A DNA stretch of 64,000 nucleotides, taken from a virus. Lineage: Duplodnaviria; Caudoviricetes. This document shows, in pieces, positions 1 through 64,000 of this stretch. Below the pieces are notes generated by a model, which was not told the DNA's origin, made no database searches, and saw only the letters and a list, made by a program, of their open reading frames with translations. The position numbers were made by a program, and so were the translations under genes. Position 1 is the stretch's first letter, and each line of letters starts with the position of its first letter. The stretch is from the IMG/VR virus record IMGVR_UViG_3300042935_001404; one strand, given 5' to 3'.

Positions 1-44
1 ACACAAAGACACACTGACAGCACAGGAAAAAAGACTTTTCCAAG

Positions 45-440
45 ATGTTGACAAAACAACAGACCGACACTCAAACGGTATTCCGCCTGCAGATGAATGA
101 AACAACTGAAAATTTTTGGCTGGCACTAGCAGAGCCTGCACCGGAACCTGTGCCTATCTTTTTTAGGTTATACTACAATGAGCGTGGTGAGCCAGTATCT
201 TACAGCATGGAAGATTTGCCAGGTAATTATATAGAGATTGATGCAGAAACATACCACCGCAGTTCTTTTAATGTTCGAGTTGTTGACGGCAAATTAGTGC
301 CGGTTGTGTACAAAAGACCCGTTAGCAAGTTAAAACCCAGCACAGCAGGAACCGCGTGTGCGCCTAACAATGTTTCTGTTGTTGTTGCAGAAGATCGCCC
401 ACATACTAAATGGAGTTTAAAATCAAATGAATCAAATTGA
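45..440 (+). CDS. hypothetical phage protein (true start may be ATG at 93)
   Basis: ORF in co-oriented gene run, overlaps next start. Confidence 0.6.
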   Translation: MLTKQQTDTQTVFRLQMNETTENFWLALAEPAPEPVPIFFRLYYNERGEPVSYSMEDLPGNYIEIDAETYHRSSFNVRVVDGKLVPVVYKRPVSKLKPSTAGTACAPNNVSVVVAEDRPHTKWSLKSNESN

Positions 441-1353
441 TGTAGCAGACCTAGACTGCATCTACTTAACCTACGACGAACCACAGAAGGAAGAATTCTG
501 GGTAAAGATTCGCAACATGGTGCCTTGGGCAAAACGTGTTGACGGAGTCAAAGGGTCAGATGCCGCACACAAAGCTGCCGCAGCCGCAAGTGACACAGAG
601 CGTTTTATCTTAATTGATGGCGACAACATGCCGTACCCAGAGTTCTTTAATCAAACCCTAACGTTCCCTACCGCTGACTATGAACGTGCAGTATTCCGTT
701 GGAGAGCATGTAACAACATCAACGGACTCATGTATGGCAATGGAGGTATGAGTTCTTGGACACGCACATTTGTCAACGAAATGAAAACACACGAGAACAC
801 AGATGGCACAGCCGCTACCGAAGTAGAGTTTTGTTTTGATCCTTTATACTGGGCCATGCATGATTGCTACAGCACAACCTATCCCAATGGTTCAGCGTTT
901 CATGCTTGGCGAGCCGGCTTCCGTGAAGGTGTTAAGATGTGCTTGAACAAGGGTGTGCGTCCCACTGTGGCAGAGTTCAAGAACCGTGTGCACCAACGCA
1001 ACCTAGACAACTTGACTGTGTGGCACAACGTAGGTCGTGATGCTGAACATGGAGTTTGGGCCATTGCTGGCGCAAGAATGGGCACATACATGACCATGCT
1101 GACCAACTGGGACTACAAACAAGTACAATGGTTTGATTCGTTAAATGAGTTGTGGGAAACAGTCAAAGATACCGAGCCTGAACTACTGTTGGGCCGTGTA
1201 GCCGAAGAACTAAGCACACAGTTAGACTTGCCAATGGTGTGGTATGAAGAAGAAGCCAGCAAGTTCTTTAAACATCATTATCGTAGCGGCTGGCATAACC
1301 AAGGTGTTATGATTCGCGAAATTGATGTAATTAGAAAGCAAGAAGGCTGGTAA
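427..1353 (+). CDS. glycosyltransferase-like protein (GT-A-like, DxD motif IDGD)
   Basis: CIYLTYDEP...RVDGVKGSDAAHKAAA...FILIDGD; resembles C-terminal domain of 20517-23348. Confidence 0.5.
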   Translation: MNQIDVADLDCIYLTYDEPQKEEFWVKIRNMVPWAKRVDGVKGSDAAHKAAAAASDTERFILIDGDNMPYPEFFNQTLTFPTADYERAVFRWRACNNINGLMYGNGGMSSWTRTFVNEMKTHENTDGTAATEVEFCFDPLYWAMHDCYSTTYPNGSAFHAWRAGFREGVKMCLNKGVRPTVAEFKNRVHQRNLDNLTVWHNVGRDAEHGVWAIAGARMGTYMTMLTNWDYKQVQWFDSLNELWETVKDTEPELLLGRVAEELSTQLDLPMVWYEEEASKFFKHHYRSGWHNQGVMIREIDVIRKQEGW

Positions 1354-1928
1354 TGCAAAAACGATTGCTTTTAGATGGGTGTAGTTTTACCTATGGACTT
1401 AATTTGCTACACAATCAAAAATTAGAGCAGCACTTTGTTGAATCAGGATACGAAGTAGTTAATTTGTCACGCCCAGGTAAAAGCAATTCGGCTATTTCGT
1501 TAGACCTGTACAACAATATGGATTCTTGCGACTTATTAGTAGTAGGATGGACCTTTAGTTCTCGGTGGCATTTAAAATACCACAATCTTGACATTGATTT
1601 ACTAGCCACTAGAGAACATGTAGAATTGCCCTACACGGTAGACAGTAGATTAATAGAACAAAGTTATCAAGAGTTGCATCGGTCTTTCTACAGTTTATTT
1701 GATGCAACACATTGGAATCAACAAAGTGATATGCTAATAGACAATACAGCGGCACTGGCAGCACATCGCGGCAAACAAGCAGTATTTTTCAGCTGGGAAT
1801 CTAGAAAAGTTGCATGTGATATGCATTACCCGCATGTGCCATCCTCGCATCGACTGCCTTGTGGACACTTAAATGCAGACGGCACAACCAATCTATATAA
1901 TACGTTAACACATCTAATAGAACAATGA
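1353..1928 (+). CDS. SGNH/GDSL-hydrolase-like protein
   Basis: N-terminal DGCSFTYG, NLSRPGKSN, C-terminal HLN. Confidence 0.5.
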   Translation: MQKRLLLDGCSFTYGLNLLHNQKLEQHFVESGYEVVNLSRPGKSNSAISLDLYNNMDSCDLLVVGWTFSSRWHLKYHNLDIDLLATREHVELPYTVDSRLIEQSYQELHRSFYSLFDATHWNQQSDMLIDNTAALAAHRGKQAVFFSWESRKVACDMHYPHVPSSHRLPCGHLNADGTTNLYNTLTHLIEQ

Positions 1929-3310
1929 GCACCGGCGATCAAAGTAAATTTATGAGTCTGGCAGAGCAGATGAAAGAGGATCTTGGTCCTGCATTGTGCC
2001 TGGCCAAGTGGAAGCAAGTAAGTCTACATCTACCCACCGGGCTTAATAATTCGTGTTACCATCCGCCATTACATCCAATCTCTGCCAACGATTTACAACG
2101 CCCAGGCGGCATACATAATACTGAGCATAAAAAACAACAACGCATGATGATGATTCGCGGCGAAAAGCCCACTGAGTGTCAGTACTGTTGGAACATGGAA
2201 AATCTAGGCAAACTTTCAGACAGACATTACCGGTCGGGCGAGGCCTGGGCCGCAGTGGACTTTGAAAAAATTAAAAACAGCGTAGGCAATGAAGATGATG
2301 TTGTTCCTTCCTATGTAGAAGTTAATTTTAATCATGCATGTAATCTAAAGTGTAGTTATTGCAGTCCACAGTTTAGCAGTAGTTGGGGCGAAGAAATAGA
2401 CCGATATGGTGCGTTCCCTACTAGCAAGCCGCACAATGCTCCGGAACATTTTGTAGGCAATCGTAAACCTATTCCTGTAAGAGAAGACAATCCTTATGTG
2501 GATGCATTTTGGGAATGGTGGCCCGCCCTGTACCCACAGTTAGAACATTTCCGTATGACCGGTGGCGAACCGCTAATGGATCGAAACACTTATCGAGTGT
2601 TTGATTATGTATTAGAGCATCCTAGTCCCAAACTACACTTAAATGTAACGTCAAACTTTAGTGTAGAAGATCAACTGTTTAAAAAGTACATGTCCTATGT
2701 AAAGCGGTTGTGTACACCCAACATCGAACACTTCATGCAATATGTTAGTTTGGACTCTGGCATAGCACCACAAGCAGAATATATACGTCACGGATTAGAT
2801 TATGATCGCATGTCCAAGAACGTTGTGGAGTTCCTACAAGACATTCCTTATCGCAACAGTTTGACATTTATTGTTACAATGAATAACTTAACAGTAACAG
2901 GACTACAACCTTTGTTAGAATGGATATTAAACCTACGCAAACTATATTCTAACACATATCAACGTGTGTGGTTTGATACTCCTGTGCTACGTGAACCTGC
3001 TTGGCAAAGTTTACAAATACTTCCAGAAAGTTATGCACAACAATTAGAACGTGCTAGAGATTACATGCTGGCTAACATGATTACAGAAGCTAACCCTTTA
3101 CACGGATTTAAAGATTACGAAGTGCAACGTATTGAACGTGATATTGCGTGGATGCGTGAAGGACAACACAAAGATAACTTGGTAGCAAAAGCAGATTTTT
3201 ATCGTTTCTTTAACGAGCACGATCGCCGACGCGGCACCGACTTTTTAACAGCTTTTCCTGAAATGCGATCATGGTGGGCAGAATGTGAGTACCATGCTCG
3301 GCAATCGTAA
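1925..3310 (+). CDS. radical SAM protein with N-terminal SPASM/Twitch-like Cys domain
   Basis: CNLKCSYC, TGGEP; N-terminal CLAKW..SCYH..CQYC. Confidence 0.9.
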   Translation: MSTGDQSKFMSLAEQMKEDLGPALCLAKWKQVSLHLPTGLNNSCYHPPLHPISANDLQRPGGIHNTEHKKQQRMMMIRGEKPTECQYCWNMENLGKLSDRHYRSGEAWAAVDFEKIKNSVGNEDDVVPSYVEVNFNHACNLKCSYCSPQFSSSWGEEIDRYGAFPTSKPHNAPEHFVGNRKPIPVREDNPYVDAFWEWWPALYPQLEHFRMTGGEPLMDRNTYRVFDYVLEHPSPKLHLNVTSNFSVEDQLFKKYMSYVKRLCTPNIEHFMQYVSLDSGIAPQAEYIRHGLDYDRMSKNVVEFLQDIPYRNSLTFIVTMNNLTVTGLQPLLEWILNLRKLYSNTYQRVWFDTPVLREPAWQSLQILPESYAQQLERARDYMLANMITEANPLHGFKDYEVQRIERDIAWMREGQHKDNLVAKADFYRFFNEHDRRRGTDFLTAFPEMRSWWAECEYHARQS

Positions 3311-4433
3311 ATTTATTATTGACACCATGAGCGAGGTTTACAGTATGATGAAACCTTACTCAGATGACGAGTTGTGGGATCTAGGCGCTCATGAAATTCA
3401 ACCCAACTCAATCTATCTGTTAGGCCGCAAGCAAATGGTAGAACACACAGATCGTGTTAGAGAAATGGCTGCTGACCCAACTATAACTGTGATATTTGGT
3501 AACAGTGCCGAAGGATCTAAAACGATTGTAGATCAATTGCGTGTGTTAAAAATAGAAGACTTAGTGCTGTCAGGGAAGATATTGCTGTTGAGTGGCGGCG
3601 AAATTGAACCTCAATATCCATATTTGTTGCATGAACATTTTATCACACACATACTAGATTATAAAGAAAACATTCAAGCACAACAACGCACTGATGAAAT
3701 TTTTAACAAAAAAATTAAACCTTATAAATTTTTATTTTTAAACGGGCGGGTACGTTCTCATAGAAAATATCTGCTTGAAAGATTGCGTCAACTGGGCATT
3801 TTAGACAGTGCAATCTGGACCATGTTAGATGGCCGAATTCCAACTAATCAATATTTTAGTCTACATGAAAACGGCATAGATGTAATTGGCCAAAATACTG
3901 CGATTAAACAGTTGCCTTCAGAATACGAATTTAAATTTTTTAAGAATAAATCTATTGTGTTGGATTACCCACATAAATTTGCCAAAAATGAATTGTTTGA
4001 TACTCACTGGGGTGAAATTTATTTAGAACCTGCTCCGTACATTGACACTTATTTTAGTTTGGTAACTGAAACTGTGTTTGAATATCCTTATAGTTTTAGA
4101 ACAGAAAAAATTGCCAAACCATTGGCAATGGGCCATCCGTGGATCTGTGCTGCCAGTGTGGGATTTTATCGAGACATGCACAAATTGGGATTTCAAACAT
4201 TTGGACATGTGATAGATGAAAGTTTTGATACAATCGACAATCATCAAGATCGAATGGAAAGAATAGCAATGATAGTCAAAGATTTATGTCAACAAGATCT
4301 TGCAAGTTTTCTAAATGAATGCTATAATGTATGTAAATACAATCAACAACACCTTGCAGAATTGCGCACACAGTGTCGCAAAGAGTTTCCTGACCGTTTC
4401 CAACAATTTATCAATGAACGATTTAGATTTTAA
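3294..4433 (+). CDS. putative glycosyltransferase-like protein (ET..TEK family)
   Basis: YFSLVTETVF..TEKIAKPL..GHPWI..GFQTF..IDESFD. Confidence 0.45.
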   Translation: MLGNRKFIIDTMSEVYSMMKPYSDDELWDLGAHEIQPNSIYLLGRKQMVEHTDRVREMAADPTITVIFGNSAEGSKTIVDQLRVLKIEDLVLSGKILLLSGGEIEPQYPYLLHEHFITHILDYKENIQAQQRTDEIFNKKIKPYKFLFLNGRVRSHRKYLLERLRQLGILDSAIWTMLDGRIPTNQYFSLHENGIDVIGQNTAIKQLPSEYEFKFFKNKSIVLDYPHKFAKNELFDTHWGEIYLEPAPYIDTYFSLVTETVFEYPYSFRTEKIAKPLAMGHPWICAASVGFYRDMHKLGFQTFGHVIDESFDTIDNHQDRMERIAMIVKDLCQQDLASFLNECYNVCKYNQQHLAELRTQCRKEFPDRFQQFINERFRF

Positions 4434-5772
4434 ACATGAAATTTTAGACACCAAGAGTGCAAGTTTTTGTGCGGCCAAATGGTACAATGCTACCATATGG
4501 TTGGGAAGTGGACAAACTACCAGTTGCCACCATCCACCGGCACACTCAATTGATCTGGATGCGTTGGCCGCCAATCCTTCTGCGCTACACAACACCGCAA
4601 AGAAAAAAGATGATCGGCGACTGATGTTAGCGGGCAAACGTCCCACAGGTTGTGAATACTGCTGGAAGATTGAAGACATGGGCAAAGATTCCGTATCTGA
4701 CCGTGTGTACAAAAGTAAAATTTACCCTATAGAGGCCTTAAATGATGCATACCAAACCCCCCACACAGAAGATGTCAATCTTCGCACACTTGAAATTGCG
4801 TTCGACCGCACTTGCCAATTTGCTTGTTCTTATTGTAACCCTGCTTTCAGTAGCACATGGGTTAATGACATTAAAAAGCACGGACCTTATGTCGGTCTGG
4901 TGTCAGATGGGCGTAATCACTTTACTCATGCTCATGCTAGCAGTCAACTATACCGATTTGGTGAAACAAATCCCTACGTTGAAGCGTTCTTTAAATGGTG
5001 GGAAACTGACCTACACCGAACGCTCCAAGAACTGAGAATAACCGGTGGCGAGCCGCTGATGAGTGCTGAGACATGGAAACTGATTGATTGGTTTAAAAAC
5101 AATCCAGGCAGATCAACCACTCGGTTAGCAATCAATTCTAATCTTGGCGCAGATGTTGATGTAGATAGACTTATTGAAAGCACACGTGGCCTGGATGTAG
5201 AAATTTACACATCTATGGAGGCTGTTGGTGCTCACGCAGAATACATTCGAGATGGACTAGATTATCACGCTTGGGAAAATAATGTAACTAAACTGTTAGA
5301 CAGTCACGTAGGTGCAGTACACGTAATGGCCACTATTAATGCATTGTGCTTGACAACATTGCCAATGCTTCTGCATTATGTAGTACAACTTAAATCAAAG
5401 TATGGTCGTAAACGTGTTAACTTTACATTAAATATACTGAGATTTCCTAGTTTTCAAAGTCCACTGGTACTGCCCCGGGCATTGCTTACACGTCATATGC
5501 TTGACTTATCTAATTTCTTAAAGCGTTGGAAAACGGTTCCAGACATACTGCACGAACACGAAATTAATCACCTACAGCGATTAATTGATTATTTAGATGT
5601 AGTAAAAACTCCGCATTCAGACGCATTTGACATGCCTAAGTTACACAATGACTTTAAGCAGTTTTACACACAGTATGACCAACGCCGCGGAAAAAGTTTT
5701 AAAGATACATTTAAAGACAGTTATCCAATAGACGTAACATTATCAACATGGTATGACTCAATACAAATATAA
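4414..5772 (+). CDS. radical SAM protein with N-terminal SPASM/Twitch-like domain
   Basis: CQFACSYC, TGGEP; CAAKW..SCHH..CEYC; start refined to MNDLDF. Confidence 0.9.
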   Translation: MNDLDFKHEILDTKSASFCAAKWYNATIWLGSGQTTSCHHPPAHSIDLDALAANPSALHNTAKKKDDRRLMLAGKRPTGCEYCWKIEDMGKDSVSDRVYKSKIYPIEALNDAYQTPHTEDVNLRTLEIAFDRTCQFACSYCNPAFSSTWVNDIKKHGPYVGLVSDGRNHFTHAHASSQLYRFGETNPYVEAFFKWWETDLHRTLQELRITGGEPLMSAETWKLIDWFKNNPGRSTTRLAINSNLGADVDVDRLIESTRGLDVEIYTSMEAVGAHAEYIRDGLDYHAWENNVTKLLDSHVGAVHVMATINALCLTTLPMLLHYVVQLKSKYGRKRVNFTLNILRFPSFQSPLVLPRALLTRHMLDLSNFLKRWKTVPDILHEHEINHLQRLIDYLDVVKTPHSDAFDMPKLHNDFKQFYTQYDQRRGKSFKDTFKDSYPIDVTLSTWYDSIQI

Positions 5773-7036
5773 TTCAACAGACCTGGTACGTCCAACAGAA
5801 CTTTCGGAACGTGAAGAATTTTTATTAAAAGATTCCAAAACATTCTGCATCTACCCTTGGATACACTTACACGCATATCCCACAGGCGAAGCATATCCTT
5901 GCTGTCATGCTGAAATGGGTGTGGGCCAAATTGGCAACTGCAGATCAAACACACTGGCAGAAATATGGAACAGTCCAGAACAAAAACAACTCAGAGTTGA
6001 CATGCTGTCAGAAACCCCCAACCCGGCCTGTGGTCGTTGCTACGAACAGGAAGAGTCGGGATTTTTCAGTGGCCGCAAAAGTGCCAACAAGCACCACGGG
6101 CATCATATCAATCGAGTAGGTAATACCAATGCTGCCGGGCAGGTTGATCAATTTGAAATGACCTATTGGGATCTGCGATTTAGTAATCTTTGCAATTTAA
6201 GTTGCCGTAGTTGTGGGCATATCTTTAGTAGCAGTTGGTATAAAGATCAATCCGAGTTGGCCGGGCCTGCTTGGGCCAGTCAAAACAAACCTCTTAACTA
6301 TGCTGGTCGTTATGCCACTGACTTGTGGGAACAACTGATCGAGCATATTGATCACGTGGAGCAGATTTACTTTGCCGGCGGCGAGCCCCTGATGATGGAA
6401 GAGCACTACCTGATTCTAGAAGAACTAGAACGTCGTGGTCGCTTTGATGTTAGACTAATATACAATACTAACTTTACACAAACACGACTTAAAGACCGTA
6501 CAGTATTTGATTACTGGCGCAAGTTTGACAGTGTAGCAGTTGGGGCAAGCCTTGATGCGTCTGGTCCACGCGGTGAGTACATACGCAAAGGCACAGACTG
6601 GGCTGTGGTAGAATCAAATCGCAGACAAATGATGGAAATATGCCCCAGAGTAGACTTTTACATCAGTCCCACACTTAGTATTATGAACGCATTACATCTT
6701 CCAGACTTTCATAGAGACTGGGTAGAGAAAGGTATGTTAACGCCTCAAGACCTTAATGTAAACATACTGCAAGACCCTGCATATTTAAGAATTGATATTG
6801 CGCCCAGCGAATACAAACAACGAATACAGTCTAAATATGAACAGCATTTAGAATGGTTACGACCGTTGGATCAACTGAATCGTGCCACTGTGGGATTTGA
6901 AAGCGCCATTACATTTATGAACAGCACTGACAACACACAGCTACTTGACACTTTTTGGCGTAAGACGCACGAGCTTGACAGCATTAGACGAGAACATGTA
7001 CTTGATGTGTTACCAGAATTAAGAGCAATTAAATGA
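5753..7036 (+). CDS. radical SAM protein with N-terminal SPASM/Twitch-like domain
   Basis: CNLSCRSC, AGGEP; CIYPW..PCC..CGRC. Confidence 0.9.
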   Translation: MTQYKYNSTDLVRPTELSEREEFLLKDSKTFCIYPWIHLHAYPTGEAYPCCHAEMGVGQIGNCRSNTLAEIWNSPEQKQLRVDMLSETPNPACGRCYEQEESGFFSGRKSANKHHGHHINRVGNTNAAGQVDQFEMTYWDLRFSNLCNLSCRSCGHIFSSSWYKDQSELAGPAWASQNKPLNYAGRYATDLWEQLIEHIDHVEQIYFAGGEPLMMEEHYLILEELERRGRFDVRLIYNTNFTQTRLKDRTVFDYWRKFDSVAVGASLDASGPRGEYIRKGTDWAVVESNRRQMMEICPRVDFYISPTLSIMNALHLPDFHRDWVEKGMLTPQDLNVNILQDPAYLRIDIAPSEYKQRIQSKYEQHLEWLRPLDQLNRATVGFESAITFMNSTDNTQLLDTFWRKTHELDSIRREHVLDVLPELRAIK

Positions 7037-8427
7037 GTACATGGAACGAATTTTACAATCAGATACGTGATCCGTTGTGGCCCGATTGTGAAAATGAATA
7101 CGAGTTTAAATCTCTTCCAGAAAACATACAAAAAGAGTGCATTGAAATTTTTGGATATGCGCCAGGCTCTTTTAAAAATAAATCTAAATTACTTAATAAG
7201 AAATTTCCTATTGTAACTGATACCGCATGTCAACTTAAATGGACGTGGAGTACTATATTTCTATCCACTGGCAAAACTGCCAGTTGTCACAGAACAAACC
7301 ATCATAAATTTAACACAGATACGTTTGAATTTCACAATACACCGAGCAAATTAGATGATCGTACTAACATGCTCAACGGGGAATGGCCCAACATTGGATG
7401 TGACTATTGTAAAAACATCGAAAAAGCAGGCGGACAAAGTGATAGGATTACCAACTTGGATTTTCCTGGGATTCATGCGCCACCAGAATTAGACCAAGAC
7501 CCAACAGCAATTCATGTCACTCCGAGAATACTTGAAGTTTATTTTGATAATACATGCAATTTAAAATGTCTTTATTGTGGCCCACATTTCAGTAGCTTGT
7601 GGGATGCAGAAAATATTAAATTTGGAGATGCTGCATTTCTTAAAGATGCAAACTTGGAACACAACAAGAAAAAGTTATTTGAATGGTTAAAAATCAACGG
7701 TCACAATCTTTCAGTATTTAATATACTAGGCGGTGAACCACTTTATCAAGAAGAATTAGAACAATGCTTGACATTATTTGAACAACATCCATCGCCTGAA
7801 TTAAAAATACAAATTTTTACCAATTTAAATATTAAACTGTCACGTTTGCAAAAAATTATTGATCGCATTAAACAATTAATTGATAATAACTGTATTAGAG
7901 AATTTGAAATTACTGCCAGTCTTGACTGCTGGGGACCGCAACAAGAGTATGTTAGGTATCCGTTAGATCTTCAGGAATGGGAAAAAAACTTTGAATACTT
8001 ACTAAGTAACTCCTGGATAAATTTAATTGTAAGTTCCACTGTTACTCCTCTAACTATTAAAACACTTCCAGATTTATTGATAAAAATTGCCCAATGGAAT
8101 AAAGTCAGAACAGTATATCATTATCAAAATTCAGTCAACGACCCAGGCTATATGTTTATTGATATATTTGGAGATATATTTAAAGATGATTTTGATCAAA
8201 TAATTAAATTAAAACCAGCAAACACACCGGAAGAAATATCTAGTAGAGATTACCTAATAGGCATAGCAAAACAAAGTCAGTCGGTTGCTCCTGACGTTTT
8301 TAAAATTGGTCAATTGTTTAATTTTTTAAATAAAATGGATCTACGAAGAAATACCAGTTGGAAGTTTACATTTCCTTGGTTAATTGATGAATTTAAAAAA
8401 TATGACCTACACACAGAAAGCAATTGA
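7033..8427 (+). CDS. radical SAM protein with N-terminal SPASM/Twitch-like domain
   Basis: CNLKCLYC, LGGEP; CQLKW..SCHR..CDYC. Confidence 0.9.
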   Translation: MSTWNEFYNQIRDPLWPDCENEYEFKSLPENIQKECIEIFGYAPGSFKNKSKLLNKKFPIVTDTACQLKWTWSTIFLSTGKTASCHRTNHHKFNTDTFEFHNTPSKLDDRTNMLNGEWPNIGCDYCKNIEKAGGQSDRITNLDFPGIHAPPELDQDPTAIHVTPRILEVYFDNTCNLKCLYCGPHFSSLWDAENIKFGDAAFLKDANLEHNKKKLFEWLKINGHNLSVFNILGGEPLYQEELEQCLTLFEQHPSPELKIQIFTNLNIKLSRLQKIIDRIKQLIDNNCIREFEITASLDCWGPQQEYVRYPLDLQEWEKNFEYLLSNSWINLIVSSTVTPLTIKTLPDLLIKIAQWNKVRTVYHYQNSVNDPGYMFIDIFGDIFKDDFDQIIKLKPANTPEEISSRDYLIGIAKQSQSVAPDVFKIGQLFNFLNKMDLRRNTSWKFTFPWLIDEFKKYDLHTESN

Positions 8428-9009
8428 ATGAAGGGACTAGCATTAGGATGTAGTCACACTGCAGGAGTAGGAGTATCGGCAACAGAATGTTATGTTTCTT
8501 TGTTGTCGACGCATTATAACTGCGAGATTATTAATACTGCTGTGCCAGGCGGAAATGCAGAAAACTGTTTAAAACACCTAGTAGCACAGTTACGTGCAAG
8601 AACTCCAGATTTTGTAATAGCACAATGGCCAAATCCCATTAGACGAACACTTTGGATTAATAACAAACCTCAGTGTGAAACTATACAAAGTTCTAGTACT
8701 ACGTTTCATTTGTTGTTAAAGTCAGGAATTGACAATTTTATTCAGCCTTGGTTGCAGTGTATTATTACTGCAGATACTTTATGTAAGTTTGCCAGAATTA
8801 AAATTGTGCATATTATGCTAGAAGATTTAGATTCTAAATATGTTGATGTTCTACATAACAATGATATAACATTACATAGAGATTTAAAAAAACCTGGGCA
8901 AACATGGTTATTTGATTCAGCCGGGTCAGACAACCTACATCACTCACCACGTTGTCACGCCCAATGGGCAGAACGATTAATTGGACTATTAAATGAACAT
9001 ACCACATGA
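8428..9009 (+). CDS. SGNH/GDSL-hydrolase-like protein
   Basis: LGCSHTAG, NTAVPGGN, DNLHHSP. Confidence 0.55.
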   Translation: MKGLALGCSHTAGVGVSATECYVSLLSTHYNCEIINTAVPGGNAENCLKHLVAQLRARTPDFVIAQWPNPIRRTLWINNKPQCETIQSSSTTFHLLLKSGIDNFIQPWLQCIITADTLCKFARIKIVHIMLEDLDSKYVDVLHNNDITLHRDLKKPGQTWLFDSAGSDNLHHSPRCHAQWAERLIGLLNEHTT

Positions 9010-10213
9010 CACTTTTTGCGTGTTGCCTTGGATCTCACTGGAGGCCAGTCCTGTTGGGACTGTACGTCCTTGCTGTCTGGCCATGGACGAAATCACTGAC
9101 AGCAACGGAGACAAATATAAACTAGCAACAACTGGATTGGGCGAAATACAAAATAGCCGAGCAATGAAAACTCTGCGAGAAGACTTTCTTGCTGGTAAAA
9201 AACCGCAGAACTGCCGTCGTTGCTGGAATGAAGAACGTGCCGGTCGTACCAGCAAACGTATGCACACACTGGACAGACTCAAGCACATGATCGATCGTGA
9301 TGTTGATTGGACCCAGGATGCAATGCCATTGATGTTCCTGGATCTTAAACTAGGCAACATTTGTAATTTAAAATGTCGTATTTGCGGCTCGTGGAGTAGT
9401 AGTCAGTTTGCCGCAGAAGAAATCAAATACAATCGTGCTGAAGATACTCGTGGTAGCTTTGCGTATCAGATGCTTCGAGACGGCGCCTGGCCCAGAGAAA
9501 GTGTAGAGTTTTGGACGGACCTGGACCAACACTTGGACAACATACGCTACATTGAGTTCACCGGTGGCGAGCCTTTTATGATTCAAGAGCATTTTCAACT
9601 GCTACAAAAATTAGTAGACACTGGCCGTGCAGCACAAGTTGAAATACACTACAACACCAATGGTACACAGTATCCAGAAGAAGGCGAAGCCATCTGGAAA
9701 CACTTCAAGAATGTTGAAATTGCCATCAGCATCGACGATGTAGCAGAACGGTTTGAATACCAGCGTACCAATGCTGTGTGGTACGAAGTGGTTGAGAATG
9801 TAGAGCGTTTTCGCCAACTACGCAGTCGTAACAGTAACATCACATTACAGGCCTGTTGCACTATCAACGTGTTCAATGTGTACTATCTTGAAACTGTGGC
9901 CAATTGGTTAATACAACAGGGATTTGATTTTATCTACTGGAACATGATGCACGATGCCTATTACTTTAGTATTAGTACATTGCCAGAATCAGCCAAAGCA
10001 GAAATCACTACAAAACTAACCTCTGCAACTGTTCCGCCTAAGATACTTAAAGAGTTTGTCAGTGCGGCCGAGTTTATGAATCGTGGCAACAGTCTAGATG
10101 GACATTTGTTACGTATGAATCTACGTGACCTTGACCATAAGAGAAAGCAAAACTTAGCACAAGTGGCACCAGAGTTTGCGGCATTGATCGACTATGACTA
10201 CAACAAAACCTGA
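8993..10213 (+). CDS. radical SAM protein with N-terminal SPASM/Twitch-like domain
   Basis: CNLKCRIC, TGGEP; CVLPW..PCC..CRRC. Confidence 0.9.
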   Translation: MNIPHDTFCVLPWISLEASPVGTVRPCCLAMDEITDSNGDKYKLATTGLGEIQNSRAMKTLREDFLAGKKPQNCRRCWNEERAGRTSKRMHTLDRLKHMIDRDVDWTQDAMPLMFLDLKLGNICNLKCRICGSWSSSQFAAEEIKYNRAEDTRGSFAYQMLRDGAWPRESVEFWTDLDQHLDNIRYIEFTGGEPFMIQEHFQLLQKLVDTGRAAQVEIHYNTNGTQYPEEGEAIWKHFKNVEIAISIDDVAERFEYQRTNAVWYEVVENVERFRQLRSRNSNITLQACCTINVFNVYYLETVANWLIQQGFDFIYWNMMHDAYYFSISTLPESAKAEITTKLTSATVPPKILKEFVSAAEFMNRGNSLDGHLLRMNLRDLDHKRKQNLAQVAPEFAALIDYDYNKT

Positions 10214-11492
10214 CATACTGTGCATGGCGCCATGGACACACACGTATCTAAGTCCACAAACAGAACGGCGTATGTGTTGTGCGTCGAGAGAACCTGCGCA
10301 GAGTTTTGAACAGTACATCGACACCGGTGCTGGAACAGGACGTTACACTCCTATTACTTTGGATCAACACTGGAACGGTGAGCACATGCGATCAGTGCGA
10401 CGTCGCATGATGTCTGGCGAAACATTGCCCGAATGCGATGTATGCAATAGCAAATTGCTAAACACCGACGTTTATCGTAGTTATTTTTGGCATTTGTTCC
10501 GACACAAGTATGACGATGTTGTTGCTTCAACAGATGACACCGGGTATACCACAATGAAACCTGTAAGCTGGGACTATCGTTTTAGTAATCTTTGTAACTT
10601 TAAATGCAGAACCTGTGGTGATATGCTATCCAGTGCCTGGGAAACAGAACAAAAAACACATGACATGATCAACTGGCACAATCCTAAAAACAATTGGATG
10701 CGATCAGATGTACGTCAAGAAATAACTAAGTTTCAGGATAAACAAATTGAGGCAGAATTTGCCGACGCAGTTGAACAACATCGTGTAGAAGAAGTATACT
10801 GGGTAGGCGGCGAACCATTGATGTATGAACAGCACTGGCGCTACATGAAAAGAATAGTAGAACTTGGAGATGGAGAAAGAGTATATGCTAGGTACAACAC
10901 CAATCTTAGTCGCATTGAGTATCGTGGCATTAATTTATATCGTGATATTTTATCTAATATACGCGACTGGCAGATTTGCGCTTCCTTGGACGGAACAGAA
11001 GATATCGGAGAATACATACGTACAGGTTTGGAGTATGTATCCTTTTTAAATAATTTTGAGCAAGGACTAGCTTATCAAAAGAACCGAAGACAAATGCGTC
11101 TAGACTTTACACTAACACTGCCCGGAATGTTTGAGATTATCAAAATGGAAAAGTTAGCGCAAAAGTATAATGTAGAGTTGCTGGCCAAAGTGATATTCAG
11201 TTTCGGTCCTGATATTGTTATGAGTCCATTATCATTGCCACGTGATTTACTAGAACCCTGGATTGACGAGTTATTGCCGCAATGTCACACACAAGTAATG
11301 CGAAACATGCTTGCTCAATTGCGCACTCGCCCTACGTTTGCTGAACAATGGCCAGATCAATATGCCGCAGGCATTGCAAAAGGCAAAGCTCGTGTGTTAA
11401 AATTAGAACAGATACGTACACAACCAGTCACAATGACAGACATACTGAGCACCCGGCCTGATGTATTAACGTGGTGGATGAATATACAATGA
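10194..11492 (+). CDS. radical SAM protein with N-terminal SPASM/Twitch-like domain
   Basis: CNFKCRTC, VGGEP; CMAPW..MCC..CDVC. Confidence 0.9.
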   Translation: MTTTKPDILCMAPWTHTYLSPQTERRMCCASREPAQSFEQYIDTGAGTGRYTPITLDQHWNGEHMRSVRRRMMSGETLPECDVCNSKLLNTDVYRSYFWHLFRHKYDDVVASTDDTGYTTMKPVSWDYRFSNLCNFKCRTCGDMLSSAWETEQKTHDMINWHNPKNNWMRSDVRQEITKFQDKQIEAEFADAVEQHRVEEVYWVGGEPLMYEQHWRYMKRIVELGDGERVYARYNTNLSRIEYRGINLYRDILSNIRDWQICASLDGTEDIGEYIRTGLEYVSFLNNFEQGLAYQKNRRQMRLDFTLTLPGMFEIIKMEKLAQKYNVELLAKVIFSFGPDIVMSPLSLPRDLLEPWIDELLPQCHTQVMRNMLAQLRTRPTFAEQWPDQYAAGIAKGKARVLKLEQIRTQPVTMTDILSTRPDVLTWWMNIQ

Positions 11493-12532
11493 TAGATCAA
11501 ATTGAAATTACTTTAAAAGGCAATGACAACAGCACTACGACAGTGTGGATTGATGTTGCAGATAACAGCTTGAGTCACAAATGGCTTGCCGCATTAAATA
11601 CCCTAATCCGTAACAATTATCATTTGGAAAAGAATTACTGTTTTTTTGGATTTGTGCAAAGTCAACGCAACGCAGAATACTTAACCGAACAAATGAACAG
11701 TAGTATTGCTGCCATTAATGCTGCCAACATTGGATATCATATTGACGATTATTTTTCAACTGCTAATACTATTGCGCCCGATGTAAAGTTAATACATGAT
11801 AAGTTAAACTATCTACATCGTTACTTTGAAGATTTGCAAGGTATATCGGGTGCAATGAGTCCTTTTTATACCAAAGCAGATCCCGTGACACGATGGCATA
11901 TAAGACAATTAAATTTGTTATGTCATGAATACGAAAGTCTTGTTCTCAGTATGCGCAAAGCACTTTATACACCTGAATGGCAACGACCTAGTCAACTCAT
12001 GTGTTGGTTACACGCACCGCGATTTGTGTTAGATGAACAAGATTATGAACTGTTTGGAGTTGAAACAATCAATAGGCCACTGGGTGGAGTTTTTGTAGGC
12101 GTAAATAAAGCTGTAGGCAAACACCATTGGGAAGTGTTCAATGATGAAGGACGAGACAGCCGTGTAGGAGAGTTAATAACTACAACGCTAAAACCACAAA
12201 CAGAAGCCGCCGGCGACTTTGACATTGAATGGGCCAACAATCCTGGCACATTTCCGTGGCAGCAAAAAACCTTGACAGATTTTAGAGTATGGTTAACAAA
12301 CAACGGGTTTGATCCAGAAGATAAAAGTCTAACCATTGGACATCCGCAGGTGGCACAGGTAGATTTAATCCGTAGTTTTGGAACAGATAACTATGTAGAT
12401 ATATGGAACACCTTAGGAAGTCATCTTAACGTGCATAAAATACGCACCAGTGATGCAACAGCTACATACAGTTATAATTGGACAGATGCAGATTATGCAG
12501 ATCAACAAATTAAAATAATACAAGGGACATGA
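11489..12532 (+). CDS. hypothetical protein
   Basis: long ORF overlapping upstream stop (ATGA). Confidence 0.75.
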   Translation: MIDQIEITLKGNDNSTTTVWIDVADNSLSHKWLAALNTLIRNNYHLEKNYCFFGFVQSQRNAEYLTEQMNSSIAAINAANIGYHIDDYFSTANTIAPDVKLIHDKLNYLHRYFEDLQGISGAMSPFYTKADPVTRWHIRQLNLLCHEYESLVLSMRKALYTPEWQRPSQLMCWLHAPRFVLDEQDYELFGVETINRPLGGVFVGVNKAVGKHHWEVFNDEGRDSRVGELITTTLKPQTEAAGDFDIEWANNPGTFPWQQKTLTDFRVWLTNNGFDPEDKSLTIGHPQVAQVDLIRSFGTDNYVDIWNTLGSHLNVHKIRTSDATATYSYNWTDADYADQQIKIIQGT

Positions 12533-12533
12533 T

Positions 12534-12635
12534 ATGAACTGGATTAAAAATTTATACAATCGTATTCGTTTAGAAATACGCTATCGTAAAAAACTAAAAG
12601 AACTACGTAAACGAGATCCTTTTATCTACAAATGA
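12534..12635 (+). CDS. 33-aa basic small protein MNWIKNLYNRIRLEIRYRKKLKELRKRDPFIYK
   Basis: fills gap exactly; stop overlaps next ATG (ATGA); translated by hand. Confidence 0.65.
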   Translation: MNWIKNLYNRIRLEIRYRKKLKELRKRDPFIYK

Positions 12636-14143
12636 AGTTGAAAACATATTTGGGTGTCAGTGCCGGGTTTCACGATGCCGCTGTGAGTGTAATTCAGTCT
12701 GACGGCAGTGTACTTTTTGCCGGGCATGCAGAACGCTACAGCAAAAACAAAAACGATGCACATCTAAATGATTCGATCATTGCAGAAGCAATGTCATACG
12801 CAACTCCGGATGTGATTGCATACTATGAACGTCCGTGGGTCAAAAAACTACAACAACTATATTCGGGACAATATGAGGAAGCCTTTGATTTTGGGAATTT
12901 TACTTTGGATCAGTATTTGCATAAACATCTATCTGATACTGTTCATCGGCAGCAACTACTACGATGCCCTAGAAAATATATGTCCCATCATCATAGTCAC
13001 GCCGCCGCAGGATTCCAATCCAGCCCCTATAACAGGGCCACAGTGGTTGTAATTGATGCCATTGGTGAATTAGACACCGTAACTATCTGGGGAGCAGAAT
13101 ATGATCGATCAGGCATGGCAACGTATAAAAAACTTTGGACACAGCGTTACCCACATTCAATTGGATTGTTCTACTCTGCGGCTACTGGCAGCGTTGGCCT
13201 ACGCCCACTAGACGAAGAATATATCTTGATGGGTATGGCCGCATATGGCAATGCTAGTCACGCTGTTAAAATGCAAGCATTGGTAGAAGATGTAGACACC
13301 ATACGCTTTTGTGAAAATCTACACACAGGAATAGACAGTCAATACCTGCAAGATTTAACTGAGTTTGATATTGCCGCAGGTGCACAAGCCATTGCGGAAC
13401 AATTGATCAACAGCGTGATGCGCAGAGCCAGAGACTTTGGCTGGAGCAACAACTTGGTCTACATGGGCGGTGTTGCTCTCAACTGTAGTGCTAACCGCAA
13501 CCTAGGAGAATACTTTGATAATATTTGGATTATGCCTTGTCCTGGTGACGCTGGCAGTAGTTTGGGCGCGGCAGCACTTGCATACGGAAAACAGATACAT
13601 TGGAAAAACGCCTATTTGGGTTGTGTTATTCCGGGTGCTTATCCTGTTGCTGATATTGTATCTTGCTTACTAAGCGATAAAATTGTTGGTGTTGCTAGTG
13701 GTCGTGCTGAGTTTGGCCCTAGGGCTCTCGGCAATAGGAGTTTATTAGCAGACCCGCGTGGTGCAGACATAAAGGATCGTGTAAATGATATTAAAAGACG
13801 ACAGCAATTCAGACCATTTGCGCCGGTTATTTTGGAGGAGCATGTTGATATGTATTTTGATATGCCTCATGGCTTCCATAACAGTAGGTATATGCAAGTC
13901 ATCGCTCGCTGTAGGCATCCTCACATATTTCCTGCTATCGTTCATAGGGACGGCACTAGTAGGGTACAGACTGTTCCTAAGGATGGCTCCGGAATAAGAC
14001 AACTGCTAGAAGAATGGTACAAGGCAACAGGTTGTCCTATGTTGCTTAACACAAGTCTTAACATACGTGGCGAACCCATGGTAAATGATCGTGCAGACGC
14101 AGATAGATTTGAACAATTATACGGAGTAAAAGTCTGCTCATGA
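12632..14143 (+). CDS. carbamoyltransferase (NodU/CmcH family)
   Basis: HDAA, HHHSHAA, GGVALNC, GDAG, EFGPRALGNRS, RPFAP, LLNTSLN. Confidence 0.92.
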   Translation: MKLKTYLGVSAGFHDAAVSVIQSDGSVLFAGHAERYSKNKNDAHLNDSIIAEAMSYATPDVIAYYERPWVKKLQQLYSGQYEEAFDFGNFTLDQYLHKHLSDTVHRQQLLRCPRKYMSHHHSHAAAGFQSSPYNRATVVVIDAIGELDTVTIWGAEYDRSGMATYKKLWTQRYPHSIGLFYSAATGSVGLRPLDEEYILMGMAAYGNASHAVKMQALVEDVDTIRFCENLHTGIDSQYLQDLTEFDIAAGAQAIAEQLINSVMRRARDFGWSNNLVYMGGVALNCSANRNLGEYFDNIWIMPCPGDAGSSLGAAALAYGKQIHWKNAYLGCVIPGAYPVADIVSCLLSDKIVGVASGRAEFGPRALGNRSLLADPRGADIKDRVNDIKRRQQFRPFAPVILEEHVDMYFDMPHGFHNSRYMQVIARCRHPHIFPAIVHRDGTSRVQTVPKDGSGIRQLLEEWYKATGCPMLLNTSLNIRGEPMVNDRADADRFEQLYGVKVCS

Positions 14144-15405
14144 CTGATAAACAAGTATTTCCAATCAAAACAGACACAGGATGCTTGCTCAAGTGGGCCT
14201 GGAGCACTGTGTACTTAAATCAAGGCACAAGTGCTAGTTGTCACCGTACAGACCAACAACCCATACCTCCAGACAACTTTGAAAGTTTTCATAATCTGCC
14301 AAACAAAATAGAAGCCAGGCAAATGATGTTGCGTGGCGAATGGCCACAGGGTGGTTGTCAGTACTGCGAAAAGATTGAAACAGCTGGCGGCATGAGCGAC
14401 AGACAATATCAATTACATGCTCGTCATGACCTGGATCGTACTCCGCACGAGTTGTTTAAAGATCCAACTACGTTGGAAGTTGTACCTACCATATTAGAAG
14501 TATATTTCAACAATGTATGCAACATGGCCTGCTTGTATTGCGGCAGTCACTTTAGTACAAAATGGGAAGAAGAGAACCGACGATTTGGTGTGTTTACACA
14601 AGGCAATGTAAACTTTGGGCACAACACACAATCTAATCCCAACTATGAGCGCATGCTGGCAGACTTTTGGCGCTACCTGGAAGAGAAAGATCGTTACAAA
14701 CACATACGCTACTATCAAATACTGGGTGGCGAGCCTTTCTTCCAGGATGAGTTTGACATCAGCATGGACTTCTGGGAAAGTCATCCCAATCCAGAACTTA
14801 CATTTAACATTATTACCAACCTAAAGGTACCACCTAAAAAGTTCCAAGCCTACATTGATCGCTTTGGCAAGATGGTTGAGTCTGGCGCACTAAAACGATT
14901 GCAAATCACAGGTAGTATAGATGCCTGGGGACCACAAGAAGAATATGTGCGGTGGGGATTAGACTTGGCCGAGTGGACAGAAAACTGGGAATATCTACTA
15001 GACAAAGACTGGGTTGTGATGTGCGTGAACAGTGCAGTGTCGGCATTGACAATTAAAACAGCACCTGAGCTAGTGGAAAAGATAAACGAGTGGAACGATC
15101 GTCGCAATCCGTGGAATCCTATTAGCTACAGTTTCATGAGTGTGATGACCCCGCCTGAAATGGTTCCAGACATATTTGGACCAGGCGTGTTTGAACAGGA
15201 CTTTGCACGTTTACTGGCCGCAATGCGAGAACGCAATCCCAGCGAAGTCAGTGCTAAAGAACACATGCGTGGCATTATGAAACAGATTGTAGCAGGACCT
15301 CGCAACGCAGAACGTATTGCTGATTTGAAAGTTTATCTGACTGAAATAGATCGACGTCGTGTCACTGATTGGAAACTGTTGTTTCCGTGGCTGATAGAAC
15401 TATAA
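14140..15405 (+). CDS. radical SAM protein with N-terminal SPASM/Twitch-like domain
   Basis: CNMACLYC, LGGEP; CLLKW..SCHR..CQYC. Confidence 0.9.
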   Translation: MTDKQVFPIKTDTGCLLKWAWSTVYLNQGTSASCHRTDQQPIPPDNFESFHNLPNKIEARQMMLRGEWPQGGCQYCEKIETAGGMSDRQYQLHARHDLDRTPHELFKDPTTLEVVPTILEVYFNNVCNMACLYCGSHFSTKWEEENRRFGVFTQGNVNFGHNTQSNPNYERMLADFWRYLEEKDRYKHIRYYQILGGEPFFQDEFDISMDFWESHPNPELTFNIITNLKVPPKKFQAYIDRFGKMVESGALKRLQITGSIDAWGPQEEYVRWGLDLAEWTENWEYLLDKDWVVMCVNSAVSALTIKTAPELVEKINEWNDRRNPWNPISYSFMSVMTPPEMVPDIFGPGVFEQDFARLLAAMRERNPSEVSAKEHMRGIMKQIVAGPRNAERIADLKVYLTEIDRRRVTDWKLLFPWLIEL

Positions 15406-16199
15406 TAGTCTAGGTTGCTGGGTGCGGACCGTTGGTTGTCCATCTGTTCAAGATCTAATGCTGCCAACACATCCTTACTAGTGGTTGGTTCACGCAATGC
15501 TCGGCCTTGTACATGAATCAAGTCCTGTGCTTGATTATAATGCCAACCCGGATCAATTAGTTCTAACCTATTATTTAATAATACGCCAATACTGGTAAAA
15601 ACACACTTAGGTGGAATTAACAAATTTTTAACGTTGTCAAATTGTTCCAAGGATATTGCGTTTATTAATGATGTCAGCCCAATAGGTCGATCCTGGAAGC
15701 ACAGTTCAAATGCTCCGCCGCATAGATATACATTTTCAACGTCAGGATACTGTGAATTGAGCAAATATACCACCTGGTCCAGAGTCCAGGCCGCAAACAT
15801 TTTCTGATCCTGTCTGAGAGGCATAGTTAACACAGCCGGATTAGTGACTGGTGTATCATGAAGTATAAATTGATTTACAACAGGTCCATGATGGTTGTCA
15901 GAGATTATCTGTGCATGTTCTTGTGCCAACCAGGCTGAACCTGTGTAGGCTGGAACAGCAGGATTGAGATCGGGATTGAACACCTGTCTACTGTTGTGCC
16001 AAATTGGCGATTCTATTGGCGTTGCTGATGTTCCGTGCAATTCGTATTCTGTGTAAGATGCAACCACTATGCACTTTACAAAATCTTGTTGAATAAACTC
16101 GGCTAAGTGTTTAAACATTTGATGCGGCCGATGGCCAACTGGATCTAGCCATGCATCAATGACAATAACCGCACTTGGAGTTCGAAACTTACTGGACAT
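15333..16199 (-). CDS. hypothetical protein (weak cysteine-hydrolase/isochorismatase-like N-terminus)
   Basis: AVIVIDAW N-terminus; convergent 73-nt overlap with previous gene. Confidence 0.5.
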   Translation of the reverse strand: MSSKFRTPSAVIVIDAWLDPVGHRPHQMFKHLAEFIQQDFVKCIVVASYTEYELHGTSATPIESPIWHNSRQVFNPDLNPAVPAYTGSAWLAQEHAQIISDNHHGPVVNQFILHDTPVTNPAVLTMPLRQDQKMFAAWTLDQVVYLLNSQYPDVENVYLCGGAFELCFQDRPIGLTSLINAISLEQFDNVKNLLIPPKCVFTSIGVLLNNRLELIDPGWHYNQAQDLIHVQGRALREPTTSKDVLAALDLEQMDNQRSAPSNLDYYSSISHGNNSFQSVTRRRSISVR

Positions 16200-17220
16200 G
16201 ACACAGTTCTACTAAACTGGGATTAAACTGTATGCGTCCTGCATATTCCGAATATGCTGTGCCTAAAAAGTACATGGCTGCTGAATGATCTGTATGAGAG
16301 ATGTTGCCAATCACATCATGTTCAGCATAATTGACCCATGTGCCCCAATCTTCTAAGCGGTTAATCACTCCGCTAAATCCCATATCAACACATAGTCGAC
16401 AGAAGTTCTGCATGTCTTGATAGTTGTCTTGCTGTAGCACAAACTTTAACAGTACTTCTGCACCTGTACGTTCTACAGTGCCCTGCAACCAAGTTAAGTT
16501 GGTAATCAACTGTGACCACTGTCCTCCTAGACGCACACGTTCATATACTGGAGCAGAGCCTGCATCTATGCTGATAAAATACTGTGTAATGTGATCAAGT
16601 ATAGGAGAATCATCCAGTTGTTTTTTCAATAACAAGCCATTGGTGAACAACCGAATAGTTTGATTGGGGCCTGGACAAAATTCTCGTATCAATGGTCGCA
16701 TAATAGCACTGGCCAACGGATCGCCGTTGCCACTCATTACAATGTGGCAAGGTTCTTTAAATTCTTCTAACAAACGACGTATGTGTTGTACCTGTGCTAG
16801 TTTGCGATCATACTCGTCGCCAGAGTTGATCATTATTGCCGCAGGCCTGCAACTTGGGCAACGTAGATTACAACTTTCGTCAACGTTGATGCTGACCACG
16901 TGTGTTGTATCTATTTTGCTAGAGTGTACCACACCACATCGATCAACAGCACAATGTGTATAAGCACCAGAATCAATGTCGGCTTGTAATGCCAATGCTG
17001 ACTTGCTGTTCCATACACTGGCCAATGAATCAAAGTCTGAAATTTGTCCTACACTGATTGGCAACCATGCTTCGCATCCACATACAAAACAATCACCTTT
17101 CCAGTCTATAACCAATTGGCGACTGGGTGCATTGCAGTGATTGTCAATTGTTAATTTTAAATCTGCATTGCGCGGTATTGAATTGTAGGAGTGCCGGTTA
17201 GCAATTGGAATGACAAACAT
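16189..17220 (-). CDS. radical SAM/SPASM-like protein
   Basis: CNLRCPSC, SGNGDP, FTNG; N-terminal Cys cluster CNAP..CFVCGC..CAVDRC. Confidence 0.85.
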   Translation of the reverse strand: MFVIPIANRHSYNSIPRNADLKLTIDNHCNAPSRQLVIDWKGDCFVCGCEAWLPISVGQISDFDSLASVWNSKSALALQADIDSGAYTHCAVDRCGVVHSSKIDTTHVVSINVDESCNLRCPSCRPAAIMINSGDEYDRKLAQVQHIRRLLEEFKEPCHIVMSGNGDPLASAIMRPLIREFCPGPNQTIRLFTNGLLLKKQLDDSPILDHITQYFISIDAGSAPVYERVRLGGQWSQLITNLTWLQGTVERTGAEVLLKFVLQQDNYQDMQNFCRLCVDMGFSGVINRLEDWGTWVNYAEHDVIGNISHTDHSAAMYFLGTAYSEYAGRIQFNPSLVELCHVQ

Positions 17221-18239
17221 TATAGATATGTTTCTAAGCCGCCTCGGCGTGTCAAGTCCTGTGTACAGCAACTGATGCCACCATCCCAGAAGTAACTATG
17301 ACGCAGTTCACTAATAATTGGATTGATACGATGCCGTTTACAGAAATCAAACACATCTCTGTTGTACGCACTGAAGATAACATTTTCTTCGTCCAGCACT
17401 AAACAATTGACATCAAACACTGTTTCGGCAACAAAGCCGGTCCATTTGTTCAAGTATGTGTCAACAAACTTTGTAAACTCCTGTGTGGGGGTTTGTCCTT
17501 GCACATACCATGCTCCAGGGCTTTGTTCGTACTTGAACTTGCCTATTTCCATGGCTGCCCAGATACTGCTATCCCAAATCTTTAGCACTTCCCATCCTGG
17601 AAAGTCCTTGGCAAGATCTAAGTTGACATCGTGCTTGCTAGACAAAATAACACCGGGCTTGAGAATAGCAAACACAGCATCGCCGTGGCCGTCTGTTACT
17701 GCTTCGTGTATACGATACTCTGGGCCCAAGCAGTTGTCCACAATCCAACGTGTTTGTTCTGGCTTTAGATAATCACTGTTGTCAAAGAATACGTCACGCC
17801 CTACACGCACAATACAACTAGCACTTGCTTGGTTAAGAATGCAGTCAGCATCCCACCGACCGTTATGTGGACTGATCACTTGGTCTGCATATTCTGCACA
17901 AATGTCGTCCAGTTCTTCCATTGGTAACACACGCAGTAACTTTTGTCCCAGACTAATTTGCCAATCACGTGGAGTCAACGGAGGCAAAGGTGCACCACCG
18001 TTTTCTGTTTGCCACCACACAAATTGATCCTTGGGTGGTAAGTTGGGACGACGTACACGAGCACCATAGGTTTCGATGGTCTTTTGCAGGTTGTTTAAAT
18101 CTTCCTCAGTCTCGGCTAGAATTTGTTGTAGTTGATTGCGCACCTGCGGATTGTCAATAAAGTCAAAATAATCTGGACTGTAAGCACGACCCACAATAAC
18201 TTCTTCTAAGGGTTGCCAACTGGTGTAGGAATTAATCAT
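17220..18239 (-). CDS. amidinotransferase family protein
   Basis: WQPLEEVIVGRA, PRD, GHGD, C-terminal GGISCCT with catalytic Cys. Confidence 0.85.
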   Translation of the reverse strand: MINSYTSWQPLEEVIVGRAYSPDYFDFIDNPQVRNQLQQILAETEEDLNNLQKTIETYGARVRRPNLPPKDQFVWWQTENGGAPLPPLTPRDWQISLGQKLLRVLPMEELDDICAEYADQVISPHNGRWDADCILNQASASCIVRVGRDVFFDNSDYLKPEQTRWIVDNCLGPEYRIHEAVTDGHGDAVFAILKPGVILSSKHDVNLDLAKDFPGWEVLKIWDSSIWAAMEIGKFKYEQSPGAWYVQGQTPTQEFTKFVDTYLNKWTGFVAETVFDVNCLVLDEENVIFSAYNRDVFDFCKRHRINPIISELRHSYFWDGGISCCTQDLTRRGGLETYL

Positions 18240-19419
18240 TGTGTATTCTTTCTAATAGAGTATTTAATCTGTGGGCTTTTGAGCTACAAAATAACTGTTG
18301 GTTGTGTTCAACATCTGATCGGCAAGATTCAAACCAGGTGTGCAAGTCTTGCGACTTTAGTTGTGCAATTGTTTTACGCACAGCAATCCAACGTTCAGTA
18401 TTATCTTGTATTGTATCGTAACTGTTGTCTACGACATGATCAAATGTACGATAACCTAGGTCTCGCAATGCAGACAAGGATCCAGGGCATCCTACTACAA
18501 CAAAAGGTTGTCCGTGTTTGATTGCTTTGAATGTTTTTTCAGTTAAAAACGCACCACCTGATCCGTCTGCATCAAAGTGTGTTTCTAATACTATATTACA
18601 GTAACTATCTGTAAAATGATTGGTTTCTATTAGGTGATGATCGTTGTGTTGTTCGTGTGTGAGTGCATCGCATGTGTATGGACCGTTGCTTAAAAACTGT
18701 TTGATGTCTTCTCGAATTTCAAGAGTATCAACCTCAATGGGATTGTCAGTTTCGGCTTCATCTGTCACAATGTCAGTTCCGTAACTCCAGTAACTGTTGT
18801 CTAGTAATCCCTCACGGTGTAGGTCTGTCATCACAGTGGCCCTCCACCATTTGTGTGTTCTGCTTAGTACTGTAAAGTCACGCAATCGTCGATTGGTGTG
18901 TACAGGTGTTGGGGGTATTTGTTGATTGCGATGCCAGTATAGAAGTTCGTGATCTGGAAAATACACAAAGCCTGGAATGCCATTGGCTGCTGTATTGCCA
19001 CTGACAAACCGGTAGCAGTTGGGTGGCAGCAAATGATTTTGACACAGTTCGTCTAGTCGATCTTTGATACGGAATGGATTGTCACCTTCGTGATAGTAAA
19101 ACAGCACAGTTAGTTCTTCTCGACGCAACTGACGTCGTACCACCTCAGTCATTAAAGCAAAGTAATCAACATCAAAGTTAAAAAAGCCTAGTCCTACTGT
19201 GTAGTAAGCACCACTTGTAAGATTGCTAAGATCAGATAACTTATACTTGATGCCGTGTGTGTTGAAATGTTCGTACAACTCAGCAGGAACTGTATTGGGC
19301 CAATGCTGTACAAATTCACGCCATTCTGCAGTGTAAGGTTGTGCCTGCCACCGTGCTAGTGCAGGATATGCTTTGTTACGAACTACGCGGTCAGCAACAA
19401 AGTTATTTGCGTAGTCCAT
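18232..19419 (-). CDS. putative glycosyltransferase-like protein (ET..TEK family)
   Basis: NIVLETHF..LTEKTFKAI..QPF..GYRTF..DNSYD. Confidence 0.45.
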   Translation of the reverse strand: MDYANNFVADRVVRNKAYPALARWQAQPYTAEWREFVQHWPNTVPAELYEHFNTHGIKYKLSDLSNLTSGAYYTVGLGFFNFDVDYFALMTEVVRRQLRREELTVLFYYHEGDNPFRIKDRLDELCQNHLLPPNCYRFVSGNTAANGIPGFVYFPDHELLYWHRNQQIPPTPVHTNRRLRDFTVLSRTHKWWRATVMTDLHREGLLDNSYWSYGTDIVTDEAETDNPIEVDTLEIREDIKQFLSNGPYTCDALTHEQHNDHHLIETNHFTDSYCNIVLETHFDADGSGGAFLTEKTFKAIKHGQPFVVVGCPGSLSALRDLGYRTFDHVVDNSYDTIQDNTERWIAVRKTIAQLKSQDLHTWFESCRSDVEHNQQLFCSSKAHRLNTLLERIHND

Positions 19420-20518
19420 GGAGCATGCTAGTTAGTTCTGGCCATAATACGTTTGTCAGGCCACCCCTGTAAAAATGGCGGAAGTTGTGTTCCACGAGAG
19501 GTAAACACGCACGATGTATTGATTGGCGCTCTCTTGCACTTTGATTGTCTAGATCTTTTAGTAATCGAGCGACCTTTTCCACACGTAGCACGTCGTCGGT
19601 TTCGGCATCATAGCTTTCATCAAATATGTCATCAAAAGTTTTAAATCCGTAACTGCGCATATACTCTAAGCTGTGGGCAGGTGCAACCAATACAAATGGC
19701 ATTTCTAATGCAATAGCTTTAAATGTTTTTTCTGTTATGTGTGTTCTGCGTCCAAAGTATACAGTTTCGGTAGGAACATATACCAAACTGTCTTGTGCTT
19801 CTGCATAGTTACCTAGCCAGCAACTGGTCATCTGTTGTGATTCTTCTCCTGCAAACAATCTTGGCAAGGCAGCATGTTCAAACACTTGCGAAATATCTGG
19901 ATATGTGTTACAATACTTGTTGGCCACAACACTTATATCAACATTTTCGTATTGGCATACTCGTGGCACACTGATATGATTGTGTTCTAAACCTTGTTTG
20001 AATACATTATACAAAAACAACACACGATGATCACGCTTGCCACCTACAATACGATTGGGACTCATAAAAGTCCGTGTGGGCGCACGATCTCTTGCTCGAG
20101 GAATTAAGAATGACTTGTCATAACCGCGGAACCAGTCTTGACAGGCCCAGCCGTGGTAAAAATAATAGTGACTTTTCCATCCGTATGTTTCACATAGACG
20201 TTCAACATACTCGCCATGTTCACTTACAACAACATGACCAAATTGGGTTGGCTTTACTTGATTATGTTGATGCCACCACAAATCTATATTCCGTCTTGCT
20301 ACATCATCAAACAATGGCCGATATTCTTCCGTCCAGCACGGCTCTTGATCGTGCATCCATACATAGTCAGTTTCTATAATGTCATCACTGCCCAAGTTAA
20401 ATAAAGCATCCGGGTCAGTTTGTCCTGGCGGATCACAAAAAAACAATCTCGTACCTGGTAGATTTTTTTCTATCCAAGGCCAAAAAGTATTATTATAAAT
20501 CTCGTCTATTCTTATCAT
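19403..20518 (-). CDS. putative glycosyltransferase-like protein (ET..TEK family)
   Basis: VPTETVYF..ITEKTFKAI..MPF..GFKTF..DESYD. Confidence 0.45.
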   Translation of the reverse strand: MIRIDEIYNNTFWPWIEKNLPGTRLFFCDPPGQTDPDALFNLGSDDIIETDYVWMHDQEPCWTEEYRPLFDDVARRNIDLWWHQHNQVKPTQFGHVVVSEHGEYVERLCETYGWKSHYYFYHGWACQDWFRGYDKSFLIPRARDRAPTRTFMSPNRIVGGKRDHRVLFLYNVFKQGLEHNHISVPRVCQYENVDISVVANKYCNTYPDISQVFEHAALPRLFAGEESQQMTSCWLGNYAEAQDSLVYVPTETVYFGRRTHITEKTFKAIALEMPFVLVAPAHSLEYMRSYGFKTFDDIFDESYDAETDDVLRVEKVARLLKDLDNQSARERQSIHRACLPLVEHNFRHFYRGGLTNVLWPELTSMLHGLRK

Positions 20519-23348
20519 GTTTGATGTATTTTATTCTGGAACAAAGCCCAATTTGTTTGCGCATGAGCAGGCAGTAGATACCATTGAACAGGCACAACAG
20601 CAGAGTCGCACTCGTTTCTTTTGGTTTGTAAATTACTTATCTGACTACACCGGCTTTGATTTTCTTTGGGAACCTGTGCCTTGGCAAGCACACCAGCGAC
20701 ATGCCTGGGCAAGTCAACACCAACCAGATTCGGGCACATATCTTGTGCCTACAGTAGGCTACACAGATACAAACTATCACACCGATGTAGTATTGCAAAG
20801 AATCAACAATGAAGATTCATGGAAAATACACGAAGCAATAGATCAAGAGTCATGGGATTGGTCCTGGCATCCTGATCCGGCAGAGCCTCCTTACATCTAC
20901 GTGTTTGGTAATCAGTGGAACTTTCCTGAATACAAGGCCAGTGTAGAGTATGTTGTACCTGGAGCGACTGAACGCAAGTACATGGATCTAAAAACAACTA
21001 GACTACCGCTGCCGCAGTTATTTGCACATAATCTAGCAGTGAGCAAGTTTGATTATTCGTGGGAACCTAATCCGTTTGATCCTCCTTATGTGTATGTGTT
21101 TGGCAATCAGTGGAACCCTGGTGTACTAGAGCCCACGATAATTTATACAGTACCCGGAGCAACAGAACACAAGTATGTAGATGACATTGTGGCCACTGTA
21201 GCATCCAGTCCTGCAGACTTTGATGTGTTGCACGATATTGCTGACTTTGATTATTCCTGGAGACCCAATCCTACAGATCCAGATTACATATATGTGTTCG
21301 GCAATGAATGGCACACAGCAGAGATCATGCCCACAGTGGAATATCAAGTGGGCAGTGCCACTGAACGCAAATATGTAGAATACCCTCGAGCTAAACTGCC
21401 ACAGCACCGCAATAATAAATGGCACACAGTAGAAGATTGTGATTGGAATTATTCCTGGATACCAGATCCAGGTGATCCTCCTTACACGTATGTGTTTGGC
21501 AATCAGCATTGGTCTGCTGAAATTATGCCTACTGTCACATACACAGTTCCTGGCGCAACTGAACGCAAGTACATGGATTATCCACGTGCTCAACTGTTAG
21601 AAACACACCTACACTGGGACACTATTACACATCATGACTATGAGTTTGATCGATCTTGGCGACCCGATCCTGGTGAGCCGCCTATGATATATGTGTTTGG
21701 CAACCAACACTGGCCTGCAGAGAAAATGCCCGTGTTGCGTTACTGTTCCGAGCCTGCGGATCAAGACTTGCCCATCAAGTACATGGACTACCCTCGAGCC
21801 ACACTACTGCCCAACAAAACAATGTGGGTGCTACCTGAGGGTGTGCGTGAAGAACACGTGGACTTCTCTTGGGTTCCTGATCCTGGTGAACCTGCCTACA
21901 TCTATCAGTTTGCTACACAGTGGCAAAAAACCGGCGGCCCACAGTATCATGTGCCTGGTGCAACTGAAATCAAGTACCTTGAGCATGTAGAAATCAAAAT
22001 TGAAACTACCACAGTTCCTATTGTGGAGATTGATCACTTGGATGGTAGTGCAGGTAACATTCCCGATACCGTCAAACGCATACGTTACTTTGACAACTAT
22101 AGGGATACACTTGTACGTTTAGCCAAAAGTCTAGTTGGTGAGCATGAGTTTGTATGGGTATGTAGCAGTATTTGTGACTACACTGACTTTGACTTTTCGT
22201 GGCACCCGGAAAAATGGCAAAGCACTATGCTACATGTATTTGCCTCCAATGAACAAAAGTTTGGAGATACATTCTACATGCACGTTCCTACATTTGCGGC
22301 TCGTGCAGAGAAGAAAGCCCTGTTGGAATGGTACAGCGTAAACTATGTGCCACGGATTCGTGTTTCACGCAGACCCATGCCTGTGATACAGCACACAGAA
22401 GACAGTCATGTAGATGCAGTCAAGAACGCAACATGGTCAGGTCCATTGGCCACATTTACCACAACTGATTGTGTGTCGGATAATGTAGTCACAGTTCCGC
22501 TGTGGCGCACTGAAACCAAAACTATTGTGCCATTGAGTAAAGGTGCTGCCAGTGTGATTGTTCCGCGAGTGGCAGTAGGTGATATTCGTACACAGTTATA
22601 TGATTACCCGTACATTAATAAAACACAACGCATGGGCAAAGAACATCCGTTGGACATTGTGTTTATAAGCAATGGCGAAAAGTATGCTGGTTTTCATGAA
22701 CAACAGTTATATCGATCAGTACAAAGAGACGGGCTTGACTGCAATCACATACATCATTCTACAGGCGTAAACGGTCGAGTGGCAGCATACCAAGCAGCCG
22801 CTAGGTCAAGTACAACACCTTGGTTCTTTGCTGTGTTTGCCAAGCTAGAAGTTGATCCCAAGTTTGACTGGACATGGCAACCTGATCGTATGCAACAGGC
22901 CAAGCACTACATCTTTCACGCATACAATCCTGTGAATGGATTGACATATGGTCACCAAGCTATGATTGCATACAATAAGAAAATGGTGTTGGAGAACGTT
23001 GGAGCAGGATTAGACTTTACACTGGATCAACCGCATGAAGTTGTGCCCGTGCTCAGTGGTGTAGCTAATTATAATGAAACACCTTGGACAGCTTGGCGCA
23101 CTGCATTCCGTGAAGTGCTTAAATTAAAGGCCAGTCTGCCAGATGTAGAAAGTGAATACCGACTCCGTATGTGGCTCAGTAATGCTGGCGAAGTTCCAAA
23201 TGCAGAATGGAGTCAGTGGGGCGCCGAAGATGCAGTAGAGTACTACGACGAAGTAGGCGGCGACTTTGCGGCTCTAAAGAAAAGTTACGAGTGGACTTGG
23301 TTGGCCAGTTATGCGTTTATGCGACGCAGTTTACAACCTGATCGCTGA
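20517..23348 (+). CDS. 943-aa repeat protein with C-terminal GT-like domain
   Basis: six ~62-aa repeats; C-terminal DIVFISNGE..GVNGRVAAYQAAA resembling 427-1353. Confidence 0.75.
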   Translation: MFDVFYSGTKPNLFAHEQAVDTIEQAQQQSRTRFFWFVNYLSDYTGFDFLWEPVPWQAHQRHAWASQHQPDSGTYLVPTVGYTDTNYHTDVVLQRINNEDSWKIHEAIDQESWDWSWHPDPAEPPYIYVFGNQWNFPEYKASVEYVVPGATERKYMDLKTTRLPLPQLFAHNLAVSKFDYSWEPNPFDPPYVYVFGNQWNPGVLEPTIIYTVPGATEHKYVDDIVATVASSPADFDVLHDIADFDYSWRPNPTDPDYIYVFGNEWHTAEIMPTVEYQVGSATERKYVEYPRAKLPQHRNNKWHTVEDCDWNYSWIPDPGDPPYTYVFGNQHWSAEIMPTVTYTVPGATERKYMDYPRAQLLETHLHWDTITHHDYEFDRSWRPDPGEPPMIYVFGNQHWPAEKMPVLRYCSEPADQDLPIKYMDYPRATLLPNKTMWVLPEGVREEHVDFSWVPDPGEPAYIYQFATQWQKTGGPQYHVPGATEIKYLEHVEIKIETTTVPIVEIDHLDGSAGNIPDTVKRIRYFDNYRDTLVRLAKSLVGEHEFVWVCSSICDYTDFDFSWHPEKWQSTMLHVFASNEQKFGDTFYMHVPTFAARAEKKALLEWYSVNYVPRIRVSRRPMPVIQHTEDSHVDAVKNATWSGPLATFTTTDCVSDNVVTVPLWRTETKTIVPLSKGAASVIVPRVAVGDIRTQLYDYPYINKTQRMGKEHPLDIVFISNGEKYAGFHEQQLYRSVQRDGLDCNHIHHSTGVNGRVAAYQAAARSSTTPWFFAVFAKLEVDPKFDWTWQPDRMQQAKHYIFHAYNPVNGLTYGHQAMIAYNKKMVLENVGAGLDFTLDQPHEVVPVLSGVANYNETPWTAWRTAFREVLKLKASLPDVESEYRLRMWLSNAGEVPNAEWSQWGAEDAVEYYDEVGGDFAALKKSYEWTWLASYAFMRRSLQPDR
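20815..21986 (+). repeat. six tandem protein-level repeats, consensus (F/W)DxSWxPDPxxPPYIYVFGNQW..P.v.Y.VPGATErKY
   Basis: visible in translation; DNA-level tgtgtttggcaatcag and gcaactgaacgcaagta recur. Confidence 0.85.
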
Positions 23349-24423
23349 TGTATTCAACTTCTAAGTCTGTTAGTTCGGGATAGATAGGCAGACTTAGTAC
23401 ACGACGAGCAAGACTAGAACTTGCGGCCAACATGTCTGGGCCAGGATATGCTCTATACAACGGTAGTTCGTGCAATGGGTTTATATAATGTACTCGTGTA
23501 TCAATCTTGCGCAGTGCAAGATTTGCTCGTAGCGTATCACGTCCATCAACATCTATAACAAACTTATGAACAGCATGATTGTGTGCATTGGTATCGTTAA
23601 TCAAACACCGTATGTCTGTATGTTTAAAACGATCACGCCAATGATCTGCAATCTTTTGTCTACGTGCTTGCCAATAATCAATATGTCGAGATTTAACCAA
23701 CATGTGCGCACAGTCCAGTTCGCTCATACGACTGTTGGTACCTGGATTTCGATGTGTAGGTTTACCATTGTCTCGCCATGCTCGGGCATATTCTGCTAGA
23801 TCCAAATTGTCTGTAACAACGGCACCACCATTGCCATAACAAGCCAAGTTTTTCATAGGATCAAAACTAATTGCCGCACCACCTTTGCCTATTCTTGTGC
23901 AGTCAGCCGATAACCAATGTTGTGCGGCATCTTCGATTATAAGAGTATCATGTTGTACCCATTGATGCCAGGCGCGAACATCACCGTGATGCGTAACTGC
24001 GGCACCGTACAATCCAACCATTACAATTGCCTGATAACTTAACCCTGTTGGTATTGAATTAGTGTTTAATAAACCCTGCGCATCTGTATCAATGATGTGT
24101 ATATCCCAGCCTGCACGTACGAATGCATTGGCAGTGGCCACATAGGTCATTGCAGGGATCAACACAGTGGGAGGATGCGGCACAGGAGATTCCATGGCCC
24201 AGTAATTGGCTAAGATTTCAAGTGCATGTGTGCCTGAATGGCAAGTTACAGCATAACGCACATGATTCTTTCGAGCAAGCCATGCTTCAAACTCCACAGT
24301 GTTGTTGCCGTTCATGAGTTGACCACTGCGAAGAACTTCGTCAGTCACATCTAGAATTTCTGTGCGGAGATTGTTATACTGTTTTTTTAAACCAGTAAAC
24401 GGGATTGTAAGTCCAGTATTCAT
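23317..24423 (-). CDS. DegT/DnrJ/EryC1/StrS family PLP aminotransferase
   Basis: SGTHAL, IIEDAAQ, SFDPMKNL..YGNGG, NSRM, LSLP. Confidence 0.93.
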   Translation of the reverse strand: MNTGLTIPFTGLKKQYNNLRTEILDVTDEVLRSGQLMNGNNTVEFEAWLARKNHVRYAVTCHSGTHALEILANYWAMESPVPHPPTVLIPAMTYVATANAFVRAGWDIHIIDTDAQGLLNTNSIPTGLSYQAIVMVGLYGAAVTHHGDVRAWHQWVQHDTLIIEDAAQHWLSADCTRIGKGGAAISFDPMKNLACYGNGGAVVTDNLDLAEYARAWRDNGKPTHRNPGTNSRMSELDCAHMLVKSRHIDYWQARRQKIADHWRDRFKHTDIRCLINDTNAHNHAVHKFVIDVDGRDTLRANLALRKIDTRVHYINPLHELPLYRAYPGPDMLAASSSLARRVLSLPIYPELTDLEVEYISDQVVNCVA

Positions 24424-24599
24424 GCATTCTTTGCCCAGGCAATATACCCACCATTGGCATTGCTCCACGGGCAATACTGTTCCCACAATACAGTTGCTTG
24501 CTCTGGATTCTCTTTCATCAAGAGGTCTAGACTATGCCTGGTCTTGTATCCATCAAGACTCCAGTCATGATTTTTCAATGCAGTTTCTAAGTCATTCAT
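24420..24599 (-). CDS. hypothetical protein
   Basis: MNDLETALKNHDWS..; stop overlaps next start. Confidence 0.55.
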   Translation of the reverse strand: MNDLETALKNHDWSLDGYKTRHSLDLLMKENPEQATVLWEQYCPWSNANGGYIAWAKNA

Positions 24600-24610
24600 T
24601 TTGTTTATCT

Positions 24611-25579
24611 TTAAAAAGTAGTTTGCCAGTAGGAAGATTCGCTCAGCCACTTGTAGTAATTTTGGAATCCCTCTTCTACATCTACTCGAGGATCATATCC
24701 AAGCACAGTCCTTGCCTTCGTGATATTTAATGCACCTCGACTGGGAAAGTCCGCATCCTTGTCACGACATTCTATTGTTCCTTTGCCAACAATTTTAACA
24801 ATCATTTCTGCGGCTTCTAACAAACTCACTGAATGTGATTTGGTGATGTTGTAGGTCATATTTTTACTCATGATACGAGTTGCGGCAGACACAATGCCGT
24901 CGGCCGCGTCATCTACATAGGTAAAGTCTAACGTCTCCCCTGCCCCATTAACTCGGAGAACGCTGCCTCGCATTGCTGTGAGCATAAATTTTGCAACAAC
25001 TCGGTCCTCCACATCCAAGGGGCCGTATACAGCACTAGGCCTAATAATAGCGTAATCAAAAGCGCCGCGACGATGGTAGTCTTTGACAATGTCTTCTCCT
25101 GTTAATTTTAAGATGCCGTATTGGCCAATGGGTCGGCAATTGTAGTCCTCTTCAACTTGATCTTCAAAGTCGCCATACACCATTGAACTTGAGATGTATA
25201 CCACACGTTCTACATTGTGAGTTTTGGCACTCTCACAAATGTTAATCAACCCCTCCATCATAACTCTAGCACCCCAAGCTGGATTGGCATTTACAACCTT
25301 TTGTCGGGGGAAACTTGCCATGTGTATTACTACTTCTGGCTTGTGCTCAGCCATAACAAAGTCCATGTCACTGGCATCGGTAATATCGTATGGATAAATT
25401 TTGGTGTCTGGCGCAAGTTTTTTCATACGCTCGTGCATTAAATAGTCAATTTCTGATTGTGGAATAATACCATAGTTGGTTTTTGTATCCACAATTACAA
25501 CATTGTCTCCTCGAGCTTGTAAACGTTGTACCACGTTGTGACCAATAAGACCCAGGCCGCCTGTTACTAATATCTTCAT
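24611..25579 (-). CDS. NAD-dependent epimerase/dehydratase
   Basis: GGLGLIG, SSSMVYG, YGILK, IIRPSAVYG. Confidence 0.93.
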   Translation of the reverse strand: MKILVTGGLGLIGHNVVQRLQARGDNVVIVDTKTNYGIIPQSEIDYLMHERMKKLAPDTKIYPYDITDASDMDFVMAEHKPEVVIHMASFPRQKVVNANPAWGARVMMEGLINICESAKTHNVERVVYISSSMVYGDFEDQVEEDYNCRPIGQYGILKLTGEDIVKDYHRRGAFDYAIIRPSAVYGPLDVEDRVVAKFMLTAMRGSVLRVNGAGETLDFTYVDDAADGIVSAATRIMSKNMTYNITKSHSVSLLEAAEMIVKIVGKGTIECRDKDADFPSRGALNITKARTVLGYDPRVDVEEGFQNYYKWLSESSYWQTTF

Positions 25580-25590
25580 TTCTTTCCTTA

Positions 25591-25941
25591 TTATATTAGA
25601 TGTTGTGCAAGTACCATGCAACTAATCCAGACCCAAATTGTATTAAACCCTACCAAAGTTGGCAATGCTTTTTTATTGCTAGCCCAAATAAGTGTTAGAC
25701 TTGTTGCTAGTGTAAAGAAATACAACCACCAAATAGTAATGCCAAAGATCAAGCCAGGAACAATAATGGTAGCTTTTGCCGCCCAACTTAAAAACTCTAC
25801 AGTATTATAGTCAGTCCAATATTCTTTTGTAAACCACATGCCATAACATTCTTTAATCTTGACAAATGTGATATGTTTGTAGCTGATTAATATCAATACT
25901 GCCCACACAACTGTGCCAGCTAACATTTGATTCTCACTCAT
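25591..25941 (-). CDS. membrane protein
   Basis: several hydrophobic segments. Confidence 0.65.
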   Translation of the reverse strand: MSENQMLAGTVVWAVLILISYKHITFVKIKECYGMWFTKEYWTDYNTVEFLSWAAKATIIVPGLIFGITIWWLYFFTLATSLTLIWASNKKALPTLVGFNTIWVWISCMVLAQHLI

Positions 25942-26497
25942 ATATTTTTCCTATTATAATTGATCCAATGAACATTCCTATAGCATACTCTGCCCATAGT
26001 AGTAAACTATCCGTCATATTATCCCATTGTGCGTAGCTAATCCAGTAACCGGCCATAATACAAGCAGGCAATAAGCTAGACATTCCTGCAATCATAACAA
26101 TGATGTTGATACGGGTTGCATGATCCCAAAAGTAATTTAATGCCATTCCAAGTCCAATGGCTATTATAAAATCTGTTGTTGATGGCACAAAATTTTTAGT
26201 GAGCTCTGTGGCCAACACAACCGGAAACTGATAAAAATACAACCATCCGACTACAATCAAAATTGACACGTATAGAATTAAATGTATTAAATTTTTTATG
26301 TTGTTTCTAACAGCACAAATTACAACTGCCATTGGAAATCCGACTTTGCTAGCAAATACCAACAGCAAGGTATTATTAACAAACCCCCAACAACATCCGA
26401 TACCACACAATATACACAGCAATATCTTGGAAGTCAACGACAAGTCGTCAAGTACCGTGAATTTCATGTTTTCTTTAAACTCCATTTTAGTGTCCAA
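25934..26497 (-). CDS. membrane protein, DUF389-like
   Basis: multiple TM segments; PSTTDFIIA..AGMSSLLPA..GY. Confidence 0.55.
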   Translation of the reverse strand: MDTKMEFKENMKFTVLDDLSLTSKILLCILCGIGCCWGFVNNTLLLVFASKVGFPMAVVICAVRNNIKNLIHLILYVSILIVVGWLYFYQFPVVLATELTKNFVPSTTDFIIAIGLGMALNYFWDHATRINIIVMIAGMSSLLPACIMAGYWISYAQWDNMTDSLLLWAEYAIGMFIGSIIIGKIYE

Positions 26498-26799
26498 AAA
26501 GTTTCGTGTTGTTCGCTAAGTCTGGCCATGATACGATACAGGTGTCCGTAACTAGACATATCTGCTTGGCGAGTCCAGTAAGGTTTCTCCACAGCATGTT
26601 CCATGATAAATTTACCAGCATCGCTTTGCTGCCATTTCCATATGGGATCGGCTACCATGATGTCAGGATCTTCTACATCACCCATGCGTATCTCATGAAC
26701 ACACACGTCACGAAACTTTACGGCCCGGTCATTGATAATTTTGACCTGTTCAGGTTGCCAGTGTTTGTATTCGTCTGGATAAGTGCTTGTTATTGCCAT
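26464..26799 (-). CDS. hypothetical phage protein
   Basis: ORF in operon. Confidence 0.7.
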   Translation of the reverse strand: MAITSTYPDEYKHWQPEQVKIINDRAVKFRDVCVHEIRMGDVEDPDIMVADPIWKWQQSDAGKFIMEHAVEKPYWTRQADMSSYGHLYRIMARLSEQHETFWTLKWSLKKT

Positions 26800-26819
26800 A
26801 CACTAGTATAGCATGAGGA

Positions 26820-27512
26820 TTAGTTTTTAGCAACCAAGTCGGCTGCCATTGGAAAGATTGCTGTAATGGCTAGAGCGCAAGCTCTTGCAATTTCCATGTG
26901 CTCTTTTTGTGTGCCATTGGCCGCACGTAGTTCAATGTAATGAATCCATGAACGTAGTGTACCATTCATGTACATACGGCTAATGGTAAGGCCTTCTGGT
27001 AGAACAGCACGGGCCTGTTCTTTGGCAATGCCATTTTTAATTGCCCAAGAGTATTCTTGTTTGACACTAAACAGCACACGCCGCTGAGCACGTTCCCATT
27101 CAAATGCAATTAACCGTTGCTGTTCATCTGACAGATCTAGTTCTACACTGTTCTGACGATTCCGTGTGTCTTGGAATCGTGCTTCACGCAGAACGAACGC
27201 TTCGTCGAGTTCTTGTGTAGGATCAGCATAACGCTGAGAGAACTCTTGAAAACTAAAACTACGATGACGTAAGATCTGTCTTGCAATATCACGTGTGGTT
27301 GTAATTTCCATACAGGCCGAAACCATTTCCAGTGGGCTCCAATGTTGGTGTCGAACTAGATACTTGATTAGTCGTTCGCTTGTTTCTGTGTTTAACTGAT
27401 TGGCAGGATTGCTGACACGGGCGCAATACGCAATTAGTTCTTGCGCATCTGCAACACCCTGGTCAGCAAACTCCGTAGTCGGCTGACTGTACGATACGAG
27501 TTGAATTTTCAT
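26820..27512 (-). CDS. thyX: FAD-dependent thymidylate synthase
   Basis: HWSPLE, RHRSFSFQEFSQRY signature. Confidence 0.97.
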   Translation of the reverse strand: MKIQLVSYSQPTTEFADQGVADAQELIAYCARVSNPANQLNTETSERLIKYLVRHQHWSPLEMVSACMEITTTRDIARQILRHRSFSFQEFSQRYADPTQELDEAFVLREARFQDTRNRQNSVELDLSDEQQRLIAFEWERAQRRVLFSVKQEYSWAIKNGIAKEQARAVLPEGLTISRMYMNGTLRSWIHYIELRAANGTQKEHMEIARACALAITAIFPMAADLVAKN

Positions 27513-28198
27513 TTTTGTTTTGGTAAAGTTGTCCAGGAAACAATGGCTCTTTTGTATTTAAGTCCATTGGCCAGAAAGTTGTCACTGGTGTGAAATTTTT
27601 TGCGGCTTGCGGCAAATAATGATCCCTTGGTCCAAGGAAAAATCTTTTCAATACTGAACCATTGGAAATCTCCCATTGGGATATGTGAAAAATATTTTTG
27701 TCGGGTTTCTTCAGTGATGTGATACTTGCCAGGTTGTTTCAATGGATGTGCATCCATGTAGTCTTGCGGAATATTGTTTTCGCTTTCCTGTTCAAACACA
27801 ATAGTATTGCTATCAAATGTATCCAATGGGATAATGAAAGTCCATGCAGGATCTGAATCAACTGGATTTGCTCTTAAATTTGAATGATCGTAATCAGTGT
27901 GTATGTTGTAAGGATTTACTGAATTGAATATGTGAATCTGTTGCATAAACAAATCAGCACCAAAGTGCTCGGCAAACTTTGGTGCTAAAATGTCATGAAT
28001 TATTTTGTTATCTTGATTGTAGAAATCAAAATTGTAATAATTAGCGTACAAATATTTTTCACCAGGTTTACCACGAGGATGATCGCCTTCGTGATAACTA
28101 TCGACCGGATCAACTGTAGTCATAACAAATTTTTCAATTGTTTCAACTTCTTTGTCAGACAGAAAATTATCAATAACTCTGGTATCAATATTTCGCAT
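27509..28198 (-). CDS. hypothetical protein (possible 2OG-Fe(II)/cupin-like fold)
   Basis: HTD motif, FIIPL, late FHTSD; TATAAATA just upstream. Confidence 0.5.
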   Translation of the reverse strand: MRNIDTRVIDNFLSDKEVETIEKFVMTTVDPVDSYHEGDHPRGKPGEKYLYANYYNFDFYNQDNKIIHDILAPKFAEHFGADLFMQQIHIFNSVNPYNIHTDYDHSNLRANPVDSDPAWTFIIPLDTFDSNTIVFEQESENNIPQDYMDAHPLKQPGKYHITEETRQKYFSHIPMGDFQWFSIEKIFPWTKGSLFAASRKKFHTSDNFLANGLKYKRAIVSWTTLPKQK

Positions 28199-28206
28199 AC
28201 AAATAT

Positions 28207-28509
28207 TTATAACCCATTTAGAATTTTATTAGTTTCGGGTTGAACAAGATTGGCCACAGCACCAACATCTACCACAAAGTCTATGTCGCGAATTTCGTCA
28301 TCTAATTCTGCAAGGGTACGAGTCAACATCACCTCAATCTCATCCACACTCATACCTTGCTTTTGCAGTGTAGACAAGTTAAACGTCTTCTGACGACCGC
28401 CGTGAAATTTAAGAATTACTTTCTTGATACATTCTAACGGTACATCAGTTTTGGATACGTCGGCAATAATGTGTTCCCAAGCAGTCAGGAAGTCTTTATT
28501 GTGTTCCAT
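28207..28509 (-). CDS. hypothetical phage protein
   Basis: ORF, start refined to MEHNKD. Confidence 0.7.
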   Translation of the reverse strand: MEHNKDFLTAWEHIIADVSKTDVPLECIKKVILKFHGGRQKTFNLSTLQKQGMSVDEIEVMLTRTLAELDDEIRDIDFVVDVGAVANLVQPETNKILNGL

Positions 28510-29245
28510 CGGCAACAGCAGTCTTAACTTTGTTAGGGCCACGTGTGCGTTTTGCAGGCACAGCCGGCTCGGTTGCTACTGGTTTGCTTTTGCTTGGGCG
28601 ACTAACTGTGGGATCCATGCGTTCAGCATCTTTCTTCATACGTGCCGCTTCTGCGATCATTGACTTGGCATTTGCTTCCATTACCTGTGCTTGTGACAAC
28701 ATGTTGGCAGCAATGTCGCGATCAGTCAACGCACCACCTTCACCGGCTCGCAGTACTGGAGGAGCAACATAACCAGGTGCTGACTTGGCAGCCTGTCCGG
28801 CTTTGTATTCTGCTTCTGCTTTGCGTTTGACTTCTGGCGCTACCATTCCGCGGCTGGCATCATTTTGTGCCATACGCTTGATGGCTTCTTCGCCTTGCTT
28901 CATTTCATTCAACATCTTGTTGAGTTCATCTAGGCGAATTCTTGCATCGCCGGAAGGTGTAACAATGATGTCACTAGAACGTACCTTCTTGATCATGCGC
29001 TCTTGGTGCAGAGTTTCCAAGATAGGACGACCATCTGGGAAGTAACTGCGATGTAGCGCATCGGCAAATTCTTCTGCTGATTGACCAATTGTACTTTCCA
29101 ATACCTTTTGCACAGAATCTTGCCAGTGTGCCTGTAGCGTTTCGGGATAGACAACTAGACTCATGTGATCTTCTCCGGGTACCTGACGGAACAAAATGCA
29201 GACCTTACGGTCACCGTGTTTACCAACGTGTTTCATAAATGCCAT
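28496..29245 (-). CDS. hypothetical phage protein
   Basis: long ORF with SD (AAGGAG). Confidence 0.8.
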   Translation of the reverse strand: MAFMKHVGKHGDRKVCILFRQVPGEDHMSLVVYPETLQAHWQDSVQKVLESTIGQSAEEFADALHRSYFPDGRPILETLHQERMIKKVRSSDIIVTPSGDARIRLDELNKMLNEMKQGEEAIKRMAQNDASRGMVAPEVKRKAEAEYKAGQAAKSAPGYVAPPVLRAGEGGALTDRDIAANMLSQAQVMEANAKSMIAEAARMKKDAERMDPTVSRPSKSKPVATEPAVPAKRTRGPNKVKTAVADGTQ

Positions 29246-29247
29246 TG

Positions 29248-29451
29248 TTACTCTCCTTGTGTGTTACTGGCCGCAGATTCTTCCTGGGCCTTGGCTTGTG
29301 CTACTACTGCTTCAAGGAAACTGGTTAGTTTGTTGTAAACTTCTCCAATCTCCTTCATTTCTGCGGCACGGAAGGCACCGCGTGTGCTTGCTAAGTCAAC
29401 GATATCTTTTAACAGATTTAAATCGGCGATAGTAATTTCTTTGTTTTCCAT
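29248..29451 (-). CDS. hypothetical phage protein
   Basis: ORF in operon. Confidence 0.75.
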   Translation of the reverse strand: MENKEITIADLNLLKDIVDLASTRGAFRAAEMKEIGEVYNKLTSFLEAVVAQAKAQEESAASNTQGE

Positions 29452-29549
29452 ATAGATATTTAATAAAAAAATGTGCAGTGCAAAAGTTTTTTACTGTGGA
29501 TTACACTCAAAACTGGTCACTTAGGACAAATTGATCATCCTAAACTAGA

Positions 29550-29783
29550 TTAAAATTCTACCAATTGCTTTACATCTTTTGTTGGAACCCACATGACATT
29601 GTGAATGTCTTGTTTGACTTTTACCGGAAGATCAGCATGCACCAACACACGTTTTTCCTGTTCTCTTACTACAGTACCGATAAATGGCACTCCAGCAAAA
29701 CGTCCAAATACTCTGGATCCAAGATCAAACTTTGACCCTGGAGCATCTTTGTTTTTGTTGGCAAAGTATTCGGCGTAGCCCAT
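29550..29783 (-). CDS. hypothetical protein
   Basis: ORF in operon. Confidence 0.65.
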   Translation of the reverse strand: MGYAEYFANKNKDAPGSKFDLGSRVFGRFAGVPFIGTVVREQEKRVLVHADLPVKVKQDIHNVMWVPTKDVKQLVEF

Positions 29784-30010
29784 TATTCAAAATGCTCTTT
29801 TAATGTTTTTACACTTTCACTAATTGTGCATTTAACAATGCCTTGTTGGAATGTGGTCATGGCACAATGCATAGGTGTTGCATCTACAACTTGAATGCAT
29901 TCTTCAATTAACAATTCTGCAAATTTTTCCAATGGAATATACACATCGTCGGGTAAGTTGTCTATTTTTAATCCTGCCTGCAATGCAAGATCGTGTAGTT
30001 TTTGTTTCAT
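29783..30010 (-). CDS. hypothetical protein
   Basis: ORF, TAATG coupling. Confidence 0.65.
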   Translation of the reverse strand: MKQKLHDLALQAGLKIDNLPDDVYIPLEKFAELLIEECIQVVDATPMHCAMTTFQQGIVKCTISESVKTLKEHFE

Positions 30011-30330
30011 TATTTAACTCCAAATTCTTGTTCCAGGTCTCCATCATTATAAAAGAAACCTTGTCCTTGATCGTATTTGTTCTGTGCCAGTTGTTCAAAT
30101 GTTTCTCCGTCGTAAAATTTCTCAATGACCATACGCCATCGTTCTTCAGGATAATCAATTAGTTCAAATTCGTCAACTCGGCCGTAGCCGTCATAGGTGC
30201 CACGTACACGATCGCCGTTCTTAAACAGCACAACAACACCCGAAGCAAATGCCCAAGGTGTGTTTCTTACTGCAACCTCTGCCATTACAGGCTTGTCTGA
30301 TTTGGCACAACGCCAACTGAAGAATCCCAT
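30010..30330 (-). CDS. hypothetical protein
   Basis: MGFFSWRC.. start refined. Confidence 0.7.
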   Translation of the reverse strand: MGFFSWRCAKSDKPVMAEVAVRNTPWAFASGVVVLFKNGDRVRGTYDGYGRVDEFELIDYPEERWRMVIEKFYDGETFEQLAQNKYDQGQGFFYNDGDLEQEFGVK

Positions 30331-30334
30331 TTTA

Positions 30335-31642
30335 TTATGCCTCTTCATCTTCACCATAGTAGGCATATTGCCCGAATGGTGGAACAATAGATCTGGTACC
30401 GTGCAAGATGAACACTGTTTCTGTATAGTTTTCGTCGCCCCAACTACCAAATGGGTATCCGTCTGTAAACATAACCAATCTCTTGGGCTCAATTTCGTTG
30501 TGTTTCAAGTACTGGTACACGCAATCGAAGTCTGTGCCGCCGCCACCTGCTGGCTCGTAGTCACAAATGGTATCCAAGTTGTCACTATCGTATTGCACAG
30601 GATTGTAAGTCTCTGTATCAAAGCTAACCACATGGATCTTGTATGCCGGGAACGATTCCATAATGCCTTGGATCTCACTTAAGAAGTCCTTTAACATGGC
30701 CTCGCCAATAGAACCCGATGTGTCGATTGCCACTGCAATATCGATCATGGGCTCCAGCTTCATACCAGGCATAATAGCATCCATGTCCCAACCTTTACGG
30801 CCGGTTCGCATCCAGGTGTAGTCACTCTTAATAGTGCTTTCTAACTGCATACGGAGCAGTTCGCGCCAGTTCATTTTGGGCTCAGTCAAGTCCTTTAAGA
30901 TACGACGAACACCTGCGGGCAAGTTACCTGCGCCATCTGCGTCTGCGGCCACAGCCGACAACATAGCTTCTTTAATCTCGTCTTTAATTTGCTGACGATC
31001 CTCGGCACTTAACTTGGGACGACCCTTGCCTTTTTTGTCGCCTTCTTCGCCTTCCTCACCAGAGCCGCCACTGTCGTCATCACCCTCACCATCCAAGTGC
31101 TCGTCAATCATCTGTTCCATCAATTTGCCAATGTCGATTTTGTCTGCTTTTTCATACAAGATATCGTACACTTCCTCGGCACATAGGCCTTCATACTTTT
31201 TGTCGTACAAGCAAGGAACACTGGTAATGAACTCGCCGACACCGTGCTTCTTCAAGTCCCCGTTCACACAATAGTCGTCTGCAATATTCCACAACATGGG
31301 ATCCCGCTCACCTCTGCGTCCAAAGTGGTCATACACACAATGCAACACCTCGTGCCCAAACAGGAACTCTACTTCTTTGGGCTTCAGCAGTTTAATAAAC
31401 TTGCAATTATAATAAAAATTACGGCCATCTGTTGCGGCAGTAGGGCACCATTCGTCTGCGTTGACAAGCTTCAACCGAGTTGCCAAGTTACCAAAGAAAC
31501 TGGCCTTAAGCAACAGGCCCACACGGGCAGTGGTCAAAATTTCTCGTACTTCTCGATCCAGTTTAGGATCCATTTTACCTACGAGATCTTTAAACTTGTC
31601 GTTTTCTTTAGAATCTGCGGTAGTACCTTTTTTGGCGCTCAT
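30335..31642 (-). CDS. DUF2201-like metallopeptidase (HExxH) + VWA-domain protein
   Basis: TAATDG, HEVLH, acidic linker, MIDAS IDTSGS, GGGTDF, FTDG. Confidence 0.88.
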   Translation of the reverse strand: MSAKKGTTADSKENDKFKDLVGKMDPKLDREVREILTTARVGLLLKASFFGNLATRLKLVNADEWCPTAATDGRNFYYNCKFIKLLKPKEVEFLFGHEVLHCVYDHFGRRGERDPMLWNIADDYCVNGDLKKHGVGEFITSVPCLYDKKYEGLCAEEVYDILYEKADKIDIGKLMEQMIDEHLDGEGDDDSGGSGEEGEEGDKKGKGRPKLSAEDRQQIKDEIKEAMLSAVAADADGAGNLPAGVRRILKDLTEPKMNWRELLRMQLESTIKSDYTWMRTGRKGWDMDAIMPGMKLEPMIDIAVAIDTSGSIGEAMLKDFLSEIQGIMESFPAYKIHVVSFDTETYNPVQYDSDNLDTICDYEPAGGGGTDFDCVYQYLKHNEIEPKRLVMFTDGYPFGSWGDENYTETVFILHGTRSIVPPFGQYAYYGEDEEA

Positions 31643-31669
31643 AACATTCCTTTTGTTGCTTATGTATGT

Positions 31670-31698
31670 ATTATAGCAGAATATGCATTATTCGTCAA
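31670..31698 (-). promoter_or_regulatory. sigma70-type (early) promoter TTGACG-17-TATAAT
   Basis: consensus boxes, 17-nt spacer, upstream of VWA gene. Confidence 0.8.
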
Positions 31699-31700
31699 GC

Positions 31701-32033
31701 TCAAACAGTGTTAGGATGACTCAACATAAACCAATTTAGTTCTTTGTCTGTGGCCACATAGATTCTATAATCATTGTACCGAGCACTGTATGCCCACAAA
31801 GGATTGACGTCATCCGGCTCAAACAGCAGGGGATTGGCACTACCGCTTTTGATCATGGCAACACGGGTTTCAACATCTTGGCTCCATCCGAATGTCTTAT
31901 TAAACCATTTCCGACCATGATCAAAATCTAACACACCTGTGCCTTTCCAGTGTGCCTTTGAGAATTCAATCATGTACTGAAAATATTCTTTTTGACTGTA
32001 CCGCTTGTCGAGTCTAGTAATTTTGTATTTCAT
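31701..32033 (-). CDS. hypothetical phage protein
   Basis: ORF. Confidence 0.7.
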   Translation of the reverse strand: MKYKITRLDKRYSQKEYFQYMIEFSKAHWKGTGVLDFDHGRKWFNKTFGWSQDVETRVAMIKSGSANPLLFEPDDVNPLWAYSARYNDYRIYVATDKELNWFMLSHPNTV

Positions 32034-32066
32034 AATAAAGAAGCGGTATCTCTACCGCTTCCTTGT

Positions 32067-33152
32067 TTACGCTCTAGCCTGCAAAATGTACTTGCCGTAC
32101 TTTTGGTGGAACTCGTCAAAGTTCTTTAGCTTGGTAGGTTGGAATGGCAAGTCGTATGTGGTAAGAGCAATACGAGCACCCATAACAACTAGTTCTGTCT
32201 CAAAGTTCTTCATCATGTAGCCAAGAAAGTTGTCGGACATGTTATGGAACTCTTTATCTGGCACTTTACGAGCCACTGCATCTTTGAGCTCGTAGCACAT
32301 GGAGATAACCAAACTGTACATGGCACTGACTTCTTTAACAGACAGGTCGGTTACCTTGCCGCTTAAGATATCCTCGGGCTTGGGCAGTTTAGAACTAATC
32401 TTACGATGAGCCATAAACTTAACAGCAAGGCCTTCGCCAATTGTACCAGCAATTAAGTTGGTCAAAGTATCGTTGTCTGTGTCCTCGTCATCCAACAACT
32501 GGCTCACAAAGGTCCATGAGCGTGGAGTAGCAAAGGCACGGCTGGCACTCTTAGCGTCAAAGTCGTACAGGTCCTGTTTGGCAAAACTCAAATAACCCAC
32601 AACATCTTTGTGGATGTTGTGTTGAACAGCCCAGGCCTGGTAACTGGCAAAGTCCACCTTCATCTCTTGGTGGATGAAACGATTGGCAAGCGGAGTAGGC
32701 ATACGATAGGTAACGCCTTTGTCGCTTTCTCTGTTGCCGGCGGCCACCATAACAACATTGTCCGGCAGTTTATACTTGCCTACACGACGATTCAAAATAA
32801 GTTGGTAAGCGGCTGCCTGTACGTTGCCTGCGGCACTGTTCATCTCGTCCAAGAACAGCACTACAATAGGATACTGGCTGGCAGTTTCCTCGTCGGGCAG
32901 GTCGATGGGCGGTGCCCAGTCCATCTTGCCAATTTCTTTATTGTAAAAAGGAATGCCTCGAATGTCTGTGGGCTCCATCTGTCCCAGTCGGCAGTCGTAC
33001 ATAATGCCACCTAGCTCGTTTGCAAGTTCCTCTACCAGTTCGGATTTACCGATACCGGGAGGACCCCAAAGGAACAGCGGGCGTTTAACTTTAAATGCTT
33101 TTAACAAACTCTTGCGAGCCTGCGTAGAGGTAACGGTACGGGTATCTGACAT
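32067..33152 (-). CDS. MoxR-like AAA+ ATPase
   Basis: Walker A GPPGIGKS, Walker B LFLDE, AAGNR, LANRF. Confidence 0.9.
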   Translation of the reverse strand: MSDTRTVTSTQARKSLLKAFKVKRPLFLWGPPGIGKSELVEELANELGGIMYDCRLGQMEPTDIRGIPFYNKEIGKMDWAPPIDLPDEETASQYPIVVLFLDEMNSAAGNVQAAAYQLILNRRVGKYKLPDNVVMVAAGNRESDKGVTYRMPTPLANRFIHQEMKVDFASYQAWAVQHNIHKDVVGYLSFAKQDLYDFDAKSASRAFATPRSWTFVSQLLDDEDTDNDTLTNLIAGTIGEGLAVKFMAHRKISSKLPKPEDILSGKVTDLSVKEVSAMYSLVISMCYELKDAVARKVPDKEFHNMSDNFLGYMMKNFETELVVMGARIALTTYDLPFQPTKLKNFDEFHQKYGKYILQARA

Positions 33153-33178
33153 AGTGCTTCCTTGTTGCTAATGTATGT

Positions 33179-33207
33179 ATTATACTGTTAAACTGTTTTT
33201 CCGTCAA
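33179..33207 (-). promoter_or_regulatory. sigma70-type promoter TTGACG-17-TATAAT
   Basis: consensus boxes; leader ACATACATTAGCAACAAGG. Confidence 0.8.
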
Positions 33208-33577
33208 CCAGCCTGCGGATGCGTACACCCATGTCTTCTTCTGTGTCGCCTTTGCCTGTGAGCATGTAGGCAGTGTACTCTACCATGTCTGCTTCTTTAA
33301 ACTCCAAAGCAATGCCCAAGTTCTTAAACACAAGGTTAACTTGTTTAAGAGTTTCTTCCACTGTTTTTTGCACAATGTCTACATGGCTGGAGTCTACCTC
33401 GTCATCATCGTAGCCCATCTCGTCTGTCAGCACTTTGTGGAAGGACATTTCGTCATCCATAATGCAGAACTTACCAAACGCCTTGTTTAGCGTTTCGTCG
33501 CCAAAGTCTTCAATGTGTTCACCAATGTCGTTAGTGTCGATATCGCTAAGGCGTTCTTGTTTTGTGTATGTATGCAT
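33188..33577 (-). CDS. hypothetical acidic protein
   Basis: ORF with SD AAGGAG. Confidence 0.75.
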   Translation of the reverse strand: MHTYTKQERLSDIDTNDIGEHIEDFGDETLNKAFGKFCIMDDEMSFHKVLTDEMGYDDDEVDSSHVDIVQKTVEETLKQVNLVFKNLGIALEFKEADMVEYTAYMLTGKGDTEEDMGVRIRRLVDGKTV

Positions 33578-33606
33578 AGTTGGCTCCTTTTAGTTACTAT
33601 ACAAGT

Positions 33607-33635
33607 ATTATAGCAAAATGGGAATTATGGGTCAA
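33607..33635 (-). promoter_or_regulatory. sigma70-type promoter TTGACC-17-TATAAT
   Basis: consensus boxes. Confidence 0.8.
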
Positions 33636-33690
33636 CCAGGCTAAAAGTGTCTATTTTTTAAGCAGAATGTAGTGTTGTTTTTACGCAACA

Positions 33691-34293
33691 CTACATTGTG
33701 GGTCCGTTGCCGTTTTTAAAGCCTACCGCACCGCCTTCTGCTTCTATGCGTTTGATAACGTCTTCAAACAAGATAGGGGCAAAGTCGGTCTGTTCCACGC
33801 AGACACAATGGTAACGAGGATCGATGTCATCACTATACAATACAGTACCAGTTTTAGCATCAACTCCGCGAGCTTTCTTCACACGACTGGCGTGCAAGTG
33901 TCCGTGAATGTTGGTACCAAAACGACCTAACGATGCTTCGTGCACCGGGATATGACTCAAGATCATTCCGTTCATCACATGGTATGCACGTAATTCTCGG
34001 AAGTATTCGCGGTATTCAACATCAGGAAAGATGTCATGGTTGCCGCGGATCAACACCTTGTCGCCATTCAATCTAGCCAATGTTTTTAAACTCTTGCGGT
34101 TAATAACAACATCGCCTAAATGGTACACCTTGTCGTTTGGCCGAACACGATCGTTCCAACGCTTTACCATTTCCTCATCCATTTCATCTGGATCAGTCCA
34201 TGGCCGAATCTTTGTGATCCCGTCTGCTTCTGTGAATCGGCACACGCCGGCATGACCAAAGTGTGTGTCGCTGGTTAAAAATACTGCTGGCAT
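33691..34293 (-). CDS. calcineurin-like metallophosphoesterase
   Basis: SDTHFGH, HLGD, GNHD, HIP, IHGHLH. Confidence 0.92.
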   Translation of the reverse strand: MPAVFLTSDTHFGHAGVCRFTEADGITKIRPWTDPDEMDEEMVKRWNDRVRPNDKVYHLGDVVINRKSLKTLARLNGDKVLIRGNHDIFPDVEYREYFRELRAYHVMNGMILSHIPVHEASLGRFGTNIHGHLHASRVKKARGVDAKTGTVLYSDDIDPRYHCVCVEQTDFAPILFEDVIKRIEAEGGAVGFKNGNGPTM

Positions 34294-34318
34294 TGTGTGC
34301 TCCTTTCTTTAATGTAAT

Positions 34319-34347
34319 ATTATAACATTTTGGGTATATTTGGTCAA
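34319..34347 (-). promoter_or_regulatory. sigma70-type promoter TTGACC-17-TATAAT
   Basis: consensus boxes. Confidence 0.8.
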
Positions 34348-34829
34348 TCAGCAGAAAGTATTACTTCTTGCCAGGTGTGATCACCCATGTACTTGACCTG
34401 CATTATGTACTGATAATCTTCTGGAGTACCGGTGCTCCAGTCCTTGGGACCATTGAGCACCAACAGATTTTTTTCATGCCGTCGGTGCCACACTAACCAA
34501 TAGCAGTTGCCCATGACAATTTGAAAATGGTACTCTGCGGCATACACAGCGTCGGTTACATCGAGCCGTCGTTTGATCGCTTGTGCTTGTTTTTCTAGTA
34601 CTGAGACCAGTTCCATGATACGATCATACTCTTGCTGAGCATACATCCTAGCATGATTGATCATTACATCCTTTTGCTTTTCAACTGGGATTAGATCAAA
34701 CTTGGGTCCACCGGATTCAGTGGCATAGGGAGTTACATTACGGTTAAAAAAATGAACCAGTGTGTTGCCGGTTGAAACATCAAAACTGTTTCTTCCTTTG
34801 GCGGAGTTTGTGTGATCTGAGTCATCCAT
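34344..34829 (-). CDS. DUF2452-like protein
   Basis: recalled resemblance to DUF2452 (helical segment then YWL..GPKDW). Confidence 0.5.
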   Translation of the reverse strand: MDDSDHTNSAKGRNSFDVSTGNTLVHFFNRNVTPYATESGGPKFDLIPVEKQKDVMINHARMYAQQEYDRIMELVSVLEKQAQAIKRRLDVTDAVYAAEYHFQIVMGNCYWLVWHRRHEKNLLVLNGPKDWSTGTPEDYQYIMQVKYMGDHTWQEVILSAD

Positions 34830-34834
34830 GCACG

Positions 34835-35056
34835 TCAGCACTCGATGTCAATGTGTCGACCCTTGTCAAGGTCTAGTCGGAGATTTCTGCTCACACGTTC
34901 TGCTATGATTTGATCAAGTCTTCGTTCTTCAATTTTTTTACTGTAATCTTGTTCTCGTTGTTTGTCCATACGAGTCTGATCTAGTCGATACTGTTCTAGA
35001 TTGTACTTTATAACGTTTTGTTCGGCTCTTGATATTTGCATTTTGATTAATCCCAA
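34835..35056 (-). CDS. hypothetical protein
   Basis: ORF. Confidence 0.55.
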   Translation of the reverse strand: MGLIKMQISRAEQNVIKYNLEQYRLDQTRMDKQREQDYSKKIEERRLDQIIAERVSRNLRLDLDKGRHIDIEC

Positions 35057-35394
35057 TACATTTGGTTATTTTTTTGAAAATAATAATCTTTTACTAAATC
35101 CGTCATGTCGCTGTGATCAACTCTGTACTGTTGATGATTAACTGATATTCTTACATAACTTGCTGGGGCACTTTCGGGCCTGGGCGTTGTGGTTTTGTAA
35201 TGAATAAACCAATGCTGATTAGGTGTCGTAAAAGAACAACCATTGTTGTCAAGCCAATTATCTAGTAGATATTCAAACTGTTCTGCAGACATTGCATACG
35301 TGTGTGCATGTGCATCTGTGACACGTATGGTGATGTCAACTGACTGCTTGTCTTTAAACAGGTATATTTTTAACGATTTTTTAAATGCAAGCAT
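35047..35394 (-). CDS. hypothetical protein
   Basis: ORF. Confidence 0.6.
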   Translation of the reverse strand: MLAFKKSLKIYLFKDKQSVDITIRVTDAHAHTYAMSAEQFEYLLDNWLDNNGCSFTTPNQHWFIHYKTTTPRPESAPASYVRISVNHQQYRVDHSDMTDLVKDYYFQKNNQMYWD

Positions 35395-35410
35395 GTAACA
35401 ATATTTTAAA

Positions 35411-35484
35411 TGGAGCGGAGTGAGAGAATCGAACTCTCGACCGAAGATTGGAAATCTGCTGTTTTGCCATTAAACTAACCCCGC
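35411..35484 (-). tRNA. tRNA-Gly(TCC)
   Basis: cloverleaf GCGGGGT..TTCCAA..GTTCGATTC..TCCA. Confidence 0.93.
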
Positions 35485-35493
35485 ATACTAACT

Positions 35494-35568
35494 TGGTACC
35501 TGGACACGGTTTCGAACCGCGGACCCTCTCCGTGTAAAGGAGACGCTCTACCCCTGAGCTATCCAGGC
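35494..35568 (-). tRNA. tRNA-Val(TAC)
   Basis: cloverleaf, TCTCC-TTTACAC-GGAGA, CCA. Confidence 0.93.
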
Positions 35569-35581
35569 TTCTATTCTACTT

Positions 35582-35655
35582 TGGTCTCGGTAGCAGGAAT
35601 CGAACCTACGCTCGAACGTCCCAAACGTTCAGTGATACCATTTCACCATACCGAG
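35582..35655 (-). tRNA. tRNA-Pro(TGG)
   Basis: cloverleaf, GAACG-TTTGGGA-CGTTC, CCA. Confidence 0.93.
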
Positions 35656-35661
35656 AAAAAC

Positions 35662-35814
35662 TTAACTGGGAATTATATGAGGCAAATACGGAACTGCTCT
35701 AGGACCGTGCAGTTGTTGCAACAACTTACGAGCCTCTTCTGCAGAGTCAGCACCCACACGAGCCTTAAACTCTCGACCATCTGGTCCTCTAACTGTTGCT
35801 TCGTATAATTTCAT
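35662..35814 (-). CDS. 50-aa small protein MKLYEATVRGPDGREFKARVGADSAEEARKLLQQLHGPRAVPYLPHIIPS
   Basis: hand-translated ORF between tRNAs. Confidence 0.6.
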   Translation of the reverse strand: MKLYEATVRGPDGREFKARVGADSAEEARKLLQQLHGPRAVPYLPHIIPS

Positions 35815-35829
35815 TTTGTAACTTTAAAA

Positions 35830-35904
35830 TGGTGCCCAATGTCTGATTCGAACAGACGACCTACCGCTTACAAGGCGGTTGCTCTACCCCTGAGCCAATC
35901 GGGC
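35830..35904 (-). tRNA. tRNA-Thr(TGT)
   Basis: cloverleaf, anticodon loop CTTGTAA, CCA. Confidence 0.93.
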
Positions 35905-35922
35905 GTGTTTCTATTTATAGAC

Positions 35923-36008
35923 TGGTGCGAGTGGCCGGAATCGAACCGGCACGCCATTACAGCGGCAGATTTTAAGTCTGCTGTGGCTACCGATTACACC
36001 ACACTCGC
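35923..36008 (-). tRNA. tRNA-Leu(TAA)
   Basis: long variable arm, GCAGA-CTTAAAA-TCTGC, CCA. Confidence 0.93.
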
Positions 36009-36025
36009 ATTTCTAACTTGTATAT

Positions 36026-36054
36026 ATTATACAATAAATCGAGTTAATTGTCAA
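36026..36054 (-). promoter_or_regulatory. sigma70 promoter TTGACA-17-TATAAT for tRNA sub-cluster
   Basis: perfect consensus just upstream of tRNA-Leu. Confidence 0.85.
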
Positions 36055-36064
36055 CCAGAAGAGA

Positions 36065-36571
36065 TTAACTGTTTAGGACTTTGGCAACCGAATTCATCAC
36101 TGCGGCAATACGTCCAATATCACGAAGCTGTTCTACTGTGTAGCCTTCTTGCTTGAGTGTTTCGTAATGTGCCTTAACACAGAAGTGGCACCGGCCAACA
36201 ATACTTGCGGCCAAACTAAATGCTTCAAAGTTTGATTTGGTAGTTCCACCATGTGATGCAATAGCGTTCATGCGTAACTGTGCTGGCAGTCCTTTTAGAG
36301 CAGGATCATCAGCCATTTCAATGTAAGGATACCACACATTGTTCTGTGCCATGATGCTGGCAGCAGTCATTGCTGACTCTGCGTGTACCGGAGCATCTGC
36401 TAAAATTACTGATAGGATCTTTCCGTTACCAGTTGCGGCCAATGCGGCCACGGCACAACCCATAGCCACATCTGCATCTAATGTACTACGCAAAAGTACT
36501 GCATCAAGATTTAACTTGGTGTCCTTTGCGTAGTCTGGCAATGCACCTTTGACGGCGTCGATGAAACTCAT
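36065..36571 (-). CDS. ahpD: alkylhydroperoxidase AhpD family
   Basis: YAKDTKLNL, CHFC redox motif with downstream His; near ahpC. Confidence 0.88.
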   Translation of the reverse strand: MSFIDAVKGALPDYAKDTKLNLDAVLLRSTLDADVAMGCAVAALAATGNGKILSVILADAPVHAESAMTAASIMAQNNVWYPYIEMADDPALKGLPAQLRMNAIASHGGTTKSNFEAFSLAASIVGRCHFCVKAHYETLKQEGYTVEQLRDIGRIAAVMNSVAKVLNS

Positions 36572-37260
36572 TATTTTCTATCTCCAAACAGTTGTAACAG
36601 ATTGATAAACAAGTTGATAAAGTCCATGTACAAAGTCAATGCTCCGCGAATTTCTGCCGAGTCACTGGTTTCTACTGACAGTTCTTCACGAATCTTCTGT
36701 GTGTCGTAAGCAGTTAATCCCAGAAAGATAATGATAGCCAGTGCGGAGATCACCATCTGCATCACGGTGCTGCCAATAAAGATGTTAACAATACTGGCAA
36801 TCACGATGGCAATTAAGCCAACAAACATGAACTTGCCCATGCTGTCTAGACTTTGTTTGGTAAAGTAGCCATAGCCACTCATTACTGCAAACAAGATGCC
36901 TGCACCCATAAATGCTGACACAATACTACCCATAGTGAACACAGCAAAGATCATGGAAAAACTCAAGCCCATTAAGGCCGCAAATCCATGCAAGCATAAC
37001 TGTGCTACGCCTTTGCTGGGATTATTACCTAGCACATAGCTGACACCAAAGATGGCCGCAAGTGGTGAAAAGATCACAATCCATTTTATCCAACCTGTAA
37101 AAAAGAATGCCAGTAACTCTGGACTAGATCCCACAAAGTAACTCACAAACATTGATACAATCACAGCAAGACTCATGTGTCCATACACACGGCCCATTGC
37201 TGAATTAATTTCGCTGGCAGAACGATATGCAATTCCACCTGTATAACTTGTTCCAAACAT
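36571..37260 (-). CDS. Bax inhibitor-1/YccA family membrane protein
   Basis: multiple TM segments, TAYDTQ, ALTLYMDFINLF. Confidence 0.92.
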   Translation of the reverse strand: MFGTSYTGGIAYRSASEINSAMGRVYGHMSLAVIVSMFVSYFVGSSPELLAFFFTGWIKWIVIFSPLAAIFGVSYVLGNNPSKGVAQLCLHGFAALMGLSFSMIFAVFTMGSIVSAFMGAGILFAVMSGYGYFTKQSLDSMGKFMFVGLIAIVIASIVNIFIGSTVMQMVISALAIIIFLGLTAYDTQKIREELSVETSDSAEIRGALTLYMDFINLFINLLQLFGDRK

Positions 37261-37270
37261 GATTTTCTCC

Positions 37271-37894
37271 TTAAAATTTACCTGATGCCAATACGATTTG
37301 ACAAATATGTTCTAATCGTTCAATGTGTTCAAATGCCCGCCACGGGCTTGTATCAATGGCCACAACTCCGTGACCTTTGATGCCTACGATGTCAAAACCA
37401 ATTGTGCCATCTTTTCTTAGCCAGAGATTTTCATGACAACGGTCTGCAAGCTCTTGACTGATAGGAGGTACATCTCCTACGTTCTTGGCCACTCGAGTAT
37501 ATCTACTTAGTTCTGGAAAGTCATCAACTATAGTGCTCAAGTCAATGCCGGCGTGCATAGCAGCCACACAGTATGTAGGATGTAAATGAACCACTACTCT
37601 AACATCAGTGCTGTGCTGACCCATTGCTCGTTGTAGGCCAAAATGTAGAGGAATTTCTCCGCTGGGCTTGAGATTGGCACTGATATCAGAGTAAGGCTCT
37701 TCTTTCCATGCCAAACTGCTTACAATCTTGATCTTCTTGAACTGGTCAGGTTGCATGGTCTGCTTACGAACGCCACTGGGTGTGATATAAAAGTGATCAC
37801 GGTCGTGATGACGAATGCTCACATTGCCATCACGACTGGTAATCCAGTTGCGTCTATATGCTTCAACCAGTGTGTCGCATATAGTTTCTAACAT
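37271..37894 (-). CDS. class II aldolase/adducin family protein
   Basis: GNVS, ITPSG, E..LH, VHLHP, GHGVV. Confidence 0.9.
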   Translation of the reverse strand: MLETICDTLVEAYRRNWITSRDGNVSIRHHDRDHFYITPSGVRKQTMQPDQFKKIKIVSSLAWKEEPYSDISANLKPSGEIPLHFGLQRAMGQHSTDVRVVVHLHPTYCVAAMHAGIDLSTIVDDFPELSRYTRVAKNVGDVPPISQELADRCHENLWLRKDGTIGFDIVGIKGHGVVAIDTSPWRAFEHIERLEHICQIVLASGKF

Positions 37895-38433
37895 TACAGT
37901 GTCTCGCCACCAACTGTACGGTTACAAGCACAAAGCTCGCCAGTTTGTAGTGCATCCAATACACGAAGTGTTTCTTCTGGGCTACGACCAACGTTCAAGT
38001 TGTTGACAGTAACGTGTTGGATAACGTTCTCTGGGTCAACAATGAATGTGGCACGAAGTGCGGCGCCTGCTGGAGCATAGAACACGCCCAACTGTTCAAT
38101 CAAACTCAACTCACCACGCTGTGTGTCAGCATACTGGTGATGGGTGATCTTCTTTAGATCTGCGTGTGCTGTTTGCCATGCTACTTTGCAGAACTCATTG
38201 TCTGTGCTACCAGTGAGCAGGACTGCATCACGGTCAGCAAAGTCTTGTGTTAGTTTGTCGTAGGCTACGATTTCTGTAGGGCAAACGAATGTAAAGTCTT
38301 TTGGATAGTAAACGATTACTTTCCACTTGCCTTCAAAACTTGTTTCAGTGATGGTATAGAAAGCGTCTTCTGGTTGTCCGGGCTTAACGCCTGTGACTGC
38401 AAATGGGGCTAATTTGTCGCCAACTGTTTTCAT
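37894..38433 (-). CDS. ahpC: peroxiredoxin AhpC
   Basis: YPKDFTFVCPTE, RATFIVD, GELC. Confidence 0.95.
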   Translation of the reverse strand: MKTVGDKLAPFAVTGVKPGQPEDAFYTITETSFEGKWKVIVYYPKDFTFVCPTEIVAYDKLTQDFADRDAVLLTGSTDNEFCKVAWQTAHADLKKITHHQYADTQRGELSLIEQLGVFYAPAGAALRATFIVDPENVIQHVTVNNLNVGRSPEETLRVLDALQTGELCACNRTVGGETL

Positions 38434-38488
38434 AATATCTCCTTTGTGTTGAATGAAAATGTTTGCAGAAGTTTTTCTGCATGTGTAT

Positions 38489-38574
38489 ATTGTACAGTTA
38501 TTTACATGAGAAATCGACCATCTCTCATGGTTTCTACTGAATATATTTCTATGGCAGCCATAGAAAAAATCAAT
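38489..38574 (-). promoter_or_regulatory. ahpC promoter (TCGATT-17-TACAAT) with upstream OxyR-like site
   Basis: ATTG-N7-CTAT-N7-ATAG-N7-TTCA at 38574-38538. Confidence 0.5.
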
Positions 38575-38600
38575 AAAGAAAACCCGCTAAAGCGGGTTTG
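38575..38600 (-). terminator. intrinsic terminator after porin
   Basis: AAACCCGC-TTTA-GCGGGTTT followed by TCTTT. Confidence 0.7.
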
Positions 38601-38619
38601 AAATCTACGTTGTGTTAAA

Positions 38620-39645
38620 TCAGAAACTATGTGACAATCCAATGTAACTAGCTGTACCTATGTTTGCAGTATCGGCTGCACCAGCGGCAGTTACAGCTTG
38701 CTTGGTATCTGATAAAAACGCTTCAAGTTTAGTACGCTTGCTGAAAGAATACACTGCGCGAACGCCTGTAACACCCTTCTTAGTGTTGGCAGCACCATTG
38801 GCACCAATGTTTACATTGTTAGACAACTTAGACAAAGACACATCTAACTTGGCATTAACTGGAACTTTAATGCCGTACTCAGTTGACTTATGAGCTGCCA
38901 TAGAAGTCAAATTGTCTTTTTGATTCATTTGGTTAACTGCAACTTCTGCAAATCCAAAATTGTAAGCGGCGTTGATAGTTTGCAACTTTTCAGCATTGAG
39001 ACCAGTGATATTAGCAACTTGAGCTTTTAATCCTCCTGCTGAATAGTTAACACCAATGACGTTCACATCATTCATCAACGTTGCTGTGGTTGTAGTGGCA
39101 AAACCATTGCCAGGGACCACTACATATTTGTTATGTCTGCCCTTGGCGTTTAATAAAAATACCTCTGCACCAGCAATCTTAGGCGAAGTGTATTGCACTT
39201 GTGCAGAATTGCGACCATAATTCAAGCCAGAATGGGTACCTTTAGACCAGTCTTGCATATAATGGCCGGCACCGTTTGTGCTGACCAACTGAGTAGAGAA
39301 ACGACCTAATTTAACATTGCCGAACTTGCTATCCACAAAAATATTAGACTGTTCCCACAATTGAGTGTTGGCGTCACCAGTTGATGAATTAGCATATGAC
39401 CCTTGTGCACCAGTTTCGGAACTAAAACGATTTTGTAAAAAAATACCAACTTTGGTACCACCGCCTAAGTCTTCAGCGGCACTAAAGTTTAAATAATTAC
39501 GGTCACCTTTGGCAGCGCCAACGGTAGTAACTCCGGCAGCAGACCTTGCTACACCATATTGAACCTGACCAGAAATTGTCACGGTTGATTGTGCAAGGAC
39601 AGCAGTAGATACAGTCAATGCTAAGATTGCGAAGATTTTCTTCAT
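38620..39645 (-). CDS. Gram-negative outer-membrane porin
   Basis: signal peptide; VTISG..YG, EDLGGG, YxFSKRT, C-terminal GLSHSF. Confidence 0.92.
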   Translation of the reverse strand: MKKIFAILALTVSTAVLAQSTVTISGQVQYGVARSAAGVTTVGAAKGDRNYLNFSAAEDLGGGTKVGIFLQNRFSSETGAQGSYANSSTGDANTQLWEQSNIFVDSKFGNVKLGRFSTQLVSTNGAGHYMQDWSKGTHSGLNYGRNSAQVQYTSPKIAGAEVFLLNAKGRHNKYVVVPGNGFATTTTATLMNDVNVIGVNYSAGGLKAQVANITGLNAEKLQTINAAYNFGFAEVAVNQMNQKDNLTSMAAHKSTEYGIKVPVNAKLDVSLSKLSNNVNIGANGAANTKKGVTGVRAVYSFSKRTKLEAFLSDTKQAVTAAGAADTANIGTASYIGLSHSF

Positions 39646-39778
39646 TAGTTTTTCCTTTAGATTAAATTAAAATCAACAGATTGTCGACTTTATCAACAGA
39701 CTGTCGATATAATATTTAGTCACGCAACATGATCCCTGACTTTTTGTCAACGAAATCCATCAAAAATAGAGGTTCTGC

Positions 39779-41098
39779 TTATTGAGATCTTAACCACTGA
39801 ATTAGTCGTCGATGTAAATTATAAAGTTTTTTACTAGATCCTGGATCTTGTTTTAATATTTTTTTTCGTATCGCTCTTCGAAATATGCCACGTGGTTTTT
39901 TGACGAGTCGAAATGCATCTATAAAATTTGTTTTTAATTCTTCAATTACCTGTTGTTGAAATGCATCGCTAAAAAAATGTTTTTTGTTAAAATCCGCTAT
40001 GCGTCTAATTTCTAGTAAAAATTGATCAAACTCCGGTGCGCCAAGAGAATTAATTTTATTCAGGCTGTTGATAATTTTTTCAAGTCTTAACAAACTATTT
40101 GTCTCTTGATCATAACTTTCGTCAATCCAAGGAGCAAATGTTCGAAATCCGTAACTTCTTAGATATTCTAAACTATGCGGGCCTGCTGCCAACACAAATG
40201 GATGTCCGCAGGCAATTGGTCTCAGTATCTTTTCTGTCAAGTGAATTCTTGAGTCGTCAAATATAGTTTCCAAAACTACACTTATTGCAGTTGAATTAAA
40301 ATCATCATGATTGTACTGTGCGCTTTCGTTGCTGTCACTGTGATTGTCTTCAAACAGATCTAGTACAGTGCTGTCTTTGAGCGCAAAATTAATATTTTTA
40401 AATTTGTGGTCCCGGTAATGATACCCTTGATCGCCTTCGGACCGTCTTGATATACTGATTTTACTTTGTTCATGCAATCCATGTTTGACCAACAACTCTA
40501 TAAACTTTAATCTGTATTCTCTAGTGTTGCCCCAGGCACGATTGTATATTAGGAATTTTTTACAAACTTGAGATTGCGTTGTTAGCCGAGTATCTATCTC
40601 GGCAAATCTATACCAGTCACGAGCAATAATTGCATGGCACCAATAATAAACTGGTAAAAAATTATTTTGAGAATACTGTTCTAAGTCAACAGAATTTTTT
40701 TCAGAATGCAGTAAAATTGCCTGTTCATAAAGAGATCCACACAACAATGGTATTGACAATAAATTTTTATCAACCGCCGCTTGACTACTTATTTTGGCCA
40801 CAGTGGGTTCGTTTAATGCAATGTGTAATGACACAGGATCAATATTTGTATAAAAATTATAATGCAATGGCTCTTGGTCGTGTGCAACAACTGGAATGTT
40901 AATAAAATATGTTAGGCCGTCAACACCATTGGCGCCAAGAGCAGTCAATGCATCAAGATCAGTTAATGTATCAATATCAGTCAATGGTCTGAGGTCAGAA
41001 ATATCTTTACTACCGTGAGGATAAAATCTGTAAAATGCTGTCGGAACAGGTATAATCGATTGCACCCAGTGGTACAAATTGTCTAAGGGAATGTTCAT
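39779..41098 (-). CDS. putative glycosyltransferase-like protein (ET..TEK family)
   Basis: VVLETIF..LTEKILRPI..GHPF..GFRTF..DESYD. Confidence 0.45.
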   Translation of the reverse strand: MNIPLDNLYHWVQSIIPVPTAFYRFYPHGSKDISDLRPLTDIDTLTDLDALTALGANGVDGLTYFINIPVVAHDQEPLHYNFYTNIDPVSLHIALNEPTVAKISSQAAVDKNLLSIPLLCGSLYEQAILLHSEKNSVDLEQYSQNNFLPVYYWCHAIIARDWYRFAEIDTRLTTQSQVCKKFLIYNRAWGNTREYRLKFIELLVKHGLHEQSKISISRRSEGDQGYHYRDHKFKNINFALKDSTVLDLFEDNHSDSNESAQYNHDDFNSTAISVVLETIFDDSRIHLTEKILRPIACGHPFVLAAGPHSLEYLRSYGFRTFAPWIDESYDQETNSLLRLEKIINSLNKINSLGAPEFDQFLLEIRRIADFNKKHFFSDAFQQQVIEELKTNFIDAFRLVKKPRGIFRRAIRKKILKQDPGSSKKLYNLHRRLIQWLRSQ

Positions 41099-41121
41099 GC
41101 CATTGGATTTTGTCTTTGAAT

Positions 41122-41435
41122 AAAAGGTAATTTAATTCTGTTACGAGGATAAATTACCAAAAACCCTAGGCAGTGTTTAGACTGCCAATGCTTCCTTGGC
41201 TGTACGAGCAGAGAACTTGACGTTCTTACCAGAAACAGTTACGGTTTTGTTTACGTTTGCATTTACGTTTTTTGCTTGATTAACGGTCATCGCCTACCGT
41301 GCTGTCCACTTGTTTACTTGTTGCCCTGTCGAATCTAGTGCTCCCCCACCTAAATATACTGAATACATTTAGGTGGAGGAGGGGGGATTCGCACCCCCGT
41401 CCAAGACACTTTTCTCTTTGCTTCATACAGCAATA
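41122..41435 (-). ncRNA. ssrA: circularly permuted (two-piece) tmRNA
   Basis: acceptor piece ..GGACGGGGGTGCGAATCCCCC CTCCTCC A (ends ~41374) precedes coding piece GGGGGAG CACTAGATTCGAC (starts 41347); 7-bp acceptor stem with G3:U70; tag ORF 41260-41177. Confidence 0.9.
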
Positions 41436-41440
41436 ACTCT

Positions 41441-41448
41441 TATTTATA
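41441..41448 (-). promoter_or_regulatory. T4-like late promoter TATAAATA upstream of tmRNA
   Basis: exact octamer; also seen at 28204-28211, 35912-35919, 51055-51062 (-) and 44887-44894 (+). Confidence 0.55.
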
Positions 41449-41450
41449 AT

Positions 41451-41525
41451 TGGTTGCGGGGGAAGGACTCGAACCTCCGGCTTCCAGGTTATGAGCCTGG
41501 CGGTCTACCACTGACGTACCCCGCG
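41451..41525 (-). tRNA. tRNA-fMet(CAT), initiator type
   Basis: C1:A72 mismatch, CCAGG-CTCATAA-CCTGG, CCA. Confidence 0.88.
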
Positions 41526-41531
41526 ATAAAT

Positions 41532-41621
41532 TGGCGGAAGCGGTGAGATTCGAACTCACGAGGGACGTTGATCCCTGCTGGGTTAGTAATCCAGTGCCAT
41601 CGGCCACTCGGCCACGCTTCC
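41532..41621 (-). tRNA. tRNA-Ser(ACT), rare A34 anticodon
   Basis: long variable arm, G73, loop TT-ACT-AA, CCA. Confidence 0.85.
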
Positions 41622-41631
41622 TGCAGTTGTT

Positions 41632-41865
41632 TTATGGCAAAATTTCGCTAGATACCACACCAGGTTGTGTGGCCGCCCAGTTCGTATATTCAGTTGCTTT
41701 CTCAAGTGTGGGCCATGTTCTTTCCCATATTGTATCACCGTTTTCGAGAGTTGTAAATGTTGGGAACTCACCCACGCCGTTTGGCCATGCTAAAGATATA
41801 AGAACATCTCTTGCCTCATTTGTCAATGAGGTTCCTGCTTCCACAACTATTTTTGTTTTAATCAT
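41632..41865 (-). CDS. hypothetical protein
   Basis: ORF with SD AGGA. Confidence 0.6.
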   Translation of the reverse strand: MIKTKIVVEAGTSLTNEARDVLISLAWPNGVGEFPTFTTLENGDTIWERTWPTLEKATEYTNWAATQPGVVSSEILP

Positions 41866-41894
41866 AATATTTTCCTATAAAAAATCAAAGTATG

Positions 41895-42395
41895 CTAGAA
41901 TTTTTCATTAACTTTAGCACGATAACTAGCAGTTGATAACCCTTTAAATCGATCTGCCGCATAACTGGCAGCAAATGCATTGGGTTTAACTGATGGCGTC
42001 ACATTACATGTTCCTTTAATGTAGCCAACAGCCTGTGATATCACACAGCTCGACCCGTATTTATCGTCAGGATTGATATCTAAGTGCACCTCAACATGAC
42101 GATTTTCCAACACTTCGCCCAATTTCAAATACAGTTCAGATACTTTGTAAACTTCATTCATCAGGCGCATGCTTGGACGCGATGTTTTTTGATCAAAGTC
42201 CCGTTCGCGGTGTACTTCTCCAAACAGTTTGCAACCGTTGTTGCCGTTGATATGCACCACAATGGCCACCACGTAGTCAGCATACCAAACACCGTTTACA
42301 CGATGACGTTCTGAGTCACACCCAAGATAAATCTTAGTCTCAGGAGTTTGTTCTTCAATGAACCTTTTTACTTTAACAAGATTTATCTTTTCCAT
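41895..42395 (-). CDS. RNase H-like YkuK/DUF458 family protein
   Basis: IYLGCDSE, RLMNEVYK, EVHLDIN, FAASYAADR. Confidence 0.8.
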   Translation of the reverse strand: MEKINLVKVKRFIEEQTPETKIYLGCDSERHRVNGVWYADYVVAIVVHINGNNGCKLFGEVHRERDFDQKTSRPSMRLMNEVYKVSELYLKLGEVLENRHVEVHLDINPDDKYGSSCVISQAVGYIKGTCNVTPSVKPNAFAASYAADRFKGLSTASYRAKVNEKF

Positions 42396-42407
42396 AATAT
42401 TTTACCT

Positions 42408-42492
42408 TGGTGCGGATGGAGAGATTCGAACTCTCACGATTTTACTCGCTGGAACCTAAATCCAGTGCGGCTACCAATTACGCCACATCCGC
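42408..42492 (-). tRNA. tRNA-Leu(TAG)
   Basis: CTGGA-TTTAGGT-TCCAG, long variable arm, CCA. Confidence 0.93.
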
Positions 42493-42503
42493 ATTGTTTT
42501 TAT

Positions 42504-43439
42504 TTATTGACCGAGTTTTGTTGCAAATGATTCAAACATATGGTCCATGGTTTTGATATTTTGCAAATCTAATTTGTAGTCACCAGACTTGCTGACCAGA
42601 TGTTTTTGAACCAAGTCAGGCATGGCCAGTTTGATTGCTTGATTCAGATCCTTGACAACTTGATCTCGCACTTCTCGGGGAGTGTCTTTTCTTATAAAGA
42701 AACTGTATCCTGCCACTAAGTTTTGGTAATCAGAGAATCCGGGACTTGTTAAATTAGGCAAATCTGGAAAGTCAGTTGACTTTTTGTTGTCAAACACAAA
42801 CAGCGGTGTTAGTGTTCCGGCAGTGATGTGTTGATTAACATTGCCGTAGCTGATAACAGCAAAGTCAAGTTGATTGTTTAAAATATCTACAATCACCTGA
42901 GGTATACTTTTGTAGTTGACCAAAATTCCGTTGACTTTCATCTTGTCTATGGCTAATGATCCGTAAATGTGAAGAGGACTTCCTGTTATAGTGCTACCAT
43001 ATGTTAGTCCTTTTTGTTTGCCTAGTTCTGCCAGATCATTGAGATTCTTGATGTTTCTTTTGCTGTTGGTAACCAATACCCATTGTGGAGAATAGAAATG
43101 TGATACCGGTTCGAAATGCCGTTCGTAATCAAATCCTGTTGACGGTTTTGCACTGGCATAGGCAGTTGATGCGTAGAACAAAATTGTATGGCCATCGGCC
43201 GGGGCCGACAAGACATGTTGAGACGCTATGGCAGCGGCCCCACCTGGTTTGTTCATTACCACGACACCGGATTTCCAGATCCCGTCTAGTTTTTCTGCCA
43301 CAGTTCTTGTGATAAGATCAAGTCCACCGCCTGCTCCTGTGGGAACAATTAGTTGTACAGGTTTCTCAGGAAACGCTGATACAGAGACACTAACACTCAT
43401 AACAAGTGCGGTTAATAATGTTGATACAATTTTCTTCAC
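42504..43439 (-). CDS. Bug/TctC tripartite tricarboxylate transporter substrate-binding protein
   Basis: signal peptide; FPEKPVQLIVP..GGG.D..R, NKPGG.., ADGHT, YK. Confidence 0.9.
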   Translation of the reverse strand: MKKIVSTLLTALVMSVSVSVSAFPEKPVQLIVPTGAGGGLDLITRTVAEKLDGIWKSGVVVMNKPGGAAAIASQHVLSAPADGHTILFYASTAYASAKPSTGFDYERHFEPVSHFYSPQWVLVTNSKRNIKNLNDLAELGKQKGLTYGSTITGSPLHIYGSLAIDKMKVNGILVNYKSIPQVIVDILNNQLDFAVISYGNVNQHITAGTLTPLFVFDNKKSTDFPDLPNLTSPGFSDYQNLVAGYSFFIRKDTPREVRDQVVKDLNQAIKLAMPDLVQKHLVSKSGDYKLDLQNIKTMDHMFESFATKLGQ

Positions 43440-43460
43440 GGTTGCTTTCTTTAAAATTAA

Positions 43461-44594
43461 TCACGATCCAATGTCGTATTCCTTGCTCCAAATAAACGGC
43501 AAGTCATATAACATATTTTGCCGTTTAGTTCGAAATAGATTGTTATGCTTAAAATGATTTACTAGTGTTGTTTGGGTGTATAGATTATATACGCCTTTTA
43601 AGAAGTTTGCGGCCTCAGGTCGTCCAGATCTTAGATCTTCAACCAGAAATCTACTCTCCGGTGATGCTGTCTCGATGTCTTGCCAAGAACCGGTTAGATT
43701 TACATTTGAAATTCCTGCTAAACGTTCACTTAGCACTTTCTGCGATCGACTCACTCCATAGTTTAATTCCTGGTGTCGCCCGCAATCTAAACTCATTTGT
43801 TCAAATCCTTTGGTGGTTTTTTTATAATTGGCCTCGGCTAGCCCGCCATTGTGTAACTTTAGTTGATTTTGTTGAATGTACTTTTTAACATTGTTCTTGA
43901 ACACATGACTTTGTTTAACAGCCAGCACTGTATCTAAAAAGAACGCTTCGATATGTGGCCTATTAAACCCTTGATCTAAAACCATTGCCAGTTGTCTACT
44001 AAACCATCGACCGTTTCTATAAACAAGTCTGGGTTTTTCGTACCCTGTGATGCATTTGAAAGTGTGCCCGCTGTACTTTTGGTATACCGCATCTTCTGTT
44101 GTGGTAAATGGAAGATTAAAATATCTAACTAACTCTGTTCTCTTGCTATTAAAAATCCAGTCTTCGCTGTTGACAAATGGATTGTGTTTGTTAGGTGCTC
44201 GGGCATCCAGCAACGTTATTTCGGTATGCGGATCCCAGTGATTCTTTTTTACCCATTCATACGCACTGGTAGGGAACCATGCAAATTCTTCTGCGGCAGC
44301 AACAATTATCTCATCTAGGTGTATTTTATGTTTGGCAAACACATTGTAAATGGTTTGGCTGTCAAACCCACCACTGTAGTATAGCACTAATTTTTCGTAT
44401 TTGTTCCTGAGCTCAAAGGCTCGATACGCCATTAAATTATCAAATGAATCAGTTGATTCTGTAGTCCAGTCAACCTTATCGTATTGATCTTCGTTTAGAT
44501 AGAACTTGACTGGATGACCAGTTTCAGTAGAGTTTATCCAAGCAAGATATACATTGTTATAAGGTTGGTTGTTTACAGTGTAAAAAGCGTTCAT
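43461..44594 (-). CDS. PP-loop (SGGxDS) adenine-nucleotide alpha-hydrolase-like protein
   Basis: LYYSGGFDSQTI. Confidence 0.5.
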   Translation of the reverse strand: MNAFYTVNNQPYNNVYLAWINSTETGHPVKFYLNEDQYDKVDWTTESTDSFDNLMAYRAFELRNKYEKLVLYYSGGFDSQTIYNVFAKHKIHLDEIIVAAAEEFAWFPTSAYEWVKKNHWDPHTEITLLDARAPNKHNPFVNSEDWIFNSKRTELVRYFNLPFTTTEDAVYQKYSGHTFKCITGYEKPRLVYRNGRWFSRQLAMVLDQGFNRPHIEAFFLDTVLAVKQSHVFKNNVKKYIQQNQLKLHNGGLAEANYKKTTKGFEQMSLDCGRHQELNYGVSRSQKVLSERLAGISNVNLTGSWQDIETASPESRFLVEDLRSGRPEAANFLKGVYNLYTQTTLVNHFKHNNLFRTKRQNMLYDLPFIWSKEYDIGS

Positions 44595-44610
44595 TTATTT
44601 TTAATTAAAT

Positions 44611-44686
44611 TGGCTCCCCAACGTGGGCTCGAACCACGGACCAACAGATTAACAGTCTGCTACTCTACCGACTGAGCTATTGGGGA
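44611..44686 (-). tRNA. tRNA-Asn(GTT)
   Basis: cloverleaf, CTGTTAA loop, CCA. Confidence 0.94.
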
Positions 44687-44692
44687 ATACTC

Positions 44693-44848
44693 TTACTTGC
44701 GTTCTTTAGACGAGAATGATGCAGGTGTTGCCTGTGCGTCAATCATGGCTCTTTTAAATCCGTTGCGATCGTGTTGATCTTTAAACTTTAACAATGCCAT
44801 CAATGTTTTTGTTCGTTTGCTGAGTTTAAATGTAGATGTTGTTTTCAT
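44693..44848 (-). CDS. 51-aa basic small protein MKTTSTFKLSKRTKTLMALL..
   Basis: hand-translated; SD AAGGA upstream. Confidence 0.6.
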   Translation of the reverse strand: MKTTSTFKLSKRTKTLMALLKFKDQHDRNGFKRAMIDAQATPASFSSKERK

Positions 44849-44899
44849 TTGTTTCCTTTGGGGTATTTATTTGGGTTAAATTGCGATATAAATATCTGT

Positions 44900-45085
44900 A
44901 TGCAAACGCAAACACAAGATTTTATTTCAGTTAGTGGACATCTACAAGTGCATCTGTCACTCAGTGAGTATAACACATCTTATATTTTTGTCAATGATAT
45001 TTTCAATGATCGGCTAATTATGCGTTACTTTGGTGATCATGAATCTGCAGTCAACTGGATCAAGACTCTTAAAGACCACTATTGA
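44900..45085 (+). CDS. hypothetical protein antisense to tRNA operon
   Basis: TATAAATA at 44887-44894 directly upstream of ATG. Confidence 0.55.
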   Translation: MQTQTQDFISVSGHLQVHLSLSEYNTSYIFVNDIFNDRLIMRYFGDHESAVNWIKTLKDHY

Positions 45086-45093
45086 TCACATGC

Positions 45094-45169
45094 TGGGGAG
45101 AAGTATGGGAATTGAACCCATATTAACGGAATCACAATCCGTGGTGTTGACCTTTACACTAACTACTCC
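45094..45169 (-). tRNA. tRNA-His(GTG)
   Basis: G-1:C73, ACGGA-TTGTGAT-TCCGT. Confidence 0.92.
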
Positions 45170-45173
45170 GTGT

Positions 45174-45248
45174 TGGTCTCGCTTGCAAGAATCGAACTCA
45201 CATTCAAGAGGTAGAAGCTCTTTGTATTATCCATTATACTAAAGCGAG
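45174..45248 (-). tRNA. tRNA-Arg(TCT)
   Basis: AAGAG-CTTCTAC-CTCTT, CCA. Confidence 0.9.
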
Positions 45249-45250
45249 AA

Positions 45251-45328
45251 TGGCAGAGGGTACTGGATTCGAACCAGTGATCATGGAGTCAAAGTCCAAT
45301 GCTTTAGGCCAAACTAAGCTAACCCCCA
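45251..45328 (-). tRNA. tRNA-Gln(TTG)
   Basis: loop CTTTGAC, G73, CCA. Confidence 0.9.
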
Positions 45329-45339
45329 GTAATAATTGT

Positions 45340-45413
45340 TGGAGCGGGATAGGAGAATCGAACTCCTGACTAAACCTTGGCAAGGTTTCGTTTGACCATT
45401 AAACTAATCCCGC
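45340..45413 (-). tRNA. tRNA-Gly(GCC)
   Basis: AAACC-TTGCCAA-GGTTT, U73, CCA. Confidence 0.93.
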
Positions 45414-45416
45414 ATG

Positions 45417-45491
45417 TGGTGGTGATGAGTAGAGTCGAACTACCACCGGACTCCGTATGAAGGAGGCGCACTACCGTTATGCTACATCACC
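45417..45491 (-). tRNA. tRNA-CAT (elongator Met or Ile2, not resolved)
   Basis: fully paired acceptor GGTGATG, loop TTCATAC, CCA. Confidence 0.85.
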
Positions 45492-45493
45492 GA

Positions 45494-46228
45494 TCAGTCG
45501 AAGTAGTATTCGAGATCAGAGAGACCGACCACGTTAGAATAATCTAAGCCGTGTATGTAAGACTCGCGACGCAAGTCATTTCCGGGCACCAAGTCTCGGC
45601 GAATGTGTGTCAGTTCCATACATCCAAAAACGCCATCAGTGTCATAGCTCACGTGATTGTTGCCGTGTACGTGTACAATGGCATAGTGCTCTTGCCACCG
45701 CTCCACAGCCTGGTGCCATTGTTTGCTACGATTGGCACAGTTGTGCCATTCCATTGCAACGCCTACAATGCGATCGCGATGTTGTACGATGCTTTCAATC
45801 AAACTGTATTCACCACCTTCGATGTCCATCTTGATGAACACCTGGTCTACGCCCATTCTGTCTAGGGCCCGAACAAAATTTTCTGGCCCAATAAACTCTG
45901 GCCAATGTTTTACGTTATCTTGAAAGAATTCATCGTACATGGCTCGAATATCCAAGTGTCCACGAACCGGCGTATTGATGCTGATACGCATGGTATCTCT
46001 AGTGACACTGGCATCATACATCTGAATCGGATCTGTAGGTTTGAGATTATGCCAGTCTTGATCAAATGTAAAATCGTCACCTAGTCCAAAACTTAACAGA
46101 CCCTGTGCTTGGTCCACTGCTGAACGTGGCAAAATGTAGCCGCCGTCCATTTTTCCACCTAATCTAATTAGGTCAGGCACTGCAACAGGGCAGAGCCAAT
46201 GTAGTTCTTGGGGTAGTTTAATTTTCAT
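45494..46228 (-). CDS. FkbM-like SAM-dependent methyltransferase
   Basis: RLGGKMDGGY, SFGLGDDFTF, FIKMDIEGGE. Confidence 0.7.
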   Translation of the reverse strand: MKIKLPQELHWLCPVAVPDLIRLGGKMDGGYILPRSAVDQAQGLLSFGLGDDFTFDQDWHNLKPTDPIQMYDASVTRDTMRISINTPVRGHLDIRAMYDEFFQDNVKHWPEFIGPENFVRALDRMGVDQVFIKMDIEGGEYSLIESIVQHRDRIVGVAMEWHNCANRSKQWHQAVERWQEHYAIVHVHGNNHVSYDTDGVFGCMELTHIRRDLVPGNDLRRESYIHGLDYSNVVGLSDLEYYFD

Positions 46229-46346
46229 AATTTTATTTATTAACTGGTTTTACACACCATATAAAAGCACACTATATGCGCCCTGGTTGTTAAGCGCCAC
46301 TAACAGCCTGCAACCACGCAGGGTAGCCGTGTAATGTGCTTTTATA

Positions 46347-46420
46347 TGGTAGGGGTGCAGGGGAACGATCCCTGTTTTACGGATTAAAAGTCCGTTACTT
46401 CACCTTAAAGTTTCACCCCC
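46347..46420 (-). tRNA. tRNA-Lys(TTT)
   Basis: ACGGA-CTTTTAA-TCCGT; atypical T-loop ATCGTTC; CCA. Confidence 0.88.
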
Positions 46421-46543
46421 TAATGGGCTTTGTTTTTGTGCTCGACGCAGAGCCTTGTTGCTCTTACGATGCGAACCTGCTTTGCGGAACAGTGCAAGAC
46501 GAACGAAGCAGTTACGTTCGCGCACGATCGATTTACGTTTCAT
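46400..46543 (-). CDS. 47-aa highly basic small protein whose stop codon lies inside tRNA-Lys (ArfA/BrfA-like candidate)
   Basis: SD AAGGA; MKRKSIVRERNCFVRLALFRKAGSHRKSNKALRRAQKQSPL then GGETLR* from tRNA sequence. Confidence 0.6.
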   Translation of the reverse strand: MKRKSIVRERNCFVRLALFRKAGSHRKSNKALRRAQKQSPLGGETLR

Positions 46544-46562
46544 ACAGTTTCCTTTTATAAAA

Positions 46563-46638
46563 TGGTGGAGGATAACGGATTCGAACCGTTTGCTCCTGGT
46601 TGCAAACCAGGTGTGTTAGCCAAGTATACCAATCCCCC
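46563..46638 (-). tRNA. tRNA-Ala(TGC)
   Basis: G3:U70, CCTGG-TTTGCAA-CCAGG, CCA. Confidence 0.93.
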
Positions 46639-46639
46639 A

Positions 46640-46875
46640 ATATGCTCTGCATCCCCCGGCGGTAATTATAGAGTATCAACATAGATTAATCCGGAATCTA
46701 ACTCAACTAAGGTTAGCGATTCTATGCATCACACACTCCTTCCACCCGCTTCCCGACAGGGACCGTTATCGCATTGCTAGCGGCCTTTTGGTAAGAAGAC
46801 TACCACCCTTGAGTAACGAACTCACTTCTCTCGTACGGGTCATACTAGCCAGGCGTTACCCCGACGGGTTCTTCT
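46640..46875 (-). ncRNA. unidentified multi-helix structured RNA
   Basis: nested helices incl. GAGTGT/ATACTC, GCATAGA/TCTATGT, GGTGG/TTACC, CCTGGC/GCCGGG with G.U pairs on minus strand; no ORF in track. Confidence 0.55.
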
Positions 46876-46907
46876 CTCAAATAAGCATAAGCATAGTATT
46901 CTTTCAT
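46845..46907 (-). pseudogene. N-terminal remnant resembling a GIY-YIG (Seg-like) homing endonuclease
   Basis: MKEYYAYAYLREE then 7 unrelated residues and stop. Confidence 0.45.
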
Positions 46908-46923
46908 ACCTTGACGAGAATCT

Positions 46924-47685
46924 TTACAACCTAGATTCTATCATAGGAGCAATAAAATCAGCAATCTGAATATGAGCTTTTTCTGTAGGATGATGTGATA
47001 TTGGATTTAACAATCCAATATCAACTAAAAACGCTACTCTATTGGAGTCTACAACCCAATTTGAATAATGATAGTTGTTATCAACATTTTTCATGTTATT
47101 TCTCAAACACAATTGTGACATTAAATCTCTATCAGGTATATCAATCATATTGTCGATGGGTTGATGATACAGATGATGATTAAATGTATCAACCCATATA
47201 TTTTTGACCCCCATTGACTTATAAAAAACATTCCAAAAATTCATCTCAACTTCTAATTGTTGTACTTCGTGATTATGATCATATGAATGTTTAACCATAA
47301 ACTCGCTAAATTTATTTGGCATATTATATTTGCAATGTAACACAGACATTGTGTCTAAATCAAAAAATACATTTCGAGCAGTTGATGTGATTGCATGCAA
47401 TACAATAATTTTATCATATGTTTCTTGATCACATTTGAAATCAATTTTACTAAAATATCTTTTAGCATAATTAAATTGAGCTTGATTACTGCTTCCACCA
47501 TGTGCAAAATTTTTGTTATCTAATGCAAAATTTTTAGACAAAACACCACGAAATGATTTTGTCCCACAAATGTCTGAATTCCATGCAATAGAATTATACA
47601 CAGCAGTGGATTGCTCAATTTGATATCCTACACCAACTCCATAGGTCCAACTGCACCCAAACGTGATAAGCAAATTTTTATTCAT
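46924..47685 (-). CDS. SGNH/GDSL-hydrolase-like protein
   Basis: FGCSWTYG, NFAHGGSSN, SHHPTE. Confidence 0.55.
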   Translation of the reverse strand: MNKNLLITFGCSWTYGVGVGYQIEQSTAVYNSIAWNSDICGTKSFRGVLSKNFALDNKNFAHGGSSNQAQFNYAKRYFSKIDFKCDQETYDKIIVLHAITSTARNVFFDLDTMSVLHCKYNMPNKFSEFMVKHSYDHNHEVQQLEVEMNFWNVFYKSMGVKNIWVDTFNHHLYHQPIDNMIDIPDRDLMSQLCLRNNMKNVDNNYHYSNWVVDSNRVAFLVDIGLLNPISHHPTEKAHIQIADFIAPMIESRL

Positions 47686-48334
47686 GTTTTTGTAGTACCA
47701 TTCTTAATGTTCCCTCGGCCATGTTAGATCCAATATGAGTATCATCAAGTTCAAAACACAAAATCTCATCTCTAAAAATTTCAATTTGATCACGTATGTA
47801 TGTTGATGCAGTATTTTTTATTTCTGTAGTCTCTGCACCTATCATATGACACACATTCATCATGATAAAAATTTTACCACCTGGTTTGGTCATTTGTAAG
47901 ACTTGATTGATCCTGTTAGAAAATTGCGACAATGGAATAAAATGCAAAGCATTCATACTCATGATATTTTCAAATTTTTCTGTATTTTCCTTGACAAACG
48001 CATCATCTACAAACCCAACCTGGTCAGCATAAAAATTTAATGATTTTGAATCAATGCCGATTATGTTTGGAATATATTTTTTATATATGTTCCACCCACA
48101 TCCAATATCATAAATTTTAGAGCTTGATGCTAATTGTAAAATATAGTAAAAAGGAACCATTGAAAATATTCTTTTGCCACGATATTCGCGCGGCGTCATT
48201 CCCATAAAGCCCAAAGTTGGTATATTAGTTTCCCAAGTCAACAAATCAAAATCTTGTTTTACGTTACGTGCCAAATCAGTTGATTCAAAGCTTTTTCGAA
48301 AATTTTCTAAGTTATATGCGTTTAAATTGTTCAT
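47678..48334 (-). CDS. class I SAM-dependent methyltransferase-like protein
   Basis: IYDIGCG, IGIDS, SMNALHF, KPGG. Confidence 0.7.
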   Translation of the reverse strand: MNNLNAYNLENFRKSFESTDLARNVKQDFDLLTWETNIPTLGFMGMTPREYRGKRIFSMVPFYYILQLASSSKIYDIGCGWNIYKKYIPNIIGIDSKSLNFYADQVGFVDDAFVKENTEKFENIMSMNALHFIPLSQFSNRINQVLQMTKPGGKIFIMMNVCHMIGAETTEIKNTASTYIRDQIEIFRDEILCFELDDTHIGSNMAEGTLRMVLQKHE

Positions 48335-48353
48335 ACATTATATATGATAGATA

Positions 48354-48438
48354 TGGTGGAGATGATAGGGATCGAACCTATTGTGACCGAAGTCGGAAGA
48401 TTTACAGTCTCCTGCCATACCATTACGGCGGCATCTCC
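48354..48438 (-). tRNA. tRNA-Tyr(GTA)
   Basis: long variable arm, CTGTAAA loop, CCA. Confidence 0.93.
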
Positions 48439-48443
48439 ATGTC

Positions 48444-48518
48444 TGGTACTCGATAGCGGAGTCGAACCGCTCTTGCCTGGATGAAAACCAGATGTCCTAA
48501 CCGATAGACGAATCGAGC
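48444..48518 (-). tRNA. tRNA-Glu(TTC)
   Basis: TCTGG-TTTTCAT-CCAGG, CCA. Confidence 0.92.
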
Positions 48519-48597
48519 AAAAAGAGGAGAGCCACGGTTGCAGGACCTAGTGTCTCGTTGCCGAGAGAAGTGTCCAGGCGATGTGGCTCTCAAAACT

Positions 48598-48672
48598 TGG
48601 CGGTCTGTGGGGGAATCGAACCCCCGTAAGTGGATAGACAATCCACAGTAATAACCTCTATACGAACAGACC
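48598..48672 (-). tRNA. tRNA-Asp(GTC)
   Basis: GTGGA-TTGTCTA-TCCAC, G73, CCA. Confidence 0.92.
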
Positions 48673-48680
48673 AAAATCTA

Positions 48681-48895
48681 CTATTTTAAAACATACTAAA
48701 GGAACCATTGTGCATCTATGTCTACCTATAGGACCGTCTCCTATAGACCTGCACGGTCATTACTGCCTACATGCTCCGCCGCTTTTCTGGACATTTCTGC
48801 CCGGTTTCATGGACCTAGCTTGAGCGTGGGCGGCCCCACAGTCCTCGCCTTAGATCCCTAACGGTGTAGGTAACCTTTAATACGTTTTAAAATAG
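48681..48895 (-). ncRNA. unidentified 215-nt structured RNA with 22-bp closing stem
   Basis: 48895-48874 pairs 48702-48681 (two G.U on minus strand); inner hairpins GTGGG/CCCAC, GGGCA-GAAA-TGTCC, CTATAGGA/TCCTATAG. Confidence 0.6.
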
Positions 48896-48926
48896 CAACC
48901 CTTACGGGTTACCAAAAACAACAACT

Positions 48927-48959
48927 TTTTAAAGAACGTCTAGTTAATTTCCTAACTAG
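48927..48959 (-). promoter_or_regulatory. rrn-type boxB-boxA antitermination signal
   Basis: CTAGTTAG-GAAA-TTAACTAG hairpin followed by CGTTCTTTAAAA. Confidence 0.65.
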
Positions 48960-48964
48960 TCTCT

Positions 48965-48993
48965 AGTATAACACAATGGCTATATCTAGTCAA
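48965..48993 (-). promoter_or_regulatory. sigma70 promoter TTGACT-17-TATACT
   Basis: consensus boxes, TG upstream of -10. Confidence 0.8.
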
Positions 48994-49062
48994 TTTGTTT
49001 TGCAAAGTCCCTACACTGTGTAGGGTTATTTGCAGATCCAGCTAATTTCTTAACTTGTTTCT

Positions 49063-49091
49063 ATTGTAGCAAAATGGCGTTTAATTGTCAA
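49063..49091 (-). promoter_or_regulatory. sigma70 promoter TTGACA-17-TACAAT (tandem upstream)
   Basis: consensus boxes. Confidence 0.8.
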
Positions 49092-49132
49092 CTTAGTACT
49101 TTAGTATACCCTACGCACTGTAGGGTTATTAT

Positions 49133-49206
49133 TGGCGTACCTCCAAGGACTCGAACCTTGACTGACGGTTTTGGAGACCGCGGTGCTGCCATTACACCAG
49201 AGATAC
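49133..49206 (-). tRNA. tRNA-Trp(CCA)
   Basis: GCGGT-CTCCAAA-ACCGT, G73, CCA. Confidence 0.92.
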
Positions 49207-49213
49207 ATTAAAT

Positions 49214-49287
49214 TGGTAGCCTGTCAAGGTAACGATCCTTGGTCGCTCGATTATCAGTCGAGTGCTCTACCTTTGAGCTAACGGGCT
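49214..49287 (-). tRNA. tRNA-Ile(GAT)
   Basis: CTCGA-CTGATAA-TCGAG; atypical T-loop ATCGTTA. Confidence 0.88.
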
Positions 49288-49292
49288 ATGAT

Positions 49293-49367
49293 TGGCGGGT
49301 CCTGCAGGAATCGAACCCACACCGCTTGGTTCGAAGCCAAGCATGATATCCATTTCACCAAGGACCC
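49293..49367 (-). tRNA. tRNA-Arg(TCG)
   Basis: CTTGG-CTTCGAA-CCAAG, CCA. Confidence 0.92.
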
Positions 49368-49372
49368 TTAAC

Positions 49373-49462
49373 TGGCGGTGCGACTCGGATTCGAACCGAG
49401 AACCCGGATTACGCCGAGCGACAGATTAGCAATCTGCTCTAATACCATTATAGGACCACACC
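49373..49462 (-). tRNA. tRNA-Ser(GCT)
   Basis: long variable arm, TTGCTAA loop, G73. Confidence 0.92.
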
Positions 49463-49468
49463 GTTGTT

Positions 49469-49560
49469 TGGCGGAAGACGGAGGAGTCGAACCCCATCCC
49501 TGTTAAGAGAACCTGGTTTTCAAGGCCAGTCGCAGGACCGGTCCCGCTGCATCATCTTCC
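49469..49560 (-). tRNA. tRNA-Ser(TGA) with 8/4 acceptor/T-stem architecture
   Basis: acceptor GGAAGATG/CGTCTTCC (8 bp), T-stem GGGG/CCTC (4 bp), loop CTTGAAA, G73. Confidence 0.82.
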
Positions 49561-49569
49561 TAAAATGTG

Positions 49570-50331
49570 TTAAAGATTTTTAAAAACTTTTTTTATAATT
49601 GCACTGCGATCCAGTTTGGAACTGGCACCCAGCACAATGACTGCGTACTGTTGTTTGTTGTGTTCTACCAGCATGGCCACACACCATCCAGCAAGATTAG
49701 TAAATCCAGTCTTGCTCACGTCCACACGGGTAAACTCTGCCAACAGTGGACGGGATGTGTGAACCAGGTTCACAGAGCTGCCGCCTATTTTGTCAAGTTT
49801 TTTCAACAGCACAGTTGACTGCCCACTGGCTTCTTGTATAAACCAATAGTTGGCAGCAATCTGTACCATTTCTATTAGATCCCGTGCAGTGGACACATTG
49901 AACACACCCAGGCCTGACGGATCTACAAATTTAGTATTTCGAAGATTCCACATCCGGGCATGTCGATTCATTTCAGCTACAAAGGCAGATCGGCCTCCGG
50001 GGTAGTTCTGTGCAATGGTTTCGGCTGCTCCGTTGTCACTGCTGACCAGCATGGCCAGCAACAACTGTTCTCTGGTGTACCTGCCGGGCGGCAATCGACT
50101 GCCGGTGTTTTTTCTCAGCACCAACTGCTGTTGAAGATCTCTGTTGTGATCCAATGCAACCATGGCAGTCATCAACTTGGTCACACTGGCCATTGATCTG
50201 ATTTGATCACTATTTTGACTCAGTTCCGTGCGCTGTGCATTGATGTTGTAGACCAACACTGTGGGCTCACGTGCGTGGGCCGTTGCATTGGATAAAACTG
50301 TACAAAAAAGTACTGCGGCAAATAATTTCAT
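49570..50331 (-). CDS. D-alanyl-D-alanine carboxypeptidase/endopeptidase (peptidase S11)
   Basis: signal peptide; ASVTKLMTA (SxxK), SDN, KTG. Confidence 0.92.
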   Translation of the reverse strand: MKLFAAVLFCTVLSNATAHAREPTVLVYNINAQRTELSQNSDQIRSMASVTKLMTAMVALDHNRDLQQQLVLRKNTGSRLPPGRYTREQLLLAMLVSSDNGAAETIAQNYPGGRSAFVAEMNRHARMWNLRNTKFVDPSGLGVFNVSTARDLIEMVQIAANYWFIQEASGQSTVLLKKLDKIGGSSVNLVHTSRPLLAEFTRVDVSKTGFTNLAGWCVAMLVEHNKQQYAVIVLGASSKLDRSAIIKKVFKNL

Positions 50332-50349
50332 ATCTTTATTTTGTAAAAT

Positions 50350-50424
50350 TGGAACACAGGACAGGACTCAAACCTGCATGATACGGATTTGCAATCCGTT
50401 GCGTAATCATTCCGCCACCTGTGC
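50350..50424 (-). tRNA. tRNA-Cys(GCA)
   Basis: ACGGA-TTGCAAA-TCCGT, U73, CCA; atypical D/T loops. Confidence 0.85.
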
Positions 50425-50575
50425 ATATACGTCGAACACACTGTTTCCAATGTGTGTATTAAAGCACTCTAAAATACTTAGGCTGCCTGTTCTTAAAGAA
50501 TGCTTTAATACGAACTAATTTTTCCTCCCACACAAGGGATTCCATCCTAGTCGCCGCCCGTTCGTGCTTGTTTAT

Positions 50576-50605
50576 AGTGTAGCACAGGACCTCGTTTCCT
50601 GTCAA
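50576..50605 (-). promoter_or_regulatory. possible sigma70 promoter TTGACA-18-TACACT
   Basis: boxes upstream of tRNA-Cys. Confidence 0.5.
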
Positions 50606-50616
50606 CACTTTAGGAT

Positions 50617-50778
50617 TTATGTCCAAAGTTGATTCTTGACTCGCATGCGAGTTTCGAGTTCCAACCTAGCACGTTCCAACTTTTCCCGAATCAACTTTTC
50701 ACGTTGTTCCGGTGTCAGTGTGTGCTCTGTTGTGTACTTTACTTCACGCATTCGTTGTTTTAAATCTAATTTCTTCAT
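50617..50778 (-). CDS. 53-aa charged small protein MKKLDLKQRMREVKYTTEHTL..
   Basis: hand-translated; SD AAGGA just after terminator. Confidence 0.6.
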   Translation of the reverse strand: MKKLDLKQRMREVKYTTEHTLTPEQREKLIREKLERARLELETRMRVKNQLWT

Positions 50779-50790
50779 TTTTCCTTTTCT

Positions 50791-50828
50791 AAAAACAAAA
50801 AACCCTAGGGTTTTTAATCCTAGGGTCC
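50791..50828 (-). terminator. intrinsic terminator (attenuator-type)
   Basis: ACCCTAGG/CCTAGGGT stem followed by TTTTTGTTTTT. Confidence 0.8.
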
Positions 50829-50853
50829 TTGGAGTTTGTGTGTAAACTTTTAT

Positions 50854-50994
50854 TTACGACATGGTCTCCTGGACCCTGGTACCCTCTGGTGTGCGATCAT
50901 ATGACATGCTATTGATTGCCGACCAAATAGAGGGCGCGAAGCCGGCCTGTTTGGCTAAACAATTTGATATAGAATGTAATACGTTTGTTTGCAT
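50854..50994 (-). CDS. 46-aa putative leader peptide MQTNVLHSIS..SYDRTPEGTRVQETMS
   Basis: between promoter and terminator; contains anti-terminator strand AGGGTCC. Confidence 0.55.
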   Translation of the reverse strand: MQTNVLHSISNCLAKQAGFAPSIWSAINSMSYDRTPEGTRVQETMS

Positions 50995-51042
50995 TTTTGT
51001 TTCTTTAAATTTATATACACCTTTTTATTGGCGCATGTGTGT

Positions 51043-51071
51043 ATTGTATAGGTTTATTTATACAAGGTCAA
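51043..51071 (-). promoter_or_regulatory. sigma70 promoter TTGACC-17-TACAAT with nested TATAAATA
   Basis: boxes and late motif at 51055-51062. Confidence 0.7.
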
Positions 51072-51129
51072 CCACTTGGTTGTTCAAAATGCAAATTTTT
51101 TTCAAGATATTTGCCTTAATAAGTACACT

Positions 51130-52224
51130 ATGCAACAAGCATTCAACGGAGTACACAGCGGCGAGATTTGGAATCAAAGCCAATGTCTAGTACACGAATA
51201 CAACATCAATAACACAATATATCAAACACTACGCGATACCGGGTTTAGTGTAACTGACAATCCACGGATATGGAAAAAATCAAACCAAACAGTGATCGTT
51301 TGCCTGGTTGACGATATACGAAGTTGTAGTACAGACTATCACAGTGACTTGCCCTACTTGTTTGATGCCAATACCACAGTCATAACCGACAACTATATCA
51401 CTTGTCCCACGCAGTACCATGTGATAAGATTGCCCGCTAGTTTCTTGGGAATCTATCACTATGTGCCCAGCAACCAAACATGGCAGCCAGAACGAGATTT
51501 TTCTTTTGCAGTAAATCGAATTGACCAACGCAGATTTATGCTGATGTTGGAAATCGGACTCAGAGTACATTTGCACAAAGGCCATGTAAATTTCAACTGT
51601 TATCGTCCAGGAAATTCCGTAGTGTCAGACCCTGCTCTTATTTCCACAACCCGGGCATTAGAACATTGGAATAACCATTGGAACCAGACCAGCAACGAAG
51701 ACAAATCAAAATATCAAAAAAGTTATGAATTGCTAACAGCACAAATGCCTGTGCGCAATTATGAAATAGAACATGATGAAATTTTTAATCGGTCATATGT
51801 TAACATTGTGGCCGAAACCTACAGCAGTGACAACAACATATCACTGAGTGAAAAAATATTCAGAGCATTGGTAACACCTGCTCCGTGGACCGTATCGTCG
51901 GGTCGATACACAGTGGCCTATTTAACTAGCTTGGGATTTGATACTGTGTCAGATCTAATAGACCACAACCATTACGATAGACTAATAGAAGTGCAAGAGA
52001 AGCAACGCATATTTGTATGGAAAAGCCTTGAAACTATTAAATCATTGAAGTCTCAAGATCTAACTCTGCTACAAGACAGATGTCAACGTGCTGCCACACA
52101 CAATCAAACTGTATTGGCCGCAATGGCTGCTCGGTGGCCCAATGATTTTGCTCAGTGGATCAGCATACTTACACAAACGCTAACCAATCCACAGGCGATC
52201 GAACCCATTCAGTGTCAAATTTAA
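51130..52224 (+). CDS. putative glycosyltransferase-like protein (ET..SEK family)
   Basis: NIVAETYS..LSEKIFRAL..PW..GFDT. Confidence 0.45.
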   Translation: MQQAFNGVHSGEIWNQSQCLVHEYNINNTIYQTLRDTGFSVTDNPRIWKKSNQTVIVCLVDDIRSCSTDYHSDLPYLFDANTTVITDNYITCPTQYHVIRLPASFLGIYHYVPSNQTWQPERDFSFAVNRIDQRRFMLMLEIGLRVHLHKGHVNFNCYRPGNSVVSDPALISTTRALEHWNNHWNQTSNEDKSKYQKSYELLTAQMPVRNYEIEHDEIFNRSYVNIVAETYSSDNNISLSEKIFRALVTPAPWTVSSGRYTVAYLTSLGFDTVSDLIDHNHYDRLIEVQEKQRIFVWKSLETIKSLKSQDLTLLQDRCQRAATHNQTVLAAMAARWPNDFAQWISILTQTLTNPQAIEPIQCQI

Positions 52225-52822
52225 AATTCTTAACTTGACCGTCAAGATAATTTTGCATCATTGTCAATCTAAGATCAATGTTATGTAGATGATGTGTAGT
52301 GCTGTGATCGCCAATTTCCAGCCAATCAAGTCCATGGTCGGCACCAGGCTGGGAAGGTGTAACTAATATTGTTGTATGGTTAGTATCAAACTTGATCAAT
52401 CTTATCAAGTCTTGATCGTTGTTAATTTGCTGCCAAGTGTTGTATTGTACAGCGTTCGATGCTGTGCATGTTATAACAACACTGACTGTGGATATTTTGG
52501 GATTTAGTTGCAGTGTCATCAGTCGTGTGTCGCCACAATCAACTATGTACTGTTCATGTTGTTGGTGTATCAACAAGGGCTTTCGTATGGGCTCTTTGTG
52601 TAAATTTTGATAAAAATAGTTGACCCGCAGTAATTTTGCAATTTCGTTTTGCAGTCCTGCTGGCCAAGACAACAAATCAGTGCCATACAAATCTAATGCT
52701 TGATTTACCACAGAACAAGATCCTTCGAGTGTCTGTACCGGAGTTAGTTGTGCAATGGGAAATGCTGGATGGTAAAACATGCAGTATGTTGACCCAAGTG
52801 CTGTTTTTATTATATCTGTCAT
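52169..52822 (-). CDS. hypothetical protein
   Basis: start refined to MTDIIK; TAAATA upstream. Confidence 0.6.
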   Translation of the reverse strand: MTDIIKTALGSTYCMFYHPAFPIAQLTPVQTLEGSCSVVNQALDLYGTDLLSWPAGLQNEIAKLLRVNYFYQNLHKEPIRKPLLIHQQHEQYIVDCGDTRLMTLQLNPKISTVSVVITCTASNAVQYNTWQQINNDQDLIRLIKFDTNHTTILVTPSQPGADHGLDWLEIGDHSTTHHLHNIDLRLTMMQNYLDGQVKNFKFDTEWVRSPVDWLAFV

Positions 52823-52849
52823 ATTGGTATTTACTTGTAAATATAAACA

Positions 52850-53779
52850 ATGATTGAAATACACGGTCCTACTTACACCTACTCTGGCGAGATTCTGTCC
52901 AGCCCCGAAATTATTTTGGTTCGTGACCACCACTATAATCCCGACGAACATTGTTATCATGTGGAAAAATTATTGGAAAACAGTTCATGTGATCCGCAAC
53001 AGCATCTGTTGGTATTTGATCACGTCAATATGCAAGAAGGATTAACCCAATATCCGCATGTTTGTTTACCTATGTTTTTGGCCCGAGAAAATAAAGAATT
53101 TATACATCAAGACATACAACCAGATTGGAGTTGTAAAACAACTACATTCAACTTTATGATCAACAAACCCAGACCCAACAGACGTCGATTGTTGGCATTA
53201 ATCGAACAACATAAATTAACCAATTATTGTCATTCTCTTGCGTGGAAAACAAATGACATTAATACCATACCTGTAACCAACTATGTCTTTGGCCCCGAAG
53301 TTGCAATGGATCAAGGAGTTCGTAACGGTTCATTTAAAAATGCACACACCTATAATAAATTGTTGCAGAAAACAGTGTTTGAGCCTGCTTGTGTTTCTTT
53401 GATAACTGAACCTGCGTATTATGAAAAAGAAACTATAGTAACAGAAAAGACGTTGATGGCATTGTATGCAGGAACTATTCCAATTTGGGTTGGCGGTTGG
53501 CGCATAGCAGATTATATGGCCAGCATGGGATTTGATGTGTTTAATGACATTGTTGATCATAGTTACCAAAGCGAACCAGATCCTGAACTGCGATGCAACT
53601 ATGCTGTAGAACGCAATCTTGAACTGTTGACAAATTTTGATCTAGCTTTTGTCAGCATTGAGTTAACACGCCTACAGCACAATTATGATCTGTTACAACA
53701 AAATGTTTTTTTAAAAGATGTGCTAGAAAAAACTCAACGATCAGAGTTACAGTCAATAGTTGCGCAGGAACTTTTCTAG
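52850..53779 (+). CDS. putative glycosyltransferase-like protein (E..TEK family)
   Basis: SLITEPAY..VTEKTLMAL..TIPIW..GFDVF..DHSY. Confidence 0.45.
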   Translation: MIEIHGPTYTYSGEILSSPEIILVRDHHYNPDEHCYHVEKLLENSSCDPQQHLLVFDHVNMQEGLTQYPHVCLPMFLARENKEFIHQDIQPDWSCKTTTFNFMINKPRPNRRRLLALIEQHKLTNYCHSLAWKTNDINTIPVTNYVFGPEVAMDQGVRNGSFKNAHTYNKLLQKTVFEPACVSLITEPAYYEKETIVTEKTLMALYAGTIPIWVGGWRIADYMASMGFDVFNDIVDHSYQSEPDPELRCNYAVERNLELLTNFDLAFVSIELTRLQHNYDLLQQNVFLKDVLEKTQRSELQSIVAQELF

Positions 53780-54118
53780 ATCACCATACAGTTGTGACAT
53801 GACTGCTTCGCGACTACCAAACATATAAACACTGGTTGGTATGCGTTTGTCAATTCTAATATAATACGGACTTTGCAGTTTGCGATCAAGAGTTAACACA
53901 ATGCGTCGATTGCCCGGGGTTGGTTTGATCTCTAGTTCATAATGTGCTAAATCTAACACACGACTGAACACATAAAATCCATGTTCGGTAAGACGCAGGC
54001 CACCGGTCTTACGAATGTTTGCCCACCAAGTCTTGACAGCAACTTCAACGGGCTCGGCAAATTCTTCTGGCAGATTGGCCACCAGTGCTTGGGTTAATTT
54101 TAGTTTATCACGCACCAC
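53753..54118 (-). CDS. hypothetical phage protein
   Basis: ORF. Confidence 0.7.
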   Translation of the reverse strand: MVRDKLKLTQALVANLPEEFAEPVEVAVKTWWANIRKTGGLRLTEHGFYVFSRVLDLAHYELEIKPTPGNRRIVLTLDRKLQSPYYIRIDKRIPTSVYMFGSREAVMSQLYGDLEKFLRNY

Positions 54119-54404
54119 TGGGCTGAACTGTGTCGCCCTGGGTCAACAATACCACAGTGAACTTGTCGGTCTTGAACTGTGCGTTTAGTTTCTTTGAAAG
54201 ATTGTGTGCATGGCCGGGATTGGAGAAACTGACTTTCTTGTACTTGGGCCCAGGGTGTTGCACCAACATGTTGCTGGTTTTGAGATTAATAGGAGAGTTG
54301 TTGTAGAACACAGCCCACACCCCTGCTGACGATAAAACCTGTTCAGTTTTGTACGTGGTTTTATTTGTCAGTTCTAGAATAACTTTGGGTTTTGGTCTTG
54401 ACAT
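54108..54404 (-). CDS. hypothetical phage protein
   Basis: ORF with SD GGAG and ATAAATA upstream. Confidence 0.75.
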   Translation of the reverse strand: MSRPKPKVILELTNKTTYKTEQVLSSAGVWAVFYNNSPINLKTSNMLVQHPGPKYKKVSFSNPGHAHNLSKKLNAQFKTDKFTVVLLTQGDTVQPSGA

Positions 54405-54447
54405 TCATTAAACTCCTACATTTATTTATGACAAATATAGGGACTTT

Positions 54448-54654
54448 TTAAAATGCTCCACCCTTCATTTCCACTGTAATTTCGCTTTCTTGTGCGGCAT
54501 TTACAGCAGATTCTCTTGCGGCCTGTAGTGCGATCAACAGCCTTGTGAGGTCAGCATGGAGATCCTTGGCATCTTTGATGGGCATGGTAAAGTCTCTGGC
54601 ACCACGTGCTTCAAATCCTTGAAGACGTTCGATAAATCGTTGAATGTGTATCAT
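54448..54654 (-). CDS. hypothetical phage protein
   Basis: ORF, ATGA coupling. Confidence 0.65.
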   Translation of the reverse strand: MIHIQRFIERLQGFEARGARDFTMPIKDAKDLHADLTRLLIALQAARESAVNAAQESEITVEMKGGAF

Positions 54655-55019
54655 CTTGTCAAGTATCCTTTTAAGTCTGGCGGAGTCCATCCCTGAGGCT
54701 TGAGCACTTTGCCATCTTCGCGTTTACGCACCCGGCCTGTTTCGCGATCAACCTTGGCAAAGTTGGTTGCCATAACTTCTTTCCATGCACCTTCGCCATC
54801 AAAGCCTGCTGAATGAATGGCTCCAATTGTAACAACCAAGATGTCAATCAGTGCATCCAGTTGTTCAGTCAAGTCGTTGGCTTCGACGGCTTCTCGAAGT
54901 TCTCGATGCTCTTCGTCTATTAGATTCAAATACATCTTATATTGTGAAATAGAGTAGGCATCGACCTTTTGGTCACAGGCCTTCATGAACTTTTCTTGAT
55001 CTCGGAATGGATTTGTCAT
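54651..55019 (-). CDS. MazG-like NTP pyrophosphohydrolase (PRA-PH/DR2231-like)
   Basis: LIDEE..EL.EA..LDALIDI..NFAK..REDGKVLKP. Confidence 0.85.
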   Translation of the reverse strand: MTNPFRDQEKFMKACDQKVDAYSISQYKMYLNLIDEEHRELREAVEANDLTEQLDALIDILVVTIGAIHSAGFDGEGAWKEVMATNFAKVDRETGRVRKREDGKVLKPQGWTPPDLKGYLTR

Positions 55020-55453
55020 AGTGTCACTTGTTCTTTGTTCTTAAATGGGCCTTGGTAAGGATAGCGTTGTAGTGCAATCAGTTTGGGATCCTGAATGATC
55101 TTCCAATTTCGTCCACGCTTGATAGAATACCATCCTGCGGCAAACCAACTTTTGCTTTTGGCAGTCTTGGTGTAGATTGGCAAGTGATGCACCACGTCCC
55201 ACACAGGATTATAACAACGACCTGCTACCGGATATCCGTGTACAGAGGTATTGTCAGGTTTGGATGTTGTTTGTTCTTTGGCAAATACAATGTTTGATTC
55301 TTTGGCCGCAAGTTTGATTGTTTTAAATTGCTTGACTTGATTGTTGATACGAACTTGATATCCGCCATTCCATGCTTCGATGTTGCCAACTTTGCGATCA
55401 TCTTCTTGTAAGATCCAAAACTGTTTGTCTGCTACGACTTTAGCTACTAACAT
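55016..55453 (-). CDS. hypothetical phage protein
   Basis: ORF. Confidence 0.75.
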   Translation of the reverse strand: MLVAKVVADKQFWILQEDDRKVGNIEAWNGGYQVRINNQVKQFKTIKLAAKESNIVFAKEQTTSKPDNTSVHGYPVAGRCYNPVWDVVHHLPIYTKTAKSKSWFAAGWYSIKRGRNWKIIQDPKLIALQRYPYQGPFKNKEQVTL

Positions 55454-56447
55454 TTAAAACTCCTTTATATGTTTCATTCAACCAACGGCCAAACCCTTCG
55501 GCGTTTTCACTACATCGTACTAGATCATACTTGCCGCAAAATTGCATAAACCTTACGCCCACCTGTCCGATATCCTTGTGCGAGATCTGTTCAATGATAG
55601 CAAGATCCACTGTGTCTTTTACTGCCTGTGGTTGATGTGTAAGATCAATCAACTGACGATTGCGTTCATAGTCATCCAACACACGATGTTCTTCACCGTT
55701 ATGGTCTGTCCATCTTTGCAACATCATGTTGTTCCAGTTGTAGCCTTTGGTTGTACGGTCTGCAAATGCTTCTTGTAGACCCACCTTGTTCTTGGTGCCT
55801 TTTGTTCGCACACCAGGAAATGCAGAGAACACATTGTCGCTGGTATCGCCACGCATACATTTTTCGAACAACAACCATGCAGGATCAGGAATCTGTTTGG
55901 GTTCCTTGGTCTTCTTATCAACTACAGGTCTACCTTTGGCATCATAAATGCCTTCTGTGGTGATAAGTTCGTCTGTGATACCATTGTATTGTTTTACGTT
56001 TGCGGCCAGCAACTGCACAAAATCTGTGTCGCTACTGATCACAATGTGTTCGTCTTGGGGATGTAGGGTAATCCAACGGGCAATAATGTCATCGCCCTCT
56101 GCAGTGGGACATCGAATCACACTGCAATTGGTTCTTTCTGACAAGTATTTAGTCAAATTATCATACGTTTCCCAGAACATTTTATCTTCTTCTGCTTCTG
56201 TTTCTGTAAGAGCGGCACGGGCTACAGCACGGTTTGCTTTGTAGGGTTTGTAGTGATCTTTGCGCCAGCTACGTCCCTCCAGTGCAAAAACAACATGGTC
56301 TGCTTCAAAACGTTTAACAACCTTGTTAGCACTCATCAGCGTTGTGTGCAGTGCTACCCCAACTTTTTCCCATGGATCTGACGCACGAAATGCAGTGTGC
56401 CTTGCACGAAAAAACATATTAGCTGTGTCAATTAACACATAACGCAT
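55440..56447 (-). CDS. rnh: T4-type RNase H / 5'-3' flap exonuclease
   Basis: LID, YKANR, AEGDDII, SSDTDFVQL, GDTSDNV..FPG. Confidence 0.88.
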   Translation of the reverse strand: MRYVLIDTANMFFRARHTAFRASDPWEKVGVALHTTLMSANKVVKRFEADHVVFALEGRSWRKDHYKPYKANRAVARAALTETEAEEDKMFWETYDNLTKYLSERTNCSVIRCPTAEGDDIIARWITLHPQDEHIVISSDTDFVQLLAANVKQYNGITDELITTEGIYDAKGRPVVDKKTKEPKQIPDPAWLLFEKCMRGDTSDNVFSAFPGVRTKGTKNKVGLQEAFADRTTKGYNWNNMMLQRWTDHNGEEHRVLDDYERNRQLIDLTHQPQAVKDTVDLAIIEQISHKDIGQVGVRFMQFCGKYDLVRCSENAEGFGRWLNETYKGVLNVSS

Positions 56448-56455
56448 AGAGAACC

Positions 56456-57157
56456 TTAGACTTTGTTGTGGGTATTGATATATTGTAACATAAAACGATT
56501 CCAAAAGCTATGGCCATCCTTGCCAAAATGCCATGAATTGGGTGCAACTGTTTCTATTCCTGCGGCTCTGATTCGAGCATTATATGTGCCTTCTGAGTTA
56601 TACGGGTCAATGTAACTGTTGCCCCATTTTTTTGGTTTCTTAATACTACTAAAATCATTATTACCATTGAAGAAGATATGATTAACACCCAGTTTGTTTA
56701 GTTCGGTATGTAACTTCCAAATTTCATCGTGTGCTTGTTGAGTTTTTTGTTTCCAATCTACACTGACTACAAACTCTTTGTAGCGTTGTTTATGCTTGTC
56801 GGGAACATCATCCTGGCCACTGGCACCAATTTGGTAATATACTCCGTCAATCAACCATTCTTCTCGTTCCCAGGTGCTCCACTGTATTACCATCAGCACT
56901 TCTTCAACATGATGTATTTTTTTTAACCAATCTCTGGTTGTGCGTAAAATTCTAGTGTTACTGCTGGCACTTTCAGCATCACAGTGAAAACTGGCTCGTA
57001 GTGCATCGCTTAACCGCCTGCCCCAACTCACTGCTAAATTTTCTGGATGCGGAGCACGACCCATGTAAAACAACTGTCCATCGTCCATGGCAAATGCATG
57101 CGGATTAACTGCTTCGGCAGCCGCAGTGTGGCTATCACCGTTTACATAAAGAATCAT
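56456..57157 (-). CDS. SGNH/GDSL-hydrolase-like protein
   Basis: VNGDSHTAA, SASSN, SWHFGKDGH. Confidence 0.55.
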   Translation of the reverse strand: MILYVNGDSHTAAAEAVNPHAFAMDDGQLFYMGRAPHPENLAVSWGRRLSDALRASFHCDAESASSNTRILRTTRDWLKKIHHVEEVLMVIQWSTWEREEWLIDGVYYQIGASGQDDVPDKHKQRYKEFVVSVDWKQKTQQAHDEIWKLHTELNKLGVNHIFFNGNNDFSSIKKPKKWGNSYIDPYNSEGTYNARIRAAGIETVAPNSWHFGKDGHSFWNRFMLQYINTHNKV

Positions 57158-57840
57158 ACAATGTTGTGTTTTGTAATATGGTCATGCATGACATTTGCCC
57201 ATTGAGTGTGAGCCGCACTTTCGTAGTGTTGCCATCCTGGAGTTATTTCTTTATAACCTTGGCGCTGGCACCATTCAGTGTAGATTAATTCTTTAGAGTA
57301 AGGTGTTAAAAATGCATTGTTCCAGTCAAGTTGGTTTACTTCACTTGGCAAAATAAACTCATCAAACGCATTGAAAAACAAATGCGGAATTTTTTTGTAC
57401 TCTAACAACTTGTGTATGTTAAAAATTTTATTGTGCCAATAAGCACCTTGTACCAACCGCCAGTAACCATCAGGTTGCACATTTTCAACATAATGTTTGT
57501 ATCGATCTTTATATTCCTCAGGAACAGGAATACCTACTCCAATTTGGTTTATTTCCCAAAATCGTCCCTTGCCCCACTCGTCAACTAAAAACCATTGTAC
57601 GCGATTAAACTGTGTCCATCCAACCACTACTAGATCAGGTTTTGGACTGCTGGGATTGTTTAAAAAATCCAGTGTTTGTTCGTAAATTAAATCATTACTT
57701 GCACCCGGGGTTGCATCGTTGATAAATTTTGTTTTGTATTGCCCGTTGAATCTTTCGGCTAACTTAGGTGCCATTCCGTGAGTAGACTCCGGCAACTCTG
57801 TACCTGCTACGTTACTATCACCGTTGAAATATATCAGCAT
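57154..57840 (-). CDS. SGNH/GDSL-hydrolase-like protein
   Basis: FNGDSNVAG, ATPGASN, WQHYESAAH. Confidence 0.55.
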   Translation of the reverse strand: MLIYFNGDSNVAGTELPESTHGMAPKLAERFNGQYKTKFINDATPGASNDLIYEQTLDFLNNPSSPKPDLVVVGWTQFNRVQWFLVDEWGKGRFWEINQIGVGIPVPEEYKDRYKHYVENVQPDGYWRLVQGAYWHNKIFNIHKLLEYKKIPHLFFNAFDEFILPSEVNQLDWNNAFLTPYSKELIYTEWCQRQGYKEITPGWQHYESAAHTQWANVMHDHITKHNIV

Positions 57841-58223
57841 TATGACACTTCGGATCGGCCATCCCCTATGTCGCGACTTTTCACCACACGATTGGGATTG
57901 TTTGCCATTTCTTGTTCCCATGTTTCCATCACAACATGACGACAAACATTCTGGAACCAACGATCAACAATGTCTGAATCTTTGTCGTCGGGTTTGCCTT
58001 GATATCCAGCACGAATCAAATTGGCAACAAACTTGTCGTTCCAGTCCAGTTCAAATGCACCTTGATGCATGTTCTCGGGATCCACTTGCATGCTGAGAAT
58101 TGCCACATAGGGCTCGCCTTTTTCTGTGGCAATTTCTTTTTCAGTTTTTACTGGTACCTTGGGCTTGGGATCAGCCTTGGGTTTAGGTTCAGGTTTCTTT
58201 TTAAATCTATCAAAAAATCCCAT
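57840..58223 (-). CDS. hypothetical phage protein
   Basis: ORF. Confidence 0.75.
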   Translation of the reverse strand: MGFFDRFKKKPEPKPKADPKPKVPVKTEKEIATEKGEPYVAILSMQVDPENMHQGAFELDWNDKFVANLIRAGYQGKPDDKDSDIVDRWFQNVCRHVVMETWEQEMANNPNRVVKSRDIGDGRSEVS

Positions 58224-58232
58224 ATAGTTTCC

Positions 58233-59333
58233 TTAGAATAAATCCACAGTTTCCCAAGGCAAATAGTTTTTGCCAAAGTGTCCGTAGTTGGTTGTGCTAC
58301 TGTAGATAGGACGGAAGAGATCAAATCGTTCAATAATGCCTAGAGGTGTTAGATCAACGTTGTCTTGCACCCACTTGGTCAATTCACGACTTTGTGGTTT
58401 GTGGTCTGTTTCGACGTAAAAGCTCATGGGCTGTGCCATGCCAATAGCATAACTGATCTGTACAGTTGCCCAATCTGCTCGACCACTGGCCACAATGTTC
58501 TTGGCAATCCAACGTGTCAAGTAGGCAGCACTTCGATCAACCTTAGTGGGATCTTTTCCTGAGAAAGCCCCGCCACCATGAGGACTATACCCGCCGTATG
58601 TATCCACAATAATCTTGCGACCAGTAAGCCCAGTGTCACCATCAGGACCACCAACGACAAATCTACCAGTGGGGTTAATATAAAATTCGGTTTGATTATC
58701 AACATAATTTTTAGGAAGAATATTACGGATAATTGATTCTACTTTGTTGCGGAGTAACGCTGTTTCAATATCATCGCTATGTTGCGTAGAACAAACAACT
58801 TTAGCAACACGTTTGGGTGTGCCAGCATCATTGTACTCAAATGTCACTTGGCTCTTGGCATCTGGGCCTAGCCATTCAATGCCCAGTTCCTTGCGTTGTC
58901 GTGCAAGTTCTTCCACAATACGATGGCTCCAATAAATGGCACTGGGCATGTGTGTATCGGTTTCGTTACAAGCATATCCAAACATCAGTCCTTGATCGCC
59001 TGCACCGAATGTATCTGTGCCCAGTGCAATGTCTGCACTTTGACCATGTAACAAATTGGTGATCTCAACAGTGCGCCAATCAAACCCAGACTGTTCATAC
59101 CCAACGTCTTTGATAACTCTGCGTACTGCTGATTCAACTTCTTCGGCATGTAAGATGCCTTTGTATTCGCCAGCAACCACAACACGATTGGTAGTCACTA
59201 GTGTTTCACAAGCACAGCGTAGTGCAGGATTTTCCTTGGACATTACCAAGTCCAGAACAGCATCGCTAATAGCATCTGCAATTTTATCCGGATGTCCTTC
59301 GGATACACTTTCACTTGTAAATAGATAACTCAT
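58233..59333 (-). CDS. metK: S-adenosylmethionine synthetase
   Basis: FTSESVSEGHPDK, GAGDQG, GGGAFSGKDPTKVDRS. Confidence 0.97.
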   Translation of the reverse strand: MSYLFTSESVSEGHPDKIADAISDAVLDLVMSKENPALRCACETLVTTNRVVVAGEYKGILHAEEVESAVRRVIKDVGYEQSGFDWRTVEITNLLHGQSADIALGTDTFGAGDQGLMFGYACNETDTHMPSAIYWSHRIVEELARQRKELGIEWLGPDAKSQVTFEYNDAGTPKRVAKVVCSTQHSDDIETALLRNKVESIIRNILPKNYVDNQTEFYINPTGRFVVGGPDGDTGLTGRKIIVDTYGGYSPHGGGAFSGKDPTKVDRSAAYLTRWIAKNIVASGRADWATVQISYAIGMAQPMSFYVETDHKPQSRELTKWVQDNVDLTPLGIIERFDLFRPIYSSTTNYGHFGKNYLPWETVDLF

Positions 59334-59343
59334 TAATTTCCTT

Positions 59344-60198
59344 TTATTTTCCCCATCCGTTACCCCACAGATCAACGTGCAATCTTGGAGTATAGTAGTA
59401 TCCACGCACAAGTGCCCAGTCTGCAACATTCACACGGTTCTCTGCATATGGAGCAACAACACCACCTTGTGGCATAACATATACCACGCCTTCAAATCCT
59501 GCGGCACGATAAGCGGCCACAGCACGATCTACTTCTTCAAAGTGTACTTCGCTGTCAATCACAAACTTAAGATACACAGTACCAAAGTTTTGATAGTCTG
59601 CCACAATCTCGGGTTTAATTGCCTCTGCCCATGCTTCTCCGCTGGCACTGAGTTTGGGACTTACAGAGAATGTAAGTTCATTGTGTCCTGCCAGCCATGT
59701 GTTAAGATATTCTCTAAACTTGGGCTGTAACTTTTGAGTACCATTGGTCTCAAATGTAACATTCTTAATGCCACGCATATCGTCATGATCAAACAAGTCT
59801 TGATATGTACGTTGCCATCCCAGCAATGGCTCACCGCCTGTGATCACAAGATGTGTGTCATTGCCTGTGCGATTGGTCCAACGACGGTCAGGAATCAAGT
59901 CTAGCATTTTGTTTACTAGTTCATCAATCTCATATGTAGGGCTAAGTTCTTTGAAGTCTGGATGCCAACTTGCATAACTGTCGCAACCGGTGTTCACAAG
60001 CGGCAGTTCTTCAAATGTTTTATACAAGTGTACACTCTTGGCAACTTCATCTGCTTCTGTGCTTTTCTCCCCAGGCCGGCACCCGAAACCTGCACAGGTA
60101 AAGTTACAGCCAAATGTGCGTAAAAACACACTGGGTACACCAATAAAGCGACCTTCGCCTTGTGCCGAATAGAATAGTTCTGATACTTTTAATTTCAT
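59344..60198 (-). CDS. queE: 7-carboxy-7-deazaguanine synthase (radical SAM), insertion-containing variant
   Basis: SELFYSAQGEG..PSVFLRTFGCNFTC..GCDS, ITGGEP, FETNGT, SPK, PRLHVDLWG. Confidence 0.88.
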   Translation of the reverse strand: MKLKVSELFYSAQGEGRFIGVPSVFLRTFGCNFTCAGFGCRPGEKSTEADEVAKSVHLYKTFEELPLVNTGCDSYASWHPDFKELSPTYEIDELVNKMLDLIPDRRWTNRTGNDTHLVITGGEPLLGWQRTYQDLFDHDDMRGIKNVTFETNGTQKLQPKFREYLNTWLAGHNELTFSVSPKLSASGEAWAEAIKPEIVADYQNFGTVYLKFVIDSEVHFEEVDRAVAAYRAAGFEGVVYVMPQGGVVAPYAENRVNVADWALVRGYYYTPRLHVDLWGNGWGK

Positions 60199-60219
60199 AT
60201 GCTATTATATACTAATCAG

Positions 60220-61131
60220 TTAAGACTTGTCAACTAAATTTTTAATAATTCGTTTGACACCTTGCTCGAATGACATTGGTTTATAATCGGACATGACCGA
60301 TCTCAGTTTGTCAATGTTGGGTCTACGTGTTGCAGTACTGCCGGCCTTGCCAGGAGAGGAAGTCCACTCAGGGTCAGTGTGACCCAGTTCTTCGGCAATG
60401 ACTTTTACTGCATCCCGAATGGTAATTTCTCTATCATTGCCTATGTTGAACAATTCACGTGTTTGTGTTTTGGCGCAGAATATGCTGGCTCGAACAGCAT
60501 CTTCTACATGACAAAAACTGCGTGTTTCTTCCGGGCCAACAACTTCAAATATACCATTTTGAATCTTGGCAATTTGATCTGCCAAGAAATGACCAGCCTT
60601 GCTGTTGTCACCATACACATTAAAGTACCGTATCATTACATAGGGCAACGGTGAGTTGGTCAAGTAGTTTTCTGCACAGATCTTGGGCAAACGATAACTC
60701 CATCTAGCATTGTGAATATTGTTGATCGTGATATCTGTATGCTCAGCCACAGGACTAACCGGATCGTCACTTACTACTTCACTGGAACTAGCGTACACTA
60801 GTTTTTTTAACTGTTTATTCATGCCGGCAAATTCAAATACATTGAAGTCGCCGACCATGTTGTTCCATAACACTTGGTTGGGACGCTCGTAAAAGTTCTT
60901 GGTTCCGTTGATTGCACCATAGTGATAGATGTAATCAAAGTCCACAGGCAAGTCTGCGTAGGCCACATCGCCTGCAGTCAAGTCCACATCGATAAACTTG
61001 TCACAGGGCGGTATGGTTGAGCTACGACTATGGTTGTCCATGGCCCATACTACATTTTTTTTATCGTGTTTGAGTTGGCGGCAGATTTCTGTGCCCAACA
61101 AGCCGCTGGCACCGGTTACTAATATTTTCAT
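60220..61131 (-). CDS. NAD-dependent epimerase/dehydratase
   Basis: GASGLLG, ASSSEV, YRLPK, RYFNVYG. Confidence 0.92.
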   Translation of the reverse strand: MKILVTGASGLLGTEICRQLKHDKKNVVWAMDNHSRSSTIPPCDKFIDVDLTAGDVAYADLPVDFDYIYHYGAINGTKNFYERPNQVLWNNMVGDFNVFEFAGMNKQLKKLVYASSSEVVSDDPVSPVAEHTDITINNIHNARWSYRLPKICAENYLTNSPLPYVMIRYFNVYGDNSKAGHFLADQIAKIQNGIFEVVGPEETRSFCHVEDAVRASIFCAKTQTRELFNIGNDREITIRDAVKVIAEELGHTDPEWTSSPGKAGSTATRRPNIDKLRSVMSDYKPMSFEQGVKRIIKNLVDKS

Positions 61132-61901
61132 TTGATAAATTTCTCGTTGTCGTCAATTACACTTTGAATCAGTTTGAAGTCAAGACCCAGTTTCTTGATC
61201 AAGTTATTCCACGCACTGGTGTCTTTGGGCAAGCAATGGCCTCCGTAACCACGTGTGTTTTTATTGGCCATCAAGTATGCAGGATTGATACAGTCACGTT
61301 GCGTGATGGCATTGTACACATTCATGTAGTTGGCGTCTAGTTTTTGACAAACTTCATAAGTGACGTTGGCAAAGGTCACCTGCATGGCATGGTGTACGTT
61401 GTTAAAATACTTGACAATTTCTGCTTCTGTAGGTTTAACGCAGGCCACATGCTTGGGATAGAAACCGTGAATCTTTTTAATCAACTCAAAGTCTTCTTCA
61501 CGATAGCTGCCAATGATCAACAGATCATGATTGTGAATAAAGTCTGCCAGTGCAGTCTTGGCACGTAGGAACTCTGGCACACTACAGATTTTCATACGTG
61601 GATACTCTGCACTGAGCCGTTCGCTTGTGCCCGGTACCACTGTGCTTTTAACTGCAATCAATCCTCGGTAGTTTAGTCCATCAAGGTCTTTGATTACATT
61701 TTCTACAATGCTGGTGTCACAGTCTCCGTTCGGTGCTTGATTGGTTGGCACACTGACAAAAACACAATCAGCGTCTATAACGTCCATGATAGATGATCCT
61801 TCGTATGCAGGATCAAAGAAGCACATGTTATGGCCCAGATACTCTAGTCCTTCGTACACTGCTTTGCCAACAGTACCTTTTCCAATTACACCCACGTTCA
61901 T
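61128..61901 (-). CDS. UDP-glucose/GDP-mannose dehydrogenase family
   Basis: GKGTVG, VSVPT, KSTVVPG, PEFL, KYFNN, GYGGHCLPKD. Confidence 0.93.
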   Translation of the reverse strand: MNVGVIGKGTVGKAVYEGLEYLGHNMCFFDPAYEGSSIMDVIDADCVFVSVPTNQAPNGDCDTSIVENVIKDLDGLNYRGLIAVKSTVVPGTSERLSAEYPRMKICSVPEFLRAKTALADFIHNHDLLIIGSYREEDFELIKKIHGFYPKHVACVKPTEAEIVKYFNNVHHAMQVTFANVTYEVCQKLDANYMNVYNAITQRDCINPAYLMANKNTRGYGGHCLPKDTSAWNNLIKKLGLDFKLIQSVIDDNEKFIK

Positions 61902-62314
61902 TTGTCATCTCCTGGAATGATTGAATCTACTCTGTACGTGTCAGTTTCGTAGTCTTCTCCGCCACGTGGACCTTCGGCAAAGGCAATAAATGTACAGCCA
62001 TCCACTGTGGTTTTCATGGCATGAATCTCATTGGGTGGGCTGATAATAAAGTCACCTTTTCTAGCCAAGAATTCTGTAGGTGTTACGTCACTGTCTACGG
62101 GTTTGCTGTAGTACACCATACTGCCTGTGAGCACATAGGTATATTGAGTAGTGTGTTTGTGATAGTGATTACCACGTACTGCACCGGCTGTGTTGGTAAT
62201 CAAGCAAGCGTGATTGATACCGGCCTTGTAAAAGATATCTGTAATTGTGCCACGGTCGTCGCTGAACGTTCCTAGCCCTGTTTCGTTGTTGTTGTAAATG
62301 TTGTATTGTTTCAT
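61898..62314 (-). CDS. cupin-fold sugar epimerase/isomerase (RmlC/WxcM-like)
   Basis: DDRG, RGNHYH, PPNEIH. Confidence 0.8.
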   Translation of the reverse strand: MKQYNIYNNNETGLGTFSDDRGTITDIFYKAGINHACLITNTAGAVRGNHYHKHTTQYTYVLTGSMVYYSKPVDSDVTPTEFLARKGDFIISPPNEIHAMKTTVDGCTFIAFAEGPRGGEDYETDTYRVDSIIPGDDK

Positions 62315-63543
62315 TGTGATATAAACCTTGTGTTGGGATTGATGCGTAATAATGCTTGCTTAAGACCTTCGCCAATGTTCCAACTTAAAATTAGAGCGTA
62401 TGGATTGGGATACTTTGCAAATTCATTATCATCTAAGATTGGTATACGGCTAAGAGGAGTATACTTACCTTGCTTGTGTTCACTAGCATCGGTAATACAA
62501 TGCAGGTGTGTTTTATTTAGGCCATGCCACGCAAGCCATGTATTTGCTTTGGCGGCAGCACCCACGCCAATGATCACAGCGTCAGGTTCGTCTTGTAGTA
62601 TTTGATAAAATTTAGCCAACCATGTGTTGCGTTGTTGTTCAAACTTCTTTTGAAGGCCCACGTAAAAGCCTGGATCAAATAGGCCAGCAGTGGTTTCTGT
62701 GTGGATAGCATTCGACACCTTTTCCGGCACTCCTGCACCTGTGCTTTTTCTTGCTACCACACGCAAACTACCACCATGATAATCAACCACATCAAAGTCC
62801 GCAATTTCTAATCCAGCCTCTGCCAACAAGTTGTGCAGGCTCTTGATAGTAAAGTAACTGATGTGTTCATGATACACCATGTCAGTGAAGCGTCCGCTAC
62901 GAACCATTTCCAGCCAGTATGGAACTTCAAACACAAATACACCATCCGTGTCTAGTAGAAAACTTACACCATGTGCAAACTCTGTAGGATCGTTAGCATG
63001 ATTGAATACATTGTTGGCAATGACAACTGAGGCACGACCATGTTTGGGAACAAGATCATAAGCAACATTGGGATGAAATAATGCCTGTACTGCATCAACT
63101 CCTTGTGATTTGGCCAACTCACACATTGCACTGCTGGAATCAATGCCCAACGTGGCGGTTGATTCATTGTTGAATTGTCGGATCAAGTATGCATCGTTGC
63201 TGCCAATTTCCACCACAAGACCCGCAGTGTTGTATTTTGATTTGATAGTTGTGGCAAACTCGTCCCAGTGATCTCTTGCTGTCTTTGAGTTGCTGGATGT
63301 GTAACTGTAACTGTACAAGTTGTATCTTGCTTCGGCATTGCTGACATACCCCAATTGCAACATGCCTGAGTTGGGATTCAAATGTACTTGCAATGGAAAC
63401 ACTGGCTCACTTAGATTCAACTGATCCCGGGACACAAACGTGTCTGCGTAGGCGTGTTGTCCAAAGTCCAATACCTTGGTCACTGATTCTGTAGTGATTA
63501 AACATGTGTCCAACTGTCTGCTGTGTGTTATGTCTGTTGTCAT
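62311..63543 (-). CDS. NDP-sugar C-methyltransferase (C-methyltransf N/C-terminal domains)
   Basis: VEIGSNDA, NNVFNH, YHEHISYF, HGGSLR, GAAAK, KQGKYTP, ILSWN. Confidence 0.9.
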   Translation of the reverse strand: MTTDITHSRQLDTCLITTESVTKVLDFGQHAYADTFVSRDQLNLSEPVFPLQVHLNPNSGMLQLGYVSNAEARYNLYSYSYTSSNSKTARDHWDEFATTIKSKYNTAGLVVEIGSNDAYLIRQFNNESTATLGIDSSSAMCELAKSQGVDAVQALFHPNVAYDLVPKHGRASVVIANNVFNHANDPTEFAHGVSFLLDTDGVFVFEVPYWLEMVRSGRFTDMVYHEHISYFTIKSLHNLLAEAGLEIADFDVVDYHGGSLRVVARKSTGAGVPEKVSNAIHTETTAGLFDPGFYVGLQKKFEQQRNTWLAKFYQILQDEPDAVIIGVGAAAKANTWLAWHGLNKTHLHCITDASEHKQGKYTPLSRIPILDDNEFAKYPNPYALILSWNIGEGLKQALLRINPNTRFISQ

Positions 63544-64000
63544 TTTGGAAGTTTAAATTGTGTTGTTTGATTGTTTGGATCGTTGGCCTTCATAAGTGCC
63601 CATGGATCAATTTTTCCTGCGGCTGCCGCATCCCAGTGGGCGGTGTCGATATTTTTAGATCGCATATACGCAGCCAGTTTACCAACATCCACAAGCCGAT
63701 TGTGTGTGACGTACTTGTTATGGAAGTCTTCGGGATTTTTTGGATTGCCTTCAAAGTACTTTTTCTTTTTGGCATTTTCATCTGCATTATTACCAGTTAA
63801 ATCATGACGGTCGTGTGTGACATCTACTTCAATGATTTTCATTATGTCCAGCAGATAAGCCATTTGACTAACTTCAGCATCAATCAATTGATGCTTGCTA
63901 AGATAACCTGTTAGCTCTGGCCACTCTGCTGGTATAATGGGAAATATACTGTATGGATGTTCATTGTGAGTGTGTACTTTTAACAACTTGAACTCTCCAG
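63540..64000 (-). CDS. partial gene, C-terminus of probable glycosyltransferase-like protein
   Basis: frame stays open to window edge (GEFKLLKVHTHNEHPYSIFP..); pathway context. Confidence 0.45.
   Translation of the reverse strand, partial: GEFKLLKVHTHNEHPYSIFPIIPAEWPELTGYLSKHQLIDAEVSQMAYLLDIMKIIEVDVTHDRHDLTGNNADENAKKKKYFEGNPKNPEDFHNKYVTHNRLVDVGKLAAYMRSKNIDTAHWDAAAAGKIDPWALMKANDPNNQTTQFKLPK

What the first reader, a model, noticed from the sequence alone, without database searches (positions are those of the whole stretch)
50791..51071. Leader-peptide attenuator upstream of the tRNA array
Seen: promoter (51071-51043), a 46-codon ORF (50994-50854), then a strong terminator (ACCCTAGG/CCTAGGGT plus U-tract). 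Leader codons T39-Q42 contain AGGGTCC (50877-50871), perfectly complementary to GGACCCT in the terminator 5' arm, so the two structures are mutually exclusive. Established: this is the classic transcription-attenuation topology. The leader has no run of a single amino acid. Inference: ribosome stalling near SYDRTPE, from general translation stress or an arrest peptide, permits read-through into the 53-aa ORF and the tRNA genes.
Basis: partly seen in the sequence, partly recalled or inferred. Interest (0 to 1): 0.75.

Follow-up and report, generated by a model that had tools for sequence, protein, structure and literature searches.

The report
Twenty-amino-acid leader switch before phage tRNAs
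An uncultured lake-water giant phage, like more than 200 related contigs, puts a tiny gene spelling all 20 amino acids, wired to an on/off transcription stop, ahead of its tRNA genes, so it probably lets transcription run on when ribosomes decode slowly.

Summary
Comparison with relatives turns it from a single-sequence coincidence into a selected RNA switch.

- **Conservation:** The module is a near-consensus sigma-70 promoter, a 32-60-codon ORF, a long hairpin and an intrinsic terminator. It recurs in over 200 IMG/VR stretches, nearly always at the head of a same-strand tRNA array.
- **Shared strand:** The hairpin and the terminator share one strand. I found 30 sequence versions of that strand. 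Its upstream partner and the terminator 3' arm change with it.
- **RNA constraint:** AGGGTCC is kept in all three reading frames.
- **Stop codon:** It lies inside the hairpin in 125 of 125 cases.
- **Leader composition:** All 20 amino acids occur in 68 of 87 leaders, against 3-5% by chance. The single Cys occupies 18 different alignment columns. An independently anchored set gave 43 of 68 loci against 0.9% of control windows.

Most likely this is a ribosome-mediated attenuator that senses slow decoding of any amino acid. It would gate a conserved uncatalogued structured RNA and the tRNAs. Nothing was shown experimentally.

In this clade a second promoter-like site may bypass the gate.

This scan reached the same reading earlier on other phage genomes. 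I found no published description.

The parts
51043..51071 (-). Promoter P1: TTGACC, 17-nt spacer, TACAAT
   Evidence: In relatives, 84 of 98 distinct upstream regions score 11-12 of 12 against TTGACA-17-TATAAT.
51016..51035 (-). Hairpin in the 5' untranslated region (UGCGCC...GGUGUA)
   Evidence: MFE. Relatives carry a hairpin of different sequence at the same place, read by eye. Some relatives lack the untranslated region altogether, with the -10 hexamer 6-7 nt before the ATG.
50854..50994 (-). Leader ORF, 46 codons plus TAA, holding all 20 amino acids
   Evidence: pN/pS is 0.42.
50871..50879 (-). Anti-terminator 5' strand (CC-AGGGUCC), helix Pa
   Evidence: It is kept in three reading frames and co-varies with the shared strand.
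50831..50869 (-). Inner part of the anti-terminator hairpin. Pb is GGAG 50869-50866 paired with CUCC 50834-50831. The apical hairpin Pc is 50861-50839 and holds the stop codon UAA at 50856-50854.
   Evidence: Cognate halves fold at -9.4 kcal/mol against -5.5 for chimeras. The stop codon lies inside the hairpin in 125 of 125 cases.
50819..50828 (-). Shared strand GGACCCUAGG. It is the 3' strand of the anti-terminator and the 5' arm of the terminator.
   Evidence: Relatives show 30 sequence versions, each matched by its own partners.
50791..50818 (-). Terminator loop, 3' arm CCUAGGGU (50809-50802) and U-tract (50801-50791)
50617..50778 (-). 53-aa charged ORF with an AAGGA Shine-Dalgarno. It is the first gene after the terminator and is optional in the family.
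   Evidence: About 45 of 75 relatives have such an ORF, judged from spacing. It gives a weak phrog_20536 match, E = 1.3e-4.
50576..50605 (-). Promoter-like site P2: TTGACA, 18-nt spacer, TACACT with an upstream TG. It overlaps two conserved RNA hairpins.
   Evidence: The -35 hexamer is absent outside this clade.
50433..50611 (-). Conserved structured RNA between the attenuator and the first tRNA. Features: AAAGUGUG, hairpin 1 (loop AACGAGG), hairpin 2 (loop CACUAUAAACA), AACGGGCGG, further helices.
   Evidence: z = -3.2. Hairpin 1 has 52 distinct stems and hairpin 2 has 69. No Rfam match.
50350..50424 (-). tRNA-Cys, the first gene of the 25-gene tRNA array that runs down to 35411

Best explanation
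This is a ribosome-mediated transcription attenuator whose leader peptide samples all 20 amino acids.

**Proposed sequence of events**
1. Host RNA polymerase starts at the strong promoter P1 and a ribosome translates the 46-codon leader.
2. Fast decoding: the ribosome reaches the last codons or the UAA, which lies inside the hairpin, while the polymerase is making the terminator. The ribosome holds the inner helices open, so the long anti-terminator cannot form. The shared strand GGACCCU folds into the terminator and transcription stops at about 50795.
3. Slow decoding: the ribosome lags or stalls at or before about codon 37, for want of any charged tRNA or because translation is damaged. AGGGUCC then captures the shared strand, the terminator cannot form, and the polymerase runs on.
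4. Read-through covers the 53-aa ORF, the conserved structured RNA and the tRNA genes.
5. No upstream 'protector' helix was seen, so an untranslated leader should also read through.

**What is shown and what is inferred**
- Shown: the structures, their mutual exclusivity, their co-variation, the position of the stop codon, the selection for all 20 residues, and the link to tRNA arrays.
- Inferred: the direction of the switch, its trigger, and the idea that it serves tRNA supply, for example when host defences cut tRNAs.
For: **The two folds exclude each other**
- The leader fold has z = -5.2.
- The MFE uses the anti-terminator in 96 of 99 relatives.
- The two states are nearly equal in energy: -26.7 against -24.7 kcal/mol.

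**The alternative pairing is under selection**
- There are 30 versions of the shared strand.
- In 25 of 29 rare versions the upstream strand pairs better with its own partner than with the common one (-14.6 against -11.4 kcal/mol). The terminator 3' arms match too.
- Example: GGACCCC goes with GGGGUCC in 10 of 11 cases.
- AGGGTCC sits in frame 0, 1 or 2 in 73, 4 and 13 leaders.
- The inner hairpin co-varies.

**The geometry is fixed**
- The stop codon lies between the two strands in 125 of 125 cases.
- It is a median of 14 nt after the 5' strand and about 24-27 nt before the shared strand.
- It is UAA in 87 of 90 leaders.

**The leader is selected to hold all 20 amino acids**
- 68 of 87 distinct leaders have all 20, against 3.1% of 46-residue windows of real proteins and 4.5% of random draws.
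- 61 of 90 have all 20 already upstream of AGGGUCC.
- Among 37 representatives, 25 have all 20, against 5.1 +/- 2.0 after column shuffling (0 of 5000 shuffles reach it).
- Cys occurs exactly once in 31 of 37 but in 18 different columns.
- In loci found through the downstream RNA alone, 43 of 68 have an all-20 small ORF, against 0.9% of control windows. These include unrelated-looking leaders of 35-44 residues.

**The context is constant**
- A same-strand tRNA array follows in every set-1 locus with enough sequence and in 73 of 75 set-2 loci.
- P1 is near consensus.
- In about 30 of 75 relatives the structured RNA follows the terminator within 5-45 nt. Its co-varying 5' hairpins can then only be transcribed by read-through.
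Against: - There is no experiment. The RNA-library contigs are uninformative on ends and levels.
- A plausible extra promoter (50605-50576) could feed the tRNAs in this clade independently of the switch.
- Further promoters lie inside the array at 49091, 48993 and 44994. At most the first segment is therefore gated.
- The leader also has position-conserved residues (W in 36 of 37 representatives; DRTPE), with pN/pS 0.42. A role for the peptide itself is not excluded.
- Both Glu codons here (E37, E43) lie so close to AGGGUCC that a stall on them may not free it.
- Leader codons are not enriched for codons read by the phage's own tRNAs: 35 of 46 against 35.7 expected. This is not a specific feedback on the phage tRNAs.
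- The first relative set was collected with a pattern that fixed the terminator sequence. Only set 2 is unbiased for it.
Confidence: 0.72

Rival explanations
1. An ordinary small phage protein gene with its own terminator. The peptide (W...DRTPE) would act in trans. The long hairpin around the stop codon would only stabilise or shape the 3' end of its mRNA. The tRNAs would be made from P2 and the internal promoters.
For: - Position-conserved W and DRTPE, and purifying selection with pN/pS 0.42.
- P2 and the internal promoters exist.
- Leader peptides with trans functions are known, for example peTrpL (abstract of PMC7298713, listed).
Against: - A folded or binding peptide does not explain a single Cys that wanders over 18 columns, or all 20 residues in 35-50 positions across unrelated-looking leaders.
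- The tail after DRTPE is read in three frames.
- A stabilising hairpin need not share a strand with the terminator through 30 co-varying versions.
- P2 is not conserved outside this clade.
- In about 40% of relatives nothing but the terminator separates the leader from the structured RNA.
Confidence: 0.1
2. A translation-coupled switch with a different signal. It would report whether ribosomes are engaged at all, for example early host shut-off, ribosome damage, or loss of transcription-translation coupling, rather than the supply of each charged tRNA. The all-20 composition would then be a by-product or serve another purpose.
For: - No protector helix was seen, so an untranslated leader should read through.
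- Some relatives have leaderless mRNAs.
- Leader codons are not matched to the phage's tRNAs.
- Known uORF attenuators such as whiB7 respond to many kinds of translation stress (abstract of PMC10274678).
Against: A pure coupling sensor needs no particular composition. Yet all 20 residues are maintained by compensating changes.
Confidence: 0.12
3. An RNA-processing or insulating element. The long hairpin would be a double-strand RNase site separating the leader mRNA from the tRNA precursor, and the terminator would be constitutive.
For: The hairpin is long, with about 20 pairs and internal loops. It lies at the 5' edge of a stable-RNA cluster.
Against: - A processing site does not require the stop codon at a fixed place inside the hairpin.
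- It does not require competition with the terminator.
- It does not require a leader of special composition.
Confidence: 0.04

Closest known systems
Leader-peptide transcription attenuators of amino-acid operons (trpL, hisL, pheL, thrL, leuL, and the multivalent ilv leaders)
   Same: A promoter-proximal short ORF. An intrinsic terminator whose 5' arm is shared with an upstream anti-terminator. The position of the ribosome decides which fold forms. The general mechanism is as summarised in the abstract of PMC1183508 (listed) and from my own knowledge.
   Different: - There is no run of codons for one amino acid. Instead every amino acid is present, mostly once or twice.
- No 1:2 protector or pause helix was found, so an untranslated leader should read through rather than terminate.
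- The stop codon lies inside the anti-terminator rather than before it.
- The genes behind it are a structured RNA and tRNAs in a phage, not biosynthetic enzymes.
whiB7 (wblC) uORF attenuator of mycobacteria and other actinobacteria
   Same: A uORF whose stalling is believed to cause antitermination. It responds to many inputs, including amino-acid biosynthesis, tRNA and tRNA-synthetase depletion. The uORF's coding sequence sets what it senses (abstract of PMC10274678).
   Different: - The whiB7 uORF is enriched for alanine, not balanced over all 20 residues.
- It controls a transcription factor for drug tolerance.
- It is cellular, not viral.
- There is no sequence relation.
Antibiotic-responsive leader-peptide attenuators of resistance genes in Firmicutes (for example bmrCD, vmlR and the Listeria lmo0919 type)
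   Same: Ribosome stalling in a short leader ORF shifts a terminator to an anti-terminator fold. The switch therefore reports general damage to translation. This rests on my own knowledge and was not checked here.
   Different: Their trigger is drug-bound ribosomes. Their targets are efflux or ribosome-protection genes. No balanced-composition leader is described for them.
T-box riboswitches
   Same: Both are transcription attenuation systems that respond to the charging state of tRNA.
   Different: T-boxes bind one uncharged tRNA directly and need no translation. No T-box or any other Rfam family matches this region.

Membership tests
Ribosome-mediated (leader-peptide) transcription attenuator | Short translated ORF between the promoter and the regulated genes | tested here: met
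   The ORF is 50994-50854. The frame is kept through indels in 87 distinct relatives. pN/pS is 0.42. Translation itself was not observed.
Ribosome-mediated (leader-peptide) transcription attenuator | Intrinsic terminator (G+C-rich hairpin plus U-tract) downstream of the leader ORF | tested here: met
   Located at 50826-50791. It is present with compensatory changes in relatives.
Ribosome-mediated (leader-peptide) transcription attenuator | Anti-terminator that shares a strand with the terminator, so that the two folds exclude each other | tested here: met
   There is three-way co-variation over 30 versions of the shared strand.
Ribosome-mediated (leader-peptide) transcription attenuator | Ribosome position can select the fold: the stop or regulatory codons lie next to or within the anti-terminator | tested here: met
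   The stop codon lies inside the anti-terminator in 125 of 125 cases, a median of 14 nt after its 5' strand. The functional consequence is inferred.
Ribosome-mediated (leader-peptide) transcription attenuator | Clustered regulatory codons for the amino acid whose pathway is controlled | tested here: not met
   There is no run of any residue. Instead all 20 kinds are present.
Ribosome-mediated (leader-peptide) transcription attenuator | Upstream protector or pause helix (trp 1:2) that gives termination when the leader is not translated | tested here: inconclusive
   The folds show no conserved helix that sequesters AGGGUCC. The only upstream pairing in this window (CCCUCU with AGAGGG) is absent in relatives. 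No dedicated search was made.
Ribosome-mediated (leader-peptide) transcription attenuator | Read-through depends on leader translation and on charged-tRNA supply | not testable with these tools
   This needs reporter or in vitro assays. The RNA-library contigs cannot show transcript ends or levels.
whiB7-type uORF attenuator | Alanine-enriched uORF upstream of a WhiB-family regulator | tested here: not met
   The family composition is Ala 5.0%. The downstream genes are RNAs. The feature is taken from the abstract of PMC10274678.
T-box riboswitch or any Rfam cis-regulator | Match to a curated covariance model | tested here: not met
   No match between 50425 and 51071 at E <= 1. No match in 13 related loci at E <= 0.1.

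The most novel reading that the evidence does not exclude
The module would be a universal decoding gauge. A phage-borne test message contains every amino acid. It would switch on a translation-repair set whenever any one codon class is read slowly, for instance after host anticodon nucleases or other tRNA-depleting defences strike. The repair set is the uncatalogued structured RNA, a full tRNA set, and further downstream a phage tmRNA. That would be the first attenuator known to control tRNA genes, the first to sense the whole charged-tRNA pool, and a regulated counter-defence.
Probability: 0.4. Interest if true: 0.9.

Novelty: new variant of a known kind. Interest (0 to 1): 0.8.

Why it matters
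Phage tRNA arrays are usually discussed as constitutive codon-usage helpers or as spare parts against tRNA-cleaving host defences.

A conserved switch at their head implies that they are made on demand. It also offers a sensor that reports slow decoding of any amino acid.

This gives a directly testable answer to how and when giant phages deploy their tRNAs. It extends leader-peptide attenuation from single-amino-acid sensing to whole-pool sensing. It also supplies a compact natural part, about 280 nt, that could serve as a reporter of translation stress.

The uncatalogued structured RNA gated by the switch is a further unknown.

Tried and rejected
**Searches that found nothing**
- INPHARED phage records hold no relative of the region beyond tRNA-Cys, and no relative of either small ORF.
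- Pfam gives nothing for the leader. PHROGs gives only a weak hit for the 53-aa ORF.
- No whole genome is held for the window.
- Four literature searches found no description of such a switch.

**Analyses that were uninformative**
- RNAalifold on the MAFFT alignment returned only the terminator, because the variable middle is misaligned. I therefore used cognate-against-chimera and cognate-against-non-cognate energy tests.
- RNA-library contigs: depth peaks at 50792-50828 only because contigs of many relatives pile up on the conserved core. Some contigs of relatives run across the terminator into downstream sequence, and one reaches the structured RNA. DNA carry-over cannot be excluded, and contigs show no transcript ends. 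This is not used as evidence.

**Ideas rejected**
- Leader codons tuned to the phage's own tRNAs: 35 of 46 are readable against 35.7 expected, P = 0.67.
- A TnaC-like arrest peptide: the W24-P36 spacing of 12 in this window is not kept in relatives, where it is 11-14 or more.
- The motifs AAAGTGTK and GC..CACTWTAAAC as a repeated phage promoter: each occurs only once in the window at full match.
- Other copies of the switch in the window: no comparable terminator lies inside the array.

Full report
**1. What is in the window**

All features are read on the minus strand.
- Promoter P1: TTGACC (51071-51066), a 17-nt spacer and TACAAT (51048-51043). It scores 10 of 12 consensus matches.
- A 48-nt untranslated region with a small hairpin.
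- An ATG ORF of 46 codons, 50994-50854.
- Anti-terminator strand: codons 40-42 contain AGGGTCC (50877-50871).
- Shared strand: GGACCCT lies 43 nt further on (50828-50822). It overlaps the 5' arm of an 8-bp hairpin (ACCCTAGG, 9-nt loop, CCTAGGGT) followed by TTTTTTGTTTTT (to 50791).
- The stock terminator scan missed this hairpin because of its loop limit. My own scan scores it at -12.6 to -16.1 kcal/mol. It is the only good intrinsic terminator on this strand at the head of the tRNA cluster.
- Downstream: a 53-aa ORF with a good Shine-Dalgarno (50778-50617), then a second promoter-like site (50605-50576; TTGACA, 18 nt, TACACT).
- Then about 180 nt without an ORF, then tRNA-Cys (50424-50350). 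This is the first of 25 tRNA genes and a tmRNA on the same strand.

In a single sequence the 7-mer complementarity is not remarkable. There are 4 copies in 64 kb against 3.2 expected. The fold of the 251-nt leader is remarkable. Its MFE is -69.9 kcal/mol against -46.8 +/- 4.4 for shuffles, and it uses the anti-terminator pairing.

**2. The source**

The window has no relative among deposited phage genomes.

It has many relatives among IMG/VR contigs, up to 346-364 kb long. The DNA occurs in lake-water metagenomes from many studies. It is therefore an uncultured freshwater giant phage.

Two observations give a weak hint to a betaproteobacterial host.
- One 6-kb contig binned into a Polynucleobacter MAG carries the element.
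- The phage tmRNA matches the betaproteobacterial tmRNA model.

**3. Two sets of relatives**

- *Set 1* was collected with the pattern GGACCCTAGG, 6-10 nt, CCCTRGGGTTTT. This set fixes the terminator sequence by construction. It leaves everything upstream free.
- *Set 2* was collected with a pattern taken only from the conserved RNA downstream. It also hit 118 stretches, 87 of them new. It is unbiased for leader and terminator.

**4. The hairpin and the terminator form a selected two-state switch**

Set 1:
- The MFE pairs the shared strand upstream in 96 of 99 sequences.
- The two states are nearly iso-energetic, at -26.7 against -24.7 kcal/mol.
- The hairpin has three tiers. Pa is AGGGUCC with GGACCCU. 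Pb is usually GGAG with CUCC or CUUC, but also AAGUG/CACUU, AAAAG/CUUUU and UGUGG/CCAUA. Pc is a variable apical hairpin.
- Cognate inner halves fold at -9.4 kcal/mol against -5.5 for chimeras. A median of only 8% of foreign partners do as well.
- AGGGTCC is read in frame 0, 1 or 2 in 73, 4 and 13 leaders. It gives RV, GP or GS. It is therefore conserved as RNA, not as protein.

Set 2:
- The shared strand itself varies, and its two partners follow.
- GGACCCC goes with GGGGUCC in 10 of 11 cases, and with CCUGGGG.
- GGAACCCU goes with GGGUUC.
- AGACCCU goes with GGGUCU.
- In more distant loci there are quite different trios, for example GAAACCCCUGGG / CCAGGGGUUUC / CUCAGGGGU, and GGAAGCCGCU / ACGGCUUCC / AGCGGCU.
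- In all there are 30 versions of the shared strand.
- In 25 of 29 rare versions the upstream region binds its own shared strand better than the common one (-14.6 against -11.4 kcal/mol).

This three-way compensation is what one expects if both folds, and their competition, are under selection.

**5. The ORF is real and is tied to the switch**

- 87 distinct peptides of 41-50 residues keep the frame through many indels.
- Over the first 36 codons pN/pS is 0.42.
- The stop codon lies between the two strands of Pa in 125 of 125 attenuators.
- It is a median of 14 nt after the 5' strand and 24 nt (plus 3) before the shared strand.
- It is UAA in 87 of 90.

A ribosome on the last codons or on the stop therefore sits on Pb and Pc and touches the end of Pa. 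The shared strand stays free.

**6. The leader is selected to contain every amino acid**

I tested it.

*Frequency*
- The window's leader has all 20 kinds in 46 residues.
- So do 68 of 87 family members. The rest have 18-19.
- The expectation is 3.1% for 46-residue windows of this phage's own proteins and 4.5% for random draws from its composition.
- 61 of 90 reach 20 kinds already in the 34-42 codons upstream of AGGGUCC.

*Not explained by inherited positions*
- Among 37 representatives below 70% identity, 25 have all 20.
- Column shuffling gives 5.1 +/- 2.0, and none of 5000 shuffles reaches 25.
- The rare residues are under-dispersed. Cys occurs exactly once in 31 of 37 but in 18 different columns (mean 0.95, variance 0.16).

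*Independent confirmation in set 2*
- 43 of 68 loci have an all-20 small ORF in the 600 nt upstream of the RNA motif, against 0.9% of 335 control windows.
- These include leaders of 35-44 residues that look unrelated to the window's. They have the same hairpin-stop-terminator layout.
- Among all six-frame small ORFs of these loci, 4.6% have 20 kinds, and most of those are leaders.

*Not tuned to the phage's own tRNAs*
- 35 of 46 leader codons are readable by the phage tRNAs, against 35.7 expected.
- The array here lacks tRNA-Phe, while the leader has Phe.

What is sampled is amino-acid kinds, not the phage's anticodons.

**7. Context**

- In set 1 every locus with enough sequence has a same-strand tRNA array 170-1414 nt downstream, with up to 34 tRNAs in the fetched stretch. 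There are mostly none upstream.
- In set 2, 73 of 75 loci have a tRNA after the RNA motif, at a median of 193 nt.
- P1 scores 11-12 of 12 in 84 of 98 distinct upstream regions. In a subset the -10 hexamer lies 6-7 nt before the ATG, which suggests a leaderless mRNA.
- Between terminator and first tRNA lies a conserved structured RNA. Its features are AAAGUGUG, a hairpin with loop AACGAGG (52 distinct stems), a hairpin with loop CACUAUAAACA (69 distinct stems), AACGGGCGG, and further helices.
- This RNA has no Rfam match.
- In about 30 of 75 relatives this RNA starts 5-45 nt after the U-tract, leaving no room for a promoter. Its co-varying 5' hairpins must then be transcribed through the terminator.
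- In the other 45 or so, a roughly 50-aa charged ORF like the window's is inserted.
- In the window's clade the sequence around the first two hairpins also reads as a sigma-70 promoter. The -35 hexamer is not present in other clades.
- P2 may therefore be a clade-specific bypass or a chance resemblance. RNA started there would lack the first hairpin.

**8. Mechanism**

*Shown:* two mutually exclusive, co-varying folds; the stop codon at a fixed place inside one of them; a leader kept complete in amino-acid kinds; a strong promoter; tRNA genes behind.

*Inferred:*
- A ribosome that keeps pace with the polymerase is on the last codons or the stop when the terminator is made. It holds Pb and Pc open and lets the local terminator win.
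- A ribosome delayed at any codon up to about codon 37 leaves AGGGUCC free to capture the shared strand, so transcription continues.
- The ribosome unwinds mRNA to about 11 nt past the first base of the P-site codon (from my own knowledge of the ribosomal helicase; not checked here).
- On that basis the Glu codon of DRTPE, usually 9 nt before AGGGUCC, is about the last A-site position that still leaves Pa free. It does not show an arrest peptide.
- I saw no conserved helix that would sequester AGGGUCC in the absence of translation. The default without ribosomes should therefore be read-through, unlike trp.

**9. Comparison and novelty**

The mechanism is that of leader-peptide attenuation.

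Three things are new:
- the regulatory logic, with every amino acid present rather than a run of one;
- the target, which is tRNA genes and an unknown RNA;
- the setting, which is a phage.

The nearest functional precedent I could read is the whiB7 uORF. It responds to depletion of many amino acids, tRNAs and synthetases, and its coding sequence sets its specificity. It is alanine-rich and controls a transcription factor (PMC10274678).

Four literature searches found no description of a leader-peptide switch on tRNA genes.

The same scan has already reported this kind of switch on several other phage genomes, with the same reading. This window is therefore another member of a family that the scan discovered. 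It is not the first sighting.

**10. Limits**

- Nothing here shows transcripts, ends or translation.
- The RNA-library contigs only show that sequences of relatives spanning the terminator occur in RNA libraries, and DNA carry-over is possible.
- The all-20 tests control for inherited positions but not with an explicit tree.
- The position-conserved W and DRTPE remain unexplained.

Noticed in passing
window 50433-50611 (-): A conserved structured RNA of about 180 nt lies between the attenuator and tRNA-Cys. Its features are AAAGUGUG, a hairpin with loop AACGAGG, a hairpin with loop CACUAUAAACA, AACGGGCGG, a helix enclosing GAUGG plus a hairpin plus AAAAAU, and a long UAUUAAAGCA/UGCUUUAAUA stem. 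The 5' AAAGUGUG can pair with the 3' CACACAUU, and in this clade CACACAUU can also pair with a following AGUGUGUU. There are many compensatory changes and no Rfam match. Its function is unknown.
   Followed up: partly
window 41086-41525 (-): A phage-encoded tmRNA lies inside the tRNA cluster. It matches the permuted tmRNA model (129.9 bits) and the betaproteobacterial tmRNA model (96.5 bits; gathering score 84). In relative L066 a tmRNA lies upstream of the leader promoter instead.
   Followed up: no
window 49473-49560 (-): A tRNA-like stretch that ARAGORN missed. It gives only a sub-threshold match to the tRNA-Sec model (35.2 bits against 47). The same feature recurs in relatives L115 and L187.
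   Followed up: no
window 48965-49126 (-): Two near-consensus sigma-70 promoters lie 98 nt apart (49091-49063 and 48993-48965). Each is preceded by a short ACCCUAC...GUAGGGU-type hairpin, just after tRNA-Trp. They are internal promoters of the array.
   Followed up: no
window 49570-50331 (-): A secreted D-alanyl-D-alanine carboxypeptidase gene (Peptidase_S11, E = 9e-35) sits between tRNA-Cys and the next tRNA block, inside the array.
   Followed up: no
window 50617-50778 (-); relatives: The 53-aa charged ORF after the terminator belongs to a family with the motif EHTLT..EQ...LI..K.ERA. It is present in about 45 of 75 relatives and absent in the rest, so it is an optional insertion between the switch and the structured RNA. 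It gives a weak match to phrog_20536.
   Followed up: partly
relatives, e.g. L062, L050, L131, L146: In a subset of relatives the -10 hexamer of P1 ends 6-7 nt before the leader ATG. That implies a leaderless mRNA for the leader ORF. Most others have a 45-60-nt untranslated region with a hairpin that differs in sequence between clades.
   Followed up: partly
L238 (JBBAKF010000113.1, 6.2 kb): The only hit to the terminator pattern among 185,579 species genomes is a short contig binned into a Polynucleobacter MAG. It is probably phage DNA, and it is a weak hint to the host.
   Followed up: partly
window 41532-41621 (-): ARAGORN calls a tRNA-Ser with the anticodon ACT, which is unusual.
   Followed up: no
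window 50885-50890 and 50929-50937 (-): In this window AGAGGG (codons P36-E37-G38) can pair with CCCUCU (codons A20-P21-S22) or with the freed terminator 3' arm ACCCU. Relatives with CCAGAGAUU lack this pairing, so it is probably incidental.
   Followed up: partly
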